IMG/VR virus record: IMGVR_UViG_3300031954_000001
Coordinates: 1 to 64,000 of that record
Source: a virus
DNA: 64,000 nt
Strand: one strand, 5' to 3'
Of the stretch, positions 1 through 64,000 are shown piece by piece. The notes under the pieces are model-generated. The model saw only the letters and a program-made list of their open reading frames with translations. It ran no database searches and had not been told where the DNA came from. Both the position numbers and the translations under genes were made by a program. Positions within the stretch are counted from its first letter, which is position 1. Each line of letters opens with the position of its first letter.

Positions 1-17
1 ATCCCGGGCGGTCGTGC

Positions 18-63
18 CAAAAAATCGAACACTTGTTCAGCCTGAACGCGTGTTCGATTTTTG
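18..63. promoter_or_regulatory. Large imperfect inverted repeat containing two tandem LexA/SOS-box-like sites
   Basis: TCGAAC-actt-GTTCAG (25-40) and CTGAAC-gcgt-GTTCGA (42-57), each with one perfect half of the actinobacterial TCGAAC-N4-GTTCGA box; flanked by caaaaaa/tttttg. Confidence 0.55.
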
Positions 64-74
64 CTCCCAGGATC

Positions 75-195
75 GTTAGCGACGCTAACCACTGACGCCA
101 GATGGTTAGCAAGGCTAACGGTCGGGACTGGTTAGCAAGGCTAACGACCATGGGTCCTCCGATCGTTAGTGAGGCTAACGGTTAGAGAGGCTAAG
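75..195. repeat. Five copies of palindrome GTTAG-N5-CTAAC
   Basis: Copies at 75-89, 105-119, 131-145, 165-179 and 181-195 (last ends CTAAG). Confidence 0.9.
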
Positions 196-200
196 GATCC

Positions 201-442
201 CCGGAGGGTGGCTCAGCCGGGAGGGTGGCTCAGCCGGGAGGGTGGCTCAGCCGGGAGGGTGGCTCAGCCGGGAGGGTGGCTCAGCCGGGAGGGTGGCTGA
301 GGGTGGCTCACAGTGAGCCGGGAGGGTGGCTGAGCCGGGCTGAGGTGAGCCGGGCTGAGGTGAGCCGGGAGGGTGGCTGAGGTGAGCCGGGAGGGTGGCT
401 GAGGTGAGCCGGGAGGGTGGCTGAGGTGAGCCGGGAGGGTGG
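201..442. repeat. G-rich tandem repeat array (17-bp unit gccgggagggtggctca, then ~22-bp unit gccgggagggtggctgaggtga)
   Basis: Directly visible tandem units. Confidence 0.95.
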
Positions 443-904
443 CCGGCTTGCGACCAGGTAACAGCGCGCCATGTCTGACCTGGGAAAACGTATCCGGAGC
501 AACCCTCCGATTACGTCAACAACAGTTGACAGCCTAGGTCAGGTGACATAGCTGCAGGTCAGGTAGCTAATTCGGTCAGTGTTCGAGGATCAGTGATCAG
601 GTGATGAGGTGATCAGGTCTGTGTTCTAATTCTGTTGAGTGCTGATGTGTTAGTGCAGGTCAGAGGCATGATTCGTACACCATACGAAATTGTTGCGGAA
701 GACCCTGTTTTCCGTTAACACCTGTTAAGGATTAAAGCCCAGGTCAGGACCCTAATCACTACGATTTCGATAGAATGCTCGTAAACCATGGTTGACAAAA
801 GCGTTTTTTGTGACGCAGCCCACATTTTTGGTCATAGTGCCAGGTCACAGCTCTGCTAGTCCTCGAATACCTACTCGAAATCAGCTCTTTTCCGAGGGCC
901 TGAC

Positions 905-933
905 TTGCATACCGAGAAATACCGCTATAGGCT
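905..933 (+). promoter_or_regulatory. Principal-sigma-type promoter upstream of ncRNA candidate
   Basis: TTGCAT (905-910), 17-bp spacer, TAGGCT (928-933). Confidence 0.6.
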
Positions 934-939
934 TCGGGC

Positions 940-1372
940 AATGCCCTTCGCAGGGCAGGCCAGCCGTCAAGTTTAGGGACGGTACAAGCCGGCGGTAAGT
1001 GATTCCCCGCGCGATGCGGGAAGGCTGAAAATCCGGCTGTGCGCTTGCGCACGGTCGGGCAGGATACGCCCCGGGAGGCGAGAGCTACCGGGGACGCTTG
1101 CGAGCTACTCCGCCGGCCACATATGGAACCTAGCTAGTCATGCGTGAGCGCGAGAGCGTTAGCGGGTGAGCGATTGCTCCCAATAGTGATTGGCGAACAG
1201 TAGACCTACTCAATGGGCCAGCACAGTGCGATGCTGGCCTGCGCGATGTTTGCGCAGGCCAGCGGTACCCCAAGCCTAGGTTAGAGGATAGGCCGGCGCA
1301 TGTGTCGCTAGGTTCCCATATGTGGCGAGCATTCAAGCCGGATACGAACCCCAATCGGGTGACATGCCGGCA
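940..1372 (+). ncRNA. Large structured non-coding RNA candidate (~430 nt)
   Basis: Long-range stems 988-995/1110-1117, 1117-1134/1307-1325 and 1139-1144/1297-1302 enclose more than 10 hairpins, several with GNRA loops; no credible ORF; promoter directly upstream. Confidence 0.7.
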
Positions 1373-1959
1373 TAGGACGTCTGACCTGCGCAAACGAGCG
1401 ATGGTTCATAGATTCGCGACTGGCCGGCGCCGACCCACAAGCGCGCAAACGCGCGTGATCGGCGCGGTTGACTTTTCGCAGGTCAGACATGGTGAGTCTG
1501 CCACGGTTCACCCGCGTAGCGGGTGAGCCAACCGATACGCGTTTGTCTGGCAACCATGCGCGTATCACGTCCCTACCTGCGAGTTTCCGTGTTGCGCGTG
1601 TCGTCACGCGCGTGAGCGTCGCTCCACACTCGCAGGCAACGATCGGCGAGCATCACTGCAGGTTAAAGCGATGTCTGACATCCTGGCCTGCAGTGACCAG
1701 CATCGCAAACGCTTCACCCGCTTTACCCGCCGGCCACCCGCGCGCACAGCATAGCGTCTGACCTGCGCAAACACACTTCACTGTCACTGTTTGCGAGTGA
1801 TTACGCGCCGCACCGCGCGCGGGTAGCCGGCTAGATCGTGGCAATGGACGCGTGACCTGCGCATATGCGCAGTATGGACGCGGGCAACCGATTCAGCATC
1901 GGCCACGATCACGCGGAATCACCCGCGCGCCACAATGGCGCTCTGACCTGGGAGTTTGC

Positions 1960-2046
1960 ATGAATTACAAGATCGTTTCGCGTCGTAACGGCTGGATCAC
2001 GGTCATGTGGTCCGATGGACGCGTCACCCGCCACAGCATCGGTTGA
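1960..2046 (+). CDS. Small hypothetical protein (28 aa)
   Basis: GGGAG RBS before ATG; MNYKIVSRRNGWITVMWSDG. Confidence 0.45.
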   Translation: MNYKIVSRRNGWITVMWSDGRVTRHSIG

Positions 2047-2108
2047 TTGACGGGACGGCCACGCGCACCGTGCGCGTGGCCGGCCGTGAGTCAATCCTGG
2101 CTCTGACC
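2024..2108 (+). ncRNA. Repeated multi-stem RNA motif, copy 1
   Basis: tcacccgc..cggttga..cgggacggccacg-loop-cgtggccggccgtgag..ctctgacc; homologous to 2568-2649 and 5988-6070. Confidence 0.6.
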
Positions 2109-2141
2109 TGCGCAAACATGCGCCTACGGAAAGGTTTTACC

Positions 2142-2546
2142 ATGTCAAACGAGATCTACTTCACCCGCAACACGCGCCGCGCCGGCCGTATCGGCGACAC
2201 CATGGTGGTTGTCACTGAGGGCGCGCGTATCACGATCACGCTGCAGCCTAACGGCCAGCCGGCCAAGGTCACCGTGGCCAAGGCCAAGCCGGCCACGCCG
2301 GCCACCGCGCCGGCCACGCCGGCCACCAAGCCGGCCACCGCGCGCCGCACGCCGACCACCAAGCCGGCCACCGCGCGCCGCACGCCGGCCACGCCGGCCA
2401 AGGTCACGCCGGCCAAGGTCACGCCGGCCAAGGTCACGCCGGCCACGCCGGCCAAGGTCACGCCGGCCACCAAGCGCCAGAGCAACGTCGCGCGCCGCAA
2501 GGAAGTTCTCACCCGCATGCGCGCGCAGGCACGCGCCACGCGCTGA
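2142..2546 (+). CDS. Histone H1/HupB-tail-like basic protein (PAK/TPA repeats)
   Basis: GGAAAGG RBS before ATG 2142; repeats PAKVT and KPATARRT. Confidence 0.8.
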   Translation: MSNEIYFTRNTRRAGRIGDTMVVVTEGARITITLQPNGQPAKVTVAKAKPATPATAPATPATKPATARRTPTTKPATARRTPATPAKVTPAKVTPAKVTPATPAKVTPATKRQSNVARRKEVLTRMRAQARATR

Positions 2547-2567
2547 CGCTCCCACCGCTGGGAGGTT

Positions 2568-2649
2568 TCACCCGCTAGCACGGTTGACGGGACGGCCACG
2601 CGCCACGCGCGCGTGGCCGGCCGTGAGCTGCAGCTAGCACGCTCTCACC
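2568..2649 (+). ncRNA. Repeated multi-stem RNA motif, copy 2
   Basis: Same conserved blocks as 2024-2108; begins just after palindrome 2549. Confidence 0.6.
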
Positions 2650-2690
2650 CGCGCGTGTGATACGCGCATAACGTCCCATGGGAGGACGCA

Positions 2691-3932
<1,242 letters not shown>

Positions 3933-3953
3933 CCTTCCCACCGCTGGGAAGAT

Positions 3954-4041
3954 GCCTGCGCGTAGCACTGAGAGCCACGCTGCCGGGCGATCGTGGCCGG
4001 CCTAGGGTGATGACCTAGGCCGGCCAGCCCGACGCGCAGGC
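3954..4041 (+). ncRNA. Intergenic three-way-junction RNA structure or terminator
   Basis: Outer 10-bp stem 3954-3963/4032-4041; perfect 13-bp inner stem 3994-4006/4014-4026. Confidence 0.5.
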
Positions 4042-4107
4042 TGGCCGCTGGCCGGCCACCGCGCGCACCGTACCGCGCAGGCTGGCCGCTGGCCGGCCAC
4101 CGCGCGC
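4033..4107. repeat. 34-bp direct repeat x2
   Basis: cgcgcaggctggccgctggccggccaccgcgcgc at 4033-4066 and 4074-4107. Confidence 0.9.
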
Positions 4108-4176
4108 CAAACCTCCCACCGCTGGGAGCAACCGACCCCCTACCCGCGCCACGCGCGCCCACGATCGGAGGATCCG

Positions 4177-4443
4177 ATGACCGCCGCTACGCTCTACCGG
4201 CCGGCCGGCTATGGCCTGACCGCCTACGTGCCAAGCGGACCGCTCCGCGCGGGTGACATCCTGACCAGTCCGCGCACGGGTCAGCGGTTCGTGTTCCGCT
4301 ACGCGGTCTCGCGCACGACCGCCACCGCGTTCGGCAAGATCGCGGTCTCGCCGATCCCGCTGGACTCCATCAGCGGGACGCCGGCCGACTACACCGTAAA
4401 CCTCTACGTCATCGCGTTCGGCGCCCACCTCAAGGTGGGCTGA
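4177..4443 (+). CDS. Hypothetical protein
   Basis: GGAGG RBS, high GC3. Confidence 0.75.
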   Translation: MTAATLYRPAGYGLTAYVPSGPLRAGDILTSPRTGQRFVFRYAVSRTTATAFGKIAVSPIPLDSISGTPADYTVNLYVIAFGAHLKVG

Positions 4444-4522
4444 CGCCGGCGCGCGCAAACCTCCCACCGCTGGGAGCAATCAATCACCCGCCGGCCAAGC
4501 CGGCCCAATGAGGAGAAACATC

Positions 4523-4843
4523 ATGTCCGATACCCGCCGGCGCACCAAGAGGTGGCCGGATGAGATCCCGTTCGCCTACGCGCGCCAGTGCTGCGTCTCA
4601 CCTGACCGTAGCCACGCGCACCGTGGCGACGCGCAGGCCACCCGCGCGCTGCATGTCCCGCCGCGTCCGCGTACCGCTGATGACGCGATAGCGGACGGCG
4701 TGGTCACGCTGGCCACGGTCCCGATGGCCGACGCCACGCAGGACCAGCTGACCTGCCCGTCGTGCGCGTGGGACTTTGACACGCGCATGGTCAAGCCGTG
4801 CCATGAGCACGCGGAACTTCCCACCGCTGGGAGCAACCGATGA
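4523..4843 (+). CDS. Hypothetical Cys/His-rich protein
   Basis: GAGGAG RBS before ATG 4523; CxxC motif. Confidence 0.65.
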   Translation: MSDTRRRTKRWPDEIPFAYARQCCVSPDRSHAHRGDAQATRALHVPPRPRTADDAIADGVVTLATVPMADATQDQLTCPSCAWDFDTRMVKPCHEHAELPTAGSNR

Positions 4844-4984
4844 CCAGCCAGGGATTCAACCCCGATGACGCGTACGACGCGATGTGGGATGACGTGCGCG
4901 TGCGCTATGACTGGCCGGCCCGAACACCACGATGCGCAGGCCACGCGGGTGGATCACCGGCCAGGATGCCGTGCTCACCCGCCC

Positions 4985-5392
4985 TTCCCACTGGTGGGAG
5001 CAACCACCCGCCAGACCCTAACCACGACCACGATCAGGAGACAAACATGGCCAAGATCAGCTCGCACAACGGGCGCACTACGACGCAGGTCCGCGCGACG
5101 CGACCGGGTAAGCCGGACACGTGGCTCACGCTCACCGTCACCTCAGACGGGCGGCTACTGCGCAAGATCACGACCGCGCACCGTTCGCAGTGGGGCACCC
5201 ACTACTCGAACAGCAACAACAAAGTCATCGCCACGGTGACCAGCCCGGATGACGTCACGGCCGAGCGGCTTATGCAGATTGCGGCGCGGATGGGATACCC
5301 CGCGCCGAAGGACGCGTGACCGAACCTCCCACTGGTGGGAGCAACCACCCGCCAGACCTTCACCCATGACCACGATCAGGAGACAGACCATG
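4985..5392 (+). repeat. ~65-bp imperfect direct repeat (palindrome plus RBS leader) bracketing one gene
   Basis: cccactggtgggagcaaccacccgccagacc..gaccacgatcaggagaca..atg at 4985-5049 and 5326-5392. Confidence 0.9.
5047..5319 (+). CDS. Hypothetical protein
   Basis: CAGGAGAC RBS before ATG 5047 (the ORF is also open from 4840). Confidence 0.75.
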   Translation: MAKISSHNGRTTTQVRATRPGKPDTWLTLTVTSDGRLLRKITTAHRSQWGTHYSNSNNKVIATVTSPDDVTAERLMQIAARMGYPAPKDA

Positions 5393-5965
5393 ACCACCAA
5401 GACCACCACCGACCTGCGCCTCGCCGTCCGATTCGAGGACAGCCCGTACAACTCGTTCGGCGACCACTACTGCCACGTGTACGTGATGCCCGTCGTCATG
5501 GCGCGCGGCAAGTACGGCGACCAGCGGTACGAGGCGCACAACGTGGACAGCTACGACATCGACGTGCCGGCCAGCGTGAGCGCGCTCAAGGGCCTGCGCG
5601 TCAAGGCGCAGATGGACGACAGGTCCGGCTACTTCTACGGCTACCGCGTGCATTTCGACATCGACCAGCTCACGCTGGACGAGGGCGAGCGCGCGCTACC
5701 GATCCTGCGCCGGCTGGACAAGCGGATGACCGCGCTGTCCGACCAGTTCGGCTACCCGCGCGACATCGTCCAGTTCCTGGCGCACCTCGCGAACGCGATG
5801 GGCCTGGCCGGCAAGCCATTCGTCACCCGCGTGACCGATGAGGCGGACTACGAAGGCCACGGGCACCGGTCCCGCGACGTGGACAGCCTGCGCTACTGGC
5901 TGGACGACCAGGCCAAGGCATGGCGCGAGCGGCACGGGATCACCGTGACCGAAGGCGCCGCGTAG
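5390..5965 (+). CDS. Hypothetical protein
   Basis: CAGGAGAC RBS; strong codon bias. Confidence 0.85.
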   Translation: MTTKTTTDLRLAVRFEDSPYNSFGDHYCHVYVMPVVMARGKYGDQRYEAHNVDSYDIDVPASVSALKGLRVKAQMDDRSGYFYGYRVHFDIDQLTLDEGERALPILRRLDKRMTALSDQFGYPRDIVQFLAHLANAMGLAGKPFVTRVTDEADYEGHGHRSRDVDSLRYWLDDQAKAWRERHGITVTEGAA

Positions 5966-5987
5966 AAACCTCCCACCGCTGGGAGCA

Positions 5988-6070
5988 TCACCCGCTAGCC
6001 CGGTTGACGGGATGGCCACGGTGCCCGCGCACCGTGGCCGGCCGTGAGCACGCGCTAGCTTGCTCTGACC
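5988..6070 (+). ncRNA. Repeated multi-stem RNA motif, copy 3
   Basis: Central stem ggccacggtgc/gcaccgtggcc is a compensatory variant of ggccacgcgc/gcgcgtggcc. Confidence 0.6.
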
Positions 6071-6089
6071 GAACGATCTGAGGAGATCA

Positions 6090-6332
6090 ATGCCCAGTTT
6101 CATGTTCCCCGCGACGGCCGCGCTGATGCTGCGGTCGCACACGTGGGCCAGCCCCATCGCGCTGGACAACGCGCTGCGCAACTACGCGCGCGACGGCCAG
6201 GAATGGTGGATCTTGTCCCGCCGGCCCGATCACCGTCACTGGCACATGGTGCCGGCGCGCGGCGGGTGGCTGGTCAGCCTGGTCAGCCTGCGCAACGCGC
6301 GCGACCTGGCCACCGTCGAACCGCCGTTCTGA
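6090..6332 (+). CDS. Hypothetical protein
   Basis: GAGGAG RBS. Confidence 0.7.
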   Translation: MPSFMFPATAALMLRSHTWASPIALDNALRNYARDGQEWWILSRRPDHRHWHMVPARGGWLVSLVSLRNARDLATVEPPF

Positions 6333-6345
6333 GGAGGCACGCACC

Positions 6346-6453
6346 GTGAACGAGACCAGGATCAAAGTCCTCGTCATCGTCGCCGTCATCATGCAGCTAG
6401 TTGCCGGCGGCACCGTCGCCTGGCTGCTAGTCGCGAACGCCGGCGGCTGCTGA
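6346..6453 (+). CDS. Small membrane protein (35 aa)
   Basis: GAGGAGG RBS, GTG start, hydrophobic VLVIVAVIMQLVAGGTVAWLLV. Confidence 0.6.
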   Translation: MNETRIKVLVIVAVIMQLVAGGTVAWLLVANAGGC

Positions 6454-6471
6454 CGATGCACCCGCGCCGCA

Positions 6472-6720
6472 ATGAGGCAGCGAAACGGCTGGGCCTGGCA
6501 CACGCAGCCCGGCCAGCCATGCGAGGCGTGCCGGCTGCGGCTCGTCCACTACGACACCTGCGACTGCGGCCACTGCCCGCCGGCCATCCCGCGCGGCACG
6601 GTCATGCACGTCTCGCTGGCCGACCGCTACGCCGAGTACGTCGCCGCCAGCCATGCCGACATGGACGGCGACCAATCTCCCACCAGTGGGAGCAACCCAT
6701 CCATCCCTACGACCAAATGA
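6472..6720 (+). CDS. Hypothetical Cys-rich protein
   Basis: CEAC..CDCGHC; start uncertain. Confidence 0.45.
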   Translation: MRQRNGWAWHTQPGQPCEACRLRLVHYDTCDCGHCPPAIPRGTVMHVSLADRYAEYVAASHADMDGDQSPTSGSNPSIPTTK

Positions 6721-6742
6721 CCCACGATCAGGAGACAGCAAC

Positions 6743-8401
6743 ATGATCACGTATGAGGACGCGCGCGACGCGGCAGAGTTCCACGTCGCGCGGGACAGCC
6801 GGCCGTGCCAGGTGTGGCACCGCGCCGGCGAGATCCACCCGATGCCGAACGGCGGGTGGCTGGTGTTCATCGAGACCGAGGACACCGACGACCCGGCCGA
6901 TCGCGGCAGCGACTGGCATCACATCACGCCGGTCAACGCGGCGGGCTTCCACACGCTGGCCGACTGCCCGCTCGCGAACCTCCCATCGGTGGGAGCATCG
7001 CAGGTCGGGCCGGACCTGGCTGACGCCGCCGGCTACGGCGAGGACGGCTACAACGCGTTCGGCTATGACGCGCAGGGCTTCAACCGCGACGGCTACGACG
7101 CATCCGGCTACGACGCGGACGGCTACGACGCGGACGGCTACGACGCGGACGGCGACGACCGCTACGGCCGCAACCGTGACAAGCCGGACGCGAGCAGCCT
7201 GGACCTGGCCGATGAGTGGAGCGCGTTCAGCGGCTACAACCACGACGCGTTCCTGGATCACCTGCGGGAGAAGGTCGCCGACCCGGACGAGATTGACGAC
7301 ATCGAGTTCTGCGGTAACTGCGAGGAGCCGGCGTGGAGCGGCGACCTGACCCGCACCGGCCGGCGGACCGACATCTGCCAGTCGTGCTGGGACGACTGGT
7401 ACACCTGCGAGCACTGCGACGAGCGGTTCCCGAACGAGGACATGAACAGCACGCTGGACGAGTCATTCATCTGCGACCGCTGCCGCGACCGCTACTACTC
7501 GTGGTGCTCGGAGTGCGAGGGCTACTACCCGGACGAGTACGCCGACGACCACTACCACGACAGCTACGCCGAGGACTGCGACTGCGAGTCGCCGCAGCCG
7601 GAGTTCGCGATCCGCAACGACGGCAGCGAACCGCTGCGCAACGACGTGCGGGTAGAGGTCGTACTGGCCGAAGGCGTGATCTCGGCTGAGGGCCTGGCGG
7701 CGATCCGCGACTACCTGCGCGAGCAGGGGATGTGGGACCTGTCCGACGACCTGCACGCGCTAGGCGAGCAGTGGCAGACCCGGGAAGGGAACTACTCCAA
7801 GCGGCTGAGCCGGCTCGCCTACCGGTCCTACCAGGCCAAACTCACGCCGGAGATCCTGTCCCGCGTCGGCAACATCGCACGGGACCACAGCACGAATGTC
7901 AGCGTCGCGATCGAGATCACCCGTGACCTGAACCAGTCCCCCGATTACTTCTACCACGAGGGTTCGTGCTGGTGGGCCGGCGGTGACGCCGACTACCACG
8001 AGAGCCGCTGCGCGTTCAAGACCAACGGCGGTTTCGCGCTGCGGTCATTCAACGGCTACGGCGGCGTGTCCGGGCGAGCGTGGGTGATGCCGCTGCGGAT
8101 GAAGGACGGCAAGCTGCGTCCGACGTTCGAGACCCTGAACGCCGACGCGTTCGCGGTGTTCAACGGGTACGGCAACCTGAGCGGCTACGACCCGGCCCGG
8201 ATCCTCGCCCACATGGCCGGGTGGACCTACCGCAAGTTCAGCAACTTCTCCTGCGACCCGATGTATATCAACTCCGGCACGTATCTCGTCGCGCCCGAGC
8301 CGATCGCGGAGCAGTACGACACGGACGGCGAACTGTACCTGGAAGTCAGCCAGCACTCCAGCCTGTACGAGCGGGAGCGGGAGGAGCACAGCTATGCGTA
8401 A
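6743..8401 (+). CDS. Multi-Zn-ribbon protein with GYDxD repeats and C-terminal SCW..RAWV domain
   Basis: CAGGAGAC RBS; GYDAD repeats; five CxxC pairs; HEGSCWW...GRAWV...FNGYG. Confidence 0.8.
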   Translation: MITYEDARDAAEFHVARDSRPCQVWHRAGEIHPMPNGGWLVFIETEDTDDPADRGSDWHHITPVNAAGFHTLADCPLANLPSVGASQVGPDLADAAGYGEDGYNAFGYDAQGFNRDGYDASGYDADGYDADGYDADGDDRYGRNRDKPDASSLDLADEWSAFSGYNHDAFLDHLREKVADPDEIDDIEFCGNCEEPAWSGDLTRTGRRTDICQSCWDDWYTCEHCDERFPNEDMNSTLDESFICDRCRDRYYSWCSECEGYYPDEYADDHYHDSYAEDCDCESPQPEFAIRNDGSEPLRNDVRVEVVLAEGVISAEGLAAIRDYLREQGMWDLSDDLHALGEQWQTREGNYSKRLSRLAYRSYQAKLTPEILSRVGNIARDHSTNVSVAIEITRDLNQSPDYFYHEGSCWWAGGDADYHESRCAFKTNGGFALRSFNGYGGVSGRAWVMPLRMKDGKLRPTFETLNADAFAVFNGYGNLSGYDPARILAHMAGWTYRKFSNFSCDPMYINSGTYLVAPEPIAEQYDTDGELYLEVSQHSSLYEREREEHSYA

Positions 8402-9968
8402 GAACCATAATCGAGTCCGCGCGGCGATCCGGGCCGGCGATGGCCGGCTCTTTCCCACCGATGGGAGGATCGGCACCGAGGACATCAGCGAGGTCCAGCG
8501 CGCGTACCGCCAGAGGGACCTGGCGCGCATCTGCACGCTGCGTGAGGACCGGGTCGGCCGCGCCTACGGCATGGAGACCGTCAAGGTCGCGGCTGCGTCA
8601 CGGTGGATGCGGTACCAGGACCAGCCCGAGGACTACTACCACTTCCGCGACAACGGCGGGCGCGTGCTGGCGGTCGCTCACCTGGACACCGTGGTGCGCG
8701 GGGATCGCCGCACGCCGCACTTCCGCCGTACGGCACACGGGCCGCTCATCGTCTCGGGCGCGCTGGATGACCGTCTCGGCGCGTACACCATCCTGCACCT
8801 GCTGCCCGAGCTGGGCATCACCTGCGACTGGCTGCTCACCGTGGGCGAGGAGTCCTGCTCGTCAACGGCGGAGTGGTTCAAGCCGGCCAAGGACTACGAC
8901 CACGTGATCGAGTTCGACCGGATGGGCACCGACGTCGTGATGTACCAGTACGACACGAGCACCAGCCGGGCAGCGGTGGAAGCGGCCGGCGCGGTGGTCG
9001 GCCACGGCACCTACTCCGACATCGCCTCCATGGAGCACCTGGGCGTCACGGGGCTCAACTGGGGTGTCGGCTACCGGGGCAACTACCACTCCGAGGAGGG
9101 CTTCGCCTACCTGCACGACACGTTCGCGATGGTGGCGAAGTACCAGCGGTTCCACGCGCAGAACGCCGGGCAGCCCATGCCATTCGACGGCTTCGAGTAC
9201 GGCAGCTACGGGCGCGACCGCGACGACCGCTACTTCGACTGCGAGTGGTGCGGTGAGAAGGAAACGGTCGATTCGGTCACGTGGTACTGCACGAACTGCG
9301 GCGCCTGCGAGGACTGCGGCGCGACCAACCCGGAGGTCGCGGCCGAGTGGAACGACCCGGACGTGGACGTCTGCCAGTGCTACGTGCCGTCCGGTGCCAG
9401 GCGCGAGCGCGACGATGACGACGACGGCGAGCACGCGCTCACCTGGGAGGAGTGGCTGGCCCGGCGGCCGGCTGGCCCGAAGGACACGGCGACGCCGCGT
9501 AGCAGCGCGGAGATCGCGGCTGACCTGGCGGACAGGTGGAACAGCCTCAGCCACCCGGCGATCGACGGCGCGGCGTTCGGTGAGAGCCGGCCGGCGCACC
9601 GTCCCGGTGAGTACCCGGTCAGCTGCCCGCTGTGCGCCGCCGCGTGGAAGACCGCGAACGCGGCCGAGGGCGGCGAGGCAGCACGTGCCGAGCTGATCGA
9701 CCAGGCTGCCCAAGGTGACGCCGAACGCGTCACGCTGGAGCAGGCGCGCGAAGTGCTGGGCCTGCCGGCCGGCGGCGCGCAGCTGATGACCGATGACGGC
9801 TGGGCCGGCTACCACGTCGCCGCGCTCAACCGCGCCAGCCGGGACCAGGCGACCTGCCACGGCGCGCGGTGCATCCTCGCGGCGCAGCAGACGCCGGGCG
9901 CGCACCAGCACGCCGGGCTGCCCGGCTGGTGGGTCGAACTGGATCAGGTCCGAGCGGTCGCGTCATGA
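8394..9968 (+). CDS. M28/M20-like Zn-dependent peptidase with C-terminal Zn ribbons
   Basis: AHLDTV, GALDDRLG, GEE, IEFDR, TYSDI, GY..YH ligand pattern of the M28 clan. Confidence 0.8.
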   Translation: MRKNHNRVRAAIRAGDGRLFPTDGRIGTEDISEVQRAYRQRDLARICTLREDRVGRAYGMETVKVAAASRWMRYQDQPEDYYHFRDNGGRVLAVAHLDTVVRGDRRTPHFRRTAHGPLIVSGALDDRLGAYTILHLLPELGITCDWLLTVGEESCSSTAEWFKPAKDYDHVIEFDRMGTDVVMYQYDTSTSRAAVEAAGAVVGHGTYSDIASMEHLGVTGLNWGVGYRGNYHSEEGFAYLHDTFAMVAKYQRFHAQNAGQPMPFDGFEYGSYGRDRDDRYFDCEWCGEKETVDSVTWYCTNCGACEDCGATNPEVAAEWNDPDVDVCQCYVPSGARRERDDDDDGEHALTWEEWLARRPAGPKDTATPRSSAEIAADLADRWNSLSHPAIDGAAFGESRPAHRPGEYPVSCPLCAAAWKTANAAEGGEAARAELIDQAAQGDAERVTLEQAREVLGLPAGGAQLMTDDGWAGYHVAALNRASRDQATCHGARCILAAQQTPGAHQHAGLPGWWVELDQVRAVAS

Positions 9969-10288
9969 CCGCGCAGCCGCCGGCCACGCCGATGGTGCTG
10001 GCCGGCCGGGGACCTGACCGCCGCGTGACCAACGCGGACGGCGAGCCCGTTCGCTGGCGCCAGGCCAGGAGCGACGGCGGATGGTGGTTCCGCGTCCGCC
10101 GCTCGCCCGGCCCTACCGGGGTGGAACTGATCGCCCGCATCCCCGGCTGGAACCAAGAGGCAGTGATCACCCAGCATGCGTCACAAGAGGACGCAGACCT
10201 GGCCGCGCGAGCGGCCTATGACGAGTACAGGGCCGCCGTGGATGCGGCCGTCAACGGCGCTCACAGCGCCCAACAGGAGGCATCATGA
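9965..10288 (+). CDS. Hypothetical protein
   Basis: ATGA overlap with upstream stop. Confidence 0.7.
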   Translation: MTAQPPATPMVLAGRGPDRRVTNADGEPVRWRQARSDGGWWFRVRRSPGPTGVELIARIPGWNQEAVITQHASQEDADLAARAAYDEYRAAVDAAVNGAHSAQQEAS

Positions 10289-10518
10289 CCATGACATCGA
10301 ACCCGGCTACCTGGCCGAAGCGCCGGCCGGCCGAAGTTCCCATCGGTGGGAGCAACCGCCGGCGCCGGCGCCACGGACGCAAGCCGACACCGAGCGCGGC
10401 CGAGCGTTACCTGGCCGCGCGCCGCGCGGACGCGATCCGCAACGGGATGCCGCACACCTGCGCGCTCACCCGCGAGGAGGCGGCTGCCCAGCAGTTCGCC
10501 AAGATGGCGGGTGCGTGA
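10285..10518 (+). CDS. Hypothetical protein
   Basis: AGGAGG RBS, ATGA overlap. Confidence 0.7.
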   Translation: MTMTSNPATWPKRRPAEVPIGGSNRRRRRHGRKPTPSAAERYLAARRADAIRNGMPHTCALTREEAAAQQFAKMAGA

Positions 10519-10742
10519 TGGCCAGGGGCGTCCGTGACACGCAGCGCCCGGCCGTCATGTTCGGCCCGGCGCTGGACATCGCGCCCGGCATCGTGTTCGC
10601 CACGAACACCGAGGCCGACTGCGTGGCCGAGTCGCGCCCGGACCAGCACGGCAACTTCGCCGGGCTGGACTCATCAGGCGCGCCGCGCCTGTTCTGGACG
10701 GGCACGGTGCCCGGCCACGAGAACTACCGGAGGACACGATGA
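10518..10742 (+). CDS. Hypothetical protein
   Basis: TGATG coupling. Confidence 0.65.
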   Translation: MARGVRDTQRPAVMFGPALDIAPGIVFATNTEADCVAESRPDQHGNFAGLDSSGAPRLFWTGTVPGHENYRRTR

Positions 10743-10915
10743 CCACATGGCGCGGCTGCAGGCTGGCCGCGAACTTCGCCAGCTACTGGCACGCCGCCCG
10801 CGACTTCGCCAGCGCCACGCTGTGCGGGATCCCGCTGGCCGGCAAGGGCATGAACGAGGGCCGGGTCACGAACGCGATGCGCGAGTGCCCGGCCTGCGCG
10901 CGAGCCGCAAAATGA
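10739..10915 (+). CDS. Small Zn-finger-like protein
   Basis: GGAGG RBS; WH..TLCG..CPAC. Confidence 0.6.
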   Translation: MTTWRGCRLAANFASYWHAARDFASATLCGIPLAGKGMNEGRVTNAMRECPACARAAK

Positions 10916-10940
10916 CACACCCGACAGACAGGATCAGGAC

Positions 10941-11516
10941 ATGGAACTAACCGGCAAGATCATCACGGTGCGGCGGATGCGCACCGACCACGGCAGCACG
11001 TTCATCCGCATCACGATCGCCCGCGACGGAGCGATGGACTCCAGCGCGGTGCCGCTGACCTACCTGCACAGCTTCGAGCCGATCCCGGCCAGGGGCAACC
11101 GCATCACGATCACGGGCATGCCCATGATGACGAGCCCGCGCAAGGGCAGCTACCGCACCAACATCGGCGGCGTGGAGGTGATCGTCCACGACCCGGACGC
11201 GCCCGATGGCCAGCGCAACCGCTGGGAGCCCGGCAAGTGGGCCTGTTTCGAGTACCACTGCGAGGAGTCCGAGGACAGCAGCGACGCCGAGCTATGGCAC
11301 CGCACGCACCAGCTCGTGTGCGTGCTCAGCGGGCCGCCGGATCGCGAGGTGGCGGACTACCCGCCGACCGCGTGGGAGCGCGGCGAGGAAGGGATGCCGT
11401 ACACCTACCAGGTGCAGTTCCCGGACGGGTACGTGGGCACCGTGTGGGAGGACGAACTGCTGGTCAGCGGGCGGTACTTCACCCGCCCGGACTACGTGGC
11501 GCAGGAGGCATCGTGA
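10941..11516 (+). CDS. Hypothetical protein
   Basis: CAGGA RBS; codon bias. Confidence 0.8.
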   Translation: MELTGKIITVRRMRTDHGSTFIRITIARDGAMDSSAVPLTYLHSFEPIPARGNRITITGMPMMTSPRKGSYRTNIGGVEVIVHDPDAPDGQRNRWEPGKWACFEYHCEESEDSSDAELWHRTHQLVCVLSGPPDREVADYPPTAWERGEEGMPYTYQVQFPDGYVGTVWEDELLVSGRYFTRPDYVAQEAS

Positions 11517-11710
11517 GCGAGTACGTCTGGGTCTGGGAACCGGACGGGCCGGACGGCGCCGGCTTCTACGCCACCGTGGCAAACGTCGGCCCGGATACCA
11601 CGCTCGTCCGCGTGGTGACGCGCGGGACGCTGCAGCGCCGCGAGATCGGCACGCTGGTCCGCGTGCCGAACCGGTGCGTTATTCACAACGGGACAGGAGA
11701 CACCCCATGA
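11513..11710 (+). CDS. Hypothetical protein
   Basis: AGGAGG RBS, GTGA overlap. Confidence 0.65.
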   Translation: MSEYVWVWEPDGPDGAGFYATVANVGPDTTLVRVVTRGTLQRREIGTLVRVPNRCVIHNGTGDTP

Positions 11711-12234
11711 GCGAGTACGTGACCACCGCAGCGCAGCGCCCGCGCCCGGACGCCTGCGAGTTCGACGGCTACCGGGCCGTGGGCGACCTGGGCGACGAGC
11801 GGTACTGGCACTGTGAGCGCGAGCCGCTGATGATCGTGTGGACCGCCACGGGCGCGCTGTGGGCGTGCGGCTATCACGCCGAGGACGCCGGCTACGAACC
11901 GCACGAGTGCCAGGCATGCGGCACACGGAACCTGGTGGACCGGGAGACCCGCTGGGCGATCGGCCCGCGCGACCACCCGGACTACGAGCCCGACCAGTGC
12001 CCGCGCTGCGGCGCGCCGTTGTGCGACGGCTGCGCGCTGGCGCCCGGCATCCACACCTGCGAGGACGACCCGCGCCGCACGCTGCCGGGCCACCCGGTCG
12101 CGGCAGGCAGCGCGGGCCACGACTGCTGCTGCGGCGGCTGCGCGAGCCTGCCCGAGCGCAAGCGCGAGCAGGCCGAGCTGGAGCGCCGGGTGCGGACTGG
12201 CCCGCACGGCGATGACCCCCGGCTCATCAACTGA
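11707..12234 (+). CDS. Cys-rich Zn-binding hypothetical protein
   Basis: CAGGAGAC RBS; several CxxC. Confidence 0.75.
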   Translation: MSEYVTTAAQRPRPDACEFDGYRAVGDLGDERYWHCEREPLMIVWTATGALWACGYHAEDAGYEPHECQACGTRNLVDRETRWAIGPRDHPDYEPDQCPRCGAPLCDGCALAPGIHTCEDDPRRTLPGHPVAAGSAGHDCCCGGCASLPERKREQAELERRVRTGPHGDDPRLIN

Positions 12235-12282
12235 ACTTCCCACCAGTGGGAGCAACCCGAGAACGAACAGGAGATAGACATC

Positions 12283-13416
12283 ATGTCCCAAACCACCATC
12301 ACCGCCGGGTCGATCACCGACCTGCTCACGATCGTGCCGAGCCTGATCGGCTTCCAGCCGGCCGACAGCGTAGTCATCGTCGGTCTCAAGCCAAGCAGCC
12401 AGATCCACGTCACGCTCCGGTATGACCTGCCGTCCGACGCGGACCAGCTGATCTCGCTCGCCAAGCACGCCATGGCCGTGCTGGACAGCGCCGACATCGG
12501 CACCCTGGTCGCCGTGATCTACGGCACGAAGGACCAGGGCGATCCGGTCGCCGACGTGCTGGCCTTCGTGGCCGCCCGGTCTGACATCACGATCCGCGAC
12601 ACCCTCCGGGTGGCCGGAGGCCGGTACTGGTCCTACAGCTGCGCCGACGAGGGCTGCTGCCCGGCTGCCGGAACGCCGTTCACTCCCGGCACGCCGCCAG
12701 CCGAGCTGGGCGTGCCGGTCCTGGCCGACCGCGACCAGCTGGCCGAGAGCATCGCACCGCTACGCGACGGGGCCGGATTCATGCAGCTGGCCATCGAGCA
12801 CGCGGCCCACACCGACGTCGCGACAGCCCTGACCGCGGTCCAGACCCTCATCGCCCGGTACCAGGCCGGCGAGGACTACGGCACCGAGACTGAGATGGCC
12901 ACGGCGCTGGTCGGGCTGCGGCACCTGCGGGTGCGGGATGACGCCTGGTCCCGGATGGACCCGGAGTTCACAGGCGCGCACCTGCGGCTGTGGACCGAGC
13001 TGACCCGCCGCGCGCAGCCGGGCTACGTGGCCGCGCCGGCGTCACTGCTGGCGTTCGTGGCCTGGCAGTCCGGGAACGGCGCGCTGGCCAACGTCGCGCT
13101 GGACCGGGCGCTAGCCGACAACCCGCACTATTCGATGGCCCAGCTGCTCCGGCAGGTGATCACGGCCGGCGCGCCGCCGTCACTGGCTCGGCTGCCGATG
13201 ACCCCCGAGGAGGTCGCGGCCAGCTACGCCGAGCAGGACGCCGCCGGCATAGACCCGGACGCCTCGTACGGGCTGCGGGTGGACGGCCAGTACTGGATGG
13301 ACGCGGACGGCCGCACCACCTGGCCGGGCCGGGACGCGATAGCGCTGGCCGAGCACCTGGAAGGCGCGGACTACGACGACATCGTGTTCGTGCCCGCCGA
13401 CGACATGCCGGTCTGA
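12283..13416 (+). CDS. DUF4192 family protein
   Basis: VPSLIGFQPADSVV, RVRDDAW, LWTELTRRA, APASLLAFVAWQSGNGALANVALDRAL..YSMAQLL. Confidence 0.9.
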   Translation: MSQTTITAGSITDLLTIVPSLIGFQPADSVVIVGLKPSSQIHVTLRYDLPSDADQLISLAKHAMAVLDSADIGTLVAVIYGTKDQGDPVADVLAFVAARSDITIRDTLRVAGGRYWSYSCADEGCCPAAGTPFTPGTPPAELGVPVLADRDQLAESIAPLRDGAGFMQLAIEHAAHTDVATALTAVQTLIARYQAGEDYGTETEMATALVGLRHLRVRDDAWSRMDPEFTGAHLRLWTELTRRAQPGYVAAPASLLAFVAWQSGNGALANVALDRALADNPHYSMAQLLRQVITAGAPPSLARLPMTPEEVAASYAEQDAAGIDPDASYGLRVDGQYWMDADGRTTWPGRDAIALAEHLEGADYDDIVFVPADDMPV

Positions 13417-13445
13417 TCCGGCGATACCGAACAGGAGACAGAACC

Positions 13446-14180
13446 ATGACCACCGAAACCAAGGACGCCAGCTACGGCATCGAGGCGGACGGCCCGTTCG
13501 GCTACACCCGGGCCAGCGTGGAACGCGCCCTTGAGGTGCACCAGCGCCAGCGGCGCATCATCCGCTGGGTCCGCGACCCGGACCACGGCGAGGGCCACGT
13601 GATCACGCTCAACCTAGGCGAGACGGTCACCACACGCAGCCTGCGCGAGACCAGGCTGGTCGTGCTGGGGCTGGCCAGCGCCGGGCACGCGTACACGATT
13701 CCCGGCCGGGTCGGCAGCCCGGCCATGCCCGTCGTGTCCGCACTGGACATCGGCAGCAACGAGTTCGTGTGCGTCGTGCTGCAGACCGGCCGGCCGGCCG
13801 ACGAGCCGCACTACGGGACGATCACCGGCTACCGGGCGGCTGACGGGTCCTGGCAGGCCACGGGCGGCGTGTACGACTTCCCGAGCGTCGGGGAGGCGAA
13901 CCGCAACGCGGCCGAGCGAGCCGGCATCCCGGTGGCCACCAGGCGCCTGCGCCGGCAGCGCGCGCTCGCCGTGCTGACCAGCCGGCCGTACGGCAAGAGC
14001 CAGGAGTCGGCCGAGGCGCTGCTGGAGCGCGCCGAGCGAGGGCTGGAGAACGGAAGGGACCGCACCTGGATGTGCTCCGGCCGGGCGGCCGTGATCGCGT
14101 ACCACAACGGGAACGACATCCGTTTCGACATCCGTGACCGGGATCCCGACCAGATCCCGGCCGACCACGACATCAGCTAG
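13446..14180 (+). CDS. Hypothetical protein
   Basis: GAACAGGAGAC RBS. Confidence 0.8.
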   Translation: MTTETKDASYGIEADGPFGYTRASVERALEVHQRQRRIIRWVRDPDHGEGHVITLNLGETVTTRSLRETRLVVLGLASAGHAYTIPGRVGSPAMPVVSALDIGSNEFVCVVLQTGRPADEPHYGTITGYRAADGSWQATGGVYDFPSVGEANRNAAERAGIPVATRRLRRQRALAVLTSRPYGKSQESAEALLERAERGLENGRDRTWMCSGRAAVIAYHNGNDIRFDIRDRDPDQIPADHDIS

Positions 14181-14189
14181 GAGGCTGAC

Positions 14190-14441
14190 ATGGCACAGAA
14201 CGGCAGCTGGCAGCTGATCGACTCGCAGGGCACCGAGATCGAGCCCGGTCAGACGATCATCGACTTCCGCGACAGCGCGCACGTGTTCCACGCGATCACC
14301 AAGGTGCCGGGCGGCAACTCGGGCGGCAGGATCCAGGTGGGCGACGGCTTCGGGCCGGAGTACTACCCGTCCGTGTTCGGGCTGCGGATCATCGCCCGAA
14401 CCCCGGTCCCGAGCGAGTTCAGCTCGCTGACCGACGACTGA
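14190..14441 (+). CDS. Hypothetical protein
   Basis: AGGAGG RBS; YYPSVFGL motif. Confidence 0.8.
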   Translation: MAQNGSWQLIDSQGTEIEPGQTIIDFRDSAHVFHAITKVPGGNSGGRIQVGDGFGPEYYPSVFGLRIIARTPVPSEFSSLTDD

Positions 14442-14475
14442 TGCGCCGGCCAGGCCGGCGCGAGAGGAGGCAAGC

Positions 14476-14874
14476 ATGACCAAGAACCACGCGACCGGCC
14501 TGGCGGCGTTCCACGGGCCGGGCAAGACAATCACCCGCGAGTGCGAGTGCGGCACGCTGGTCACCGTGACCGGCGTGTCGGGCGGGTCCAACATGTGCGA
14601 CGAGTGCGCGGCCAAGCTGATCGCCGTGCTGTTCGACGGCGCGCCGATGCCGCCCGAATACCTGTTCCCGCTGGATGAGGTCCCGCTGGACGGCGAGGGG
14701 CGGCCGGTGTCGTGCGGGCTGCGCACCGATCTGCCCAAGCGCGACCGGCGCCACCGCCAGGTGTACCTGGGCACGGACATGCGCCACGCCAACGACGGCG
14801 GGATCGAGGAGCTGCACATCTTCGCCTGCGGTGAATGCGGGCGGGATAAGCAGACCCGGACGCCACCGGCCTGA
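14476..14874 (+). CDS. Zn-binding hypothetical protein
   Basis: AGGAGG RBS; CxC and CxxC motifs. Confidence 0.75.
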   Translation: MTKNHATGLAAFHGPGKTITRECECGTLVTVTGVSGGSNMCDECAAKLIAVLFDGAPMPPEYLFPLDEVPLDGEGRPVSCGLRTDLPKRDRRHRQVYLGTDMRHANDGGIEELHIFACGECGRDKQTRTPPA

Positions 14875-14896
14875 ACCTCCCACCGATGGGAGCAAC

Positions 14897-14962
14897 CTAG
14901 CGAAACCCCCGGAAGGGGGTCCGTGCGGAGACGAGCGCCCGCGCGCTGAACGAGCTAGCTCA
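14897..14962 (+). ncRNA. Type II hammerhead ribozyme (core variant CUGAACGA)
   Basis: Stem II ctagc/gctag; GAAA; stem III accccc-GGAA-gggggt; GUC triplet at 14919-14921; 7-bp stem I; loop I gagc can pair with 3' gctc. Confidence 0.8.
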
Positions 14963-14984
14963 CGAACAGTACAGGAGAACGTAC

Positions 14985-15605
14985 ATGACCAACTTCATCA
15001 CCACCGAGGCCGGCTACCAGATCCCGGACGAGGCCGGCATCCCGCAGATCGCCCCCGGCGACCGCGTTCCCGTCACCGTCGTCCCGCCGCGGCGCTGGTA
15101 CAAGCACCCGCTAACCTGGGTCGCAGTTAGCGCCGCCCTGGTCGGCATCGCGGTCACGCTGATGTTTACCATCGGCCGTCCCAGCAGCCAGGCCGCCACC
15201 AGCCAGGCCCCGGCGCAGCCCGCGACCAGCGCCCCGGCGACCAACCAGCCCACCACGCCATCCCCGGCGAGCCAGATCACGTCCTGGTGGGCCAGCACCG
15301 GCCAGGCCGACACGAACACCGTCCAGGCCGACCTAGGGAACGTCTCACGGGATGCGGGCAACCAGAACCTGGCCGCCGTCGAATCGGACGGGGCCACCCT
15401 GTCCGCCGACGCACAGACCGCGCTCGCCGACACGCCGGCTTCCCCGGCCGGGTTTACCACGCCGTACCGGAACGCGATGACCGCGCTCACCCAGGCGGGT
15501 AATGACATGAGCGCAGGCGACATCACTGGCGCCACGTCCGAGATGCGAACGGGCACAGCCGACATAGGCCAGGCAACCGCCTACGTCCAGTCGCTGAACG
15601 GCTAG
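14985..15605 (+). CDS. Membrane-anchored protein
   Basis: Single TM segment, Pro/Ala/Thr linker, helical C-terminal domain. Confidence 0.8.
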   Translation: MTNFITTEAGYQIPDEAGIPQIAPGDRVPVTVVPPRRWYKHPLTWVAVSAALVGIAVTLMFTIGRPSSQAATSQAPAQPATSAPATNQPTTPSPASQITSWWASTGQADTNTVQADLGNVSRDAGNQNLAAVESDGATLSADAQTALADTPASPAGFTTPYRNAMTALTQAGNDMSAGDITGATSEMRTGTADIGQATAYVQSLNG

Positions 15606-15615
15606 CCGATCCTGG

Positions 15616-15654
15616 GGGCCGGCCACGGTGCCCGCGCGCGCCGTGGCCGGTCTC
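15616..15654 (+). terminator. GC-rich hairpin related to the central stem of the repeated RNA motif
   Basis: ccggccacggtgc...gcgccgtggccgg immediately after a stop codon. Confidence 0.5.
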
Positions 15655-15693
15655 ACCCGACCATAACCAAGATCACCTGACAGGAGACAGACC

Positions 15694-15957
15694 ATGCTCA
15701 CGATCAACGTGGACCGCGAGGCCGCGCCACGCCTGCGACTGCTGGTCGCCACGGCGCGGGACCTGAACGACAGGGACCCGTACAGCCCGGAGCAGCTGAT
15801 CGCCCAAGCCGAACTGATCGCCGCCGCCTGCGGGCTGGACAAGGCGGTCGTGCTGGGCCTGGCCGCAGCGATCCGCGACTACGCGCCGGTCAACATCACC
15901 AGCACCGAGCCCGTTCGCCCGCAGTGGCTGTACGGCGGCGAGAGGCCGACGCCGTGA
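15694..15957 (+). CDS. Hypothetical protein
   Basis: CAGGAGAC RBS. Confidence 0.75.
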   Translation: MLTINVDREAAPRLRLLVATARDLNDRDPYSPEQLIAQAELIAAACGLDKAVVLGLAAAIRDYAPVNITSTEPVRPQWLYGGERPTP

Positions 15958-16103
15958 CGCCCGGGCAATGGGTGCGCGACACCTGGACCGGGCTGTGGGT
16001 CCAGGTGGTCGCCGGCGCCCAGCAGGAGGGCTACACCACCATCGCATTCCCGCGCGGACCGGTAGTCGCGGTCCGCACCGAGCACCTGGAGGTACAACCG
16101 TGA
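15954..16103 (+). CDS. Small hypothetical protein
   Basis: GTGA overlaps at both ends. Confidence 0.55.
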   Translation: MTPGQWVRDTWTGLWVQVVAGAQQEGYTTIAFPRGPVVAVRTEHLEVQP

Positions 16104-16372
16104 AACTGATCATCCGCACCCAGCCCGAGCCCGACCACGACGGCCTGGTCGCCGTCATCGAGGACTACCAGGGCCAGGTCCCGCGCGCCGGGGAGTTCAT
16201 CTTCCACCCGCCGCTGGACGACGACGGTCGCAGCGACCTGTCGGTGCACGGCTGCCAGGTCATGAGCGTCAAATCGGTGACCTGGGGCATCATCATGCGC
16301 CCGGGACGCCTGCGCGGCGAGCCGAAGTGCTTCACCGGCCGGACCGAGCCGATGGTGGAGGTGTGGGTCTGA
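16100..16372 (+). CDS. Hypothetical protein
   Basis: GGAGG RBS, GTG start. Confidence 0.7.
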   Translation: MKLIIRTQPEPDHDGLVAVIEDYQGQVPRAGEFIFHPPLDDDGRSDLSVHGCQVMSVKSVTWGIIMRPGRLRGEPKCFTGRTEPMVEVWV

Positions 16373-16716
16373 TGACCGGCCAGATCCCGAAGTACGGCAA
16401 GAACTTCCGGCTGGAGCAAATCCCCGGCTATCACGAGACCCTGGCCCACCGGGCCTACGTCCTCAAGCATGACGCCAGCTGGTTCATCCGGTCGGACAAG
16501 ACGTCCGAGCGGTGGCAGGTGTTCCACAGCCCGAGCAGCCGCATGCGCAACACGGCCACGCCCATGGGCAAGCCCCAGCCGACGCTGACCAGGGCGATGA
16601 ACCTGCTGCTGGACGGCATCGCAGACGGGTTCTACATCACCGACACGGCCAACAGGATCCTCCCACCAGTGGGAGTAACGGCCAGGGCTGATTCGCCTGT
16701 TCCGTATACCGCGTGA
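16372..16716 (+). CDS. Hypothetical protein
   Basis: TGATG coupling. Confidence 0.7.
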   Translation: MTGQIPKYGKNFRLEQIPGYHETLAHRAYVLKHDASWFIRSDKTSERWQVFHSPSSRMRNTATPMGKPQPTLTRAMNLLLDGIADGFYITDTANRILPPVGVTARADSPVPYTA

Positions 16717-16723
16717 TACAATA
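16696..16723 (+). promoter_or_regulatory. Extended -10 promoter, copy 1
   Basis: cctgt-N3-gtatacc-N2-gTGaTACAATa, near-identical to 23425-23452. Confidence 0.65.
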
Positions 16724-16765
16724 AGTAGCGGGGCCGGCCAGCACGGCAGCCCCGGAACGGGAGAC

Positions 16766-17152
16766 ATGCACATGTCCAAGACACCCCGTGACCAGCGAGA
16801 CGGCGACGGGACGATCGTCATGCTGCTCACACCAACCCAGGAGGCCGAAGTCCAGCACGGCCTGGACATCGACGCCGCGGACGGCAACGCCGACTGGGGC
16901 TACGTGGTCCGCGCCGGGCGCGCATACCGGCTGTTCATCCGGCCTGGCCAGGAGAACCTGGACGCCGCGCTGTACCGGATCACGTCCAGCCGGGACATCC
17001 CGGCCGACAACGCCAGCGACAGCTTCAACAGCCCCGGCGAGCGGCTGGGCTACCTGAGCCTGGCGCGCTCACTGGAAGCGCTGACGCAGCGGCTCATCGC
17101 CATCGTCGGCGGCCCGGAAGCGTTCAGTCCGGACGTACGGCGCTGGATCTGA
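16766..17152 (+). CDS. Hypothetical protein
   Basis: GGGAGAC RBS (start 16766 or 16772). Confidence 0.75.
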   Translation: MHMSKTPRDQRDGDGTIVMLLTPTQEAEVQHGLDIDAADGNADWGYVVRAGRAYRLFIRPGQENLDAALYRITSSRDIPADNASDSFNSPGERLGYLSLARSLEALTQRLIAIVGGPEAFSPDVRRWI

Positions 17153-17171
17153 GGAGGACCACATGACCGCA

Positions 17172-17213
17172 ATCAGGGGGGAATCCGGAACCTGAGCATC
17201 AGGGGGGAATCCG
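17172..17213. repeat. 16-bp direct repeat atcaggggggaatccg x2
   Basis: Copies at 17172-17187 and 17198-17213. Confidence 0.85.
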
Positions 17214-17251
17214 AGATCAACCAGGTCAATCACCAAACAGGAGGCACGACC

Positions 17252-17791
17252 ATGACCAAGACCAGGACCAAGGACACCACAATCTACGAATCGGACCCGA
17301 GCCTAGTCAGCGGCAGCTCGCTGCGGGCCGAACGGCTGGACGACGGGCGGCTGCGGCTGAACGTCGGCTACCCGGTGACCATCGGCGGCGCGCCGATCAC
17401 CAAGCAGGAGGTGTGCGTCGTGCTGGACGCCGCCCAGGAGGACGCGCTGCTCAGCGCCCTGGCGGTCAAGCAGGTCGGCGCCGACCCCACCTGGACCGTA
17501 CTGGGCATATGGGACAACGACGAGGCCGTCCCGGTCGGCGCGATCCTGGGCACACACAGCGTGCACGGCGACCCGCCCGGCGAGCGGGCCTGGCGCGAGC
17601 TGGCCAACGACCCGAACTTTTTCGGTTTCGACACGTCCAGCTTCTACGAGCAGGGCGTGTGGGCCGAGACGGTCACCGCGTCCGATGGTGACACCGCGCA
17701 GGATCTCGCGGTCGAAGCGATGATGCGCGCCCAGCACGAGGACGACGACGAGGGCGAGAGCGACGACGAAAACGAGGAGAACAAGGCATGA
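17252..17791 (+). CDS. Hypothetical protein
   Basis: CAGGAGG RBS. Confidence 0.8.
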   Translation: MTKTRTKDTTIYESDPSLVSGSSLRAERLDDGRLRLNVGYPVTIGGAPITKQEVCVVLDAAQEDALLSALAVKQVGADPTWTVLGIWDNDEAVPVGAILGTHSVHGDPPGERAWRELANDPNFFGFDTSSFYEQGVWAETVTASDGDTAQDLAVEAMMRAQHEDDDEGESDDENEENKA

Positions 17792-18756
17792 ACGGACCCG
17801 AAGTACTGGGCATCGCCGCCGAGGAGCGGCTAGCCCACGACGCAGGACTGGCCGAGCTGGTGGAGCAGGTGCTGGCCCGCGAAGACGCGGCCGAGGCGCT
17901 GGACTTCGTGCTGGCCCAGCCCATCGGCGGGCCGTCGTGCGGCTGCGGTGCTAGCCACTGGTCGTGCGACTTCGGTGCCGAGGACGAGGACGACTACGAG
18001 CCCGACAGCCTGGACGGCTGGGTGATCTCGCACAGGGGCCGGTGGTTCGTGAAGTTCATGGACGACAACCCGGCGAGCATGCCGGAGAACGGCTACCCGG
18101 ACCTGTCGGTCGCGATGTACGAACTGGCCACGGCGATGGCCGGCGCGGGCCGGTTCCGGGCCGCCTGGCTGGACCTGCCCGGCAGCGAGCTGCAGAACAT
18201 CGACCACGAGGTCCGCGCGCTGCATGACGAGGCGGGCGACCAGGTGCAGCCGCTGATCGGCGTCATCTACGAGCCCGACACCGAGGTCCGGCTGTCCACG
18301 TCGCAGACGTGGATCGTGCGCCGGGACTACGGCGCGCTGGGCGTGTGGGTGTTCATGCCGGGCAGCCCGGAGATCGACATGCTGGCGACCCACGATCAGG
18401 TCACGCCGACGCTGCGCGAAGGGCAGGCCGTGGAGTACCGGTCCTGGGCAACCGGGCCGGGCCGCACGCCGGGAACCTGGACGCCGGCCATCTTCCGCGG
18501 CTACGGCGACCAGGCGAACGCGACCGTGACCCAGCTATCGGGCAGCGGGTTCGTGATGTCCAAGACCTACGAGATCCGGCCCGTGCCGGCTGAGGTCATG
18601 ACCGAAGCGCGCGGCTGGCTGTCCGACAACCAGTGGGCCGACGCGGACGCCGACGACATCGCCGAGGCGAAAGACCTGGACATCCTGCGCGCCATCCAGC
18701 GCCACTACCTGTTCGGCTGGACAGGGTTCCGGCAGAATCACGGGAGCGAGGGCTGA
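17788..18756 (+). CDS. Hypothetical protein
   Basis: ATGA overlap; codon bias. Confidence 0.8.
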   Translation: MNGPEVLGIAAEERLAHDAGLAELVEQVLAREDAAEALDFVLAQPIGGPSCGCGASHWSCDFGAEDEDDYEPDSLDGWVISHRGRWFVKFMDDNPASMPENGYPDLSVAMYELATAMAGAGRFRAAWLDLPGSELQNIDHEVRALHDEAGDQVQPLIGVIYEPDTEVRLSTSQTWIVRRDYGALGVWVFMPGSPEIDMLATHDQVTPTLREGQAVEYRSWATGPGRTPGTWTPAIFRGYGDQANATVTQLSGSGFVMSKTYEIRPVPAEVMTEARGWLSDNQWADADADDIAEAKDLDILRAIQRHYLFGWTGFRQNHGSEG

Positions 18757-18758
18757 TC

Positions 18759-19454
18759 ATGGCCTGGGCACGGGCGGTGGTCCTGCTCGCGCTGGCGGCC
18801 CTGATCGGGCTGGCCGCGGCGAGCTACCACCGGCCGGTCTCAGTGCCGCAGACGACCGATCTAGCGCCCGCCGTCAGCCAGGACGTGTTCCACGCCGACC
18901 TGGCGCAGACGCTGGCCGACCTGCGGCACGCCGACGCGGCTCACCGCGAGGCGTGGTTCGCGCAAGGCTACGGCTACGACCTGACCGCGCTCGCGGACGA
19001 GGGGAGCCTGCCGGGGCCGGGCGCGCTGTCGTTCTCAGCCGACGCGCAGGCGTACCTGGACGCGGCCTACGCCGGGCCAGCCGGCGATTACGTCAGCGCG
19101 CCGCCGGCTGGCTGGCAGGCGGGCTACGCACTGATCCGGTCGGACCTGAACGCGCTGGCCGCGGCGAACGGGCTGCCGCAGGTGCCAGCGCCGCCGTACC
19201 CGATCTCGGGCATAGCGATCCCGGTGCACCCGTGGTCGATGATCATGACGATGACCGGCCTGTCGCCCGCGTCGTCGGCCAAGTCCGGGGGCGGCACGAC
19301 GGTCAGCTACAGCACGTCCAGCACGGGCGCGCACAGCCAGACGGTCACCACCAAGGTCAAGAACGGAAACGCTACGACCACCACCACGAACAAGACGTCT
19401 GTGAGCGCCACGGGCACCGTGACGCAGACGCACACCGTCACCACCAGCGGGTAA
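18759..19454 (+). CDS. Secreted protein with Thr/Ser-rich tail
   Basis: N-terminal signal-like segment AVVLLALAALIGLAAA. Confidence 0.7.
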   Translation: MAWARAVVLLALAALIGLAAASYHRPVSVPQTTDLAPAVSQDVFHADLAQTLADLRHADAAHREAWFAQGYGYDLTALADEGSLPGPGALSFSADAQAYLDAAYAGPAGDYVSAPPAGWQAGYALIRSDLNALAAANGLPQVPAPPYPISGIAIPVHPWSMIMTMTGLSPASSAKSGGGTTVSYSTSSTGAHSQTVTTKVKNGNATTTTTNKTSVSATGTVTQTHTVTTSG

Positions 19455-19482
19455 AGAACCCGCCACGAACAGGAGGCAGATC

Positions 19483-19728
19483 ATGGCACGAGGAGATTCC
19501 CGCCGCTACACCGCGCGGCACTACCAGGAAATCGCGGCGCTGCTCGCAGCCGAGCGGGCTGAGCACGGCGCGAGCCCGGCGCTGAACCGGATCATCACCG
19601 AGTTCACCGCGCTGCTCACCGCCGACGCAACAGGCCGCGGCGAGTCGTTCGACCCGGTGCTGTTCGGCCGGGCGGCACGCGGCGAGGTCAAGCCCACGAC
19701 GCGCCCGGCCCGGCACAAGGGCTGGTGA
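19483..19728 (+). CDS. Hypothetical protein
   Basis: GAACAGGAGG RBS; T.RHY..IA...FD..F..A pattern. Confidence 0.75.
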   Translation: MARGDSRRYTARHYQEIAALLAAERAEHGASPALNRIITEFTALLTADATGRGESFDPVLFGRAARGEVKPTTRPARHKGW

Positions 19729-20051
19729 CCATGAAGCTGACCTGGTACCCGGCCAACAGCGCGGACGCGGACCACGACGACCTGGAAGCGGACCTGTGCC
19801 CGCTCGGCTGCCCCGGCGGGGCGGTCTGGGCATGGGTCGCGGACGAGGGTTCCGGCTGGAGCTGGAGCGTCTACGCCCGCTGGCTGTGGGAGGACATCGA
19901 CGCCGACCCGGACCGGCACACGCTGGCCGAGAGCACGGCCGGCAGCCAGGAACAGGCCAAGGCCGCCGTCGCGGAATGGGTCGCCCGAGCACAAGCGGAC
20001 GAGCGCGAGTACGAGCTGGACCTGGTCCGGCTGGGCAGCGACGCAGGCTGA
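19725..20051 (+). CDS. Hypothetical protein
   Basis: GTGA overlap. Confidence 0.7.
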   Translation: MTMKLTWYPANSADADHDDLEADLCPLGCPGGAVWAWVADEGSGWSWSVYARWLWEDIDADPDRHTLAESTAGSQEQAKAAVAEWVARAQADEREYELDLVRLGSDAG

Positions 20052-20090
20052 CCCTCCCACCGATGGGAACTTCACGAACAGGAGACAGAG

Positions 20091-20447
20091 ATGGAACGAG
20101 GACGACCCGACCAGACGGTCTACACGTTCGAGACAGGCCCGGGTGTCACCATGGCCTACCCGGATGACGAGCTGTGGACGCGGGACTACGCCGAAGCCCG
20201 GGCGTATGCGCAGGAGAAGGGCTACAAGGTCATCGGCAACGACTACGAGTTCGAGGACTCCGAGCTGGTTGACGACTTCACGCCCGCAGCGGAATGCCAG
20301 CCGTCCCCCCAGAAGGCGCGGAAAACGGACGGGCCAGCAGTCATCATCGTGACGATGGCCGAGATCGCCGCCGAGCCCGGCGCGCCGCTGAGTGCGGAGT
20401 ACTGGATCGCCAAGCGGGAACGGGAGGCGGGACGTGACCGCGGCTGA
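20091..20447 (+). CDS. Hypothetical protein
   Basis: Palindrome plus GAACAGGAGAC leader. Confidence 0.8.
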   Translation: MERGRPDQTVYTFETGPGVTMAYPDDELWTRDYAEARAYAQEKGYKVIGNDYEFEDSELVDDFTPAAECQPSPQKARKTDGPAVIIVTMAEIAAEPGAPLSAEYWIAKREREAGRDRG

Positions 20448-20841
20448 GCCGGGCCTGGACTTCGCTAGCCTGCGTGATTGGATGGCCGACGAGGCCGCCC
20501 GGCCAATCGGCACCGAGGTCATGGTCCGCTGGTACGGGCGCGGCGCGCAGACCGGTGACCTGCCGCCCGTGATCAGCATCGAGCTGCGCGGCCTGTGCCT
20601 GGCGTTCGTCAAGCCGGACCGGGTGAGGTTCCCGGCGACGCTGGATGGCTCGCTGCCGGTCGCCCGGGAGTGGCTGAGCCGGATCGTGGCAGACAACGGG
20701 CTCGGGTCCGCCACGACGCGAGTGCGGGTCACCGTCGCGCCGCACGATCGGCACTGGATGCTGGCCATCGACGGCGACAAGGACCGGCTACTGACCGGCA
20801 ACGACTACCTGACCGAACAAGAACAGGAGGAGGTCGCATGA
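20434..20841 (+). CDS. Hypothetical protein
   Basis: GGAGG RBS, GTG start. Confidence 0.7.
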   Translation: MTAAEPGLDFASLRDWMADEAARPIGTEVMVRWYGRGAQTGDLPPVISIELRGLCLAFVKPDRVRFPATLDGSLPVAREWLSRIVADNGLGSATTRVRVTVAPHDRHWMLAIDGDKDRLLTGNDYLTEQEQEEVA

Positions 20842-21155
20842 ATTTCCACATCACCGACGAGGACGAGCTGGCCGAACTGGCAGCGGACTACGAGGTCACC
20901 TACGACAAGGCGCTGGCCCGGGCCAGGGCGGACGGCGCGGCTCACTGCGACGACGCGGCCCTGATGGCGGGCCTGCTGGCCGGTGCCTGCACGATCCTCA
21001 TCGGGCCGGGCGCGAACCCGCGCCTGGTGTGGAAGGGCGCACAGGCCAAGGGCATGACGACCCGGCAGCTGGCCGAGCTGATCCACGAGGACCCGGTCAA
21101 GGCCGCCGACCTGATGTTCGTGACCCCGGGCCACCCGTATCAGGGGGGTAACTGA
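20838..21155 (+). CDS. Hypothetical protein
   Basis: AGGAGGAGG RBS. Confidence 0.75.
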   Translation: MNFHITDEDELAELAADYEVTYDKALARARADGAAHCDDAALMAGLLAGACTILIGPGANPRLVWKGAQAKGMTTRQLAELIHEDPVKAADLMFVTPGHPYQGGN

Positions 21156-21370
21156 TGGCCAGCACGCAGGGCATGAGCCGCCCGGAGATCCTGGACGAAG
21201 CCATCCGGAGAATGACCGAGGGCATCTACGAGCACGGCGAGTACGCCAAGGCGGATGACATGCGCACCGGCCAGGTGACGCGCAGCCTGGGCAGCGCCGC
21301 GTTCACGATCGACGCCGGCCATCCCAACGAGGACCGGGTGACGATGACCGTCGTCGTCACCTTGGTGTAG
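21155..21370 (+). CDS. Hypothetical protein
   Basis: TGATG coupling. Confidence 0.7.
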   Translation: MASTQGMSRPEILDEAIRRMTEGIYEHGEYAKADDMRTGQVTRSLGSAAFTIDAGHPNEDRVTMTVVVTLV

Positions 21371-21380
21371 GAGGCACACC

Positions 21381-22283
21381 ATGAGCGAGACCCCGGACCA
21401 GGACCCGATGCGGGAACTGACCACAGCCGTCCGCGAGCTGACCGCCGAACTCCGCTGGGCGCGGGACCGCCGCGCTGAGATCAGGGAAAAGTTCGCACCG
21501 CCGCAGCCAACGGCCGAGGCCGAAACCGAGCCCGAAGCCGGGGCCGAGGACGAGGCCGAGGCCGCGCCCGTCGCGCCGATCGGAATCCCGGACCTGATCC
21601 GGTACTGGCGCGACGAGGCGGCTGTGCTGGGCTCCGAGGGCGCGGACCCAGCGGCTGAGTACCTGCGCATGTGCGCGGAAATGGCCGAGGCGGTACTGGC
21701 CGGCGTACCCGGCGCGTACTCGTGCACCGAGTGCGGTCACATCGACCAGGAAGCGTACTGGCACTGGACCGACGACCACGACAAGATCACCGCGCCCGGC
21801 GACCCGGACTCCACCGAGGCGGACTACACGATTAACACCCGGGAGTTAGTGGGGATTTCCACACCAACTTCCGAACGAGAACAGGAGACAGAACATGACC
21901 GAGAACCAGGACCAGGCGCGGATCGCCGAGGCGCAGGCGGCGCAGGCGCGGATGCTCGCGGCCCTGCCGGACTTCCCGCAGTTCGGCTTCTACGTGCACA
22001 CCGGGCTGGCCGGCTACGGGCCGGACCTGGAAGATGGCGACTACCCGGCGCGGAGCTGGGAGGACGTCGCCAGCCAGGTGGCCTGGGAGCTGCGCAGCGC
22101 GGCCGACTTCAGCCACGAGGGCGCCCGCGTCCTGGCCGACCAGGCGAAGGAAGCCTACGAGGCTGCTCAGCGCGGCGAAGACGGCGTGGTCGCAGCGGCC
22201 GACCTGTACCACGAGGCGTGGACCGCGCTGCGGCTGAGCTGGGAGCTGGACAACCTGGCCGCGAACTTCGAGAACCTGGCTAA
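21381..22283 (+). CDS. Hypothetical protein; plausible coding part ends near 21830 but the ORF reads through the next gene
   Basis: AGGAGG RBS; C-terminal ~130 aa look like off-frame sequence of the gene at 21895. Confidence 0.55.
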   Translation: MSETPDQDPMRELTTAVRELTAELRWARDRRAEIREKFAPPQPTAEAETEPEAGAEDEAEAAPVAPIGIPDLIRYWRDEAAVLGSEGADPAAEYLRMCAEMAEAVLAGVPGAYSCTECGHIDQEAYWHWTDDHDKITAPGDPDSTEADYTINTRELVGISTPTSEREQETEHDREPGPGADRRGAGGAGADARGPAGLPAVRLLRAHRAGRLRAGPGRWRLPGAELGGRRQPGGLGAAQRGRLQPRGRPRPGRPGEGSLRGCSARRRRRGRSGRPVPRGVDRAAAELGAGQPGRELREPG

Positions 22284-22440
22284 CGCGGAAAGCCCCGCGC
22301 CGCTGTACCAGGGCCGGCCCGAGCTACGGCACGCACGCATCTGGGACCTGCTCACCAGCCAGTTCCCGCTGAACATCAGCCACAACTCGCGCCTGTACGT
22401 GTTCGAGTGCGAGGAAGACCCGGGCGAGGAGCCGGAGTAA
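21895..22440 (+). CDS. Hypothetical protein
   Basis: GAACAGGAGAC RBS; H.G..GY.PD motif. Confidence 0.8.
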   Translation: MTENQDQARIAEAQAAQARMLAALPDFPQFGFYVHTGLAGYGPDLEDGDYPARSWEDVASQVAWELRSAADFSHEGARVLADQAKEAYEAAQRGEDGVVAAADLYHEAWTALRLSWELDNLAANFENLANAESPAPLYQGRPELRHARIWDLLTSQFPLNISHNSRLYVFECEEDPGEEPE

Positions 22441-22442
22441 CG

Positions 22443-22640
22443 ATGAACAACCCCGGGACCAGGCTGGACCTGGACGAGATCGCCGGCGCGCTGGCGTACG
22501 CGATCCTGCTGGCCGCGTTCGCCGAGTACGGCTTCACTGACGAGGCATTCGTCAAGGCCGCCGAAGCGGTGCTGTTCACCGACGCCATCGCGGGCAGCTG
22601 GGAGGACATGCTCAGCGCGCAGTTCGCCGGGCGGTCCTGA
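22443..22640 (+). CDS. Hypothetical protein
   Basis: GGAG RBS. Confidence 0.65.
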   Translation: MNNPGTRLDLDEIAGALAYAILLAAFAEYGFTDEAFVKAAEAVLFTDAIAGSWEDMLSAQFAGRS

Positions 22641-22642
22641 CC

Positions 22643-22963
22643 ATGCAACCGTGGCGGTGGCGGCTGCAGCGCCGGCGTCAGGCCGCGGCCGACGCGGAGC
22701 TGCGTGCCCGGCTGCACGCGGCGTGGCGGTCGCCGTCCTGCCCGGTCTGCGGCGCGCCCGCAGGCCGGGCGTGCGCGGAGGAGTTCGACCCGGCCGCCCG
22801 CGACGGGCTGGTGTGCATCAACCGCCGGCCGCGGGTGCTCATCCACGCCGCCCGGATGGCTGCGGCGATCACATCAGGCGCGGCCGACCGGGACTGGACG
22901 GTCACGCAGTTCGGCAGCGGGCACGTGCCCGCGATACTCACCAAGCAGGAGGTACGGATATGA
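22643..22963 (+). CDS. Phage Zn-finger protein
   Basis: CPVCGAPAGRAC...IHAAR motif. Confidence 0.7.
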   Translation: MQPWRWRLQRRRQAAADAELRARLHAAWRSPSCPVCGAPAGRACAEEFDPAARDGLVCINRRPRVLIHAARMAAAITSGAADRDWTVTQFGSGHVPAILTKQEVRI

Positions 22964-23388
22964 GCAACGACGACGAGCGCGACTCCGCGGAGGAGCGGTA
23001 CAACCGGGACCTGATGCGCGAAGAAGGCCCGGAAACGCCGGCGGACAAGGCGCTGGCCCGGGTCGCGGAAGCCATCGAGGCCGCCACCGGCTGCGACTAC
23101 GGCACAGCAGAGTGGCTGGCCGGGCGCGCGTTCCGCACCCTGACCTGGATGCGCCGCGAGTCCCTGAACCTGCCCGCGAATCAGCTGTTCGACCCGGACG
23201 AGGACCACCCGGCGGACTGGGCCGCGCTGTACGCCCTGGAAGGCAGCGACGACTGGCTGTGGGACCGGGCCAGCCAGGCCGAGCACGCCCGGCACGACGG
23301 CTGCTACGTCGGCTGTATCCACGACCCCGGCCGGCTCCACCCGGGCGAGGACAACAGCCCCATCACGGGTATCGCGTACAACGACTAG
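22960..23388 (+). CDS. Hypothetical protein
   Basis: AGGAGG RBS. Confidence 0.75.
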   Translation: MSNDDERDSAEERYNRDLMREEGPETPADKALARVAEAIEAATGCDYGTAEWLAGRAFRTLTWMRRESLNLPANQLFDPDEDHPADWAALYALEGSDDWLWDRASQAEHARHDGCYVGCIHDPGRLHPGEDNSPITGIAYND

Positions 23389-23424
23389 GCTAAGCCTCCC
23401 ACCAGTGGGAACTTAGTCGATTTT

Positions 23425-23452
23425 CCTGTCACGTATACCAAGTGATACAATA
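23425..23452 (+). promoter_or_regulatory. Extended -10 promoter, copy 2
   Basis: cctgtcacgtataccaagTGaTACAATa. Confidence 0.65.
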
Positions 23453-23499
23453 GAATACGGTCACCCCGGCGACAGCCGGCCACGAACAGGAGAACAACC

Positions 23500-23973
23500 T
23501 TGAGGATCTACAGCAACAAGCTGACCGTGGCGAAGGTACTGCATGCCTTCGCCGCCGCCCGCGAGATAACCAGCGCCGACATCCGGGCCGTGGACGCCCG
23601 GTCGTTCACGCCGCGCGGCACCAACAACCTGTGGGCCAACGGCATCGAGGTCTACGCCGAAAGCCGTCACGGCAACGCGGCCACCGGCCACGCGCCGATA
23701 GGCCCCGGCCCGCGCGACCACCTGCCGCGCGCCGCGTCCTGGACCGGCTACGGATGGGTGATCGCGTACCTGTTCGCCGAGGACCCGGACGCGAGGATCG
23801 GCTTCTACGACGGCGTGGCCGACTTCATCAGCCAGGTCCGGGCCAGCCACCGTGGCGAGCGCGGCGAGTCAACCGACTTCCTGACGCTCATCGCCAGGCA
23901 CGACAGACACGAGCAGGACTGGACCCCGCTGATCTACCGGTCGGGCGGCAACATCATCATCCCCACGACCTGA
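23500..23973 (+). CDS. Hypothetical protein
   Basis: GAACAGGAGA RBS, TTG start; AASW..YGW..A.LF..DPDARIG.Y. Confidence 0.8.
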   Translation: MRIYSNKLTVAKVLHAFAAAREITSADIRAVDARSFTPRGTNNLWANGIEVYAESRHGNAATGHAPIGPGPRDHLPRAASWTGYGWVIAYLFAEDPDARIGFYDGVADFISQVRASHRGERGESTDFLTLIARHDRHEQDWTPLIYRSGGNIIIPTT

Positions 23974-23987
23974 ACAGGAGACAGAAC

Positions 23988-24281
23988 ATGAGCGAGAAGA
24001 TCACGATCCCGGTGGAGTTCACCATCGGCACGCTGGAGGAGATCGGCCTGTCCTTGCGGCAGGAGTGGCTAAGCGCGGAACACGACGGCGCGAAGCTGGA
24101 CCTGGCCTGCGGGGCGGGGCTGGGCAGCGGCGTGCTGGAGGCCAGCTGCAGCCTGGACGGGCACCCAAGCCTGTACGCGCTGGCGGACATCCGGACGCTC
24201 GCACGAGTCATCTTCGGCGAGCTGGAGCACCGGGTGCGCGCTGGCAAACCTGAGCCGAGGGGGGAGGAGGACGAGCGATGA
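23988..24281 (+). CDS. Hypothetical protein
   Basis: GAACAGGAGAC RBS. Confidence 0.75.
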   Translation: MSEKITIPVEFTIGTLEEIGLSLRQEWLSAEHDGAKLDLACGAGLGSGVLEASCSLDGHPSLYALADIRTLARVIFGELEHRVRAGKPEPRGEEDER

Positions 24282-24700
24282 GCCTGAGCGAGCACGACAA
24301 GGCGCTGATGCGCGAGCAGAGCGCGGCGCTGGCCGCGGCGCTCGGCCTGCCCGGCGCGGCCCAGCAGCGGCGCGGCCCGTACACGGTGACCGTCCGCACG
24401 AGCCGGCGCACCAGCGAGCCGCGCAAGACGAGCGACCGGCCGCCGACCAGGTTCGAGCGGCAGCTGCTGACCGCGCTGGCCACCGATCCGGGCCGGATCT
24501 GGCGACCCAAGGTTCTTATCGAGACGCACCCGGAGCTAATCCGCGGACGCACTCAGGCCGGCCTGCACATGTCCGCCCATTCGCTATGGGGAAAGGGCCT
24601 CATACGGCGCAGAAAGACCGGAGAACGAGTCGGATATATCATCAGCCCCGCTGGCCAGGCTGCTCTAGCAGAATACGACAAGCGGGCTGTGCGGGAGTGA
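24278..24700 (+). CDS. Hypothetical protein, possible C-terminal winged helix
   Basis: GGAGGAGG RBS; SLWGKGLIRR..YIISPAGQAAL. Confidence 0.65.
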   Translation: MSLSEHDKALMREQSAALAAALGLPGAAQQRRGPYTVTVRTSRRTSEPRKTSDRPPTRFERQLLTALATDPGRIWRPKVLIETHPELIRGRTQAGLHMSAHSLWGKGLIRRRKTGERVGYIISPAGQAALAEYDKRAVRE

Positions 24701-25479
24701 CCAGCGACATCCAACTCAAGTGGTGCGTATGTGCCGATCACGAAGGCCCGAACCCGCTATCAGTCAGCGAGTTCGGCAAAGACCGCAGCAGTCGAGACGG
24801 CCTTAGCTCCCGGTGCAAGCCATGCCTAAACCTGGCCGCCCGTCGTTATCGAGCCGCTAATCCCGAGAAGGTCCGTAGAGCATTCCTGAACTGGACGCAG
24901 AAACTCCGTGACCAGGTACTCGATCGCTATGGCCGGGTCTGCGCCTGCCCAGGGTGCGGAGCCGCCGAAGACCTGTCCATCGACCACGTCAACGGCGGCG
25001 GGAACGCACATCGGATCGAGTTGTTCGGCCGGATCACCGAATCAGCCAGGTTCTACGCCTGGCTCATCGAGAACGGCTTCCCCGATGGCTTCCAGGTACT
25101 GTGCCGCCCGTGTAACTCCAGTAAGGCTGACGGGCCGGCCTGCCGCCTAGACCACTTCGGGACCGGGCTCAGGTACTGCTCGTGCCCGGAGCATGCGGGA
25201 CCGAACCCGCTGCCGCTCAGCGAGTTCAACAAGCACCGGAGTTACCCAGGCGGGCTGGAGTACTTCTGCCGGGCATGCACGACCAGACGCCTCAGCGCCT
25301 GGCGCGCTAAGCGAGTACAGGAACCGGACCGAACCACTAAGGGCGAGATAGTCAGGGCAGAACTTCAACGCAGCCCCGGCCGGAGTAGCCGCGAGATCGC
25401 CGACCTAGCAGGGTGCACTCCGGCGTACGTCAGGATGATCCGGCGCGCCGACGCACAAGATCAGGAGACAAGCGCATGA
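24697..25479 (+). CDS. HNH endonuclease with duplicated Zn module and C-terminal HTH
   Basis: CACPGC..LSIDHVNG...QVLCRPCNSSK; two CxCxxHxGPNPLxxSEF modules; SSREIADLAGCTPAYV. Confidence 0.85.
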   Translation: MTSDIQLKWCVCADHEGPNPLSVSEFGKDRSSRDGLSSRCKPCLNLAARRYRAANPEKVRRAFLNWTQKLRDQVLDRYGRVCACPGCGAAEDLSIDHVNGGGNAHRIELFGRITESARFYAWLIENGFPDGFQVLCRPCNSSKADGPACRLDHFGTGLRYCSCPEHAGPNPLPLSEFNKHRSYPGGLEYFCRACTTRRLSAWRAKRVQEPDRTTKGEIVRAELQRSPGRSSREIADLAGCTPAYVRMIRRADAQDQETSA

Positions 25480-25742
25480 GAATCGGATGGCATGTCCCGC
25501 TACCGGGACCGTTCAGCGTCGGAGGCACGATCTGGCGCTCCAAGCGTCGTCGCCAGCGGAGCAAGCCAGCGACCGAGACCACGCGAGAGATCCGGCTGCG
25601 GGATTGCGTTTTCCCCGGAGCGTTCGGACTGTTCCTCGCAGTAGCCGGATGGGGTGAGCCGGCACTGCGCTACACCGGCATAGTCATCGCCGCCGTCTGC
25701 GTGCTAGGGGCCGTCAGTGCGGTACGAAGGTGGCTGAAGTGA
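25476..25742 (+). CDS. Small membrane protein
   Basis: CAGGAGAC RBS; two hydrophobic segments. Confidence 0.7.
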   Translation: MRIGWHVPLPGPFSVGGTIWRSKRRRQRSKPATETTREIRLRDCVFPGAFGLFLAVAGWGEPALRYTGIVIAAVCVLGAVSAVRRWLK

Positions 25743-26098
25743 GCACCGACCGGAACGGCCGCCCGATCCCTCCGGGCCGCACCCGGGCAATCGTCAACCC
25801 GGGCACGAAGTCGCACCAGTCGCTGGAGCGCTCGCGCGGCATCACCGAACCGATCGACCCGGCCCGGCACTACATCGTGGAACCGGGCGAGCCCGGCGGC
25901 AGCGAGGAGTACTTCCCCAAGGACGGCCAGTCCTCGCTGCAGGGCTGCGAGGCCGCGATCAGCCGGGCGGCGTGGCTGTCGATGAGCCACGGCGCGCAGC
26001 GGGTCTGGCGGATAAGCCCGGACTCCGATCCGAAGGTGATCCGCCGGTACACGGGCGGCAACACCCTGACCCTCGTACAGGCAGGAGACCTGACATGA
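25739..26098 (+). CDS. Hypothetical protein
   Basis: GTGA overlap. Confidence 0.7.
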   Translation: MSTDRNGRPIPPGRTRAIVNPGTKSHQSLERSRGITEPIDPARHYIVEPGEPGGSEEYFPKDGQSSLQGCEAAISRAAWLSMSHGAQRVWRISPDSDPKVIRRYTGGNTLTLVQAGDLT

Positions 26099-26535
26099 CA
26101 ACGACAACCGGACCGGACGTCTGGGGCCAGGACGCGCTCGCCTGGGGCTCCTCGGCCGAGGGCCGCGCGCAGATCACCGAAGCGTACGGCTTCGCCACCC
26201 GGATCGGCGTCCGGGTAACCCAGGCCGAGATCGCCTCGATCCTGCTGGCCGCGTGGACCGCGACCGTGCCAGCGGACGAGAGCGGCAAGACCCGGGTCAA
26301 GCGCCGGCTGGAGTTCAGCCCCGAAGGCGCCGACGACGGCGAGCTACCGCGCAGCTTCCGGCTGGCGTCGATGGACGAGCCCCAGCGGCGTGATGAGCGC
26401 CGGGCCGGCGGCTGGGTGGGCACCGGCCCGGCGGTCAGGACCGTCCTCGCGGAGGGGATCACCCGCCGTGAGCTGCAGGCGCTGATCGGCGACGCCGCCG
26501 ACTGGCTGGCCTGGGACGGGACGGACGGAGGATGA
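26095..26535 (+). CDS. Hypothetical protein
   Basis: CAGGAGAC RBS. Confidence 0.75.
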   Translation: MTTTTGPDVWGQDALAWGSSAEGRAQITEAYGFATRIGVRVTQAEIASILLAAWTATVPADESGKTRVKRRLEFSPEGADDGELPRSFRLASMDEPQRRDERRAGGWVGTGPAVRTVLAEGITRRELQALIGDAADWLAWDGTDGG

Positions 26536-27035
26536 GCAGCCAGCACGTCGACCTGGTCCGCTGGTGGTCCGACAACTGGGTCTGGATCCTCGTCCTGATC
26601 TGGGTGTTCGGCGGCGGCGTCGCGGAATGGATCCACGTCCAGGCCAGGAAGCGCCGCAAGGCCATCGAGCGCCGGCGCAAGTACAAAATCGAGCTGGCCC
26701 GCGCCAGGGCCGGGTTGCCGTACGGCGACCGGCAGGTCATCGCAGGCGAAGTCAGCGGAATCGTATCCACTGGCGACGACGCCCTGAACGTGCAGCACCG
26801 AGGCTACGACATGGCGCTGCCCGCCGCGGTCATCCCGGCCCCGCCAGGCGCGCAGCCGGTGCGCGGCGTGCCCGGCCCGTGCCGACACGAGAAAATCGTG
26901 CCGGTGATCACGCGCGAGGGCGAGGTGGTCAAGTGGATCTGCGCGAACTGGACGCGCGGCTGCGACGCGGAGTTCCCGGCCGGCATCGCGGTATACGAGC
27001 CGGAGGACGACGAGGACCTGGAGGACGGAAGATGA
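26532..27035 (+). CDS. Membrane protein
   Basis: N-terminal TM WVWILVLIWVFGGG followed by basic helix. Confidence 0.75.
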   Translation: MSSQHVDLVRWWSDNWVWILVLIWVFGGGVAEWIHVQARKRRKAIERRRKYKIELARARAGLPYGDRQVIAGEVSGIVSTGDDALNVQHRGYDMALPAAVIPAPPGAQPVRGVPGPCRHEKIVPVITREGEVVKWICANWTRGCDAEFPAGIAVYEPEDDEDLEDGR

Positions 27036-27589
27036 GGTACACGGCGCACTTCACGCCCGAGGCGTGGGTGCGCGACCAGGCCATCGAGGTGGACCCGCCG
27101 CCCGGCGAGCCGCAGGAGTGGGACTGCACCGAGTTCGCCCTGCTGCACCGCAACTACCTGGCCGATACCGCGCAGGCCCGTGGCGTGGACCTCAGAGCCG
27201 GGCAGGAGGTACTGGACACCGACGACGTGTTCGCGGCCGACCCGGCCGCCCCGGCCTGGGTACGCGACTGGCGCGGGCCGTTCACCATCACCATCCGGGC
27301 CAAGGACGAGCCCGATCCGGTGCTGCCGGACGACGTGATCGTCTACCTGGCCCGGCTGGTCACGGGCGACATCCGCAAGCGCACCAAGTCGATCGAGAAG
27401 TTCGCGCCGAAAGACGGCCAGGACCCGGCCGAGGCCGCCCGCGCGCTGACCCGGTTCCGGCAGTCCCGGGAGTGGCGGCGCACGGTACTGGCCCGGCTGG
27501 CCGAGCTGACCGATGACCCGGCGCTGTGGCGGGCCGGCTCGGTGGACGAGCTGCCCGACGACTACGACCCGGATGACCCCGAGTGGTGA
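27032..27589 (+). CDS. Hypothetical protein
   Basis: GGAGG RBS; F.P.AW.RD.AI..D...AP.WV..W.GPF. Confidence 0.8.
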   Translation: MRYTAHFTPEAWVRDQAIEVDPPPGEPQEWDCTEFALLHRNYLADTAQARGVDLRAGQEVLDTDDVFAADPAAPAWVRDWRGPFTITIRAKDEPDPVLPDDVIVYLARLVTGDIRKRTKSIEKFAPKDGQDPAEAARALTRFRQSREWRRTVLARLAELTDDPALWRAGSVDELPDDYDPDDPEW

Positions 27590-27710
27590 TCGTGCTGGCG
27601 ATCGGGCTTCTCGCCGTCGCCGTCGTCATCCACGCAGGCGCCATCCGGCTCTGCAGCAAGCACACCCGCGAACCTCCCACCAGTGGGAGCAACGAACAGG
27701 AGAGACGATC

Positions 27711-27980
27711 ATGAACAACCAAGGGAAACTGACCGGCGGGACGAACTTCCTGCTCCTCGCGAGCATCGTGGCGGCCATCGTCGGCGGCGCGATGGCCCCG
27801 GACAACCAGGTCTACACCTGGCTGCTGATCGGCGCCTTCGTCGCGTGCTTCACCGCGCTCAACAACGTCTACCTGTCGGTCCGGACCAAGGTCCGGGAAG
27901 CGGAAATCCGCCAGGACGAGCGCACCAAGCTGGCCAGCGGAGCAATCCGGCTCCGGCCGCGAAACGACGGCCAGCGGTAA
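27711..27980 (+). CDS. Small two-TM membrane protein
   Basis: Palindrome plus GAACAGGAGA leader; two hydrophobic helices. Confidence 0.75.
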   Translation: MNNQGKLTGGTNFLLLASIVAAIVGGAMAPDNQVYTWLLIGAFVACFTALNNVYLSVRTKVREAEIRQDERTKLASGAIRLRPRNDGQR

Positions 27981-28023
27981 ACCCACCCAACCAACCCAAC
28001 GAGAAGGAACAGGAGATAGCACC

Positions 28024-28506
28024 GTGCTAGATCCAGAGATCACGCCCAGCAAGGCGATGCGCGAGACGGGCCGGTGGACGCCAGCCCTCATCATGATCTG
28101 CCTGGCCGCCGTCCTGGTGGTCACCGCAGGCATCCTGGTACCCGGCTACTACATCGGCGGCTGGTTCGGCAAGCACAACATCGCGCGGACCTACAACAAC
28201 ACCGTCACCAGCCAGAGTTACCAGGACGCGCTGCTCGCGCAGATGCAGCAGCACCTGACCAACATCACCGGCCCGGGCGGCCTGCAGGCGCAGCGCCAGT
28301 CAGTCCCGGCGAGCTCGCCCGAACAGGCGAACCTGCGGGCCAGCGAGCTGAACGAGATCGGCTCGCTGTGCAGCGAATCCACCCGGTTCGCGCCACAGAT
28401 GGAAGGCCCGGCCGGCGCTCAGCTGCAGACGACCATCGCGGCCAACTGCGCCGCCGGCACCCCAGTGGAGGCCCCGCCGCTGGCCGACCCCGTACCCACC
28501 AGCTGA
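28024..28506 (+). CDS. Membrane-anchored protein
   Basis: GAACAGGAGA RBS; one TM. Confidence 0.8.
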   Translation: MLDPEITPSKAMRETGRWTPALIMICLAAVLVVTAGILVPGYYIGGWFGKHNIARTYNNTVTSQSYQDALLAQMQQHLTNITGPGGLQAQRQSVPASSPEQANLRASELNEIGSLCSESTRFAPQMEGPAGAQLQTTIAANCAAGTPVEAPPLADPVPTS

Positions 28507-28525
28507 CCCCAGGAGGACAGTAACC

Positions 28526-29206
28526 ATGACACACACCTTCACCATCCGCGTCAGCCGCGGCTGGATCGTCATCGCCGCCGTGGTGATGGCGGTCCTGCTC
28601 GCCGCGGGAATCGGCGCCTGCACGAACAGCGGCGGCGGCAACGCCGCGGAGGGCGCCGCCCAGGGCGCGTCCACCAACCTGCTGGAGCAGAACCAGCCGC
28701 TGCCGATCTTCCCGACCAGCGCACTGCGGCAGAACCTGATCGAGATCGAGGCGATCCAGTCGCTCGGCTCGCCCACCACCACGTTTTTCTTCCCGCCAGG
28801 CGGCAGCCCGAACAGCGGGGCCGCGCCGATCGCCAGCTGCCCGTCCCAGGGTGAGCCGATCCCGAACACGGCCAGCCTGTCCAACCCGCACAAGCCGTAC
28901 CAGGGACCGATCACCACAGACGGCGGCATCGCCGTGGACCAGATGGACCCGAACGGCATCTACGCCCCGACGTCCAGCTCGGGCACCTACGTGCTGTGCG
29001 TCACGTCCAGCGGCGGGGTCGCCCTGCACTACTGGGAGGGTGACGTCTACACCACCTCCGGGTCGGCGGTCTGGAACGCGGCCACGCACGAGGTCCAGCA
29101 AGTCGGGCCGTCACAGCTGCCTGTCTGCACGGTCAAGCAGGCCGCTGACGGCGACGGCACCGGGCTGAAGGCCGGCTCCCCCTACTACCACTGCGTCAAG
29201 GCGTAG
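28526..29206 (+). CDS. Lipoprotein
   Basis: Signal peptide ending IGAC; DQMDPNGIY...GTYVLC. Confidence 0.8.
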   Translation: MTHTFTIRVSRGWIVIAAVVMAVLLAAGIGACTNSGGGNAAEGAAQGASTNLLEQNQPLPIFPTSALRQNLIEIEAIQSLGSPTTTFFFPPGGSPNSGAAPIASCPSQGEPIPNTASLSNPHKPYQGPITTDGGIAVDQMDPNGIYAPTSSSGTYVLCVTSSGGVALHYWEGDVYTTSGSAVWNAATHEVQQVGPSQLPVCTVKQAADGDGTGLKAGSPYYHCVKA

Positions 29207-29208
29207 CC

Positions 29209-29463
29209 GTGGCACTGACCGAGAACAACGAGCTGCTGTACCAGCTGCTGGACCCCCCGGCCCGCAGGGTCTACGACGTCTCCGTGCTAGCGGGCGACAT
29301 AGCGGAACTGCGCGAGGCGCGAGACAGCTACCTGGCCGACATCGCCATGCTGCGCGAGGGCGGCCACGACGTCGCGCCGGACGCGGAACTGCTGGCCCGG
29401 ATAGACGCGGAGATCGCTACGACCATCGAGGCCCTGGACGGCCTGGACGAACAGGAAGCATAG
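29209..29463 (+). CDS. Hypothetical protein
   Basis: Tight packing, codon bias. Confidence 0.65.
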   Translation: MALTENNELLYQLLDPPARRVYDVSVLAGDIAELREARDSYLADIAMLREGGHDVAPDAELLARIDAEIATTIEALDGLDEQEA

Positions 29464-29465
29464 CC

Positions 29466-29627
29466 ATGGCACTGACCAGGAGCCAGATCGAGCACATCGC
29501 CGCCGACGCGTATGACCTGCGCGCCGCGATGCTATCCCGGGGCGCCGACATCGCGGTGGCCAACGAGTGGGTGAAGGGCGCGATGCTCGGCATCCTCATG
29601 TACGAAACCGACCCGCCCGGCGAGTAA
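29466..29627 (+). CDS. Small hypothetical protein
   Basis: CAGGA RBS; MALTRSQIEH. Confidence 0.6.
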   Translation: MALTRSQIEHIAADAYDLRAAMLSRGADIAVANEWVKGAMLGILMYETDPPGE

Positions 29628-29640
29628 GGGAGGTGATGAG

Positions 29641-29871
29641 GTGGCGCAAGCGTACCTGGTTGACGCGGACGGCGAGCGGTTCGATGTGACCGCGGAACTG
29701 GCCGCGGCGGTCGGCAGCGCGGCGATGTCCGGGAAACGGTTCAACGACTGCGGAGAACTCGGGATCGCCCCGGGTCCGGTCGGCCTGAACGACCTGCTCA
29801 CCTACGGCGGCGCGGCCCTGGCCGAGCAGCTAAACAGCGAGAACGAGCGGTTCCAGCGCGAGAGCGGCTAA
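29641..29871 (+). CDS. Hypothetical protein
   Basis: GGGAGGTGA RBS. Confidence 0.7.
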   Translation: MAQAYLVDADGERFDVTAELAAAVGSAAMSGKRFNDCGELGIAPGPVGLNDLLTYGGAALAEQLNSENERFQRESG

Positions 29872-29873
29872 GG

Positions 29874-30254
29874 CTACCAAGGGCGTCCCGCCTCAGTGTC
29901 CGGCTTCGGCCGGGACTGGGGCCGGGCGTCCTGCCCGGGCCGGGTCAGCTCGGCGATCACCCGCTTGGCCCGCTCGATCGACATCGGCCCCCTGAGCTGG
30001 TTGCAGTACACCGGCCGCCCGGCCATCGCACTGCACTCGATGCACGGGTTGCCGGGCGCGCCATGGGCCGGCCTGCAGTTCGAGAGACTGAACGCCAGGT
30101 CGGGCCGGTCGGCGTAGGAGATGACGTGGTCGGCCTGCCGGGCGCCGCCGTGGCCGCTAAACACAGGTGACACAACCCGCCGTAGTGGCTGATCACCATG
30201 CGGGCGAAGGTTTCCCAGCCTTAATCGGTGGCCCCGGGGTTTGGGGTGCGTCAC
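29874..30254 (-). pseudogene. Small HNH endonuclease (HK97 gp74-like) with two mutually compensating frameshifts
   Basis: Removing 30219-30225 and 30157-30161 gives RGHRWETFARMVISHYGGLCHLCGHGGARQADHV...PAH...CNQLRG; GGAGGAGG RBS. Confidence 0.7.
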
Positions 30255-30350
30255 CTGAAAACCACCTCCTCCCGACAACCAACGTTTCTGCTCCAGGGGT
30301 TGTCTGCTAAAGCAGAACTACCACGAATACGGAACGAACAGGAGAACGAC

Positions 30351-30623
30351 ATGAGAAAAGTAGACGGAACCGAGTACCTGGACGCCCGCGAGATGCGCGT
30401 CTGGAAAGCGGTCCAGCGGCTGAACGGCCAGGGCCGCACCACCAACAGCAGTCAGCTGGCCACGGCCGCGCGGCTGTCCCGGAACGCGGCCACCTTCACG
30501 GCCACCCACCTGAAGGCGCGCGGGTACCTGCGCGACGCGGGCAAGGGCGCGGCCTACCACTGGCGGACCACCGCCAAGGTCCCGGTGCAGGACCCGGCGA
30601 CGATGGCGGAGGAGGCATCATGA
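30351..30623 (+). CDS. Winged-helix DNA-binding protein
   Basis: SSQLATAARLSRNAATFTATHLKARGYL. Confidence 0.75.
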   Translation: MRKVDGTEYLDAREMRVWKAVQRLNGQGRTTNSSQLATAARLSRNAATFTATHLKARGYLRDAGKGAAYHWRTTAKVPVQDPATMAEEAS

Positions 30624-30982
30624 ACGAGCCCTGGTTCTCCACCGACACGGTGGCCAAGGTGTTCCTGGGCCGCTCCAGCGCCTGGCTGCGCAAGCACATG
30701 CGGAACCTGGCCGGGTACGGCTTCCCCGACATCACGCGGAGCGAGAAGGGCGACCGGCGGTTCAGCCTGGACGAGATCGAGAAGCTGGCCCGCGCGCTGC
30801 GGGCCGCCGACGCCATCAGCGACGAGCGGCTGGAGGTCGCGACCGGGATTATCGCCCTGGTCAGGCAGCAGTACGCCAGGACCTACAGCACGACGCGATC
30901 CGCCCAGTGGGCCAGGAGCCCGAAAGGCCGGGCCTGGCGAACGGCCCGCAGGCAGCAGGACACAACCGAGGAGGCGTCATGA
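30620..30982 (+). CDS. MerR/excisionase-like HTH protein
   Basis: FSTDTVAKVFLGRSSAWLR...RSEKGDRRFSLDEIEK. Confidence 0.75.
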   Translation: MNEPWFSTDTVAKVFLGRSSAWLRKHMRNLAGYGFPDITRSEKGDRRFSLDEIEKLARALRAADAISDERLEVATGIIALVRQQYARTYSTTRSAQWARSPKGRAWRTARRQQDTTEEAS

Positions 30983-31212
30983 GCGGGAACGTACCACCGG
31001 ACAAGCTGGCGGCCATCGACCAGGCCAACGCCGAAGCGGCCGAGGACGTCGCCCGGCTCGTGCAACTCGCCCGGCAGCTGACCGCCGAAGCGGGCCGAAC
31101 CCAGGCCGACTTCCATATTGCCGCGGCGATCGACCCGCTCGGTGAGTACCACGCCAAGTGGCTACTGAACGCCGCGATCATGGTGATGGCCGACACGGCC
31201 GGGCCACCCTAG
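30979..31212 (+). CDS. Hypothetical protein
   Basis: GAGGAGG RBS. Confidence 0.7.
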   Translation: MSGNVPPDKLAAIDQANAEAAEDVARLVQLARQLTAEAGRTQADFHIAAAIDPLGEYHAKWLLNAAIMVMADTAGPP

Positions 31213-31222
31213 GAGGTGAGCG

Positions 31223-31468
31223 ATGCCACGCCCGATGACGCCGGCTGAGATAGCCGAGATCGACCAGACCCTGGCGATGGCGGGCGACGAGCTGAACCAG
31301 CTGCTGGAGATCATCCGGGACCTGGCTGCCGGGCAGGGACGAGTGAAAGCGCTGGCGGACATCGCCTGCCTCCTGGCTCGCCAGCATCCGGCCAGGATCC
31401 AGGGACTGCTGCTGACCGCGCTGTGGAGGCTGGCCTGGCAGGAGGAGGCGGGCGATGAGGAACCTTGA
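31223..31468 (+). CDS. Hypothetical protein
   Basis: AGGAGGTGA RBS; shares an A.IDQ..A motif with the preceding gene. Confidence 0.7.
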   Translation: MPRPMTPAEIAEIDQTLAMAGDELNQLLEIIRDLAAGQGRVKALADIACLLARQHPARIQGLLLTALWRLAWQEEAGDEEP

Positions 31469-31664
31469 CAAGCTGGAACGCATCCGGGCACGGCACCTGC
31501 TGCAGGAACTATCCGAGCATGCGCTGACGGTGCGCAACGCGATGGACCCGCAGCACGGCGTGTTCCGCATCACCGACGAGGCGTGGGCCGAGCAGTGGGC
31601 GTCCCTGACCAGGGAACTGGATTTCTTCACCGCGCAGGTAAACGGGCAGGACGATCCCGGCTAG
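31455..31664 (+). CDS. Hypothetical protein
   Basis: GGAGGAGG RBS. Confidence 0.7.
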   Translation: MRNLDKLERIRARHLLQELSEHALTVRNAMDPQHGVFRITDEAWAEQWASLTRELDFFTAQVNGQDDPG

Positions 31665-31848
31665 TGCCTGGCGGGTCGGGATCGAGCAGCCAGGGCGGCC
31701 GGGTTGCCGTGAGGGACCACGGCACCCGGCGACCCGGGCGCGGGCTCGCAGGACGGCGCGGCACGAGGATGCCGCCCCCGCCATCGCGCAGCAGTTCTGG
31801 TTCCGGTCGGGGCACTGTTCAGTTGTGCGTCCGCGCCGTCCTGCGTCC

Positions 31849-32586
31849 TCATGCCGCCCACCCGTCCAGCCGCAGCACCTGCTCAGTGGCCAGCCCGACC
31901 GGGATCCTCCCGCCGGACATGGTAGGCAGCCACAGCCTGCCGCAGCTGTTGATGACCACGTCGTCGCTGCAGAACGGCCACGTCCACAGCGGCTCGCGCC
32001 AGCCGCCGAGGCGTTCCAGCACCGCGCCCAGGGGGACGTCGGTTTCTTCCAGCTCCCGCAGCGCTTCGCGGTCCCACACCCGGCTGGGGATGATCATGGA
32101 CGTGACCCGGGCGCACAGCTTGTCGGTCTGCGCAGTGCGCAGCTCACCGCGGCGTCGCATGGCCAGGCGGCTGCCGTCCAGGATGGTCATCAGCTGATCC
32201 CGCTCGGCTGAGGTCATCGCCGTCCGGCCGTCGCGGACCACCCGCGCCGAGATCGGCTCGCCGGCCAGCTTCGCGGCCAGGGACGTGAACAGGTTCCCGG
32301 CCGCCAGCTTGCGGGCCAGCACGGCTACCGGGTGGGTGTCAGTCTCATCCGGGACATAGCTCGGCAAGCCGTCAGGCGGCCCCGGGATGCGCTCATCAAG
32401 GAACCCGCCGACCGCAGCGCACCCCGGGCATCGCTCCCGGGCCTCGGGCGTCAGCGTCTGGCGGATGTCAGCGATCACGTCGAACATGACGCCCATCAGG
32501 GTCAGGTCGGCGGGCAGGTCAAGCCCTGCAGGCTGCGCGGAAGCCTTCATAACGGCACGTAACCACGCAGTCATCGAGGGTGTCAA
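31849..32586 (-). CDS. Chorismate pyruvate-lyase (UbiC/UTRA fold)-like protein
   Basis: FTSL....RRRGELR...CARVTSMIIPSR....LEETDVPLGAVL resembles the UbiC/DUF98 pattern; start uncertain. Confidence 0.55.
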   Translation of the reverse strand: MTPSMTAWLRAVMKASAQPAGLDLPADLTLMGVMFDVIADIRQTLTPEARERCPGCAAVGGFLDERIPGPPDGLPSYVPDETDTHPVAVLARKLAAGNLFTSLAAKLAGEPISARVVRDGRTAMTSAERDQLMTILDGSRLAMRRRGELRTAQTDKLCARVTSMIIPSRVWDREALRELEETDVPLGAVLERLGGWREPLWTWPFCSDDVVINSCGRLWLPTMSGGRIPVGLATEQVLRLDGWAA

Positions 32587-32716
32587 TCAACGGAGCGTAG
32601 TTTTGTAACTGTTCACTCACGGATTGCGAACAGGCCCCGGACGCCGTGACCGGCGAGCACAGACGGCACAGACCCCGGGGGCTAGCTCATCACACCAGGA
32701 CGGCCTGAAAACGGCT

Positions 32717-32932
32717 CTACGACGACCCACCGCGGTCGGAAGCAGCCTTCAGGCGGGCGATGGCTGCGTCATCCCGGGGCCGGTCCTCACCCCAGGCGCC
32801 GTCAGGCCGCTGCACGAGCCCGGGGATCTGGGACGGATGCACGTGCCGCAGCCCGTTGTCTCGCAGGTGCAGGTCGAACGCGGTAACTCCGGTGAACACG
32901 ATCTTGCACGGGGCACACTCACTCCTGGCCAT
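32717..32932 (-). CDS. Phage FDxH Zn-binding protein
   Basis: CAPCKIVFTGVTAFDLH. Confidence 0.65.
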   Translation of the reverse strand: MARSECAPCKIVFTGVTAFDLHLRDNGLRHVHPSQIPGLVQRPDGAWGEDRPRDDAAIARLKAASDRGGSS

Positions 32933-32973
32933 ATGTCCATGATACCGGGTGGGACCGTCAGTTCTTGCCGGAG

Positions 32974-33882
32974 CTATCTTGCGTTGATGTCGCCGATGCC
33001 GGACCAGGCCCAGCTGCCCTGCAGCCACTTCTTGCGGTACTTGCAAGGCTTCCTGGACCCGTTCGTGTAGGTGAGCTCTACCCACCAGTCCCTGCTGATC
33101 GAGATGCCTGTACCGCTTACCGCGCCGGACTGGCCAGGGTCGATACGACCCCAGTTTCCCCATCCTGGCGGGAAGTAGATAACCGACCCGTTCTCATCCA
33201 GGCCCGCGTAATGCACGCCGCCGTCCGGGTCTACCGCTGATGAGATGCACACGTCTGCTCCTGTTCCTGGCGGCGCGGGCTGGGCGGACGCGGGCCTGGG
33301 CCACTGGCCGTAGTCCGAAGCGTGCGCCTCGTCCCAGTCGATGGCGCCGCCGCACACGGTCACGTCGTTCTTCACCTGGCGGAGCTGAGCCCGGGGTTCC
33401 CACATGCCCTCGCTCCAGGCGTACGTCTGCCAGCCGTAGGTGATCCGGCCGGTGCCGAACATCCGCTGGCAGAACGTGTCGTCGCCGTACCCGCCCGTCC
33501 TGGCCAGCCCGATGACGGACTTGACCCCGTCAAAGTAGGCATCAGCCGCGGACTTTGCCGAGGAGGACATCGCCTCGTAATCCTGGTCGCACGGGAAGTA
33601 CACGGGCAGCCCGGCCATCCCCAGGCCCGCCACGAAGCTGTCCGCCTTGCGGGCGTCGGCCTGCCCCGCGGAGTAACCGCCGGCCATCTGCGTCTTGGAG
33701 TACTGGTAGACGACGCAGACCGTCATGCCGCGACTCAGGATCTTATCCAGCTCGGACTTGGACAGGTCCTTGGACGGGTCGCCGGAGCCGTAGCGGCACA
33801 GGAACCGCACGCCGTTGTTCCACAGGCAGTCCAGGTCAGGGCGATCCCACGAATAGTCCGCGCCCTTCGCCACCATCGCCAT
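32974..33882 (-). CDS. Endolysin, DUF1906 (GH25-like TIM barrel) peptidoglycan hydrolase with C-terminal binding domain
   Basis: GADYSW..P....GVRFLCRY....KDLSKSE...VYFPCDQD...TGGYG...WQTYAWS. Confidence 0.85.
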   Translation of the reverse strand: MAMVAKGADYSWDRPDLDCLWNNGVRFLCRYGSGDPSKDLSKSELDKILSRGMTVCVVYQYSKTQMAGGYSAGQADARKADSFVAGLGMAGLPVYFPCDQDYEAMSSSAKSAADAYFDGVKSVIGLARTGGYGDDTFCQRMFGTGRITYGWQTYAWSEGMWEPRAQLRQVKNDVTVCGGAIDWDEAHASDYGQWPRPASAQPAPPGTGADVCISSAVDPDGGVHYAGLDENGSVIYFPPGWGNWGRIDPGQSGAVSGTGISISRDWWVELTYTNGSRKPCKYRKKWLQGSWAWSGIGDINAR

Positions 33883-33927
33883 GCCCGGGCTCCTCCGCAC
33901 GAGGGGGGTTTCGGGACCAGCCTACGC

Positions 33928-34242
33928 TCACCCGTAATCGCCGGCTTCAGTGTACCCGTACGGGAGCAGCGGGACCGGCGGCGGCGCAGGCGGCAGGGGC
34001 ACCTGCGCCGCGGCCTCGTTCCACACCCATTCCGGCCATTGCCAGACCCAGAACGGATCTTCCCACACCTTGGCCTGCCCGAGACCGTGACAGCGGGCGA
34101 TCCGCGCAGCAAACAACCCTAGCTGTTGCCTGAAGCCGAGGTCGGCGGGCAGGCCGCGGTGTGTTACGTACCAGAGTGCCGTGCAGACCCAGCCGTCAGG
34201 CAACAGTCTGCGATTGTCTGTAACCGGAGTGTAAGGGTTCAC
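33928..34242 (-). CDS. Hypothetical protein
   Basis: GTG start with a GGGAG RBS supplied by the palindrome. Confidence 0.6.
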   Translation of the reverse strand: MNPYTPVTDNRRLLPDGWVCTALWYVTHRGLPADLGFRQQLGLFAARIARCHGLGQAKVWEDPFWVWQWPEWVWNEAAAQVPLPPAPPPVPLLPYGYTEAGDYG

Positions 34243-34520
34243 GTGATGCTCCCACCGATGGGAAGGTTGCGGCCCATCGTGCCCGGCCCGCCCGTCGCGC
34301 CGTGCCCGGCCAGCCACCCGGCGCAGAACAGCGCCTCGCCGATCGCCATGTCGGCCTCCCGGTCCCGCTCGGGCAGCTCGGACCAGAACACCGTCCAGGA
34401 CGGGTAGTCCGCGACGTCGGGCTGGCACAGCGCCCAGCCGATCCACTTGCGGCGGACGCGCTCGCCCAGCTCCTCGCGGGTCACCCCGGCCAGGGCCATG
34501 ATCGTCTCGTTCACCGTCAT
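34239..34520 (-). CDS. Hypothetical protein (RyR-repeat-like motif)
   Basis: PSWTVFWSELPERDREADM. Confidence 0.65.
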   Translation of the reverse strand: MTVNETIMALAGVTREELGERVRRKWIGWALCQPDVADYPSWTVFWSELPERDREADMAIGEALFCAGWLAGHGATGGPGTMGRNLPIGGSIT

Positions 34521-35821
34521 GGTCTCGTCTCCTCACAGGCTGCGAACTCGCCCAGGCCCAGGCGCTTGCGGGCCAGCGTGCACGCATCCGGGTCGTTCTC
34601 GGCGCCGACAGCCCGGAAGCCTTCCAGCCCGGCGGCCTGCAGCGTGGTCCCGGTACCGGCGAACGGGTCGATGAGCAGTCCGTCCGGGGGCGTGACCAGC
34701 CGGGCCAGCCAGCGCATCACCGCCAGCGGCTTCACCGCGATATGCGGGTTCACCCCGTCCACCGCGGGGCGCTCGGACTTCGGCGCCTTCGCCGCGTACA
34801 GGAACGGGGCATCCTGCGGCCCCCATTCCGTCTGCGGGAAGAACCGGGCATGCTCTCCCGCCAGGGCGACCGGGCAGCCGGGCTCGCACGACCCGTCGCA
34901 CCCGGGGAAATGGGTGAGGATCAGGTCCGGGGGCCAGCGTCCGGCCGAGCCGTCATAGTCCGTACGCTGCGCCCCGGCCTCCCAGGTGCCGTACGTGCCA
35001 TTCGCGCCCATCCGGTCCGAAGCATTCGAATACCTGGTGTGCTGGTTCTTGCCCTGCGATTCGGCCAGGTCCGCCGCGCTGGCGTGCGCGACCAGGCACC
35101 CGGCGATGTTCAGCGCCCCGGTCCCGTGCGCTAGCACGTTCGCGGCGACGGTGCCGTCCAGTGGCTTACGGGCGACGAGCACCGGCTCGATCGCGGGCTT
35201 GAGCGTGGTACCCCAGCCGTTCCAGCGGGCCGCCTCCGGCGTGGCGGGAACAGTGAGACTGCGACCGGCCGGCCGGACGTAGGCATCATCTGCGAACGTC
35301 AGTCCCTGCGTCGAGTGATCGGCTCGCGGCCTGCGGCTGGCGAACCGCCCCTGGCCGACGACCTCGCGCACCGCCCCCGCCGCCTTGTCGATCGCCTTGG
35401 ACACATCCAGCGATTTCGGGAACCCGCTCCCGTAAATCCAGGCGATGCTGTCCCGGATCTCAAACCCGGCCAGCCGGATGGACAGCCCCATCAGGTCCTG
35501 GGTGCGGGGGGCGGCGAACGCGAGCAGCCACGAGCCCGGCTTCAGCACCCGGTACACCTCGTCCCAGGCGCCGGGCGGCGGCACGAAGGCGTCCCACCCC
35601 CGGCCCATGAATCCCTTGCCGTCCGGGACGTGCAGCCGGTCCCCGGCCAGCCACGCGGCCAGCGCCTGCTCGGTCCGCTTGCGCGGATGCTCCGCCAGCC
35701 CGTACGGCGGGTCTGTGCAGCAGGCGTCCGCGCTGGCATCCGGCAGCGACCCGAGCACGGCCAGCATGTCCGTGCCGAACAGGGCGACCCGCCCGTCCTC
35801 GCTTGCCCAGCTACTTGCCAC
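34517..35821 (-). CDS. DNA methyltransferase (N6-adenine/N4-cytosine, beta class)
   Basis: TDPPY, VLKPG, HIAVKP, DPFAGTGTT. Confidence 0.92.
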   Translation of the reverse strand: MASSWASEDGRVALFGTDMLAVLGSLPDASADACCTDPPYGLAEHPRKRTEQALAAWLAGDRLHVPDGKGFMGRGWDAFVPPPGAWDEVYRVLKPGSWLLAFAAPRTQDLMGLSIRLAGFEIRDSIAWIYGSGFPKSLDVSKAIDKAAGAVREVVGQGRFASRRPRADHSTQGLTFADDAYVRPAGRSLTVPATPEAARWNGWGTTLKPAIEPVLVARKPLDGTVAANVLAHGTGALNIAGCLVAHASAADLAESQGKNQHTRYSNASDRMGANGTYGTWEAGAQRTDYDGSAGRWPPDLILTHFPGCDGSCEPGCPVALAGEHARFFPQTEWGPQDAPFLYAAKAPKSERPAVDGVNPHIAVKPLAVMRWLARLVTPPDGLLIDPFAGTGTTLQAAGLEGFRAVGAENDPDACTLARKRLGLGEFAACEETRP

Positions 35822-38800
35822 CGGAAATCTCCCCCCAGGTGCGGCCGGGGCCGGCCTTGTCGCAGATAACCGGGACACCACGGAAGTCACCGGTCATGGC
35901 CGCCTCGATCACGGGCACGGCCTCGTCCGCCTCGGCGTCGGGGAGCTCGAATACGAGCTCGTCGTGCACCTGCATCAGCAGGTACTTGTAGAGTGCCGGG
36001 TCCAGCCGGATCATGCACTCGCCCAGGATGTCCCGAGCCCCGCCCTGGCCCATCAGCGCCGGGGCGACGGTGTAGGCGTACCGCGGGTCGGCTTTCATCC
36101 GGCGGCCGAACCCGTTGTCCAGGATGCCGCCGCCGGCCGCGATGGCGCGGACCTGCTCGCGCCAGTCGCACAGCACCGGGAACTGCTCGGTCATCCCGTT
36201 GTCGAACCCGTAGGCCATGTCCGGGTCGACGCCGTCGCGGATCATCCGCTCCGGCCCCATGCCGTAATTCCAGCCGTGGCCCCGGGCCTTGGCGTCCTGG
36301 CGGCGCGGGTGGTGGCCGTCCTTGTCCCGCGGTGCCTCGCCGAACACCCGGGCGGCGATCTCGTCGTGCGCGTCGCGGCCGGGCTCGAACAGGGCCATGT
36401 AGGCGTGGTCCTGGCAGTGCCCGGCGATGGCCCGCATGTCCACCTGGGCCAGGTCGAATGACCACAGCGAGTACCCGGGCCGGGCGACGAAGATGTCCCG
36501 CTCCACGTGCCGGCCCTCGTGCTTGCCGAACACGGTCAGCCCCGGCTCGGTTACCGACCAGCGGCCGGACGCCTGCCGGAAGCTGATCGACGGGTGCACC
36601 CGCCCGTCCGGGCACATCCATGCCCTGGCGGTCTGGTAGACCGTCCGGGTGGTGGTCACGATATTCATGAACGTGATCATCGTGCGCAGCTCGGCCGGGC
36701 AGTCCTTGCGCGCGGTGATCGCCTCCAGCTCATCGGACCCGATGGCCAGCTTGCCGGTGTCGGTCTTCGGCGGATTGACGACGCCGAACCGGTCCCACTG
36801 CGCGGCCAGCCACGCCTGACCGTCCCCGGTAGTCAGCGGCGAGTCGAAATCGGTGTCTACGAAGTGTTCCTTGCCGCGGCCCCGGCCCTTGATCTCCGAA
36901 CGGCTCAGTGGCAGGTCCCACTGCTCGTGCAGGATCTGCATCGCCGCCCGCTTGCGGTCCTCGCCGGCCTGGTAGCGCTCCTCCAGCAGGACCTCATCGA
37001 CCCCCAGGCCGTTCAGCCGCATGTGCCCGGCGATCCGGGCCAGCTTGTGCTCGCGCGGCAGGTACTCATCGGAGTCATAGCACGCGCTCAGGAACGCGTA
37101 CACGGCCCGGGTGGCGTCCAGGTCGCCGTTCAGGTAGGCGCGGAACTCCTCGTCATCGACGGGAATCTTGTCGGCGTCGCCCCATTTCTTGGCCAGGTCC
37201 TTGAAGCTGTCGGTCTTGCCGGGCACGCCGATCCGCGCGGCCACCGCGTCCAGCCCGTACTTGTCCTCGCTGTGCCCCTTCTCCCGGGACCGCGGCGGCC
37301 AGTACTGCCGGGCGATCAGCTCGGTGTCGCGGGCCTTGGCGCAGAACGCGTCCCAGTCCATGCCCTCGTGCCAGGCCAGCGCCAGCCCGTCGAAGCCGAG
37401 GATGTTGTGGCCGTACACCTGGTCCGCCGCTCCCAGCATCGCCAGCAGCTGGCTCACGGGCACGATCAGGTCGGTCCCGGTCGGGCCGGTGATCCCGCAC
37501 AGCCGGACGAACCCGGTGCCGTCCGCCATGTGGTAGCCAGGCTCGCGGCGGAACATCTGGTCCGCCCAGCCGGTCTCCAGGTCGAATCCGAGCGTAAGCC
37601 CGGAAGCGACGACGGGAGGGATGGAGGGACATGCGGGATAGTTTCCGCCCGCGTCTTCTCGTGTGCGCACCCGCGCGTCCGCGCCCGCACGTACCGGACT
37701 GGGTATAGCTGAAACCTCCATTCCCTCCGTCCCCTCCTCACGTACGCGTACAGGCGCGTGCGGACGTGCGTACGCGCGTGCGCGCGAGGGTGATCCCTCC
37801 GTATCCCTCCCGCCCAGGTCAGGTACCGTTTCCGTTTCCGGTCCGGCGGGAGGGATCGGGAGGGATGAAATCTGCGACCCGTCGTCGTCGCGGGTCTGGA
37901 CGAACCACTTCTGGACCTTGCGGTGCCCGATACCCATCTTGATGAGCCGGAACTGCCCGAACCAGCGGGACGCGACCCGGCTGTAGGCCGCGCCCATGCT
38001 CCGGGCGAAACCGCGCTCGGCCGGGTCGTCCAGGCCGGGCGGGCTGTCCCAGGTCCCGCCCGATTCGGCGGCTCGCTGCGCGACATCCAGCACGGTGAAC
38101 TCCCCGCTCCGGAAATGACCGGACAGCCAGGCCAGGTGCTCGGACCAATAGCCGCCGGAGCTGTCGGACTCGCGCCGCCGCTCGGTCAGCCCGGCCAGGA
38201 ACCCGGGTACGCCGGCGTGGTGCAGGATCCCGGACATCATCCGGTCCCACCCCTCGAAACTGCCGAGCGAAGCGCCCCGCTTATGCTCCGGGCACCCGGC
38301 CGCCCACCAGGACCGGAGCACGATCAGCGCGGCGGTGACCAGCTCGGGCCGGTTGTCCAGCGTCCAGGTGCGCAGCTCGGAGTGAGTGAACGACTCAGCG
38401 AGCCGGTCCTCGGGTTCCGGCACGTCCGGGCGCAGGTCGATGAAGTACGACCGCCGGGACATGTCCGCCGGGACGTCGATGTTGTTGCCCAGCGCGATCC
38501 AGGTGACCCGGTTCGGGAAGCTGGCCAGCTTGGATACGCCGAGGATCCGGTCGGTGTAGGTGAGCGAGGTGATCGCCCGGGTCAGCGCGGACCCCGACAG
38601 CTTGACCACTTCATCGAAGACCAGGAACGGCGCGCCGGCCCGGAACGCCGAGGTGATCTGCTTGCGGTTCTCCTCATCGCCTGCCTTGTCCGAGGCCCAG
38701 GGCAGTGGCGGGATCGCCTCCCCGGTGACCATCAGCGAGATGCAGTCGGCCAGCAGGTTCTTGCCGACACCGGGCTGCAGGCCCGACACCACGGCGAGCG

Positions 38801-40115
38801 GAACCAGCGGGACCAGGCCGCGGATGAACGAGGTGAGCACCAGCGCCAGCGCGTTGGCCCGGCTGGACTGCTCGGGAAACGGCATGTCTCCCAGCCAGTT
38901 ACCGAGCAGGAACTGCACGGCCCAGGCGACCTGCTCGGGCGTCGGCGCATCCGGGATGTCCAGCCGGTCCATGCCGGAGTTGCCGATGGCCAGGAAGGTG
39001 CGGCTGGACTCGTCGTAGCCGTTCTTGAAGCACACCGACCCGTCCGAGCGGATGAACGGGGTGCGGCTGATCCGGTCCAGCGGCACGAAGTCATCGCCCG
39101 AGGACAGCACCGCGCCCATCGTCTGCACTTCCGGCCAGGCCGGCTCGAACGTGCCCGGGCTGTTCGCGCCCGGCGGCTTGTACTTGCAGGTGAACGCGGC
39201 CTCAGCGATCCAGCGGGCGAGTGAGTCCCGGTCCAGCGGCTCGGTGGATACGCTGAACGTTCTCGGGTCAGGGGCCGTGTAACGCAGCCTGGTCATCGCC
39301 CCGCCGAAATTGAACAGGTCGCGGCCATCCCACAGCTCCCGCATCCGGGCCAGGATCGAGTGGACGACGACGACCCGGTCCTCGTTGACCACGATCACCG
39401 GCCGCCCGTTCGTCTCCGGCTCCTGGTCGCCCAGCTTCCGGTGCGACGGCCGGCGCTCGGCCGGCTTCGGCTGCGCCCTGGCGAGCAGCTTAGCCATCTT
39501 GTCGGTCCGCCGGCCCTCATCGAACCGGGCCAGGTAATCGTCAATGCCGTCCGTGCCCCACGCGAGCGACGGGACGAATCCGGGAACCGCGTCCTCGGAT
39601 TCCAGCTCGGCGGCCATGCCTTCGGCGGACTCGTAGACGTTCAGGTTGTCGCCGGCGTCGGCGTCGATCAAGATGATCACCGGGTGCCCGGCGAACCGGT
39701 GGAACGCCATCGCGGACAGGTCACGCCAGCCGTCCACGCCGGCGATCCCGTAGACCGCGTACTCGGACGGCGCGTAGCTGGCCACGGCGAGGGACTGCTT
39801 AGTGCCCTCGGCGATGATCACCGGCCCGGCCTTGCTGTCAGCCGGGAGCGGCCGGAGCGCCCACATGTGCAGCGGGTGCCCGGCTTCCCACAGGTACTTA
39901 GGCGTGCCCTGCGGCAGGCCGCCCTCGGGTTCGGGCCACTGGCGGGTCTGCCTGGTCAGCATGTTGTTGTCGCGCCACGGGAAAACGACCCGGTCGCCGT
40001 CCGAGCTGACATCCGCTGCCGCCAGGACCTTGTCGGTGATGGCGTGGGCGCGCAGGTATGCCAGGTGAGTCTCCGAGAGACGGGATTGCACCAGCTGCGT
40101 GTCGTCGTTGCTCAT
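35811..40115 (-). CDS. Primase (TOPRIM)-helicase (P-loop)-family A DNA polymerase fusion
   Basis: IIAEGTKQ and IDAD (TOPRIM); GLQPGVGKNLL and LVFDEV (Walker A/B); FDLET and GHNILGFD (3'-5' exo); SGRWS, DLAQVDMR, KARGHGWNYG, QVHDELVF (PolA). Confidence 0.92.
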   Translation of the reverse strand: MSNDDTQLVQSRLSETHLAYLRAHAITDKVLAAADVSSDGDRVVFPWRDNNMLTRQTRQWPEPEGGLPQGTPKYLWEAGHPLHMWALRPLPADSKAGPVIIAEGTKQSLAVASYAPSEYAVYGIAGVDGWRDLSAMAFHRFAGHPVIILIDADAGDNLNVYESAEGMAAELESEDAVPGFVPSLAWGTDGIDDYLARFDEGRRTDKMAKLLARAQPKPAERRPSHRKLGDQEPETNGRPVIVVNEDRVVVVHSILARMRELWDGRDLFNFGGAMTRLRYTAPDPRTFSVSTEPLDRDSLARWIAEAAFTCKYKPPGANSPGTFEPAWPEVQTMGAVLSSGDDFVPLDRISRTPFIRSDGSVCFKNGYDESSRTFLAIGNSGMDRLDIPDAPTPEQVAWAVQFLLGNWLGDMPFPEQSSRANALALVLTSFIRGLVPLVPLAVVSGLQPGVGKNLLADCISLMVTGEAIPPLPWASDKAGDEENRKQITSAFRAGAPFLVFDEVVKLSGSALTRAITSLTYTDRILGVSKLASFPNRVTWIALGNNIDVPADMSRRSYFIDLRPDVPEPEDRLAESFTHSELRTWTLDNRPELVTAALIVLRSWWAAGCPEHKRGASLGSFEGWDRMMSGILHHAGVPGFLAGLTERRRESDSSGGYWSEHLAWLSGHFRSGEFTVLDVAQRAAESGGTWDSPPGLDDPAERGFARSMGAAYSRVASRWFGQFRLIKMGIGHRKVQKWFVQTRDDDGSQISSLPIPPAGPETETVPDLGGRDTEGSPSRARAYARPHAPVRVREEGTEGMEVSAIPSPVRAGADARVRTREDAGGNYPACPSIPPVVASGLTLGFDLETGWADQMFRREPGYHMADGTGFVRLCGITGPTGTDLIVPVSQLLAMLGAADQVYGHNILGFDGLALAWHEGMDWDAFCAKARDTELIARQYWPPRSREKGHSEDKYGLDAVAARIGVPGKTDSFKDLAKKWGDADKIPVDDEEFRAYLNGDLDATRAVYAFLSACYDSDEYLPREHKLARIAGHMRLNGLGVDEVLLEERYQAGEDRKRAAMQILHEQWDLPLSRSEIKGRGRGKEHFVDTDFDSPLTTGDGQAWLAAQWDRFGVVNPPKTDTGKLAIGSDELEAITARKDCPAELRTMITFMNIVTTTRTVYQTARAWMCPDGRVHPSISFRQASGRWSVTEPGLTVFGKHEGRHVERDIFVARPGYSLWSFDLAQVDMRAIAGHCQDHAYMALFEPGRDAHDEIAARVFGEAPRDKDGHHPRRQDAKARGHGWNYGMGPERMIRDGVDPDMAYGFDNGMTEQFPVLCDWREQVRAIAAGGGILDNGFGRRMKADPRYAYTVAPALMGQGGARDILGECMIRLDPALYKYLLMQVHDELVFELPDAEADEAVPVIEAAMTGDFRGVPVICDKAGPGRTWGEISGGK
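37614..37866. other. Candidate replication origin in the helicase-polymerase linker
   Basis: GGAGGGA at 37615, 37623, 37849, 37859; TCCCTCC at 37722, 37794, 37804; alternating purine-pyrimidine tract 37740-37786. Confidence 0.55.
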
Positions 40116-40226
40116 CAGCGGTCCCTAGCGGATATAATCGAGTCGGACGTTGACGTGGCTGTCGGCGTGGTCATGCAGGTGGCGATCGGACCGGCTTCGG
40201 GCAGTGGAGCCGGTCCCCGCTGCGTT

Positions 40227-40823
40227 TCAGGCGGCAGGCGCATCGCTCACCACCACCACCTCGTCGTAGTTCTGCGCGAAGTTTCGTACACAACAGCGCA
40301 CCGCGTCAGCTCTTGATTGAGCTGTACCAGCCGCCACCAGGGCGTCGATCACGCTCAGCTCGCGGTAGCCGAGCCAGACCATGACGCGGCCGGTGTCGCC
40401 CTCGTTTGCGTTCCCGTGGCTCAGGCGGCAGGCTTTACCGCCTTGCTTACTTGAGTTGCAAGAAACGCACAGGACCTGGTATCCGTCCGGGAACCCCTGG
40501 GCGATGAGCCAGCGGTAGAACCCCGTACCGGCGCGCTTGTAACCAAACAACTCGATCCGGTGAATGCGGCCGTCGCCGTTTTCGTGATCAATCGACAGGT
40601 CTTCCGTCGCACCGCAGCAGGCGCAAGCGCGCCCGTAGTGATCGAGTACCCGGTCCCGGACTCGTGCCGTTTCAAGGATCCCACGGCGTCTCATGCATTC
40701 CCGGCATGCGGGCTTCAGCCCGGTTCGCCTGCTCCTGTCTTTGTTGAACTCAGTGACCGGGAGCGGGTTCGGTCCGGTATGCCCTGGATCGGAACATAGC
40801 TTCATCTGCTCAGCCGGTGGCAT
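40227..40823 (-). CDS. HNH endonuclease with C-terminal ribbon-helix-helix-like domain
   Basis: CACCGATEDLSIDHENG...QVLCVSCNSSK; RVMVWLG..ELSVIDALVAAG..QSRADAVR. Confidence 0.85.
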   Translation of the reverse strand: MPPAEQMKLCSDPGHTGPNPLPVTEFNKDRSRRTGLKPACRECMRRRGILETARVRDRVLDHYGRACACCGATEDLSIDHENGDGRIHRIELFGYKRAGTGFYRWLIAQGFPDGYQVLCVSCNSSKQGGKACRLSHGNANEGDTGRVMVWLGYRELSVIDALVAAGTAQSRADAVRCCVRNFAQNYDEVVVVSDAPAA

Positions 40824-41349
40824 CGCGCACCGCCCGGGACCTGGTCAGCGGGTCGGGCAGCCCGCAGTTACGCACCGCGCAGTACAGGCAGTGCCAGGCC
40901 GCGCTCTTGGCGTGGCGCATCGGCGCGGCCGAGCACACGTCCAGGAGCCCGGACGCGGCCAGCCGCGCGTCGCCCGCGTCCACCCAGGGCTTGACCTCGG
41001 ACGCCCGGCGGACGAAGACGGGAATGCCATCGCCGCGGCAGGCCGCTTCCATGCCCTGCACCTGGCGCTGGATCCGGCCCGGGCTGGTACCGTGCAGCCC
41101 GGACGCCTTGGGCCGGTTGTCGAACGCCTCGATCTGAACGGCACTGATCGCCGACGCGAGGCAGACACCGGGCCGGCCCGTGGTGTAGGAGCGGATGAGC
41201 ATGGCCAGCAGCTCGGTGGCGCCGCCGTAGCCATCCGCCTGCCAGGCCCGCGCCCACCGGCACTTGCGCGTGCCAGGTTCCCAGCCGGCCATCAGGAACC
41301 CGGCCACGTCTCCGGGGTCGATGCCGAGCACGATGATCTGGTTGCTCAT
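40810..41349 (-). CDS. RuvC-like Holliday junction resolvase
   Basis: IIVLGIDPGDVAG, VQIEAF, ASEVK, RHAKSAAWH. Confidence 0.75.
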   Translation of the reverse strand: MSNQIIVLGIDPGDVAGFLMAGWEPGTRKCRWARAWQADGYGGATELLAMLIRSYTTGRPGVCLASAISAVQIEAFDNRPKASGLHGTSPGRIQRQVQGMEAACRGDGIPVFVRRASEVKPWVDAGDARLAASGLLDVCSAAPMRHAKSAAWHCLYCAVRNCGLPDPLTRSRAVRDATG

Positions 41350-41831
41350 GACCGCCTCCCGGCCCCGGCGTGGGCCGCCATCAGGAACAGCAGCGCGCCC
41401 GGGAACGCCATCGGCCAGGTCACCGGGTAGGACGCGATCAGGGCCACCAGGGCGCATACGGTGAGCACCGCAGCCAGCACGAGCGCCCGGTCCCGCCGCA
41501 GCTGGCGGATCCGGTCCGCGTCCTCCCCCGTGGCGTACGTGACCTCGCGCAGCCGCCCGAGACGGTCCCGGCGCCGGACGGTCATCAGGCCCGGCACCGG
41601 CAGCGGGAACGGCACCGAGCCGGTCAGAGCGCGCAGCTCCAGGCAGTACACGCACAGCTTCTGCCCCTGGGCCAGCGGCGGGCGGTGGCACGACGCGCAG
41701 CACCCGGCCGGGGCCTGGTCCTGCTCCTGTTCCTGCGCCCGGTCCGGGATCTCGCTCAGCTCGGCGAGGAACGCGGCGGTGATGTCCATGGCCCGCGCGG
41801 TCTCGTCGCTGTACAGCCAGAACTCGCTCAT
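41346..41831 (-). CDS. Zn-finger membrane protein
   Basis: CASC..CVYC and two C-terminal hydrophobic segments. Confidence 0.7.
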   Translation of the reverse strand: MSEFWLYSDETARAMDITAAFLAELSEIPDRAQEQEQDQAPAGCCASCHRPPLAQGQKLCVYCLELRALTGSVPFPLPVPGLMTVRRRDRLGRLREVTYATGEDADRIRQLRRDRALVLAAVLTVCALVALIASYPVTWPMAFPGALLFLMAAHAGAGRRS

Positions 41832-42031
41832 ACGATCACCCCCTTCGTGGCGTGCCAGCGGTGGTAGGCCGTGATCGCGTCGCGGGCCGGGAACAGCTCG
41901 CGGATCTCGATCCAGTCATGCCGGGGCTGGCCGCGCGTGGCGATCCGGCGGCAGGAACATGACAGGCCGATCTTGTGATCGGTGAACCGGAGCACGATGT
42001 GGTGCCCGGTGACGCCTATGAGCGCGGTCAT
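41828..42031 (-). CDS. Small Zn-binding protein
   Basis: HH...CSC...WH. Confidence 0.65.
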   Translation of the reverse strand: MTALIGVTGHHIVLRFTDHKIGLSCSCRRIATRGQPRHDWIEIRELFPARDAITAYHRWHATKGVIV

Positions 42032-42699
42032 CAGTCCTCCGGTTCCGGGCGCTCGCGCGGCACCCGGCCGAGCGCCTTGGCCAGCCCGGCGATGAAGTAG
42101 CCCCAGGTGCGGTCGGGGTCCTTGGTCCGGTGCTGGATGGCGAGCAGCCCGGTGATGACCACGTCGGCCAGCTCGCAGAGCATCCGGTGGCCCGCGTCCG
42201 GGTCGTGGCCCTTGCGCGGGTTCTGCCCGGTGGCCAGGATCAGCTCGGCGATCGCCTGGCCGTGGGCGCGCTCGATGAGCGCGAGCATCCGCTCCTCCCG
42301 GGCCTCGGCGATCTCCTCGCTGACCTTGGCGGTCCGTGCCCAGTCCTGGGCGAGCGGGTGATCCTTGTACTCCTGGCTGCAGGCCGCGTCCAGCCAGGTA
42401 TCGACCTCGCGCAGCGCGGCCAGGATCTCGCGCACGTCGTCACCTTCGCGCAGCTCGGGCCAGCGCGGCCGGCGCGCGATCACGTAGCCGCCGTCCTCGA
42501 TGAGGATCTCGTGCGAGGCCAGCTGTGATGTTTCTCCCGGCACGGTCCGGCCGACCGCCGCTCTGGCCAGGTCGGGCGGGTAGCCGAGCCCGGTCAGGAC
42601 GGTGACCGCCTGGGCCATGGTCAGCGGGGTGTCCAGCAGGTCGTCCGGTCCGGCGTCCTCCCAGCTGATACCGTGCATCTCTCCCCATGCGCTGCCCAT
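42031..42699 (-). CDS. MazG-like nucleotide pyrophosphohydrolase
   Basis: KVSEEIAEA...GQNPRKG...ELADVVITGLLAI. Confidence 0.8.
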   Translation of the reverse strand: MGSAWGEMHGISWEDAGPDDLLDTPLTMAQAVTVLTGLGYPPDLARAAVGRTVPGETSQLASHEILIEDGGYVIARRPRWPELREGDDVREILAALREVDTWLDAACSQEYKDHPLAQDWARTAKVSEEIAEAREERMLALIERAHGQAIAELILATGQNPRKGHDPDAGHRMLCELADVVITGLLAIQHRTKDPDRTWGYFIAGLAKALGRVPRERPEPED

Positions 42700-43184
42700 C
42701 AGTGCACCCCGCCTTCCCGGGCGTGCCAGCGCATCAGCTCGTCGTAGTTCGCCGCGGCCACGTACAGCCAGCTCGCTTCGGCGCACAGCGTGTCCCAGTC
42801 CGGGTACCACTCGGTGCCCGGCGCGGTCTGGAACACGTGCTCGCGCGGCCCGACGACGACGATCCGGATCGGCTTGCCGTACCGGCGCGCGGCCAGCGCG
42901 TAGCCCAGCTCGGCGTGCCGGCCGCCCTTGCCGCCGCCGTCCTGTTCGGTGAAGCAGATCAGCATCCCGGCGGCGTCGATGTCCTCCAGGTCGCGCAGCG
43001 CGACGCCGGCGCAGTACCCGGGGTCGGCGTCCAGCTGTTCGCGGGTGAACGACCCGCGGCCGTACTTGCCTTCGGGCGCCTCGATCCACCGCGAGGTGAC
43101 CGTGTGGCCCTTCATCTGCAGCGAGGTACGGATGGCCCGCATGTACTCGTGCCGGCTGTACCTGGCGGCCAGGTAGATGATCAC
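42699..43184 (-). CDS. Nucleoside 2-deoxyribosyltransferase-like protein
   Basis: IYLAARY...VTSRW...DLEDIDAA...GGRHAELGYALA. Confidence 0.75.
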   Translation of the reverse strand: MIIYLAARYSRHEYMRAIRTSLQMKGHTVTSRWIEAPEGKYGRGSFTREQLDADPGYCAGVALRDLEDIDAAGMLICFTEQDGGGKGGRHAELGYALAARRYGKPIRIVVVGPREHVFQTAPGTEWYPDWDTLCAEASWLYVAAANYDELMRWHAREGGVH

Positions 43185-43384
43185 GGCGTTGCCTCCTCGC
43201 GGGCCGGCGTCTTGACGGCCGGTCCCTGGATCTCCAGGGTGACGTCGCCGATCTCCAGCCGCAGGGCCTTGTGGTAGAAGCCGTCCACGGTGGTGTGGGA
43301 GGTCTCGATGCCGTCCCACGCCCGCAGCTGGTCTTCCAGGTGCTTGTACTGCCTGTAGTTCAGGCTGAGGTAGATGTCGGTCAC
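43181..43384 (-). CDS. Hypothetical protein
   Basis: Palindrome plus CAGGAGAC leader on the minus strand. Confidence 0.75.
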   Translation of the reverse strand: MTDIYLSLNYRQYKHLEDQLRAWDGIETSHTTVDGFYHKALRLEIGDVTLEIQGPAVKTPAREEATP

Positions 43385-43413
43385 GTCTCCTGCTCCTGTT
43401 CTCGTTGCTCCCA

Positions 43414-43704
43414 TCAGTGGGAAGTTCTGGCCCGCTCGCCCTCGCGGAGCGTTTCCCGGATCGCCTGCTCGGTGCTGACGGATTCGCGGCCCGGCTCGTC
43501 CAGGCCCAGGCCGCTGCGCAGCGCTGCGTACGGGCCGCACAGCAGATCGGCCACTACCCGGATCAGCGGCTCGGCTCCGCCCTCGCCGGCCAGGGCGCAG
43601 GCGTGCAGCCCGTCGATCAGCGCCGCCAGGTCAGGGACCGGGTCGTACCCTCGCCTGGGTGTGAAAGGAATCCGCAGCTCTCCGCCGTCTAGTCTGATGC
43701 TCAC
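43414..43704 (-). CDS. Hypothetical protein
   Basis: AGGAGG RBS. Confidence 0.7.
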   Translation of the reverse strand: MSIRLDGGELRIPFTPRRGYDPVPDLAALIDGLHACALAGEGGAEPLIRVVADLLCGPYAALRSGLGLDEPGRESVSTEQAIRETLREGERARTSH

Positions 43705-43722
43705 CTGATGCCTCCTGCTCTC

Positions 43723-44244
43723 TTACCAGTTCTCCGGTCCGTGTTTCCACGTTTTCCCTAGCTTGATAGCACTTATAGCCTGATCACCAACACCGAATAG
43801 TTTTCCTATAGCTCGCTGCGACATCTTATTTTCCGTAAACATGCGCCTTATCTCGCATACTTCCACCCAGGTCAGTTGTGCATTCCCGTTTCGCGCACCT
43901 CTATTTGTTACGTGGTCCCTGACTTTATCCGCACAATTCTGTTCCGGGGTCCCCCAGTAAAGGTTCTCTGGCCACCGGTTATCCAGGCTGCCTCCCGGCC
44001 CGTGGCAGGCTTGCTGACCAGCAGGCCGCGGACCAGCAAACGCGAGTAGCACCAAGGTATGGACAGCTATACTTCCCCTGTTCCCCGGGCCTGCGTTCAG
44101 GCACACTTGATAGTAACCATCATGGATAACAGGCCGGAGTATGCGTCCCGGAGTCCCGCGCCTGCGTGAAGACCTTATAAGACCCTTATTGCTCGCCTCG
44201 TAAAATCCTTCATATCCTGGGACAGGAAGCCACATTTCGTTCAT
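43723..44244 (-). CDS. NUMOD4-HNH homing endonuclease with C-terminal HTH
   Basis: WLPVPGYEGFYEASNKGLIRS, VHTLVLLAF, CH...DNR.ENLYWGT..N; visibly lower GC. Confidence 0.9.
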   Translation of the reverse strand: MNEMWLPVPGYEGFYEASNKGLIRSSRRRGTPGRILRPVIHDGYYQVCLNAGPGNRGSIAVHTLVLLAFAGPRPAGQQACHGPGGSLDNRWPENLYWGTPEQNCADKVRDHVTNRGARNGNAQLTWVEVCEIRRMFTENKMSQRAIGKLFGVGDQAISAIKLGKTWKHGPENW

Positions 44245-44249
44245 GACAG

Positions 44250-46055
44250 CTATTTTATCCCTCCTAGCAACTCTCGTACCACACGTACATCTCGTACCAA
44301 TTGGCCTAGCTGTCCAGCTTTTTCACGAAGAACATCTCTGCGACGCTGGTCCACTGTTCCCCTGGTCACGACGTCCACGATTTCGAGGTGGTCGTGGATT
44401 TCCGCGCCGATCCGGTCGATCCGTCCTTCCGGCTGGATGGCCAGGTCCAGCTGCCAGGATCGCTGCAGCATGACCGCGCAGTTCCCGGCGGTCAGCGTGA
44501 TGCCGACGCCGCCCGCGCCAGCGGTGCACATGATGACGTCCAGCCGGCCTGCCTGGAAGTCCGTGACGGCCTGCTGGCGGGTCGCGCGGGTGATACCGTC
44601 CGCGCCGGTCCCCACGATATAACCGGTCCGGTAGCCAGCCTGCTCGCAGTGCTCCCCGGTGAGCATGGCCAGCTGCCGGGACTCGGTGAACACCGCAGTC
44701 GGCTGCCCGGGCCGCTCGGTCAGGATGCCCAGCAGCGTCTCGGCCTTCCAGCACGGCCGCTTGAGCCGCACGTGGTAATGCTTGACCAGCAGCCCGGTGT
44801 CCGGGTCGATTTCCTCGGTGACCGTGACGTCGGCCGCGCTGGACGCGAGCTGGGACAGCCGGGTGAGTTGCGCAAGCGTGGACATGACCGGGAGCTCGCC
44901 GCCGTCCGGGAGCTCGGCGAGCATTTCCCGTTCCATGCCGTCGTACGCGCGCCGCCACTCATCCGGCATCTCCGGGCGGCGCACCGAGTAGATCTTCGGC
45001 GGCAGCTGATCCAGCACGTCGGCCTTGGCCCGGCGCAGGATCTGGCCGTCCAGGCAGGCGAAGAACTCGGCCTCCATCTCCGGGCGCAGGCCCAGGATGA
45101 CGTCCTCGCCCTGGCCGGACGGATCTTTCCGGATAGCGATGTAACGACCTTTGGCCCGGTCCCAAGACGGCCAGCTCGCGTGGTCCAGGCAGGCCAGCGC
45201 CGGGTAGACGTTCTTCATGGAGTGCGTGACCAGGGTGCCGGACGCGGCGATGAAGGCATCCGCATGGCGCGCGATCCGCTGCACCGCCTGGGACTGCTGT
45301 GACCGGTCATTGCCGCACATGTGTGCCTCGTCAGCGATCACGGTGGTCGGCTTCAGCCCCGGCAGCAGGTCGCGGGCGTCCTTCGCGTCTCGTCTTGCGG
45401 TCGCGTAGGTAGTGATCAGGATCCAGTTCCGGTCCCGCCAGCCCCTGACGCGGGCGCGGCTGGCGCCCTGGTGCATGACCGGTTCCGGCCAGCGGGGCAT
45501 CCACTCGCGGATATGGCTATCCCAGACATCACCGACATCCCAGCCTGGGACCACGATGATCATGGGGAAGATCTCGTGCCCGGCCTGGCGCCGGGCTTCC
45601 AGGCCCAGCAGCGAGATGACCGTTTTACCGGTCCCTACTTCGTGCAGCAGCAGCACCTTGCCGGCCGCGGCCAGCGCGGCGGCGTCTTGCGCCTGGAAGT
45701 CGTACGGCTTGAGCCAGGGCGGGCAGACGTCGGGGGGCAGCGGCGGCGGCGGCGTCATCCGGCGGATCGCCTCGGCCATGATCCACTCAGCCAGCTTCGG
45801 CTGCGGATTCCACGTCGCGCGTGACCCGTTGCCGCTGAACATGCGGCCGATCTGCGTGACGGTAGCCCAGGTGGCCGGGACGAGCAGCACGTCCATGTTC
45901 CGGCTGCCGTCGTCGTTGCGGGGGTGCTCGCCGAGCGCAGTCAGGTACTGCAGCCGGGTTGCGGCCAGCTTCAGGCCGAAGTCGTCAGCCGCCGCTGCGA
46001 CCAGGGCGATCTGATCTCCGGCTACGTTAAGTTCGCCAAAAAGTGCTGCGGTCAT
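44250..46055 (-). CDS. SNF2-family (SF2) helicase
   Basis: EVGTGKT, IADEAH, SGT, LRRAK, AGGVGITLT, QPEGRIDRIG. Confidence 0.9.
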   Translation of the reverse strand: MTAALFGELNVAGDQIALVAAAADDFGLKLAATRLQYLTALGEHPRNDDGSRNMDVLLVPATWATVTQIGRMFSGNGSRATWNPQPKLAEWIMAEAIRRMTPPPPLPPDVCPPWLKPYDFQAQDAAALAAAGKVLLLHEVGTGKTVISLLGLEARRQAGHEIFPMIIVVPGWDVGDVWDSHIREWMPRWPEPVMHQGASRARVRGWRDRNWILITTYATARRDAKDARDLLPGLKPTTVIADEAHMCGNDRSQQSQAVQRIARHADAFIAASGTLVTHSMKNVYPALACLDHASWPSWDRAKGRYIAIRKDPSGQGEDVILGLRPEMEAEFFACLDGQILRRAKADVLDQLPPKIYSVRRPEMPDEWRRAYDGMEREMLAELPDGGELPVMSTLAQLTRLSQLASSAADVTVTEEIDPDTGLLVKHYHVRLKRPCWKAETLLGILTERPGQPTAVFTESRQLAMLTGEHCEQAGYRTGYIVGTGADGITRATRQQAVTDFQAGRLDVIMCTAGAGGVGITLTAGNCAVMLQRSWQLDLAIQPEGRIDRIGAEIHDHLEIVDVVTRGTVDQRRRDVLREKAGQLGQLVRDVRVVRELLGGIK

Positions 46056-46282
46056 CTTGTTCCCGCGTCCCCGGGCAGCCCGCACATGGGCACAAGCATC
46101 AGCTCCGGAAGCGGGATGCCGATGGTCTCGTCCAGGACGCAACAGCACTCCGGGCAGCGGCAGTGGGCCTGCCACGAGTGGCCGCCCTCGGCGCTGGAGC
46201 GGATCCCGCAGTGATGACCACGCTCGCCGTGGCTGGCCACGGCAGCGCACTCGGCGGGGAGGCCGGTGGTGACGTCGCTCAT
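46052..46282 (-). CDS. Small Cys/His-rich protein
   Basis: HCRCPECCC; coupled to the helicase start. Confidence 0.6.
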   Translation of the reverse strand: MSDVTTGLPAECAAVASHGERGHHCGIRSSAEGGHSWQAHCRCPECCCVLDETIGIPLPELMLVPMCGLPGDAGTR

Positions 46283-46311
46283 GAAGCCCTCCGGGCAGTG
46301 GAGGGGCCGCA

Positions 46312-46345
46312 GCCGGGCCGCTCGCGCGAGCGCGGGCGGCCCGGC
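46312..46345 (-). terminator. GC-rich hairpin downstream of SSB-like gene
   Basis: gccgggccgctcgcgc/gcgcgggcggcccggc. Confidence 0.55.
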
Positions 46346-46361
46346 CGGACCGTTCGGGTGG

Positions 46362-47555
46362 TTACTGCGTGATCGTGCCGTCAGGCAGCACGATGCGGCC
46401 GTCGCCCAGGGCGATGGGCTGGCCGCTGACCTTCGCCAGGTTGGCCGCGCCGGCTTCGTCCATGCCCTGCGGAGCGGCGAGCGCCTGGACCGGGGCGGGC
46501 TGCACCGGGGCGGGCTGGGCGTACTGTGCCATGACGGGCTGCACCGGGGCGGGCTGCGCGTACTGCTGCGCCGGCTGGGCGTACTGCTGCTGGTCGGCTG
46601 GCTGGACGGCCGGCTGGCCGGGAGCGACCGCGCCGTAGACGGGCTGCGGCGGCGGGGCCGGGGCCTGGTACGCGGCGGGCTGGACCGGGGCAGGCTGAGC
46701 GTACTGCTGCGCCGGCTGGCCGGGCAGCTGCTGCGTGGCCGGCTGCGCGTACTGCGTGACCGGTGCCTGCTGCGGGAGCTGGGTGACCGTGGCCATGGCG
46801 GGCTGCGGGGCCGCAGCGGGGACGGCCTGCTGGGTGACGGGGACCTGGCCGTTCTGGCCGGGGCGCCGGTAGACGACCGAGTGCACGCACTGGTCGTTCA
46901 GCCCGGGCACCGGCCGCCGACTCTCGAACCGGATGGTGACCTGGGCGCCGCCCTCGGGGATGCGGGCCTGCTGCAGCGGCTGACCCGGCGCGCTGATGGT
47001 GGTGAGCGGCACGCCGGCCATTTCCATCGCCCGGTTCAGCTCGTCCCGGTCCGCGCCCATGACGTGCCAGACTGCCATGCCGTCGCCGAACTCCAGGCTC
47101 TGCTGGACCGCGAGCGGCAGGATCATCTTCATCATCGGCGTGTGGCCGTCGCCGAAGAACTTCGGCTGCTTGGTCCGCATGTCCGTCTGCTGTTCCAGGT
47201 CGTTGGACGTGATCGTCCACCGGATCGTGCCGGTGAGCGCCTGACCGGGCGGCTTGGGCATCTGGTAGGTGCCGTGCAGGAAGGTGTTGATCGACTTGCC
47301 CTTGCCGCCGCCGGGCTGGCTGTAGTAGCCGCCGAGGGTGCCGGTTACCCGCTGCACCGGCTGCTGGGCCTGCTGCGGGTAGCCGCCCTGCGGCTGCTGC
47401 GGGTACGGCTGCTGCGGGTAGCCCTGGCCGGGCTGCTGCGGGTACGGCTGGGCGGGCTGCGGCTGGGCGGGCTGCTGCGGGTACGGCTGCTGCGGGTACG
47501 GCTGCTGCGGGTACGGCTGCTGCTGGTCGGGGTACGGCTGGTTCGGGTAGCCCAT
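46362..47555 (-). CDS. Probable ssDNA-binding protein with Gln/Pro/Tyr-rich tails
   Basis: GAAAGGA RBS; core G.I....QQTD..T..PKFF.DG..PMM; located between nuclease and helicase. Confidence 0.6.
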
Positions 47556-47695
47556 GACGGGTCCTTTCGGTGGTCGCAGCGGCTGCGGTGTGCAGGCTGG
47601 CAGGGTGTTCCGGTGGCGTTTCCGTTACCGTGGTGAGAATACTGTATCGCATACCGCGTCGGGTGCGCGAGATACCGGGTAAGCCAGATATTCAG

Positions 47696-48544
47696 TTATG
47701 CGGCCGGCGGGTACGGGACACCCGCAGGCCAGTCAGCGGGGGCGCTGTGCCCCGGGCAGCCGTGCTCGTGGTCGCCGTCCCTGGCCGCCTCGGCTCTGAA
47801 ATAGCCGCAAAAGTAACACTCGTCGCCCCCGGGTGTGCGGGGCACCATGCCGATGGTCATCGTCCGGTTGAGGATCTGCTGGGCGACCCAGCGGCGGGCC
47901 TCGGTCTGCTGCAGGATCTCGATGACCTTCGCGTCGTCTTCCGGGGTAATCCAGTGATCCCACAGGTACATCTCGGACAGCCGCGAGGCGGTCCGCGGCA
48001 TCGACGCCAGCGCCACCCGCTCCACCTCGAACCCGGCGTTGCGCCAGCCCCAGGCGTACAGCAGGAGCTGGATCACGTAGCGCTGCGGCGGGCCTTCCGG
48101 GCGGCGCGTCTTGGCCTGGCTCGTCGGTCCCTGCAGCTTCCAGTCCACGACGGTTTTCTCGGCCACGTCATACACGTCCGAGGTGCCCGGGTAATCCGGG
48201 TGCGGGCTGACCCGCTTCTCAGTCAGCCACCGCAGCTCCCCGTTCAGCGCGTTCTCGTTCTCGAAAAACTGGGCGAGGATCGCGTGCACCCCGGTCCCGA
48301 CCACCGAGGCCCACGGGTCGGCGGTGTGGTTGGTGACCGGCTCCTCGATCAGCTTGGACACCACCTGCCTATCGCACACCGCGCCCAGCTCGGACGGCCC
48401 GAGCCGGCGCTGCACGGTGCGCGGCATCCGGTGCGCTTGCCGGACGATCACCTCGCGCAGGTCCATGGCGTAGCGGGCGCCCCAGTCGGTGGCCGCTCCG
48501 GGCGGCGTCGGGCTGCGGCCGAAGTAGTCCGTCATCTGCGTCAT
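47696..48544 (-). CDS. Cas4-like PD-(D/E)XK exonuclease
   Basis: GPSELG..CDR, GTGVH, GTSDVYD, VVDWK, QLLLY, CYFC...C. Confidence 0.85.
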   Translation of the reverse strand: MTQMTDYFGRSPTPPGAATDWGARYAMDLREVIVRQAHRMPRTVQRRLGPSELGAVCDRQVVSKLIEEPVTNHTADPWASVVGTGVHAILAQFFENENALNGELRWLTEKRVSPHPDYPGTSDVYDVAEKTVVDWKLQGPTSQAKTRRPEGPPQRYVIQLLLYAWGWRNAGFEVERVALASMPRTASRLSEMYLWDHWITPEDDAKVIEILQQTEARRWVAQQILNRTMTIGMVPRTPGGDECYFCGYFRAEAARDGDHEHGCPGHSAPADWPAGVPYPPAA

Positions 48545-48556
48545 GAGCCCACCTTG

Positions 48557-48778
48557 TCACCCGGTACTGTCATTCCGGTGCCGGGCGCGCCGGCGGATCC
48601 CGGTGAGGGCCAGCGCGCGCTCGTACGCTCGCCTGCTCATGTGCCGGGCCGGGTTCGGGTGATCCTTCGGCCGCCAGCACACCGGGAACGGGTCCAGCTC
48701 GGCCGGGTCCAGCGCGTCGCGCGGCCGGGCCAGCTCGTAGTACTCCACGGGCTCCAGGCAGCGAGGCGTGCTGATCAT
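48557..48778 (-). CDS. Hypothetical protein
   Basis: ATGA overlap. Confidence 0.55.
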   Translation of the reverse strand: MISTPRCLEPVEYYELARPRDALDPAELDPFPVCWRPKDHPNPARHMSRRAYERALALTGIRRRARHRNDSTG

Positions 48779-49197
48779 CGTGGCGGTCCCAGCACCCAGC
48801 CGCCCTTTGCGTCGCGGTAGGACTCGTAGACGCCCGGGTGGTCGGCGTCGAACCGGTCCCGGTTGAACCGGCGCTCGATCTTCCAGTCCAGGTTCCACGG
48901 CGGCCGGGCCGACGTGCCGGCGAACCGGATGTGCGCGGGGATCGTGCCGCCGTTGATCGCGGTGGCGGCGGCGACGCCCTGCGCCTTGATGTCGGCGATC
49001 AGCTGATCGCGTGCCTTCTCGGCGTCGGTGACGGCGGCCTTGGCCAGCTCCAGCTCGTCCAGCATCCGCGCGAGCTCGGTGCCCGGCTGCGGGTTCAGCG
49101 TGACCGGCGGCGGGGCCGGCGGGCGGGCGTAGGTGGTGGCGGCCTGCGGCTGCGCAGGGTCGTACGGCAGCGCAGGACTGTATTGCGGGACTCCCAT
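48775..49197 (-). CDS. Hypothetical protein (resembles the C-terminal part of YqaJ-like nucleases)
   Basis: Coiled coil followed by W....RFN...F...HP.VY..Y. Confidence 0.6.
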   Translation of the reverse strand: MGVPQYSPALPYDPAQPQAATTYARPPAPPPVTLNPQPGTELARMLDELELAKAAVTDAEKARDQLIADIKAQGVAAATAINGGTIPAHIRFAGTSARPPWNLDWKIERRFNRDRFDADHPGVYESYRDAKGGWVLGPPR

Positions 49198-49338
49198 CAC
49201 GGCTCTCCCTGGTCTCCTGATCGTCTTCGTCCGTCTACCGTACCTCCGCCCGCTGACATTTTCACGGGCTCCGGCGTGTCCGGGCATATGCTCGCCTCAG
49301 AGCACGCGCACGATCAGGAGAGCGACGAGGAGACCGGC

Positions 49339-49893
49339 ATGGCCGTGGTCAGGATCGAGGACGAGCACGCGGTTTACGAGTTCGAGGGCGAGGTGATCGC
49401 GGGCGGCCCGGACAGCCCGGTGAGCACCGCCCTGGACGCCCGGCAGCGGCACCGGGCACGGTGGATGGAAGCCGTCCTCTATATCAAGCCGGACAAGATG
49501 TACGTGCTGTGGGAAGCGAACTACAGCCTCGTCTGGCATCAGATCGACGGCGGCGGCCACGTCCGCAAACCGCAGGAGGTGCCGTGGAGCCAGCTGGACC
49601 GCAACGCCGTCTACTGCGGCGCGCTGCCAGCCCGGGAAGGCCGCGAATCCTGCCCGCCGGGTCCGCGCCGCGGCCCGAAGGGCATCGGCCGGATCGTGCT
49701 GGCCGAGCTGCCCCAGCACCGGGTGTCCTCCTACCCGGACCACCACGCGGTGATCCGGCGGATGACCCTGGCCCAGCGCGGTGACGGGTCCATGTCCGCC
49801 GCGCTGAGCGAGCCGATGAGCGAGCTGCTGCGCCAGGCCCGGCTGAACGACCCGGCGTTCCGCGGCGGCGCCAAGCCGGTGGTGCGTATGTAG
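49339..49893 (+). CDS. Hypothetical protein
   Basis: GAGGAGAC RBS; RW.E..LY motif. Confidence 0.8.
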   Translation: MAVVRIEDEHAVYEFEGEVIAGGPDSPVSTALDARQRHRARWMEAVLYIKPDKMYVLWEANYSLVWHQIDGGGHVRKPQEVPWSQLDRNAVYCGALPAREGRESCPPGPRRGPKGIGRIVLAELPQHRVSSYPDHHAVIRRMTLAQRGDGSMSAALSEPMSELLRQARLNDPAFRGGAKPVVRM

Positions 49894-50039
49894 ATGCCCG
49901 CGAGGGTGACGAGGAGTTGCACGACAACAGAAGACAGGACATGATCAGCCTGTACGCACACAGGGGAATTAACAGAGCATCAGACTTGTCATGTATACTG
50001 AGTGCAGACCCCTAGAGCTAGGAAGGGGAGGTCGATCAC

Positions 50040-51209
50040 ATGGCGCAGAAGAAATACGCCAGGGTGGTCAAGGCAGCAACTGCCGAGACCGCCAGCAAGT
50101 TCAGGCTAGCCGAGGCGCTGGCCCTGGACATCCCGCCGCGCAACCCCGGGCCGTCAGGCGACGAGGAGCCGGTGGACGTTTACCTGAACCAGGCCCGCGA
50201 GGCCATCGTCGCCGCCGGCGGCGAGGAGCGGACCATCGAGACCCTGAAGCGCTACCGGTGCACGGCGCTGTGGGTCAGCGGCGGAGTCCGTGTGGAAACC
50301 CACACCAACTTCGCCTGGGTGGCCGGGGCATCGTTCAGTTCCCACGACGAGGCGAGGGCGAACGGCCTGACCCTGGAGAAGTTCACCGCGCTGGATGACA
50401 AGCGCGTGGACGCCGTCCGGGCTGCCGCCGGGAACCAGCCGAAGTCCGGTTCGGTGTCCCGCATCGCCGGGTGGACCGGCACCCAGCGGGTAGACATCGC
50501 CCGCGAGCTGCTAGCCGACCCGGATGTCACGACGGCGCTTGCCCTGGACGGGCTGGAGACCCCGGAGCTGTACTGCAAGTCCTGCCGCACGGTCCGGCCG
50601 GTTCGCCCGGGTGGCGAGGACTGGGAGTGCATGGTCTGCGGCAGCGGGCTCGTCCCGCTGGAGTCCGAGTCGATCCCGTCCTCCGTGCGGCACGCGCTCG
50701 GCATCCCGGTTAGCGAGGGACCGCTCGCCCCGCCCGTCTTCCCGGCCGGCCTGACCGAGGAGGACGCCCGCGAGGCGGTGGAGAAGATGTCTGCCGAGGA
50801 CCGGGCGCTGCTCGCCAGGCAGGCACTCGCCGACGAGGGCGCGGCCGAGCTGGCCATGGCCGACCCGGACACCCGCGAGGACACGCTCCGCGCAGCCATG
50901 CGGGTGTCGGAGCAGGCTAACGCCGGGCGTACCCGGCCGCAGCCGTCCGGCCCGACTCCCGCCGAGCGCTCCGAGGACGAGCACTGGGCGTCCCTGGGCA
51001 ACTGGCAGCAGGTCAGCGACGCTCTCAAGGCCGAGGCTGTGCACCTGCAGTCCTCCGAGCTGCTGGCCGCGGACAACGGGCAGTTCCGCAACGTCATCCT
51101 CGGGTACATCGCCCGGACTCGTTCCCAGCTGGACCTGATCGAGTCGATCACCTCCGGCGGCGGCGTGTCCGACGAAGCCCTGGCGAAGCTGCTGGAGGGC
51201 GACGAGTGA
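50040..51209 (+). CDS. Putative DNA-binding protein with Zn ribbon
   Basis: GGGGAGG RBS; TLKRYR..A...SFSSH (LmbU-like pattern); CKSC..CMVC. Confidence 0.65.
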   Translation: MAQKKYARVVKAATAETASKFRLAEALALDIPPRNPGPSGDEEPVDVYLNQAREAIVAAGGEERTIETLKRYRCTALWVSGGVRVETHTNFAWVAGASFSSHDEARANGLTLEKFTALDDKRVDAVRAAAGNQPKSGSVSRIAGWTGTQRVDIARELLADPDVTTALALDGLETPELYCKSCRTVRPVRPGGEDWECMVCGSGLVPLESESIPSSVRHALGIPVSEGPLAPPVFPAGLTEEDAREAVEKMSAEDRALLARQALADEGAAELAMADPDTREDTLRAAMRVSEQANAGRTRPQPSGPTPAERSEDEHWASLGNWQQVSDALKAEAVHLQSSELLAADNGQFRNVILGYIARTRSQLDLIESITSGGGVSDEALAKLLEGDE

Positions 51210-51673
51210 GCAAGGTAGACGACAGGGCGCAGGTGATCCTGGACTACCTGAGCACGCACCTCGGGCAGCGGGTCACCCGCCCGCAGCTGCTGGCCGCCAC
51301 CGGGCTGTCGAACAGCGCCGGGACCGACGCCGCCATCCGGCGCGCCCGGGACATGGCGTCCGCGCAGGGCCTGCATTTCCCGCCCGCCATCCGGCGCAGG
51401 GGCGATCTGATGCCGCTGTACCTGGTCACCGACCAGGCTGCCGACGCGATCCTGCCCACGCGCAGGATGCACGCCATCGCCAACGGCGTGCGGCGGCGGG
51501 AGGAGGTCGGGCTGGACTTCATGGCTGCTCATGCGGACCAGCTCGATGACACCGCCCGCGGTCAGCTGGAGATGCTGGCGCAGGCCCGGACGGCCCGTGC
51601 CGCCGTGCAGGTGCTGGAGGACATGGCGATGACCCGCCTGGCCGCCACGGTGAACGGTCAGCCGGCGGCCTGA
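51206..51673 (+). CDS. Winged-helix-like protein
   Basis: ILDYL...VTRPQLLAATGLS...AIRRARD. Confidence 0.65.
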   Translation: MSKVDDRAQVILDYLSTHLGQRVTRPQLLAATGLSNSAGTDAAIRRARDMASAQGLHFPPAIRRRGDLMPLYLVTDQAADAILPTRRMHAIANGVRRREEVGLDFMAAHADQLDDTARGQLEMLAQARTARAAVQVLEDMAMTRLAATVNGQPAA

Positions 51674-51695
51674 TCCTCCCATCAGTGGGAACAAC

Positions 51696-51733
51696 CCCTG
51701 CCGGGCACCGGGCCAACTCGGTGCCCGGCAGGG
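51696..51733 (+). terminator. 16-bp hairpin after palindrome 51676
   Basis: ccctgccgggcaccgg/tcggtgcccggcaggg. Confidence 0.55.
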
Positions 51734-51774
51734 TGACCATAGAACAAGGCCGCGAACACGATCAGGAGATCGAG

Positions 51775-52413
51775 ATGGCGAAACCTGCCGCGACGGCGCA
51801 ACTGGTGACCGAGGTTACTGAGTACGTGCCCGCCCCCGGCCCGCAAGACGACTACGAGGAGTACCGCCGGGACCTGCTGCGTGCCCGGCTGATCGCGGTC
51901 GGCGAACCGCTGTTCGAGAGCCCGGGCTTCGGGCCGGACGGCGTCAAGCTGCCCGAGCGCGACATCCTGTCCGATCTCGCGTATGAGATCGAGTGGTACC
52001 TGCGCAGCCTGTCCATCCCCCAGCTGGTCTGCCTGACTTACGGGCACCGCTGGCCGGAACTGATCCCGGTCCCGGGCATGAAGCTGCCGCGCGGCTTCCG
52101 GGCCGTCCGCGACCCGCAGGTGAGGACCGTGTTCCTGGTCACCGAAGACTGCACCCGCAAGATCGTCATCGGGAAGGGCGAGCGCAGGCGGGCCGACGCC
52201 CAGTACTGCGGCACCACGCGCAGCAGCCGGACGCTGCCTGGCCAGATCTCCGGATTGTTCGACCGCGCCCACATGCGGCAGTACACCTACGACAAGGACG
52301 CCTGGGCCAAGCGCCCGCCGGCGTCCCGGCTGACCAGGATCGACTTCCTGGACGAGATCTACCGCCGGATGGGCCGCGACCTGTTCCCCGCCGAGATGGA
52401 GGAGGGCCAGTGA
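51775..52413 (+). CDS. Hypothetical protein (Zn-binding)
   Basis: GATCAGGAGA RBS; C...GH.W...C...C. Confidence 0.75.
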   Translation: MAKPAATAQLVTEVTEYVPAPGPQDDYEEYRRDLLRARLIAVGEPLFESPGFGPDGVKLPERDILSDLAYEIEWYLRSLSIPQLVCLTYGHRWPELIPVPGMKLPRGFRAVRDPQVRTVFLVTEDCTRKIVIGKGERRRADAQYCGTTRSSRTLPGQISGLFDRAHMRQYTYDKDAWAKRPPASRLTRIDFLDEIYRRMGRDLFPAEMEEGQ

Positions 52414-52616
52414 ACGCGAACGTGAGCCTGGCTGACGGCGGCACTTTCCTGGTCGACAGGATCACCGACGCCGCGGTCGTGCTGGTCTTCGGCACCAAGG
52501 TCGTCATCGTGCGGGAGAACGGCGCCGTGCTGGAAGTCCCCCGGCACCCGGTGACCGCCGCCCAGAGTGACCGCGACCACCTCGCCGCCCGGGTCACCGC
52601 GGAGGGCAAGTCATGA
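52410..52616 (+). CDS. Hypothetical protein
   Basis: GGAGG RBS, GTGA overlap. Confidence 0.65.
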   Translation: MNANVSLADGGTFLVDRITDAAVVLVFGTKVVIVRENGAVLEVPRHPVTAAQSDRDHLAARVTAEGKS

Positions 52617-52840
52617 GCGCCCGCGTCCTGAAACTGTTCCGCGACGTGCCCGGCCCGGATGAGCTGACCGCCAAGCGCGGCATCGTCGCCGAGGCGGTCG
52701 TGTTCAGCGACGGCAAGGCCGTACTGCACTGGCTGACCGGGATCGACGTCACCGAGACCTACCCGTCCGAAGACGACATGCGCCTGGTCCGCGAGCGCAG
52801 CGGCCGGTCCCGCTTTATCGAGGCAGGCGGGTCAGCGTGA
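52613..52840 (+). CDS. Hypothetical phage protein
   Basis: GIVAEAVVFSDGKAVLHW. Confidence 0.75.
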   Translation: MSARVLKLFRDVPGPDELTAKRGIVAEAVVFSDGKAVLHWLTGIDVTETYPSEDDMRLVRERSGRSRFIEAGGSA

Positions 52841-53256
52841 GCGGCGGGAAACTGGGCGAGCTGCAGACCCGTGCCGCCCGGCTGGTCGCCGCTCCCGGCA
52901 TCGACCGGGGAACGCTGGCCGTCAAGATCCGCGAGCTGATCACCGCCGCGCACGAGCTCGGCCGCGAAGAACGCGAGCGCGAGCTGGCCGTCATGAGCAG
53001 TGACAAGCGGGCCGGGGTCCTCAGCAGGACCCGGCACCCGTCCGCGCTGGCGCTGTCCGACGACGACTCCGAGCCCGAGGCGGATGCCGCGGAGCAGCGG
53101 GCGCAGTTCACAGGCGGCCCGGACATCGGCCCGGAAGTCCTGGCCGACTACCTGAGCGGGCGGGCGTCACAGCCGGGCTGGCCGGTGGAGACCGGCGAGC
53201 CGTTCCGCGGTGCCGCCGAGCGCGAGTGGGACGACTCAAGAGGCGGCGAGCCGTGA
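52837..53256 (+). CDS. Hypothetical protein
   Basis: GTGA overlap. Confidence 0.65.
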   Translation: MSGGKLGELQTRAARLVAAPGIDRGTLAVKIRELITAAHELGREERERELAVMSSDKRAGVLSRTRHPSALALSDDDSEPEADAAEQRAQFTGGPDIGPEVLADYLSGRASQPGWPVETGEPFRGAAEREWDDSRGGEP

Positions 53257-53570
53257 GCGGCCCGGGCAACGGCGGCGCAGGGCGCACCGTGCACTGCCGG
53301 CACTGCCTCGGCACCGCGCCGCGCCCGGACACGAGTATCCCGGTCGGCTGGCTGGCGCTGACCGTGTCCGTTCCGCCGGAGTACTGCGCGGACGGCAGCG
53401 GCCGGACGCACATCTGGCTGGGCTTGTTCTGCTGCGCCGCCTGCCTGGTCGCGCACGGCCCGGAGATCGAGCGGCAGCAGGACCTGGCCCGCCAGGCGTA
53501 CCAGGCCGTGGTACCGGACCCGCCGGTTATCAGCAGTCAGACGAGGATAGGAAGGCCGGTGCCGCGATGA
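53253..53570 (+). CDS. Zn-binding hypothetical protein
   Basis: CRHC...P.GW...FCCAAC. Confidence 0.7.
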   Translation: MSGPGNGGAGRTVHCRHCLGTAPRPDTSIPVGWLALTVSVPPEYCADGSGRTHIWLGLFCCAACLVAHGPEIERQQDLARQAYQAVVPDPPVISSQTRIGRPVPR

Positions 53571-53821
53571 GGTTCTGGCGCGAGAACAAGACCGACCAGG
53601 AGTTCGACTGGCCGGTGGACGCCGTCGCTGACGCGTTCATGGTCCATTACTGGCGGGAGAGGCTGCAGTACGCGCCGTTCCCGCTGGAGCGGATGCTGCG
53701 CAGCTGGCTGACCGCCGCTGACGGCTTCAACAGCGTCTGGGAGGCCGAGACCGGTCCGGACAGTTTCGAGGAGCTGTTCGACCAGGTGCGGGAGCGCACC
53801 AGGACCGAGGCGCCGGCATGA
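53567..53821 (+). CDS. Hypothetical protein
   Basis: ATGA overlap. Confidence 0.7.
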   Translation: MRFWRENKTDQEFDWPVDAVADAFMVHYWRERLQYAPFPLERMLRSWLTAADGFNSVWEAETGPDSFEELFDQVRERTRTEAPA

Positions 53822-54423
53822 CCACCCGGATGCAGTTCGTCGTCACCGACGACCTGGACGAGTTCGAGAAGCGCGAGTTCAACGACACCGGCCCGGACGG
53901 CGTCAAGGACATCGTCTCCCTCAACGGCGTGGCCGTGGAGCTGGACCTGACCGCTGCGCATTCCGCTGAGCTGCACGCGCTGCTGAAGCGGTACCTGGAG
54001 GCCGGGCACCGGCCCGGTGAGGAGCCGCAGCCGCCGGTCCCGCGTATCCCGGACAAGCGGCCCGGCCAGGGCGTCCGCCGTGAGATTCCCGGGACGCGTG
54101 ACTTCTACCGGGAACTTCGCGAGTGGGCTACCGCGAACGACCTGGAGGTCCCGACCGCCGGCCGCGAAGACAGCAAGAGAAACTACGTGTACGACAAGCT
54201 GCTCCCGTCGTACATCGCGTACCTGCAGGAGCAGGCGCGCAGCGGGAAGGACGGCGGGGTGGCCGTGGCCAGGCTCGCAATGGCTGCACTGCTGCGCCTG
54301 CCTGGAACAGAAGGGGGGCAGCCGGCTGTTAACTTAGCTAACGATTTCGGTATCATGCGAGCAGGACGCGGTATACCGATACACAGACAACGGAGATACC
54401 ATGACGACCATGACGAAGGATAG
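53818..54423 (+). CDS. lsr2: Lsr2-like nucleoid-associated protein
   Basis: VTDDLD...SLNGVAVELDLT..H..EL..LL..Y..AG dimerisation domain; LREWA..N.LEV...GR. Confidence 0.75.
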   Translation: MTTRMQFVVTDDLDEFEKREFNDTGPDGVKDIVSLNGVAVELDLTAAHSAELHALLKRYLEAGHRPGEEPQPPVPRIPDKRPGQGVRREIPGTRDFYRELREWATANDLEVPTAGREDSKRNYVYDKLLPSYIAYLQEQARSGKDGGVAVARLAMAALLRLPGTEGGQPAVNLANDFGIMRAGRGIPIHRQRRYHDDHDEG

Positions 54424-55060
54424 ACCCGTCGCGCGGCCCGGACGGCGTGCACGGACATCCATCAGGCGCCCGGCCGCGGGTATCGCCATCGAGCCCGCCC
54501 GTCTCACCTGGTGGCGGGACTTTCGGGCGATGTCGCGGCAGGACCTGTCAAGGAAGCTAGCCGCTCTCTGGCTGGCCGAAGACCCGGACGCGATCCCGTT
54601 CATTCACCTTACGACGATCCCGGAAGACGGGCACCGGGCCTCGCCGTCGCTGCTAGACCTTCGCCACTGCACTGTGTGCGGGGGAAAGATCCGCGGCGGG
54701 CTGACCCGTGACGCGATCGCCAAGTTCGAGAATCCCGACCCGGAACAGCGGCGCCGGCCCAAGGCGAGCACCGTGCGCGCGCTGTGCGCCGCGCTATCCA
54801 GCCCGGACCGGGTAGTGCGACCCGGCGACCTGCTGCCTGGCGGGCCGCCGCTCGTGCTGTCCGCCGAGGCCCGAGACCGGCAGTCCCGGCTGGATTACAA
54901 CGACGGGATGCGCGAGTTCGCCGACGCGCTCGGCCGGCCGGAACTGTACCGGAACCCGGCCGGGCGTATCTTCTACACCAGGGAACTGAAGGACATGTAC
55001 GACCGCTGGCTGACCGAGTCCGGGACCGGGACCGGTGAGCCAGCCGCGATGGCTAGCTAG
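54401..55060 (+). CDS. XRE-like HTH protein with inserted Zn knuckle
   Basis: LTWWR....MSRQDLS [H..CTVC insert] LTRDAIAKFEN...RPKASTVRALCAAL. Confidence 0.7.
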   Translation: MTTMTKDRPVARPGRRARTSIRRPAAGIAIEPARLTWWRDFRAMSRQDLSRKLAALWLAEDPDAIPFIHLTTIPEDGHRASPSLLDLRHCTVCGGKIRGGLTRDAIAKFENPDPEQRRRPKASTVRALCAALSSPDRVVRPGDLLPGGPPLVLSAEARDRQSRLDYNDGMREFADALGRPELYRNPAGRIFYTRELKDMYDRWLTESGTGTGEPAAMAS

Positions 55061-55078
55061 CCTGCTCGGGGAGGCTTC

Positions 55079-55192
55079 GTGGGTAACATCGAGGAGACCG
55101 GCGAGGAGATCATCCTGGAGCCGCTGGACGAGCCCGCGGAGATCCCGGTCACCCCGGTCCTGGTGCCGGAACGCCAGCCCGTGCCCGTATAG
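55079..55192 (+). CDS. Small acidic Pro/Glu-rich peptide (37 aa)
   Basis: GGGGAGG RBS, GTG start; GNIEETGEEIILEPLDEPAEIPVTPVLVPERQPVPV. Confidence 0.6.
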   Translation: MGNIEETGEEIILEPLDEPAEIPVTPVLVPERQPVPV

Positions 55193-55201
55193 AGCTTCAT
55201 T

Positions 55202-56290
55202 ATGGATAAAGACGACGCGGACCGGGAGCTGAGCGACGCCCAGCGTCAGATCGAGACGATGGGCCAGTACATCCAGGACACCTACGCCCGCGGCAGCCTG
55301 GTCCACCCGCCCGGCGGCTCCGGGTCCGCGTACAGCATCCATTACAGCGGCGGGGGCGGTGCCGGCGGCGGCGGGTACGCGCCTGGCGGCCTGAACCTGG
55401 GCGGCGGGGGCGGAGGATCCAGCTCGGGCATCCCGCAGTTCCTGCCCGGCGGAGGCGCGGGCGGGGGAGGCTTCTATGGCGGGCGAGCCGGGAGCATCAG
55501 CACCGTTATCCGGAACACGGGCGAGACCGGGTTCGGTGAGACCGGCTCGGATGACGTACCCACCGCGGCCGGGTCTGTCACCGGGTACCGGTGGTGGAAA
55601 CTGCCTGTCCCGGATTTCCGGCACTCCCCGGTGCACGCCGAGCAGCACTGGCCGCACAACCCGCTGGCTGGCATGCGGGCGCCATGGGAAATCAAGGGCG
55701 GCGTCTACACCGCGGCCTGCCTGGCTCCGGGCGGAGGTCAGCACGATCCGGACCGCATCCCGAATGCGAGCTGTGGTTGCGGGTTCTGGGCCTACTGGCA
55801 CCCCGAGGACCGCAAGTTCCACGACGCCGGGACCGTTCCGGTGTTCGGCGTGATCAAAGGCTTCGGCCGGTTCCGCAACGGCCGCAAGGGCTTCCGGGTG
55901 CACAAGGCCCGCATCCTGGCCCTGCACCTGGCGTTCACCCTCATGCCGTACATCGACACGCTCGGCAGGCCGTTTGATCCGCGCCTGACCACCCGCACCA
56001 TGGACGACGGCCGCCAGGTCCTGCTGCCCTCCTCGGTCAGCTACGCCGAGGCCGCGGCGGCGATGGCGCACGCCGACGCCTGGGTCGCGGTCATGGGCGA
56101 CCGGCTGGAGCAGGACTACCCCGGCGTGACCATCTGCGAGACTCGCGACCGGCTGCTGGCCAGCTTCCCGCCGGACCCCAGCGGGAGCCTGCCGGAGCCG
56201 AGGGGCTGCGTGTGGTGCGGTGACGTGACCCCGTCCTACGGCCACGAGCTGTACTGCCCTGGCCGGCACTGGTTCCGGGTCGATGGCTAG
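55202..56290 (+). CDS. Hypothetical protein, Gly-rich linker plus CxCG Zn-binding domain
   Basis: TGYRWW...C...H..P...CGCGFWAY...VFGVI.G.G....GFR...ARI.AL. Confidence 0.75.
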   Translation: MDKDDADRELSDAQRQIETMGQYIQDTYARGSLVHPPGGSGSAYSIHYSGGGGAGGGGYAPGGLNLGGGGGGSSSGIPQFLPGGGAGGGGFYGGRAGSISTVIRNTGETGFGETGSDDVPTAAGSVTGYRWWKLPVPDFRHSPVHAEQHWPHNPLAGMRAPWEIKGGVYTAACLAPGGGQHDPDRIPNASCGCGFWAYWHPEDRKFHDAGTVPVFGVIKGFGRFRNGRKGFRVHKARILALHLAFTLMPYIDTLGRPFDPRLTTRTMDDGRQVLLPSSVSYAEAAAAMAHADAWVAVMGDRLEQDYPGVTICETRDRLLASFPPDPSGSLPEPRGCVWCGDVTPSYGHELYCPGRHWFRVDG

Positions 56291-56485
56291 CTGGGATGCC
56301 TGGGCCTTTACTCTTACCGCGCGCTCGGTCGCGCTTGTTGCGGACATGTTCTGGACATGGCTGATCGCATTCAGCATCTGGTGCTCTCGCGACCAGGGCC
56401 GCCACCGCAAGCGTTAACCCCCATAATCTCCTGACCTGGGTTATCTCTGCCCAGGACCAGGTGAAACCAGCTGCAGGAGCCGGAT

Positions 56486-56514
56486 TTGGCCTGTGCAGCT
56501 GTCTGCGCTATACT
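56486..56514 (+). promoter_or_regulatory. Promoter with palindrome over the -10 box
   Basis: TTGGCC-17 bp-TATACT; inverted repeat tctgcgctatac..gtatacgcaga. Confidence 0.5.
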
Positions 56515-56587
56515 AGCTGTATACGCAGAACAGACCAAGAGATCCGATCAAGGTCACCGAATCCCCGAAAGGAAGGGCATCGGAAAC

Positions 56588-57892
56588 ATGCACCAGCAAA
56601 CCATCGAGGCCAGGAACGCGGAACTGGAAGACGTTCTGGTGATCCTGCAGGAGCAGCGGGCGCGACGGCTTGACGTCGTGGTCCGCCACCACATGATCGA
56701 CGCCCACGGCGGTCAGATCCTCGTCCGCGCCGGAGACTCCACCCAGTGGGTCAGCGCCGAGGGAGTCACCTCCGCGGCCGGCGTCTACCGGCCCACCGCG
56801 GTCGCCGACGAGGGCCTGGCCGGCCTGCTCGGCGTGGACGGCGGGTTCCTGAAGAAACTGCGCCGGCTCGACCCTGGCCGCACCGACCTGTGGGACGCCA
56901 TCGTCGGCGGCTTCCTGCACGGCGGTCACGAGGTCATCGACGGCGAAGACCGCAACTACCCGCCCTACGACGGCGCGATCCTGCTCCGCCTGCTCAAGGG
57001 CGACGAGGAGACGGACGGCGTGCTGCGCGCCGCGCTGTCTCCCCGGTACAAGATCATCGACAACCTGGACGTCCTGCTCGCCGTGATGGCCGGGCTCCGC
57101 GACGCCGGGGTGGACGCCTACCCGGACGTCTCCGACCTGACCGAGCGCCGGATGCACGTCCGGTTCGCGGTCCCCGGGATCGCCGCGCTCGCGCCGCTCC
57201 TGCTGGAAGGCTACCGGTCTCCGTTCGACGGACCCGGCGGCATCAAGCGGGCCGGGAACATGCGGCTGGACGTCGGCCGCTTCGGCCGCGACTCCGAGGG
57301 CCTGCAGCGGGTCCTGGCCGCCGCTCGCCATGAGGGCAAGGAATACCCGCCCGGCCAGGAGCCCATCGTGTTCGCCGGGATCAAGGTCACCAACTCCGAC
57401 GTGGGCGAGGGTGCCCGGTCGATCGCGCCGGAGATCATCATCCAGATCTGCGGCAACCGGTTCACCCTGGCCGCCTCGGCCGACCGCGCGGTGCACCTGG
57501 GCTCGTCCAAGGACGAGGGCGTCATCCAGTGGTCCGCCGAGACCATGGAGCGCGAGCTGCAGCTGATCACCAGCCAGGCCAGCGACGCGGTCAGGACCTT
57601 CCTGACTCCCGAGTGGTTCGCCGGCAAGGTCGCCGAGATCGAGGCTGAGGCCGGCGCTCCGGTGGACAAGGCCGAGGAGGTCATCCGGGACGTCTCCCGG
57701 CAGGCCGGCTTCACCCAGGGCGAGGAGGCCGACATCCTGGCGCACTTCCTGCGCGGCGGCAAGTACACCTCCGGTGGCGTGGCCAACGCGATCACCTCGG
57801 TGAGCCAGACGCTGGAGTCCGCGGACCGAGCGGCCGAGCTGGACGCCAAGGCCATCCCGGCCATGGCCCACGCGGCACGGCTGGCCGGCTAA
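56588..57892 (+). CDS. DUF932/DUF945-like phage protein
   Basis: RAALSPRYKIIDNLDVL...NSDVGEG....P......CGN. Confidence 0.7.
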   Translation: MHQQTIEARNAELEDVLVILQEQRARRLDVVVRHHMIDAHGGQILVRAGDSTQWVSAEGVTSAAGVYRPTAVADEGLAGLLGVDGGFLKKLRRLDPGRTDLWDAIVGGFLHGGHEVIDGEDRNYPPYDGAILLRLLKGDEETDGVLRAALSPRYKIIDNLDVLLAVMAGLRDAGVDAYPDVSDLTERRMHVRFAVPGIAALAPLLLEGYRSPFDGPGGIKRAGNMRLDVGRFGRDSEGLQRVLAAARHEGKEYPPGQEPIVFAGIKVTNSDVGEGARSIAPEIIIQICGNRFTLAASADRAVHLGSSKDEGVIQWSAETMERELQLITSQASDAVRTFLTPEWFAGKVAEIEAEAGAPVDKAEEVIRDVSRQAGFTQGEEADILAHFLRGGKYTSGGVANAITSVSQTLESADRAAELDAKAIPAMAHAARLAG

Positions 57893-57896
57893 GCCC

Positions 57897-58490
57897 ATGC
57901 AGGACATCCGGATCGGCGAGCTGATGAACGGCCCGCAGGTGCTGTACGACCTGCTGGCCGCCATCCAGCTCGCCGGGCCGGAGCCGGACCCCGGCCTGGC
58001 CGCCGGACCGGACCCGGTCAGCGAGCAGGTCACCTTCGTCACCGACGAGCGGGACGAGAAGCGGGTCGCCGCCATCGTCCCGGTCTGGGTCGGCGAGGCA
58101 CACCTGGAAGACACCGTAGGCGCCATCCTCGGCGCCGTTGGGAGCGATATGCCCGAAACCGGCCAGCCCGAGTCCGGAGAGCACGGGCACGAGCTGCATG
58201 CGCGGAACATCGGCCGCGTCTTCACCGCCGACGATGACGAGATCGCCGTCGATCACCTGTACGACCACGACTCCGAGCCGTGCCCCAACTGCGGCGGCAA
58301 GTGCATCACCGCCGGGCTCGTCGGCCTGGTGCTCAACACCGAGTCGGCGATGCTGACCCCGGACGAGGCGCTGCTGCTGGCCGACCGGCTCAAGCGCGCC
58401 GCCGACCTCGTCCTGGAGACCCTGGAAGACCCGCCCGACCTGGAGCGCGAAGCCGCCCGGTTCGGGATGGGAGAAGGCTCGCCCGGATAA
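57897..58490 (+). CDS. Hypothetical protein
   Basis: Codon bias; CPNC. Confidence 0.75.
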   Translation: MQDIRIGELMNGPQVLYDLLAAIQLAGPEPDPGLAAGPDPVSEQVTFVTDERDEKRVAAIVPVWVGEAHLEDTVGAILGAVGSDMPETGQPESGEHGHELHARNIGRVFTADDDEIAVDHLYDHDSEPCPNCGGKCITAGLVGLVLNTESAMLTPDEALLLADRLKRAADLVLETLEDPPDLEREAARFGMGEGSPG

Positions 58491-58498
58491 CACGACGT

Positions 58499-58539
58499 GC
58501 GCCCGCGCCGGGCAGAGCTAGGCTCCCCGGCGCGGGTGC
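58499..58539 (+). terminator. Hairpin before palindrome 58547
   Basis: gcgcccgcgccggg/cccggcgcgggtgc. Confidence 0.5.
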
Positions 58540-58597
58540 CACCACCCTCCCACCGATGGGAAGGTTCGCAGAAGAACAGGAACAGGAGACAGTACCT

Positions 58598-59773
58598 ATG
58601 CAAGACATCACCACCGCCGGCTTCGACGGCAACCCCGCCGCGGAGACCGGCACCGAACACCTCACCGGCCCGGAGACCCCGGTTTCGGCAGAGGCAGTCC
58701 CCGAGGGCCTGCGCCCGCCCGGCACCGGCCCCGACTACGTACCGGACTCGATCCCCGTCCTCGTGACGGCCAAGCCCTGGTACCTGCGCCGCCTTCCGTG
58801 GCCGTGGCGCATCGTCACCGCCCTGGCGAGCGTCGCCGCTGGCTGGCTCATCGCCGCAGCCATCATGAGCGCTTTCCCGTTCGCCAGCCATCCGGCCAGC
58901 GGCGCGGACGCCATCCTGGCGCACGACGGCTACTCCGGCTCCATCACGATCTCCGGGTCGCTGTGGCAGCAGGCCCTCGGCGCCCAGGGCGGCAACGCCG
59001 GCGACATCGCCGCGGCCCGCGCCATGCTCAGCTCGGGCACGATCGGCTTCAAGGGCGCCAACGCCGAGATCGTCTTCGGCCTCACCCAGGCCGGCCAGGC
59101 GCTGATCCCGGCTGAGCTGCCGACCGCCAAGCCCGGCGACTTCGGTCCGGGCGTCACCGCGCACATGGACCACGGCTACTTCGTGATGGACGGCCCGACG
59201 TCCACGCTGGGCAGCCCGTCCCAGTACCGGACCCAGTCGTCGGTCAGCCTTACCGCGGCGGTTACCCCGGCCCAGGTCACCTGGCACGTGCACGAGCACA
59301 ACGTGCCCGACACGACCGACGTCACCGGCCCCGCCACCGTCGCTACCCCGGACGGTCCCGTGTGGGCGCAGGACAACCTGGAGCGCACTGTCACCGCGGT
59401 CCAGGACCAGGGCAACCCGCAGCTGTGGCACGTCACCGTGGCCAGCACCGGGTCGTTCTCCGCGTTCGCCAACCCCATCGACGGCAACGCATGGGCCGGC
59501 AGCGGATCGGTCAAGGGCTCCATCGAGTTCGACGTGACCTCACCGGTCGCGCCGACCGCGGCGGGTCTGCCCGCGCAGCTGAACGACGGCGAGCACAGCA
59601 CCGCGCTGGCGCTGGACCTGTTCGGCGGCCAGGGCTCGGTGACCGGCGGCGGCCACTACCAGTTCGACTACAACCCGGTCCCCGTGCCCGGTGACGCCGT
59701 GTACCCCTCGGGTACTTTCGGCATCTTCTACGGCCAGGGTCCGGACGGCCTGCACTACACCCAGGCCGGCTAG
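58598..59773 (+). CDS. Membrane-anchored extracellular protein
   Basis: GAACAGGAGAC RBS; one TM followed by a beta-rich domain. Confidence 0.8.
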   Translation: MQDITTAGFDGNPAAETGTEHLTGPETPVSAEAVPEGLRPPGTGPDYVPDSIPVLVTAKPWYLRRLPWPWRIVTALASVAAGWLIAAAIMSAFPFASHPASGADAILAHDGYSGSITISGSLWQQALGAQGGNAGDIAAARAMLSSGTIGFKGANAEIVFGLTQAGQALIPAELPTAKPGDFGPGVTAHMDHGYFVMDGPTSTLGSPSQYRTQSSVSLTAAVTPAQVTWHVHEHNVPDTTDVTGPATVATPDGPVWAQDNLERTVTAVQDQGNPQLWHVTVASTGSFSAFANPIDGNAWAGSGSVKGSIEFDVTSPVAPTAAGLPAQLNDGEHSTALALDLFGGQGSVTGGGHYQFDYNPVPVPGDAVYPSGTFGIFYGQGPDGLHYTQAG

Positions 59774-59780
59774 CCCCGGC

Positions 59781-59815
59781 GGCCCGCGCCTGCAGGCGGA
59801 ACGCAGGCGCGGGCC
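59781..59815 (+). terminator. 13-bp perfect hairpin
   Basis: ggcccgcgcctgc/gcaggcgcgggcc. Confidence 0.6.
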
Positions 59816-59850
59816 TTCCGGCCCAACATCCCAGAACAGGAGACTAGACC

Positions 59851-60399
59851 ATGACCAAGACACTCGACGGCATCGCGATCGCCATCCTCGCCACGTGCCT
59901 GCTACTCGCCGGCTGCGGGCACAGCAAGTCCTCGTCGGCGAACCCGACCACGCTCGTCCCGACCGGCGCGGCCAGCTCGGCACATAGCGCGATCAGCTCG
60001 ATAGAGGCGAACCCAACCACGTCCGCTGAGGCCGCCCAGGCCAAGGCCCTGGTGAAGTCCTGCTTCGCCGGCACGCCGCTGCAGCAGATCCACCAGATCC
60101 ACCTGGTGTTCCTGTCCAGCGCCAGCGGCAAGAACGGCGCCGCGGTCACTCAGGCCCGGGACACGACGTTCACCTGCCTCGGCATCCCGGCTGACAAGCG
60201 GCAGGCGTTCATCAACGACGCGCTCACCGCGGCCGAGCACGCGAACCCGAAGCTGACCACGCACGCCGGCCGGGTGAACTACCTGGAGGTCACGCTGCCG
60301 CAGCTGGTTCTCAAGTACAAGGGCCAGGCCGGCTACACCCCGCCTGCCAGCCCCGGCGCGGGCACCGTTCCCGGCACCGCACCGAGCCCGAGCGCATAG
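59851..60399 (+). CDS. Lipoprotein
   Basis: LLLAGC lipobox. Confidence 0.85.
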   Translation: MTKTLDGIAIAILATCLLLAGCGHSKSSSANPTTLVPTGAASSAHSAISSIEANPTTSAEAAQAKALVKSCFAGTPLQQIHQIHLVFLSSASGKNGAAVTQARDTTFTCLGIPADKRQAFINDALTAAEHANPKLTTHAGRVNYLEVTLPQLVLKYKGQAGYTPPASPGAGTVPGTAPSPSA

Positions 60400-60408
60400 G
60401 AGCACCCT

Positions 60409-61308
60409 ATGACCGCAGAAACCGTACCCGCCCACCGCAAGCCGCAGCCGGTGCTGTGGAACGGCGAGCACGTCAAAGGCCGCTGGCTCCAGACCCGCGT
60501 CTGGGGCGCGATCCTCGGCGTGCTCGTCGTCGGCCTGATCGCCGGGATCTACTTCGCCCTGTGGCAGGTCAACTGGTACGTCCACGTCGGGCCGGTGCAC
60601 TTCGGGCTGTTCAACCTCAAGCGGAGCTGGGACGGCGGGACCTGGTGGCCGAGCTGGCTCGGGCACTGGGCGGACTACCGGCACTACGCGTTCCGCGACG
60701 AGCTGGAACCCGCGGTCGCCACCTTGATCGTGCTGTCCCTGCTCGCCGGCGAGAAGTACTGGAAGTACCGGCTGCCCGCCTGGCAGGTCGCCGTGCGCGT
60801 CGTCGCGGTGCTCGTCCTGGCGATCGGCCTGGGCGTCCTCGGCGTGTACCTGCGGGACTTCGGCCTGCCGGGCGCCTGGGCGCACTCCGCCACGGCTGCC
60901 GGCCACCCCGGGTACAACCTGCGCAGCGGATTCGGCTGGGCCGGCAAGATCAGCCTGTTCACCCTGGCGTGGGGCGCCCTGATGGGCTTCGTCCTGCACC
61001 GGCTGTGGGCACCCGCCGGAGCGACTATCCAGGGCTACTGGACGGACCGGCTGGCCGACCGCGGCCGGGGCCGCAAGCACCCCGCCTGGTACATCCGCTG
61101 GCCGTTCTCCCCGCCGGTCGTCCGCGAGCGGTACTCCGAGCTGTACCTGCACCCGGAGATCACCATCGCCAAGCCCGGCAAGGCCAGCCGCTGGCTGATC
61201 GGCATCATCACGTTCGTCGTGGTGCTGCTCGTCCCGCTGGGGCTGCTGGCCAAGTGGGGCATCGGCGCGCATCACGTCCACGTCCCGTACCTGGCCCCGA
61301 AGGGCTGA
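60409..61308 (+). CDS. Polytopic membrane protein
   Basis: About five hydrophobic segments. Confidence 0.85.
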   Translation: MTAETVPAHRKPQPVLWNGEHVKGRWLQTRVWGAILGVLVVGLIAGIYFALWQVNWYVHVGPVHFGLFNLKRSWDGGTWWPSWLGHWADYRHYAFRDELEPAVATLIVLSLLAGEKYWKYRLPAWQVAVRVVAVLVLAIGLGVLGVYLRDFGLPGAWAHSATAAGHPGYNLRSGFGWAGKISLFTLAWGALMGFVLHRLWAPAGATIQGYWTDRLADRGRGRKHPAWYIRWPFSPPVVRERYSELYLHPEITIAKPGKASRWLIGIITFVVVLLVPLGLLAKWGIGAHHVHVPYLAPKG

Positions 61309-61321
61309 GAGGAGCCACATC

Positions 61322-62200
61322 ATGTGCGTAACCCTGTACGACGCCAAGCTGGGGCAGACCCGCATCGCGGGCTGGCGGATCCCCGGCGACCAGGAGCACG
61401 CGATCATGTACGGAAACCAGCCGCAGAACCTGGTCTCCGTGCCGAACGCGATGATCCTGCACATCCCGCTCGCGCCCGGCGCGGTCCTGACCATGGCCAA
61501 CTTCCTGCCCACTGAAGGGCTGCGGCACGTCCTCGCGGACATGTGGGCCGCCGCGCCGAAGTGGCAGGAGGAGGGCATGAGCCGCAGCTTCGGCGGGCGG
61601 CTCACCCGCGGCACCGTGGTCACATTCGACATGGGCAGCTACACCTGGGTCGCAGCCACCAACGCCGACGCGGACGAGATCATCACCGCGCTAGAGCAGG
61701 TGCACCCTGACCGCCGACCGCACCTCAGTGCAGGACTGATCCGTTTCTACCAGCAGACCTGGCCGGACGACGCGCTGGCCATCGGCTGCTTCGCCCGGGC
61801 GGACGGCGACGACACCGAGCCGGTCTGCGTGAAGTATCCGCCGCGCAGCTACCGCGTCCTGCGCTACCCGGCGACCGACGCGCACGGCCACATCCCCGCC
61901 TGGGGCGAGCCGGTGTTCGTCAACCACCAGATCATCGCCGGCACCGACGAGTTCGGGATCGGCGGCCGGGTCACCTACCAGGAGGAGGCCCGGATGGGTG
62001 ACCGCCTGGCCGGTATCATCCCGCGGCTGGTCATCGGCGCGGAACTGCTCCGCATCCCGATGATCCAGGGCGATTTCTACATCGACTTCGGCCAGGACTT
62101 CACCCTGCCTGCCGGGTCGGTCGATCTGCAGCGCGCGAACGGACCCGAGCTGGACAGCCGCGCGAAGGCGGTCCCGATGCTGCTGTCCAGCCGCAGCTGA
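61322..62200 (+). CDS. Hypothetical protein
   Basis: GAGGAG RBS; N.PQNL...NAMILHIP...P..DAHG. Confidence 0.8.
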   Translation: MCVTLYDAKLGQTRIAGWRIPGDQEHAIMYGNQPQNLVSVPNAMILHIPLAPGAVLTMANFLPTEGLRHVLADMWAAAPKWQEEGMSRSFGGRLTRGTVVTFDMGSYTWVAATNADADEIITALEQVHPDRRPHLSAGLIRFYQQTWPDDALAIGCFARADGDDTEPVCVKYPPRSYRVLRYPATDAHGHIPAWGEPVFVNHQIIAGTDEFGIGGRVTYQEEARMGDRLAGIIPRLVIGAELLRIPMIQGDFYIDFGQDFTLPAGSVDLQRANGPELDSRAKAVPMLLSSRS

Positions 62201-62212
62201 GAGGAGGCAGTC

Positions 62213-62545
62213 ATGGCTAACCAGGGCAACCTGCCGGGTGAGGACTACCAGTCGCAGCCCGGCTACCTGCGCCGCGACGACGGTACCCTCATGCCGGTCG
62301 GGGAGCACCTGCCGCCCGTGCGCGACTCGTGGACTGGCGTCCCGCACCGCTACCTGGTGACCTACCCAGGCCAGCCCGAGACCGAGGTAGACGTACGCAC
62401 CTGGCAGGCCGCCGAGCGCGCGGCCGGGTTCAGCGCCCCGGAAGGGCACAACGCCACCGCCGGGTTCACCGGACGCGGCATCGAGGGACGGATCGAGTTC
62501 GGCCCGCTGGACGGCATGCTGAGCGACCCGGAGGAGGACGCATGA
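62213..62545 (+). CDS. Hypothetical protein
   Basis: GAGGAGG RBS; AERAAGF...ATAGF. Confidence 0.75.
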   Translation: MANQGNLPGEDYQSQPGYLRRDDGTLMPVGEHLPPVRDSWTGVPHRYLVTYPGQPETEVDVRTWQAAERAAGFSAPEGHNATAGFTGRGIEGRIEFGPLDGMLSDPEEDA

Positions 62546-62817
62546 GCCACAGTAAGCGGCCGGGTCTGGCGGTCCCGACCCCGGACCGTCCGGTGTTCGC
62601 CGACGACGGCGGGTTCGCTGACCCGGAGATGGCCGCGTTCCATGCCACCTACATCCAGGGCGGGTACTCCTGCCCGGAGCGCGAGTGCGCCCGGATGCTG
62701 CTAGACGGCGGCGCAGGCGAACGGCGCGCGGCGGCGTGGATGATCGAGCGGGGCCTGGGCCTGGAGGACCTGCAGTGGGACTCCGGGATGCTGGAGCATT
62801 ACCGGTCCCGGGCATGA
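62542..62817 (+). CDS. Hypothetical protein
   Basis: GGAGGAGG RBS. Confidence 0.7.
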   Translation: MSHSKRPGLAVPTPDRPVFADDGGFADPEMAAFHATYIQGGYSCPERECARMLLDGGAGERRAAAWMIERGLGLEDLQWDSGMLEHYRSRA

Positions 62818-62879
62818 GAACGACCCGGTGTCGGTCCCGCTGCGGCCGGCGTCGGGCGCTAAAGGAACAGGAGACAGAC

Positions 62880-63164
62880 ATGGAACTGGCAGAAGTGATC
62901 GAGGGGATGCACGTCCGGCTGCTCGGCCCGGAAGACCACCCGCTGCACGGCGTGACCGGCGTTGTCGGCCGGGTCATGGGCGCGGCGTGGATGTGGCGCA
63001 ATCGCCCGTCCGACATGATGGACGCTCCGTTCGCCTGGACGGATGGGCAGGTGCTGGTCAGCCTGGACAACAGGCCCCGGCTGCCGGACCGCGGAGACGG
63101 GCGTCACTGCCCGCCGTGGTGCCCGCTGGTCATCGTGCGCCCGGAGGAGATCGAGGCGATATGA
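62880..63164 (+). CDS. Hypothetical protein
   Basis: GAACAGGAGAC RBS. Confidence 0.75.
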   Translation: MELAEVIEGMHVRLLGPEDHPLHGVTGVVGRVMGAAWMWRNRPSDMMDAPFAWTDGQVLVSLDNRPRLPDRGDGRHCPPWCPLVIVRPEEIEAI

Positions 63165-64000
63165 GCAAGGCGAACAGGCGTAAGCGAGCCAGGAAACGCA
63201 ATCCGGCGCAGCGCTCCGGCCGCCGGGTAGCCGATCCGCGCCCGGCCCGCCGCGACGGCGGGTACGGGCTGACCGTCCACGGTACCGCCGAACCGTACGA
63301 CACGGGGAACCTGCACCCGTCGCTGCGCGGGCTGGGACCGGACGACGAGATCGACGTGATCATCACGCCGGACGATGACGCTGCCCCGCCGCCGGGCGGG
63401 GGCGAGCTGCTGGGCACGCTGCGCAGGCCGATGACGGGCGACGACGGCCGGATCCTGTCCGAGGGCGCCCGGGTCTGGCGGGATCTCCGCACGCCCGCGG
63501 AGCGCCGCGCAGCCGGTGCCACGAAGTTCGGCGAGTTCACCGACGACCCCGGCGAGCTCATCAACCCGGCAGGCGTTCAGCTGCAGGCCCCGGAGGACGT
63601 GATCCTGGACATCGGACGGCCCGGACCAGGGTCGCGCACCGCGATCGCCGGCGGCCCGCACGACGAGCCGCGCGTGGTCGCGGACTACCGGCAGCAGCTG
63701 GAGCAGGACGCGGTCCCGGCCGCGTTCCGGGCCAGGCGCAAGGCGGCGGGCGGCTCGGCGGCCGACCTGGTGCAGGCACTGGAGGAGGAGTCCGAGGGCC
63801 TGGCTGCGCGGCTGGCCCGGGGCCTGTCCGCTGAGGAGCTGGCCGAGCTGGCACCGCAGATCGCCCGGGCCGCGTCGATCGGCGGCGTGGCACCCGGCAA
63901 GTACTCGTTCACCACCGGACAGCCTGAGCCCGGCGGCGAGATCGTCGTCTCCGGCCCGCCGCCCGGTCCCGGACTGGCAACCGAGTCCGTCCCGGCGACC
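63161..64000 (+). CDS. Hypothetical protein, truncated by the window end
   Basis: GAGG RBS, ATGA overlap; MSKANRRKRARKR; no stop seen before the end. Confidence 0.65.
   Translation, partial: MSKANRRKRARKRNPAQRSGRRVADPRPARRDGGYGLTVHGTAEPYDTGNLHPSLRGLGPDDEIDVIITPDDDAAPPPGGGELLGTLRRPMTGDDGRILSEGARVWRDLRTPAERRAAGATKFGEFTDDPGELINPAGVQLQAPEDVILDIGRPGPGSRTAIAGGPHDEPRVVADYRQQLEQDAVPAAFRARRKAAGGSAADLVQALEEESEGLAARLARGLSAEELAELAPQIARAASIGGVAPGKYSFTTGQPEPGGEIVVSGPPPGPGLATESVPAT

Follow-up and report, generated by a model that had tools for sequence, protein, structure and literature searches.

A tightly folded, ORF-free region near the left end of a soil phage genome and its possible role as a structured leader of early transcription

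The region described here, positions 940–1372, lies close to the left end of a 108,794-bp virus record from soil in IMG/VR. The window that was analysed comprises the first 64 kb of that record, position 1 of the window being position 1 of the contig, and CheckV estimates the completeness of the record at about 52%. The nearest cultured relatives are phages of Actinoplanes and Streptomyces (32–38% identity), which points to an actinobacterium as the probable host. A 582-aa protein encoded nearby led to four related records of uncultured phages (33–50% identity), and the left ends of these distant phages have no nucleotide similarity with the window. A second neighbouring protein, of 413 aa, has a 60%-identical relative (P0003) encoded on a 14.8-kb ENA contig. 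All of the genes neighbouring the region are on the + strand. Neither tRNA genes nor a tmRNA were found in the 64-kb window, so a tRNA or tmRNA reading of the region was rejected. An array of at least nine tRNA genes (G000 107608–108780; L128 1609–2781) is situated at the record's right-hand end, the contig breaking off within it or directly behind it.

The first 460 nt of the window contain a 21-bp near-palindrome (20–62), five GTTAGC-n-GCTAAC inverted repeats (75–200) and about 13 tandem copies of a 17-nt G-rich repeat (CCGGGAGGGTGGCTCAG and variants, at 200–450). In an MFE scan of the whole record on a fixed grid, with which domain 2 (see below) is out of register and which is used here for description only, the first 210 nt rank as the most strongly structured segment. 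The region itself is bordered by an A+T-richer stretch (GC 0.46–0.53, against about 0.68). In the related record G001/L002, which is rated 100% complete, the left end runs from xTCCCxGG..GTG..A6 through repeat arrays and an A+T-richer stretch to TTGACA-17-TAGCGT and an ORF-free leader of about 520 nt. Positions 1–30 of L002 and positions 1–30 of the window, from ends that MAFFT does not align, begin alike to the eye (xTCCCxGG...GTG...AAAAAA), which suggests, by eye only, that position 1 of the window is a true genome end and that this terminus is common to L002. If position 1 is the true genome end, then the first-pass annotation is reasonably worded where it takes the region to be the first transcript from that end.

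That annotation also placed a TTGCAT-17-TAGGCT promoter ahead of the region. A promoter-like site of this sequence, of the host sigma-A type, is indeed present (Table 1), though with agreement at only 6 of the 12 positions of the E. coli consensus it is passed over by a strict scan. Each strand of the 64 kb has only three sites of the looser pattern TTGNNN-N16-18-TANNNT, the present one being the sole + strand site in 1–2300. It lies 7 nt upstream of the first hairpin, and transcription from it is predicted to start at about 940. No ORF of at least 45 aa with the coding signature of this genome (GC3 >0.8) occurs before about 2.6 kb, in agreement with the earlier remark that some 430 nt here carry no credible ORF; a protein-coding reading of 940–1372 was rejected, the coding signature being absent. 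The short ORF with which the non-coding stretch ends (..VMWSDGRVT..) resembles by eye the first small ORF of the relative G002 (..VEWSDGSTG..; L126 about 2146–1996, - strand view), WSDG being common to both, and it may represent a conserved early micro-protein.

Table 1. Predicted features between the promoter-like site and the first plausible coding sequence, in window positions.
Feature	Position	Strand	Elements	Basis or remark
Sigma-A-type (host) promoter-like site, TTGCAT-17-TAGGCT	905–933	+	TTGCAT 905–910; TAGGCT 928–933	sequence, pattern scan
Two 5'-proximal hairpins	942–983	+	942–947/952–957; 963–968/978–983	pair probabilities 0.89–0.99
Domain 1, closed, three arms	988–1117	+		fold
Domain 1 closing stem, 8 bp	988–995/1110–1117	+		MFE pairs 991–995/1110–1114
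Domain 1 hairpin	1006–1010/1016–1020	+		fold
Domain 1 11-bp hairpin, 2 G-U	1033–1043/1048–1058	+		pair probability 0.99
Domain 1 arm	1059–1101	+	stem 1069–1074/1088–1093; capped by GAGA hairpin 1077–1086, loop 1080–1083	
Domain 2 stalk, 19 bp, one bulge, no G-U	1116–1134/1307–1326	+		pair probability 0.85–1.0
Domain 2 second stem, 7 bp	1139–1145/1296–1302	+		fold
Domain 2, five arms		+	1147–1160 (GAGA loop); 1168–1179; 1186–1224; 1226–1268 (15-bp hairpin); 1274–1293	fold
Terminal hairpin of the 940–1372 interval	1337–1371	+	GCCGG/CCGGC with inner ACCC/GGGU	no U-run after; not terminator-like
ORF-free structured continuation	1373–1959	+	closed domains 1379–1488, 1505–1529, 1534–1566, 1576–1636, 1653–1696, 1729–1831, 1834–1910	
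First plausible CDS, 28 codons	1960–2046	+	GGGAG 8 nt upstream	weak evidence; ends non-coding leader

The predicted fold of 940–1372 is far more stable than that of dinucleotide-shuffled controls. Its MFE is -213.8 kcal/mol, against -177.9±6.2 kcal/mol in the shuffles (z -5.83 on the + strand), and none of 100 shuffles folds as well; the reverse strand gives z -5.25. The ensemble is also well defined, the ensemble diversity (mean base-pair distance) of 988–1326 being 24.4 as against 92.1±28.1 in shuffles, with a minimum of 35.4 among 60 of them. Every stem named in the first-pass annotation is present both in the sequence and in the fold. The stretch at the 5' end, 940–987, has z -2.0, and the first of its two hairpins starts 2–3 nt past the predicted transcription start.

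Domain 1 folds better on the + strand (z -4.8) than on the - strand (z -2.1). Its description as a domain closed by gccggcgg/ccgccggc with three hairpins inside is borne out in all its parts, though the closing stem depends on context: alternatives compete with it once upstream sequence is included, whereas the inner arms have pair probabilities of 0.96–1.0. In domain 2 a 4x4 internal loop separates the long stalk, whose inverted repeat is listed as I16, from the second stem. The near-perfect long stem and the catgcg/cgcatg helix reported for this domain are both there, the former as 19 bp with one bulge, but the count of about seven hairpins is not, since the fold has five arms. Without the stalk the interior gives z -3.0 on the + strand and -3.5 on the - strand. 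The helices of domain 2 are identical in folds of 940–1372, 880–1500 and 934–2141. Long-range stems are nested around hairpins and are stable in these three contexts, an arrangement that is usual in RNA domains and atypical of protein-binding palindromes.

A short motif is distributed about the region. Its core, TCTGACCTG(C/G)G, is found 11 times within the first 2.1 kb, a stretch in which, by our estimate from base composition, the 8-mer CTGACCTG would be expected about 0.1 times. The - strand copies of the CTGACCTG motif are at 555, 656, 740 and 841, and the + strand copies at 1382, 1759, 1853, 1944 and 2104, so that apart from exceptions at 476 (+) and 1479 (-) the orientation of the motif flips around 900–1380. 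A longer form, (A/C)AT..TCTGACCTG(C/G)G(C)AAAC, has its copies within window positions 474–2120. The downstream copies sit after hairpins, 17–47 nt before the starts of early genes. Further copies are at 2643 and 6064, and two distant relatives have the core near their left ends (L004 50, 182; L002 383, 572, 749). Its role may be that of an operator or other protein-binding site, of a promoter element or of a signal in RNA. In domain 2, the 15-bp hairpin has a 3' arm (1246–1258) that is complementary to three copies of the motif over 11–13 nt. A T7-like RNA polymerase or a sigma factor was considered as its reader; neither such a polymerase nor sigma region 2 was found in the record, though the search with PF00940 gave no match in control genomes either and so carries no weight.

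The surroundings just described, together with the palindromic nature of most of the stems, which are perfect palindromes, raise the possibility that the structure acts at the level of DNA, as an origin, priming, regulatory or packaging region at the genome end that works through palindromes or single-stranded hairpins and is possibly RNA-primed. About 1 kb separates the region from the apparent physical genome end. Tandem repeats and the A+T-richer stretch are close by, and the region is flanked by the CTGACCTG arrays of changing orientation, whose core is present near the left end in L002 and L004 as well. For its replication the phage encodes a primase-helicase-PolA fusion, and RNA-based origins have a precedent among actinophages (PMC7157519). 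Moreover, domain 2 (1116–1326) is equally stable on the + strand (z -7.1), on the - strand (z -7.2) and as single-stranded DNA (z -6.8 with DNA parameters). The G-U pairs that had been taken to favour the + strand do not in fact do so. When helices were seeded from the pairs common to the MFE folds of both strands, with both transition mismatches allowed, a strand-neutral count of wobbles gave 3 G-U on the + strand against 3 A-C, the latter corresponding to G-U when read on the - strand. The parallel argument from GNRA loops fares better: the two C-GAGA-G tetraloops exist as such on the + strand only.

A role as a DNA element is nevertheless judged unlikely. Binding sites in duplex DNA need no nested multibranch architecture, GNRA loops are a feature of RNA, and both domain 1 and the sequence that follows the region (1373–2141: z -7.3 on the + strand, -5.0 on the - strand) fold clearly better on the + strand. 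Direct iterons are absent inside 940–1372, and ParB_N was not found in the 108-kb record (about 52% complete), unlike the situation at the parABS-linked ori of mycobacteriophages. Of the covariance models built on the + strand, that of domain 1 (R2) misses the - strand, whereas that of domain 2 (R1) matches it at 53 bits. Overall, the evidence for the + strand, which comprises the asymmetry in z-score of domain 1 and of the downstream sequence, the GAGA loops, the position of the promoter-like site, the orientation of the genes and the behaviour of R2, is real but modest.

The structured stretch does not end naturally at 1372. ORF-free, hairpin-rich sequence continues from there up to the short ORF at 1960, and in the first closed domain of this continuation (1379–1488) a 12-bp stem is formed from two inverted copies of the TCTGACCTGCG motif. 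No terminator-like site is found at 1372, the nearest candidate being 1450–1466 plus a T-run. The proposal of a discrete species of about 430 nt gains no support from this, equally structured non-coding sequence extending without a terminator to about 1959. Structure of this kind is also concentrated near the left end, where five of the eight perfect hairpins of at least 9 bp in the 108-kb record fall within the first 6.1 kb. Among the early genes there is a hairpin element of about 85 nt in three copies, at 2024–2108, 2568–2649 and 5988–6070 (2018–2114, 2562–2655 and 5982–6076 with the conserved linkers TCACCCGC..GGTTGACGGGA..GGCCGGCCGTGAG..TCTSACC). Of its 27 pairs, five have changed on both sides and still pair, so that hairpins of an RNA type appear to be maintained in the early transcription unit, and the element is likely to be a terminator or processing module acting at the RNA level between early genes. 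In the relative G002, the spaces between early genes contain repeated tRNA-like T-arm/acceptor mini-helices, GGTTCRAnTCC...GTGCCACG (L003 1335–1365 and 1505–1530; L126 near 2415–2385), which are not called as tRNAs by ARAGORN and which may be tRNA-like processing signals.

No family of Rfam 15 matches anywhere in the window at the gathering threshold, and over 1–2600 at E<=10 there are only chance-level matches, the best of them being a match to the 20-nt HIV-1 SL4 model at 20.2 bits (threshold 31) that coincides with the GAGA hairpin at 1145–1164. GOLLD, ROOL, OLE, raiA, 6S, RNase P, tmRNA, YrlA and group I/II introns are among the families without a match at that threshold. The earlier statement that hallmarks of tmRNA, RNase P and group I/II introns are missing here agrees with this, and the search of Rfam advised with it has returned no family. 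The likeness to GOLLD and ROOL that was proposed is one of size and 'ornateness' only, and the covariance models of those RNAs do not match.

Homologues of the region were sought widely. None was found among INPHARED phages (distant blastn and megablast), in PLSDB plasmids by blastn, or in IMG/VR by exact-pattern scans with two pieces of the element of 21–24 nt. A motif scan gave 113 loci, mostly attributable to chance, with no similarity past the motif. Searches of viral, metagenome and genome collections anchored on the 582-aa, 413-aa and P0003 proteins led to distant phages only (33–50% amino acid identity). In the four related records, R1 and R2 match nothing, the window itself being the only hit. 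The equivalent leader in L002 (about 520 nt) is unstructured (z -0.95, with a centroid far from the MFE structure) and that in L004 is moderately structured (z -3.6). The lack of matches to R1 and R2 and the unstructured leader of L002 indicate that the element is lineage-specific, and the latter also that structure at this place is not a conserved requirement of the phage group. At present, the element is best described as a candidate singleton from an actinobacterial soil phage, and not as a demonstrated new class of RNA.

Near-identical sequence is present in 23 soil DNA runs, and there are no RNA runs among the holders listed. One run labelled 'metatranscriptomic' but flagged as 'probably DNA' yielded a single 254-nt contig over 956–1196 that has 3 differences (about 99% identity), and this contig was used for variants only, not for expression. 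In this run the sequence is about 99% identical over 956–1196 and about 87% identical over 469–531, and diverges immediately outside both; by its sequence it is a mosaic relative. Both of the listed changes convert stem positions that are not Watson-Crick into C-G pairs: T1038C replaces U-G by C-G inside the 11-bp hairpin of domain 1, and A1021G replaces C·A by C-G at the base of hairpin 1006–1020. The U-G at 1038 is a tolerated wobble on the + strand only. That two of three changes improve pairing, when only about 8% of transitions in this stretch could do so, is suggestive (p about 0.02, by our rough estimate).

These variants bear on the view that the structure serves no specific function, and consists of hairpins accumulated in a spacer, such as decayed terminators or the palindromic remnants of mobile elements, or else belongs to a leftward transcript. 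Such a view would accord with the failure of relatives to conserve the structure and with the strand-neutral wobble count, and the 19-bp inverted repeat placed around 172 nt does resemble a miniature inverted-repeat element. We nonetheless consider it quite improbable. A miniature inverted-repeat element was rejected as an identification, the repeat being present in a single copy in the 108-kb record and its flanks (ccgccg / gagcat) not being duplicated as a target would be. By our estimate from base composition, only about 0.05 interrupted 19-bp inverted repeats within 600 nt are expected per 64 kb; the z-scores and the definition of the ensemble are extreme; both listed substitutions improve pairing; and the only leftward promoter-like site in 1–2300 is at 112.

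It is also conceivable that the region specifies a stable large non-coding RNA of a new kind, standing alone and acting in trans as a protein scaffold or sponge or in anti-defence. The product would be either 940–1372 approximately or else domain 2, alone or with domain 1, excised at the stalk as an RNA of about 210 nt, a lineage-restricted species that might, for example, sequester a host protein after entry. The closed and very well-defined fold with its long-range stems would suit such a molecule, as would the region's own promoter-like site, its lack of an Rfam match and the retention of 956–1196 in the variant contig while neighbouring sequence diverges. In addition, the next module opens at 1380 with the recurrent TCTGACCTGCG motif that elsewhere follows hairpins 17–47 nt before early genes, and if this motif is a promoter then 1372 would be a natural boundary of the unit. 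Against this, structure of the same kind continues for 600 nt beyond 1372, it is not conserved in the four related records, the leader of L002 being unstructured, and the element is smaller than GOLLD or ROOL and at the opposite end of the record from the tRNA array. A trans-acting RNA is less likely than a leader acting in cis, because no terminator interrupts the structure ahead of the first gene and relatives do not conserve it, and we think both this role and the excision of domain 2 as a stable trans-acting species doubtful.

Taken together, the observations make a structured RNA read rightward the most likely interpretation, at somewhat better than even odds. Within it, the reading we prefer, with a probability of roughly 0.4, is that 940–1372 forms the first two modules of a folded, modular 5' leader of about 1 kb (940 to about 1959) on an early transcript. 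This reading draws on a fold far beyond that of shuffled sequences and a well-defined ensemble; on the better folding of domain 1 and of 1373–2141 on the + strand, with the two C-GAGA-G tetraloops; on the fact that the left end has a single sigma-A-like site, placed just before the first hairpin, with neighbouring genes all in the + orientation; on the continuation of structure without a terminator to the first ORF; on the concentration of strong hairpins in the first 6.1 kb of the record and the preserved pairs of the three-copy hairpin; and on the two variant changes that yield C-G in stems. Several observations count against it: domain 2 is strand-symmetric and stable also as single-stranded DNA, wobbles are balanced at 3 versus 3, the collections searched hold no homologue, the leader of L002 is unstructured, and the promoter-like site is a weak match to consensus.

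We infer that host RNA polymerase would transcribe the leader rightward from 905–933, ahead of the first genes. The 5'-terminal hairpins and the closed domains could then shield the early transcript both from decay that depends on the 5' end and from endonucleolytic decay. The stalk of domain 2 offers, in the predicted fold, the approximately two turns of continuous duplex (19 bp plus 7 bp) that would flank an RNA excised by an enzyme of the RNase III type, specific for double strands, as do the R-sites of T7 and the stems of rRNA precursors, and from the length of this duplex only it is tempting to suggest that it is a processing site. Cutting there would part the leader from the message and may release a compact multi-hairpin RNA of about 170–210 nt, while the leader as a whole may set the extent of read-through past the chain of hairpins into the early genes. 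If the region is transcribed, it would combine one of the tightest folds in the genome with a place in the first RNA made on entry of the phage, and folded early leaders of this sort may control the survival of mRNA, read-through into early genes or the takeover of the host.

Of the known systems that the region calls to mind, cluster A mycobacteriophages have a non-coding 'ori' of about 400–500 bp that is located centrally, beside parABS, in temperate plasmid-prophages (PMC7157519). With this ori and with ColE1 RNA II the present region would share an ORF-free stretch of about 400–500 nt (whose transcription is predicted here), flanking repeats of a short motif and a PolA-type polymerase, in an actinophage in the case of the ori; it differs from the ori in that ParB_N was not found in this record, which is about 52% complete, and in having no sequence similarity to plasmids or phages, and a role in replication could be proposed only by analogy. 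GOLLD (RF01998) and ROOL (RF03087) belong to the large ornate RNAs that phages and prophages carry (PMC12286853). Like them, the candidate described here is a large, multi-domain, ORF-free structured RNA borne by a phage, but its unit is of 210–430 nt rather than about 500–800 nt and is away from tRNA genes, next to which GOLLD and ROOL are often placed, no covariance model matches it, and no homologues were found, whereas the structure of GOLLD and ROOL is conserved across many homologues.

Closer to the proposed role are RNAs that act from the beginning of an early transcript. The put RNA of phage HK022 consists of about 70 nt in two stem-loops. As in put and in the leaders of rrn antitermination, a folded RNA here would follow immediately on an early promoter and precede a chain of hairpins that the polymerase has to read through; inspected by eye only, the sequence downstream of the promoter-like site has no boxA-like element, unlike those systems, and antitermination is suggested by analogy only. 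The element lies outside every Rfam family, and yet a folded non-coding leader of early phage transcription is, as a kind, known from T7 and lambda. At the left genome end of T7, behind terminal repeats and early promoters of the host type, lies an early leader of about 0.4 kb with an RNase III site, R0.3; the N-leader and sib of lambda likewise contain RNase III sites. The leader proposed here differs from that of T7 in its length of about 1 kb and in its several closed multibranch domains, and from both T7 and lambda in having no sequence relation to either, in an actinobacterial host and in cleavage that is so far only predicted. What it would have in common with them is a non-coding leader at the left end, before the first gene, and within it a long irregular duplex that is predicted to suit RNase III.

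Follow-up and report, generated by a model that had tools for sequence, protein, structure and literature searches.

A probable type II hammerhead ribozyme between two phage genes

An element at positions 14897–14958 of the sequence of an uncultivated high-GC phage is probably a true type II hammerhead ribozyme with the rare, naturally occurring A6a core (we place the probability at roughly 0.7), lying between genes of a polycistronic operon and predicted to cut its transcript after C14921. The sequence analyzed, referred to as the window, comprises the first 64 kb (64,000 nucleotides) of a linear IMG/VR virus record of 108,794 bases with ~70% G+C and ~52% completeness by CheckV, and the features discussed are collected in Table 1. 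Three helices of 7, 5, and 6 bp (stems I, II, and III) occur in type II order, with loops capping stems I and III and stem II left open, and both the minimum-free-energy fold and the centroid fold computed with ViennaRNA consist of exactly these three helices. Stem I pairs CGUGCGG (14922–14928) with CCGCGCG (14939–14945), including one G-U pair, and the five pairs of stem II include G10.1(14954)–C11.1(14901), as in the Rfam family Hammerhead_II (RF02276). The GAA strand, the A15.1–U16.1 pair, and a non-G nucleotide at position 17 (C14921) also conform to this family; the core strand C3 U4 G5 A6 N7 G8 A9 departs from it, being interrupted and 8 nt long instead of 7.

A preliminary description of this DNA, made from the letters alone, had named each of these elements, and all of them were recovered on reading the sequence, with both folds in agreement. 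Its assignment of the element to type II hammerheads is supported by the core, the three helices, and the RF02276 alignment, and the cut that it predicted would fall at the position indicated by the GUC triplet and by the same alignment. Its further proposal, that GAGC in loop I (14933–14936) pairs with GCUC in the 3′ tail, fared less well: four base pairs can form, but G14958 is also used by the terminal pair of stem II, and pairing of the same quality is reached by 24% of shuffled loops. The loop I/tail pseudoknot is possible, but statistically indistinguishable from chance.

Table 1. Coordinates of the hammerhead, its surroundings, and related elements (window numbering unless a contig is named)
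Feature	Position	Strand	Details or basis
Upstream gene	14476–14874	+	132-aa protein with two CxxC pairs; GC3 0.93
Gene-end palindrome CTCCCACCGATGGGAG	14877–14892	+	CTCCCA-CCGA-TGGGAG, 6-bp hairpin; pattern search, predicted fold
Stem II, 5′ strand CUAGC	14897–14901	+	last base C11.1 (14901); sequence, fold, descriptor
Core G12 A13 A14	14902–14904	+	aligned to GAA of RF02276
Stem III hairpin, 6 bp, loop GGAA	14905–14920	+	A15.1(14905)–U16.1(14920) and five C-G pairs; sequence, fold
C17, predicted cut 14921/14922	14921	+	hammerhead consensus (GUC triplet), RF02276 alignment
Stem I hairpin, 7 bp, 10-nt loop AGACGAGCGC	14922–14945	+	sequence, fold
Core strand CUGAACGA	14946–14953	+	C3 U4 G5 A6 [inserted A, 14950] C7 G8 A9; cmscan places the insertion after CUGA
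Stem II, 3′ strand GCUAG	14954–14958	+	first base G10.1 (14954); sequence, fold, descriptor
GCUC, possible partner of loop I	14958–14961	+	4 Watson-Crick pairs with GAGC
Shine-Dalgarno AGGAGA of downstream gene	14973–14978	+	part of the recurring GAACAGGAGA module
Downstream gene	14985–15605	+	206-aa protein, ATG at 14985; GC3 0.89
Palindromes in the window	2549, 3935, 4113, 4461, 4818, 4985, 5326, 5970, 6677, 6980, 8452, 10337, 12237, 14877, 16660, 20054, 23396, 27674, 34249, 43408(-), 51676, 58547
Palindromes elsewhere in the record	88526, 90241
Ordinary cassette	27674		TGGGAG-CAAC-GAACAGGAGA
Ordinary cassette	20054		TGGGAA-CTTC-ACGAACAGGAGA
Ordinary cassette	12237		similar arrangement
A-insert hammerhead, contig L112	4588–4658	-	61.5 bits
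A-insert hammerhead, contig L038	7140–7209	+	60.8 bits
A-insert hammerhead, contig L070	3955–4029	-	core CUGAACGA

The element starts 23 nt after the stop codon of the upstream gene, and the end of stem II is followed after 15 nt by the AGGAGA sequence and after 27 nt by the ATG of the downstream gene. Judged by their GC3 values of 0.93 and 0.89, both flanking ORFs are real genes, whereas a 151-codon ORF running across the motif (GC3 0.62) was rejected as a spurious product of high G+C content. The hammerhead is therefore intergenic and shares its strand with both neighbors, in the setting given by the preliminary description, i.e. between a gene-end hairpin and the ribosome-binding site (RBS) of a gene for a single-pass membrane protein. 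The translation of the latter reveals a single hydrophobic helix followed by a Pro/Thr/Ser/Ala-rich linker. Neither this protein nor its upstream neighbor matched Pfam or PHROG; exact copies of the 132-aa protein occur on 91 contigs, and a homolog search with the 206-aa protein returned near-identical copies and none more distant.

The window also encodes a 1434-aa primase-helicase-PolA fusion at 35811–40115 (-). The nearest known phage by this protein is Actinoplanes phage phiAsp2 (Pas55; 37.6% identity over 99%), with Streptomyces phages next, and the host is therefore probably an actinobacterium. The full-length fusion is also present in phiAsp2, while in the Streptomyces phages primase and polymerase are separate genes. 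No hammerhead was found in phiAsp2, a BLASTN search with the locus as query gave no match in 50,697 phage records, and IMG/VR scans seeded with both flanking proteins and the polymerase fusion returned no related phage. A diverged homolog of the hammerhead locus was not found in these searches, a metagenome contig (L128, below) being identical. The element represents a probable hammerhead from a high-GC phage lineage about which very little is known, and in which the flanking proteins are all without a family match.

Family membership and the A-insert variant

The preliminary description had proposed a search with hammerhead models. Using cmscan, RF02276 aligned end to end with 14898–14964 at 30.7 bits, with E-values of 2e-4 (local), 0.03 (whole window, all 4227 families), and 1.2e-5 (whole record, this family alone), and no other Rfam family scored better than E 3.7 in the window. 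The match is nevertheless below the RF02276 gathering cut-off of 37 bits, so that nothing is shown at gathering thresholds. This shortfall results from the extra A, the 5-bp stem II, and the lack of the common GUGGUG/AGCCAA pseudoknot sequences.

The insertion itself has a precedent. The first natural type II hammerheads were described by Perreault et al. (2011; PMC3088659), who found them to be common in bacteria and prophages, often flanking single genes, and in most cases with loop I and the 3′ tail joined in a pseudoknot. The same study (Figure 5 and text) reports one natural case of an insertion after A6, designated A6a, with low activity that was attributed to disturbance of the contact between the A6-N7 phosphate and U4; in addition, some natural core variants were inactive, and lengthening of stem II in one tested type II construct lowered activity. 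The one-nucleotide insertion that the preliminary description had singled out is present (A14950), but it is not new: it is a known, rare core variant, and it recurs in unrelated viral contigs.

To find these, IMG/VR was scanned with the pattern GCGAAAC-N(8-30)-GTC-N(16-44)-CTGAANGAGC, and matches were counted as hammerheads if stem III (5 bp or more) and stem I (4 bp or more) both closed exactly on the core. Of the 98 unique matches listed, 11 fold accordingly, compared to 0.15% after shuffling of the variable segments, and looser thresholds yield at least 13 distinct elements. The canonical pattern, which lacks the insertion, had 150 matches, of which 97 fold; scaled by chance matches, the A-insert form would make up very roughly 1–2% of type II hammerheads with this signature. 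Other inserted bases (CUGA-B-N-GA) produced three weak candidates in 106 matches, and on this basis the recurring variant is specifically CUGA-A-(U/C)-GA. The core of the window element, CUGA-A-C-GA (CUGAACGA), is identical in L112 and L070. Three A-insert members pass the Rfam cut-off (L112 and L038, with the scores in Table 1, and L081 at 46.1 bits), and L112 does so despite carrying the insertion in the same core as the window element. Most A-insert elements lie no more than ~25 nt past an ORF end, and the majority are located 14–60 nt 5′ of a Shine-Dalgarno sequence and start codon, as in the window. Their core-anchored stems are built from many pair types; for example, the third pair of stem III is CG in four cases, GC in eight, AU in one, and UA in one.

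A covariance model, R1, was constructed from a seed of five A-insert hammerheads on unrelated IMG/VR contigs, with the window element left out. R1 scores the window element at 41.9 bits (E 1.9e-7), 11 bits above the generic Rfam model, and finds no other match in the 64 kb. In an R1-guided alignment of 19 hits, 98.9% of cells are paired and both partners vary in 13 of 17 pairs; covariation reaches a score of 0.70, compared to 0.15 for shuffled alignments and 0.06–0.13 for slid partners, values to be read in light of the choice of members for forming stems and the fitting of the alignment to the R1 model. By the counts of folding matches and these alignments, the CUGA-A-Y-GA form is a real, recurring hammerhead class, and the window element matches it, combining the CUGA-A-Y-GA core with an otherwise consensus type II architecture in the R1 model. 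The analysis thus establishes the sequence, fold, and statistical significance of the element, its membership in the type II family and the A-insert subclass, and a genomic placement shared with other members.

Recurrence in unrelated contigs, covarying stems, and constant placement suggest that selection tolerates or even favors the variant. Since most copies fall below the standard Rfam thresholds, which miss them, the same data suggest that hammerhead surveys undercount such forms. We consider this by-product of wider use than the window element itself: an insertion reported in 2011 recurs across many unrelated viral contigs.

Several of the scanned contigs carry further ribozymes. L038 possesses three type II hammerheads within 3 kb of one strand (4424–4492, 5858–5926, and 7140–7209, all +), spaced like brackets around single genes; two are canonical and one is of the A-insert form, and all three score above the Rfam cut-off. 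Self-cleaving ribozymes are known to cluster, and a twister-P5 ribozyme on the unrelated viral contig L084 (6931–6988, +; 55.8 bits), ~640 nt downstream of an A-insert hammerhead (6223–6289, +), fits this tendency. Two other contigs, L195 and L214 (IMG/VR 3300046664_000025 and 3300046520_000064), present unusually dense arrays, with 7 and 5 matches to the canonical pattern, respectively, in 4–6 kb.

Predicted cleavage and its consequences

If the element is catalytically competent, the transcript shared with the flanking genes would fold into the three helices around the core and, by internal transesterification, cleave itself after C14921. The mRNA of the upstream gene would then end in the gene-end hairpin and the stem III hairpin, with a 2′,3′-cyclic phosphate, while the membrane-protein mRNA would carry a 5′-OH on C14922 and start with the stem I hairpin, 51 nt 5′ of its RBS. 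Once cut, the halves would be joined by the 5-bp stem II alone, and should therefore separate, so that each mRNA could meet its own fate, with possible consequences for mRNA stability or expression. The RBS is predicted to be open in the 3′ product. Unmasking of the RBS by refolding was considered and rejected, as predicted folds leave this region equally open before and after the cut. The rate is a separate matter: the extra A probably makes cleavage slower, so that processing may be partial, and slow or incomplete cutting would also be in keeping with the 5-bp stem II, the weak pseudoknot, and the low activity reported for A6a.

The same features raise the alternative that the element is a hammerhead by descent that is now catalytically dead or nearly so, i.e. 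a decaying copy in which the core insertion and the over-long stem II would abolish useful cleavage and whose leftover role would be structural, such as stabilization by hairpins in the 5′ UTR. Low in vitro activity of A6a and the inactivity of some natural core variants (PMC3088659) are compatible with this view, as are the score below the Rfam cut-off, the weak pseudoknot, the occurrence of a single copy in the genome, and the failure of the searches to find relatives that would show purifying selection. However, all other invariant positions and the three helices are intact, and unrelated phages carry the A-insert form with covarying stems and conserved placement, which would not be expected of a decaying relic. 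Overall, we regard loss of activity as unlikely, and favor a genuine ribozyme of the A6a form.

A more far-reaching version of this preferred reading is that CUGA-A-Y-GA hammerheads, instead of being sporadic defects, form a selected subclass, in which the extra A tunes slow, partial, or conditional cleavage and thereby the ratio of joined to separated mRNAs, the window element being a ~65-nt module of this kind within a standardized cassette. We advance this only tentatively, and would sooner expect it to fail than to hold. The hammerhead opens no new class of RNA or mechanism, and is a real but fairly ordinary find; it does single out 14921/14922 as a precise position at which to test for mRNA processing.

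Sequencing error and chance resemblance

If the extra A had arisen by an assembly or sequencing error, the true element would be a canonical CUGACGA hammerhead, and a run of two A residues (14949–50) can in principle be miscalled. A scan of metagenome contigs identified one near-identical sequence, L128 (Ga0310916_10037871), in addition to two irrelevant weak matches. L128 was assembled separately and is identical to the window over 14877–14984, extra A included. Because of this identity, and because at least 11 further viral contigs contain the same A insertion, an error is an unlikely source of the extra A, and we give this explanation very little weight. L128 does differ from the window within the upstream ORF, where, on comparison with 14541–14644, 104 nt are missing and one substitution occurs at 14644, with identity otherwise over 3 kb. 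As its length is not divisible by three, the deletion truncates or frameshifts the CxxC protein in that variant.

The significance of the motif was evaluated with a descriptor that requires GAAA, a closed stem III with U as its last base, any nucleotide except G, stem I (also closed), CUGA-N(1-2)-GA, and stem II. Across both strands of the 108,794-base record, and with zero or one inserted base allowed, this site is the only match. When the genome was shuffled 300 times with dinucleotides preserved, the relaxed descriptor occurred 0.023 times and the moderate descriptor 0.003 times per genome, and stems as long as those observed appeared in none of the 300. The motif is thus more than chance. 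A chance resemblance arising in GC-rich intergenic sequence, or two terminator-like hairpins unrelated to hammerheads, is accordingly a highly improbable explanation, for although hairpins are frequent in high-GC DNA and the fold-energy z-scores are unremarkable (-1.1 and -1.75), the shuffled genomes, two independent covariance models (E 1e-5 to 2e-7), and the absence of a U-run after either hairpin all speak against it.

Genomic cassette

The palindrome that ends 4 nt 5′ of the hammerhead belongs to a repeated family, YTCCCA-N4-TGGGAR, with 24 copies in the record and directional flanks AAC...CAAC. Many copies start exactly 3 nt past a stop codon and have a GAACAGGAGA-type RBS on their 3′ side. 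An IMG/VR pattern scan for the palindrome found no other contig with more than one copy, the matches being single and at chance level. Classical intrinsic termination was ruled out for these palindromes, as no U-run follows them. The preliminary description had linked the palindromes to RNA processing through the hammerhead; the 4-nt adjacency stands, but it provides no such tie, given that the hammerhead follows only one of 24 palindromes, and the association is positional only.

Judged against the three ordinary cassettes of Table 1, the hammerhead is a discrete insert of ~65 nt between CAAC and ACGAACAG..AGGAGA. It looks like a module of that length inserted into the standard arrangement of palindrome, CAAC, spacer, and RBS.

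A second structured motif, of ~85 nt, is found in three copies in the window (2568–2649, 5988–6070, and 2024–2108), two of them directly 3′ of a palindrome. Its sequence is UCACCCGCUAGC..GGUUGACGGGAYGGCCACG..CGUGGCCGGCCGUGAGC..GCUAGC, and two of its loops contain the self-complementary GCUAGC, which is also present in hammerhead stem II (CUAGC/GCUAG). No Rfam family matched this motif at E <= 5.

Comparison with known hammerheads

With the type II hammerheads of RF02276, the window element shares an open stem II, hairpin-closed stems I and III, the GAAA and CUGA..GA strands, the G10.1-C11.1 and A15.1-U16.1 pairs, and the GUC cleavage triplet. The setting is also similar, i.e. intergenic in a phage operon just 5′ of an RBS, with a possible pairing of loop I and 3′ tail. 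The window element differs in one extra A between A6 and N7, in a stem II of 5 bp instead of the usual 2–4, and in a loop and tail of other sequence than the common GUGGUG/AGCCAA pseudoknot.

The A6a variant of Perreault et al. (2011) is closer, since cmscan places the insertion of the window element likewise directly after A6 in the CUGANGA strand. Whereas a single insertion was reported in that study, at least 11 further viral contigs here carry the CUGA-A-(U/C)-GA core. These IMG/VR elements, exemplified by L112, L038, and L070, reside in phages with no detectable relationship to the present one, and mostly possess a stem II of 2–4 bp and clearer pseudoknots, compared to the 5-bp stem II and weaker pseudoknot of the window. 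They nevertheless resemble the window element in topology, in their placement after the end of an ORF and before a Shine-Dalgarno sequence, and in their occurrence on high-GC phage contigs.
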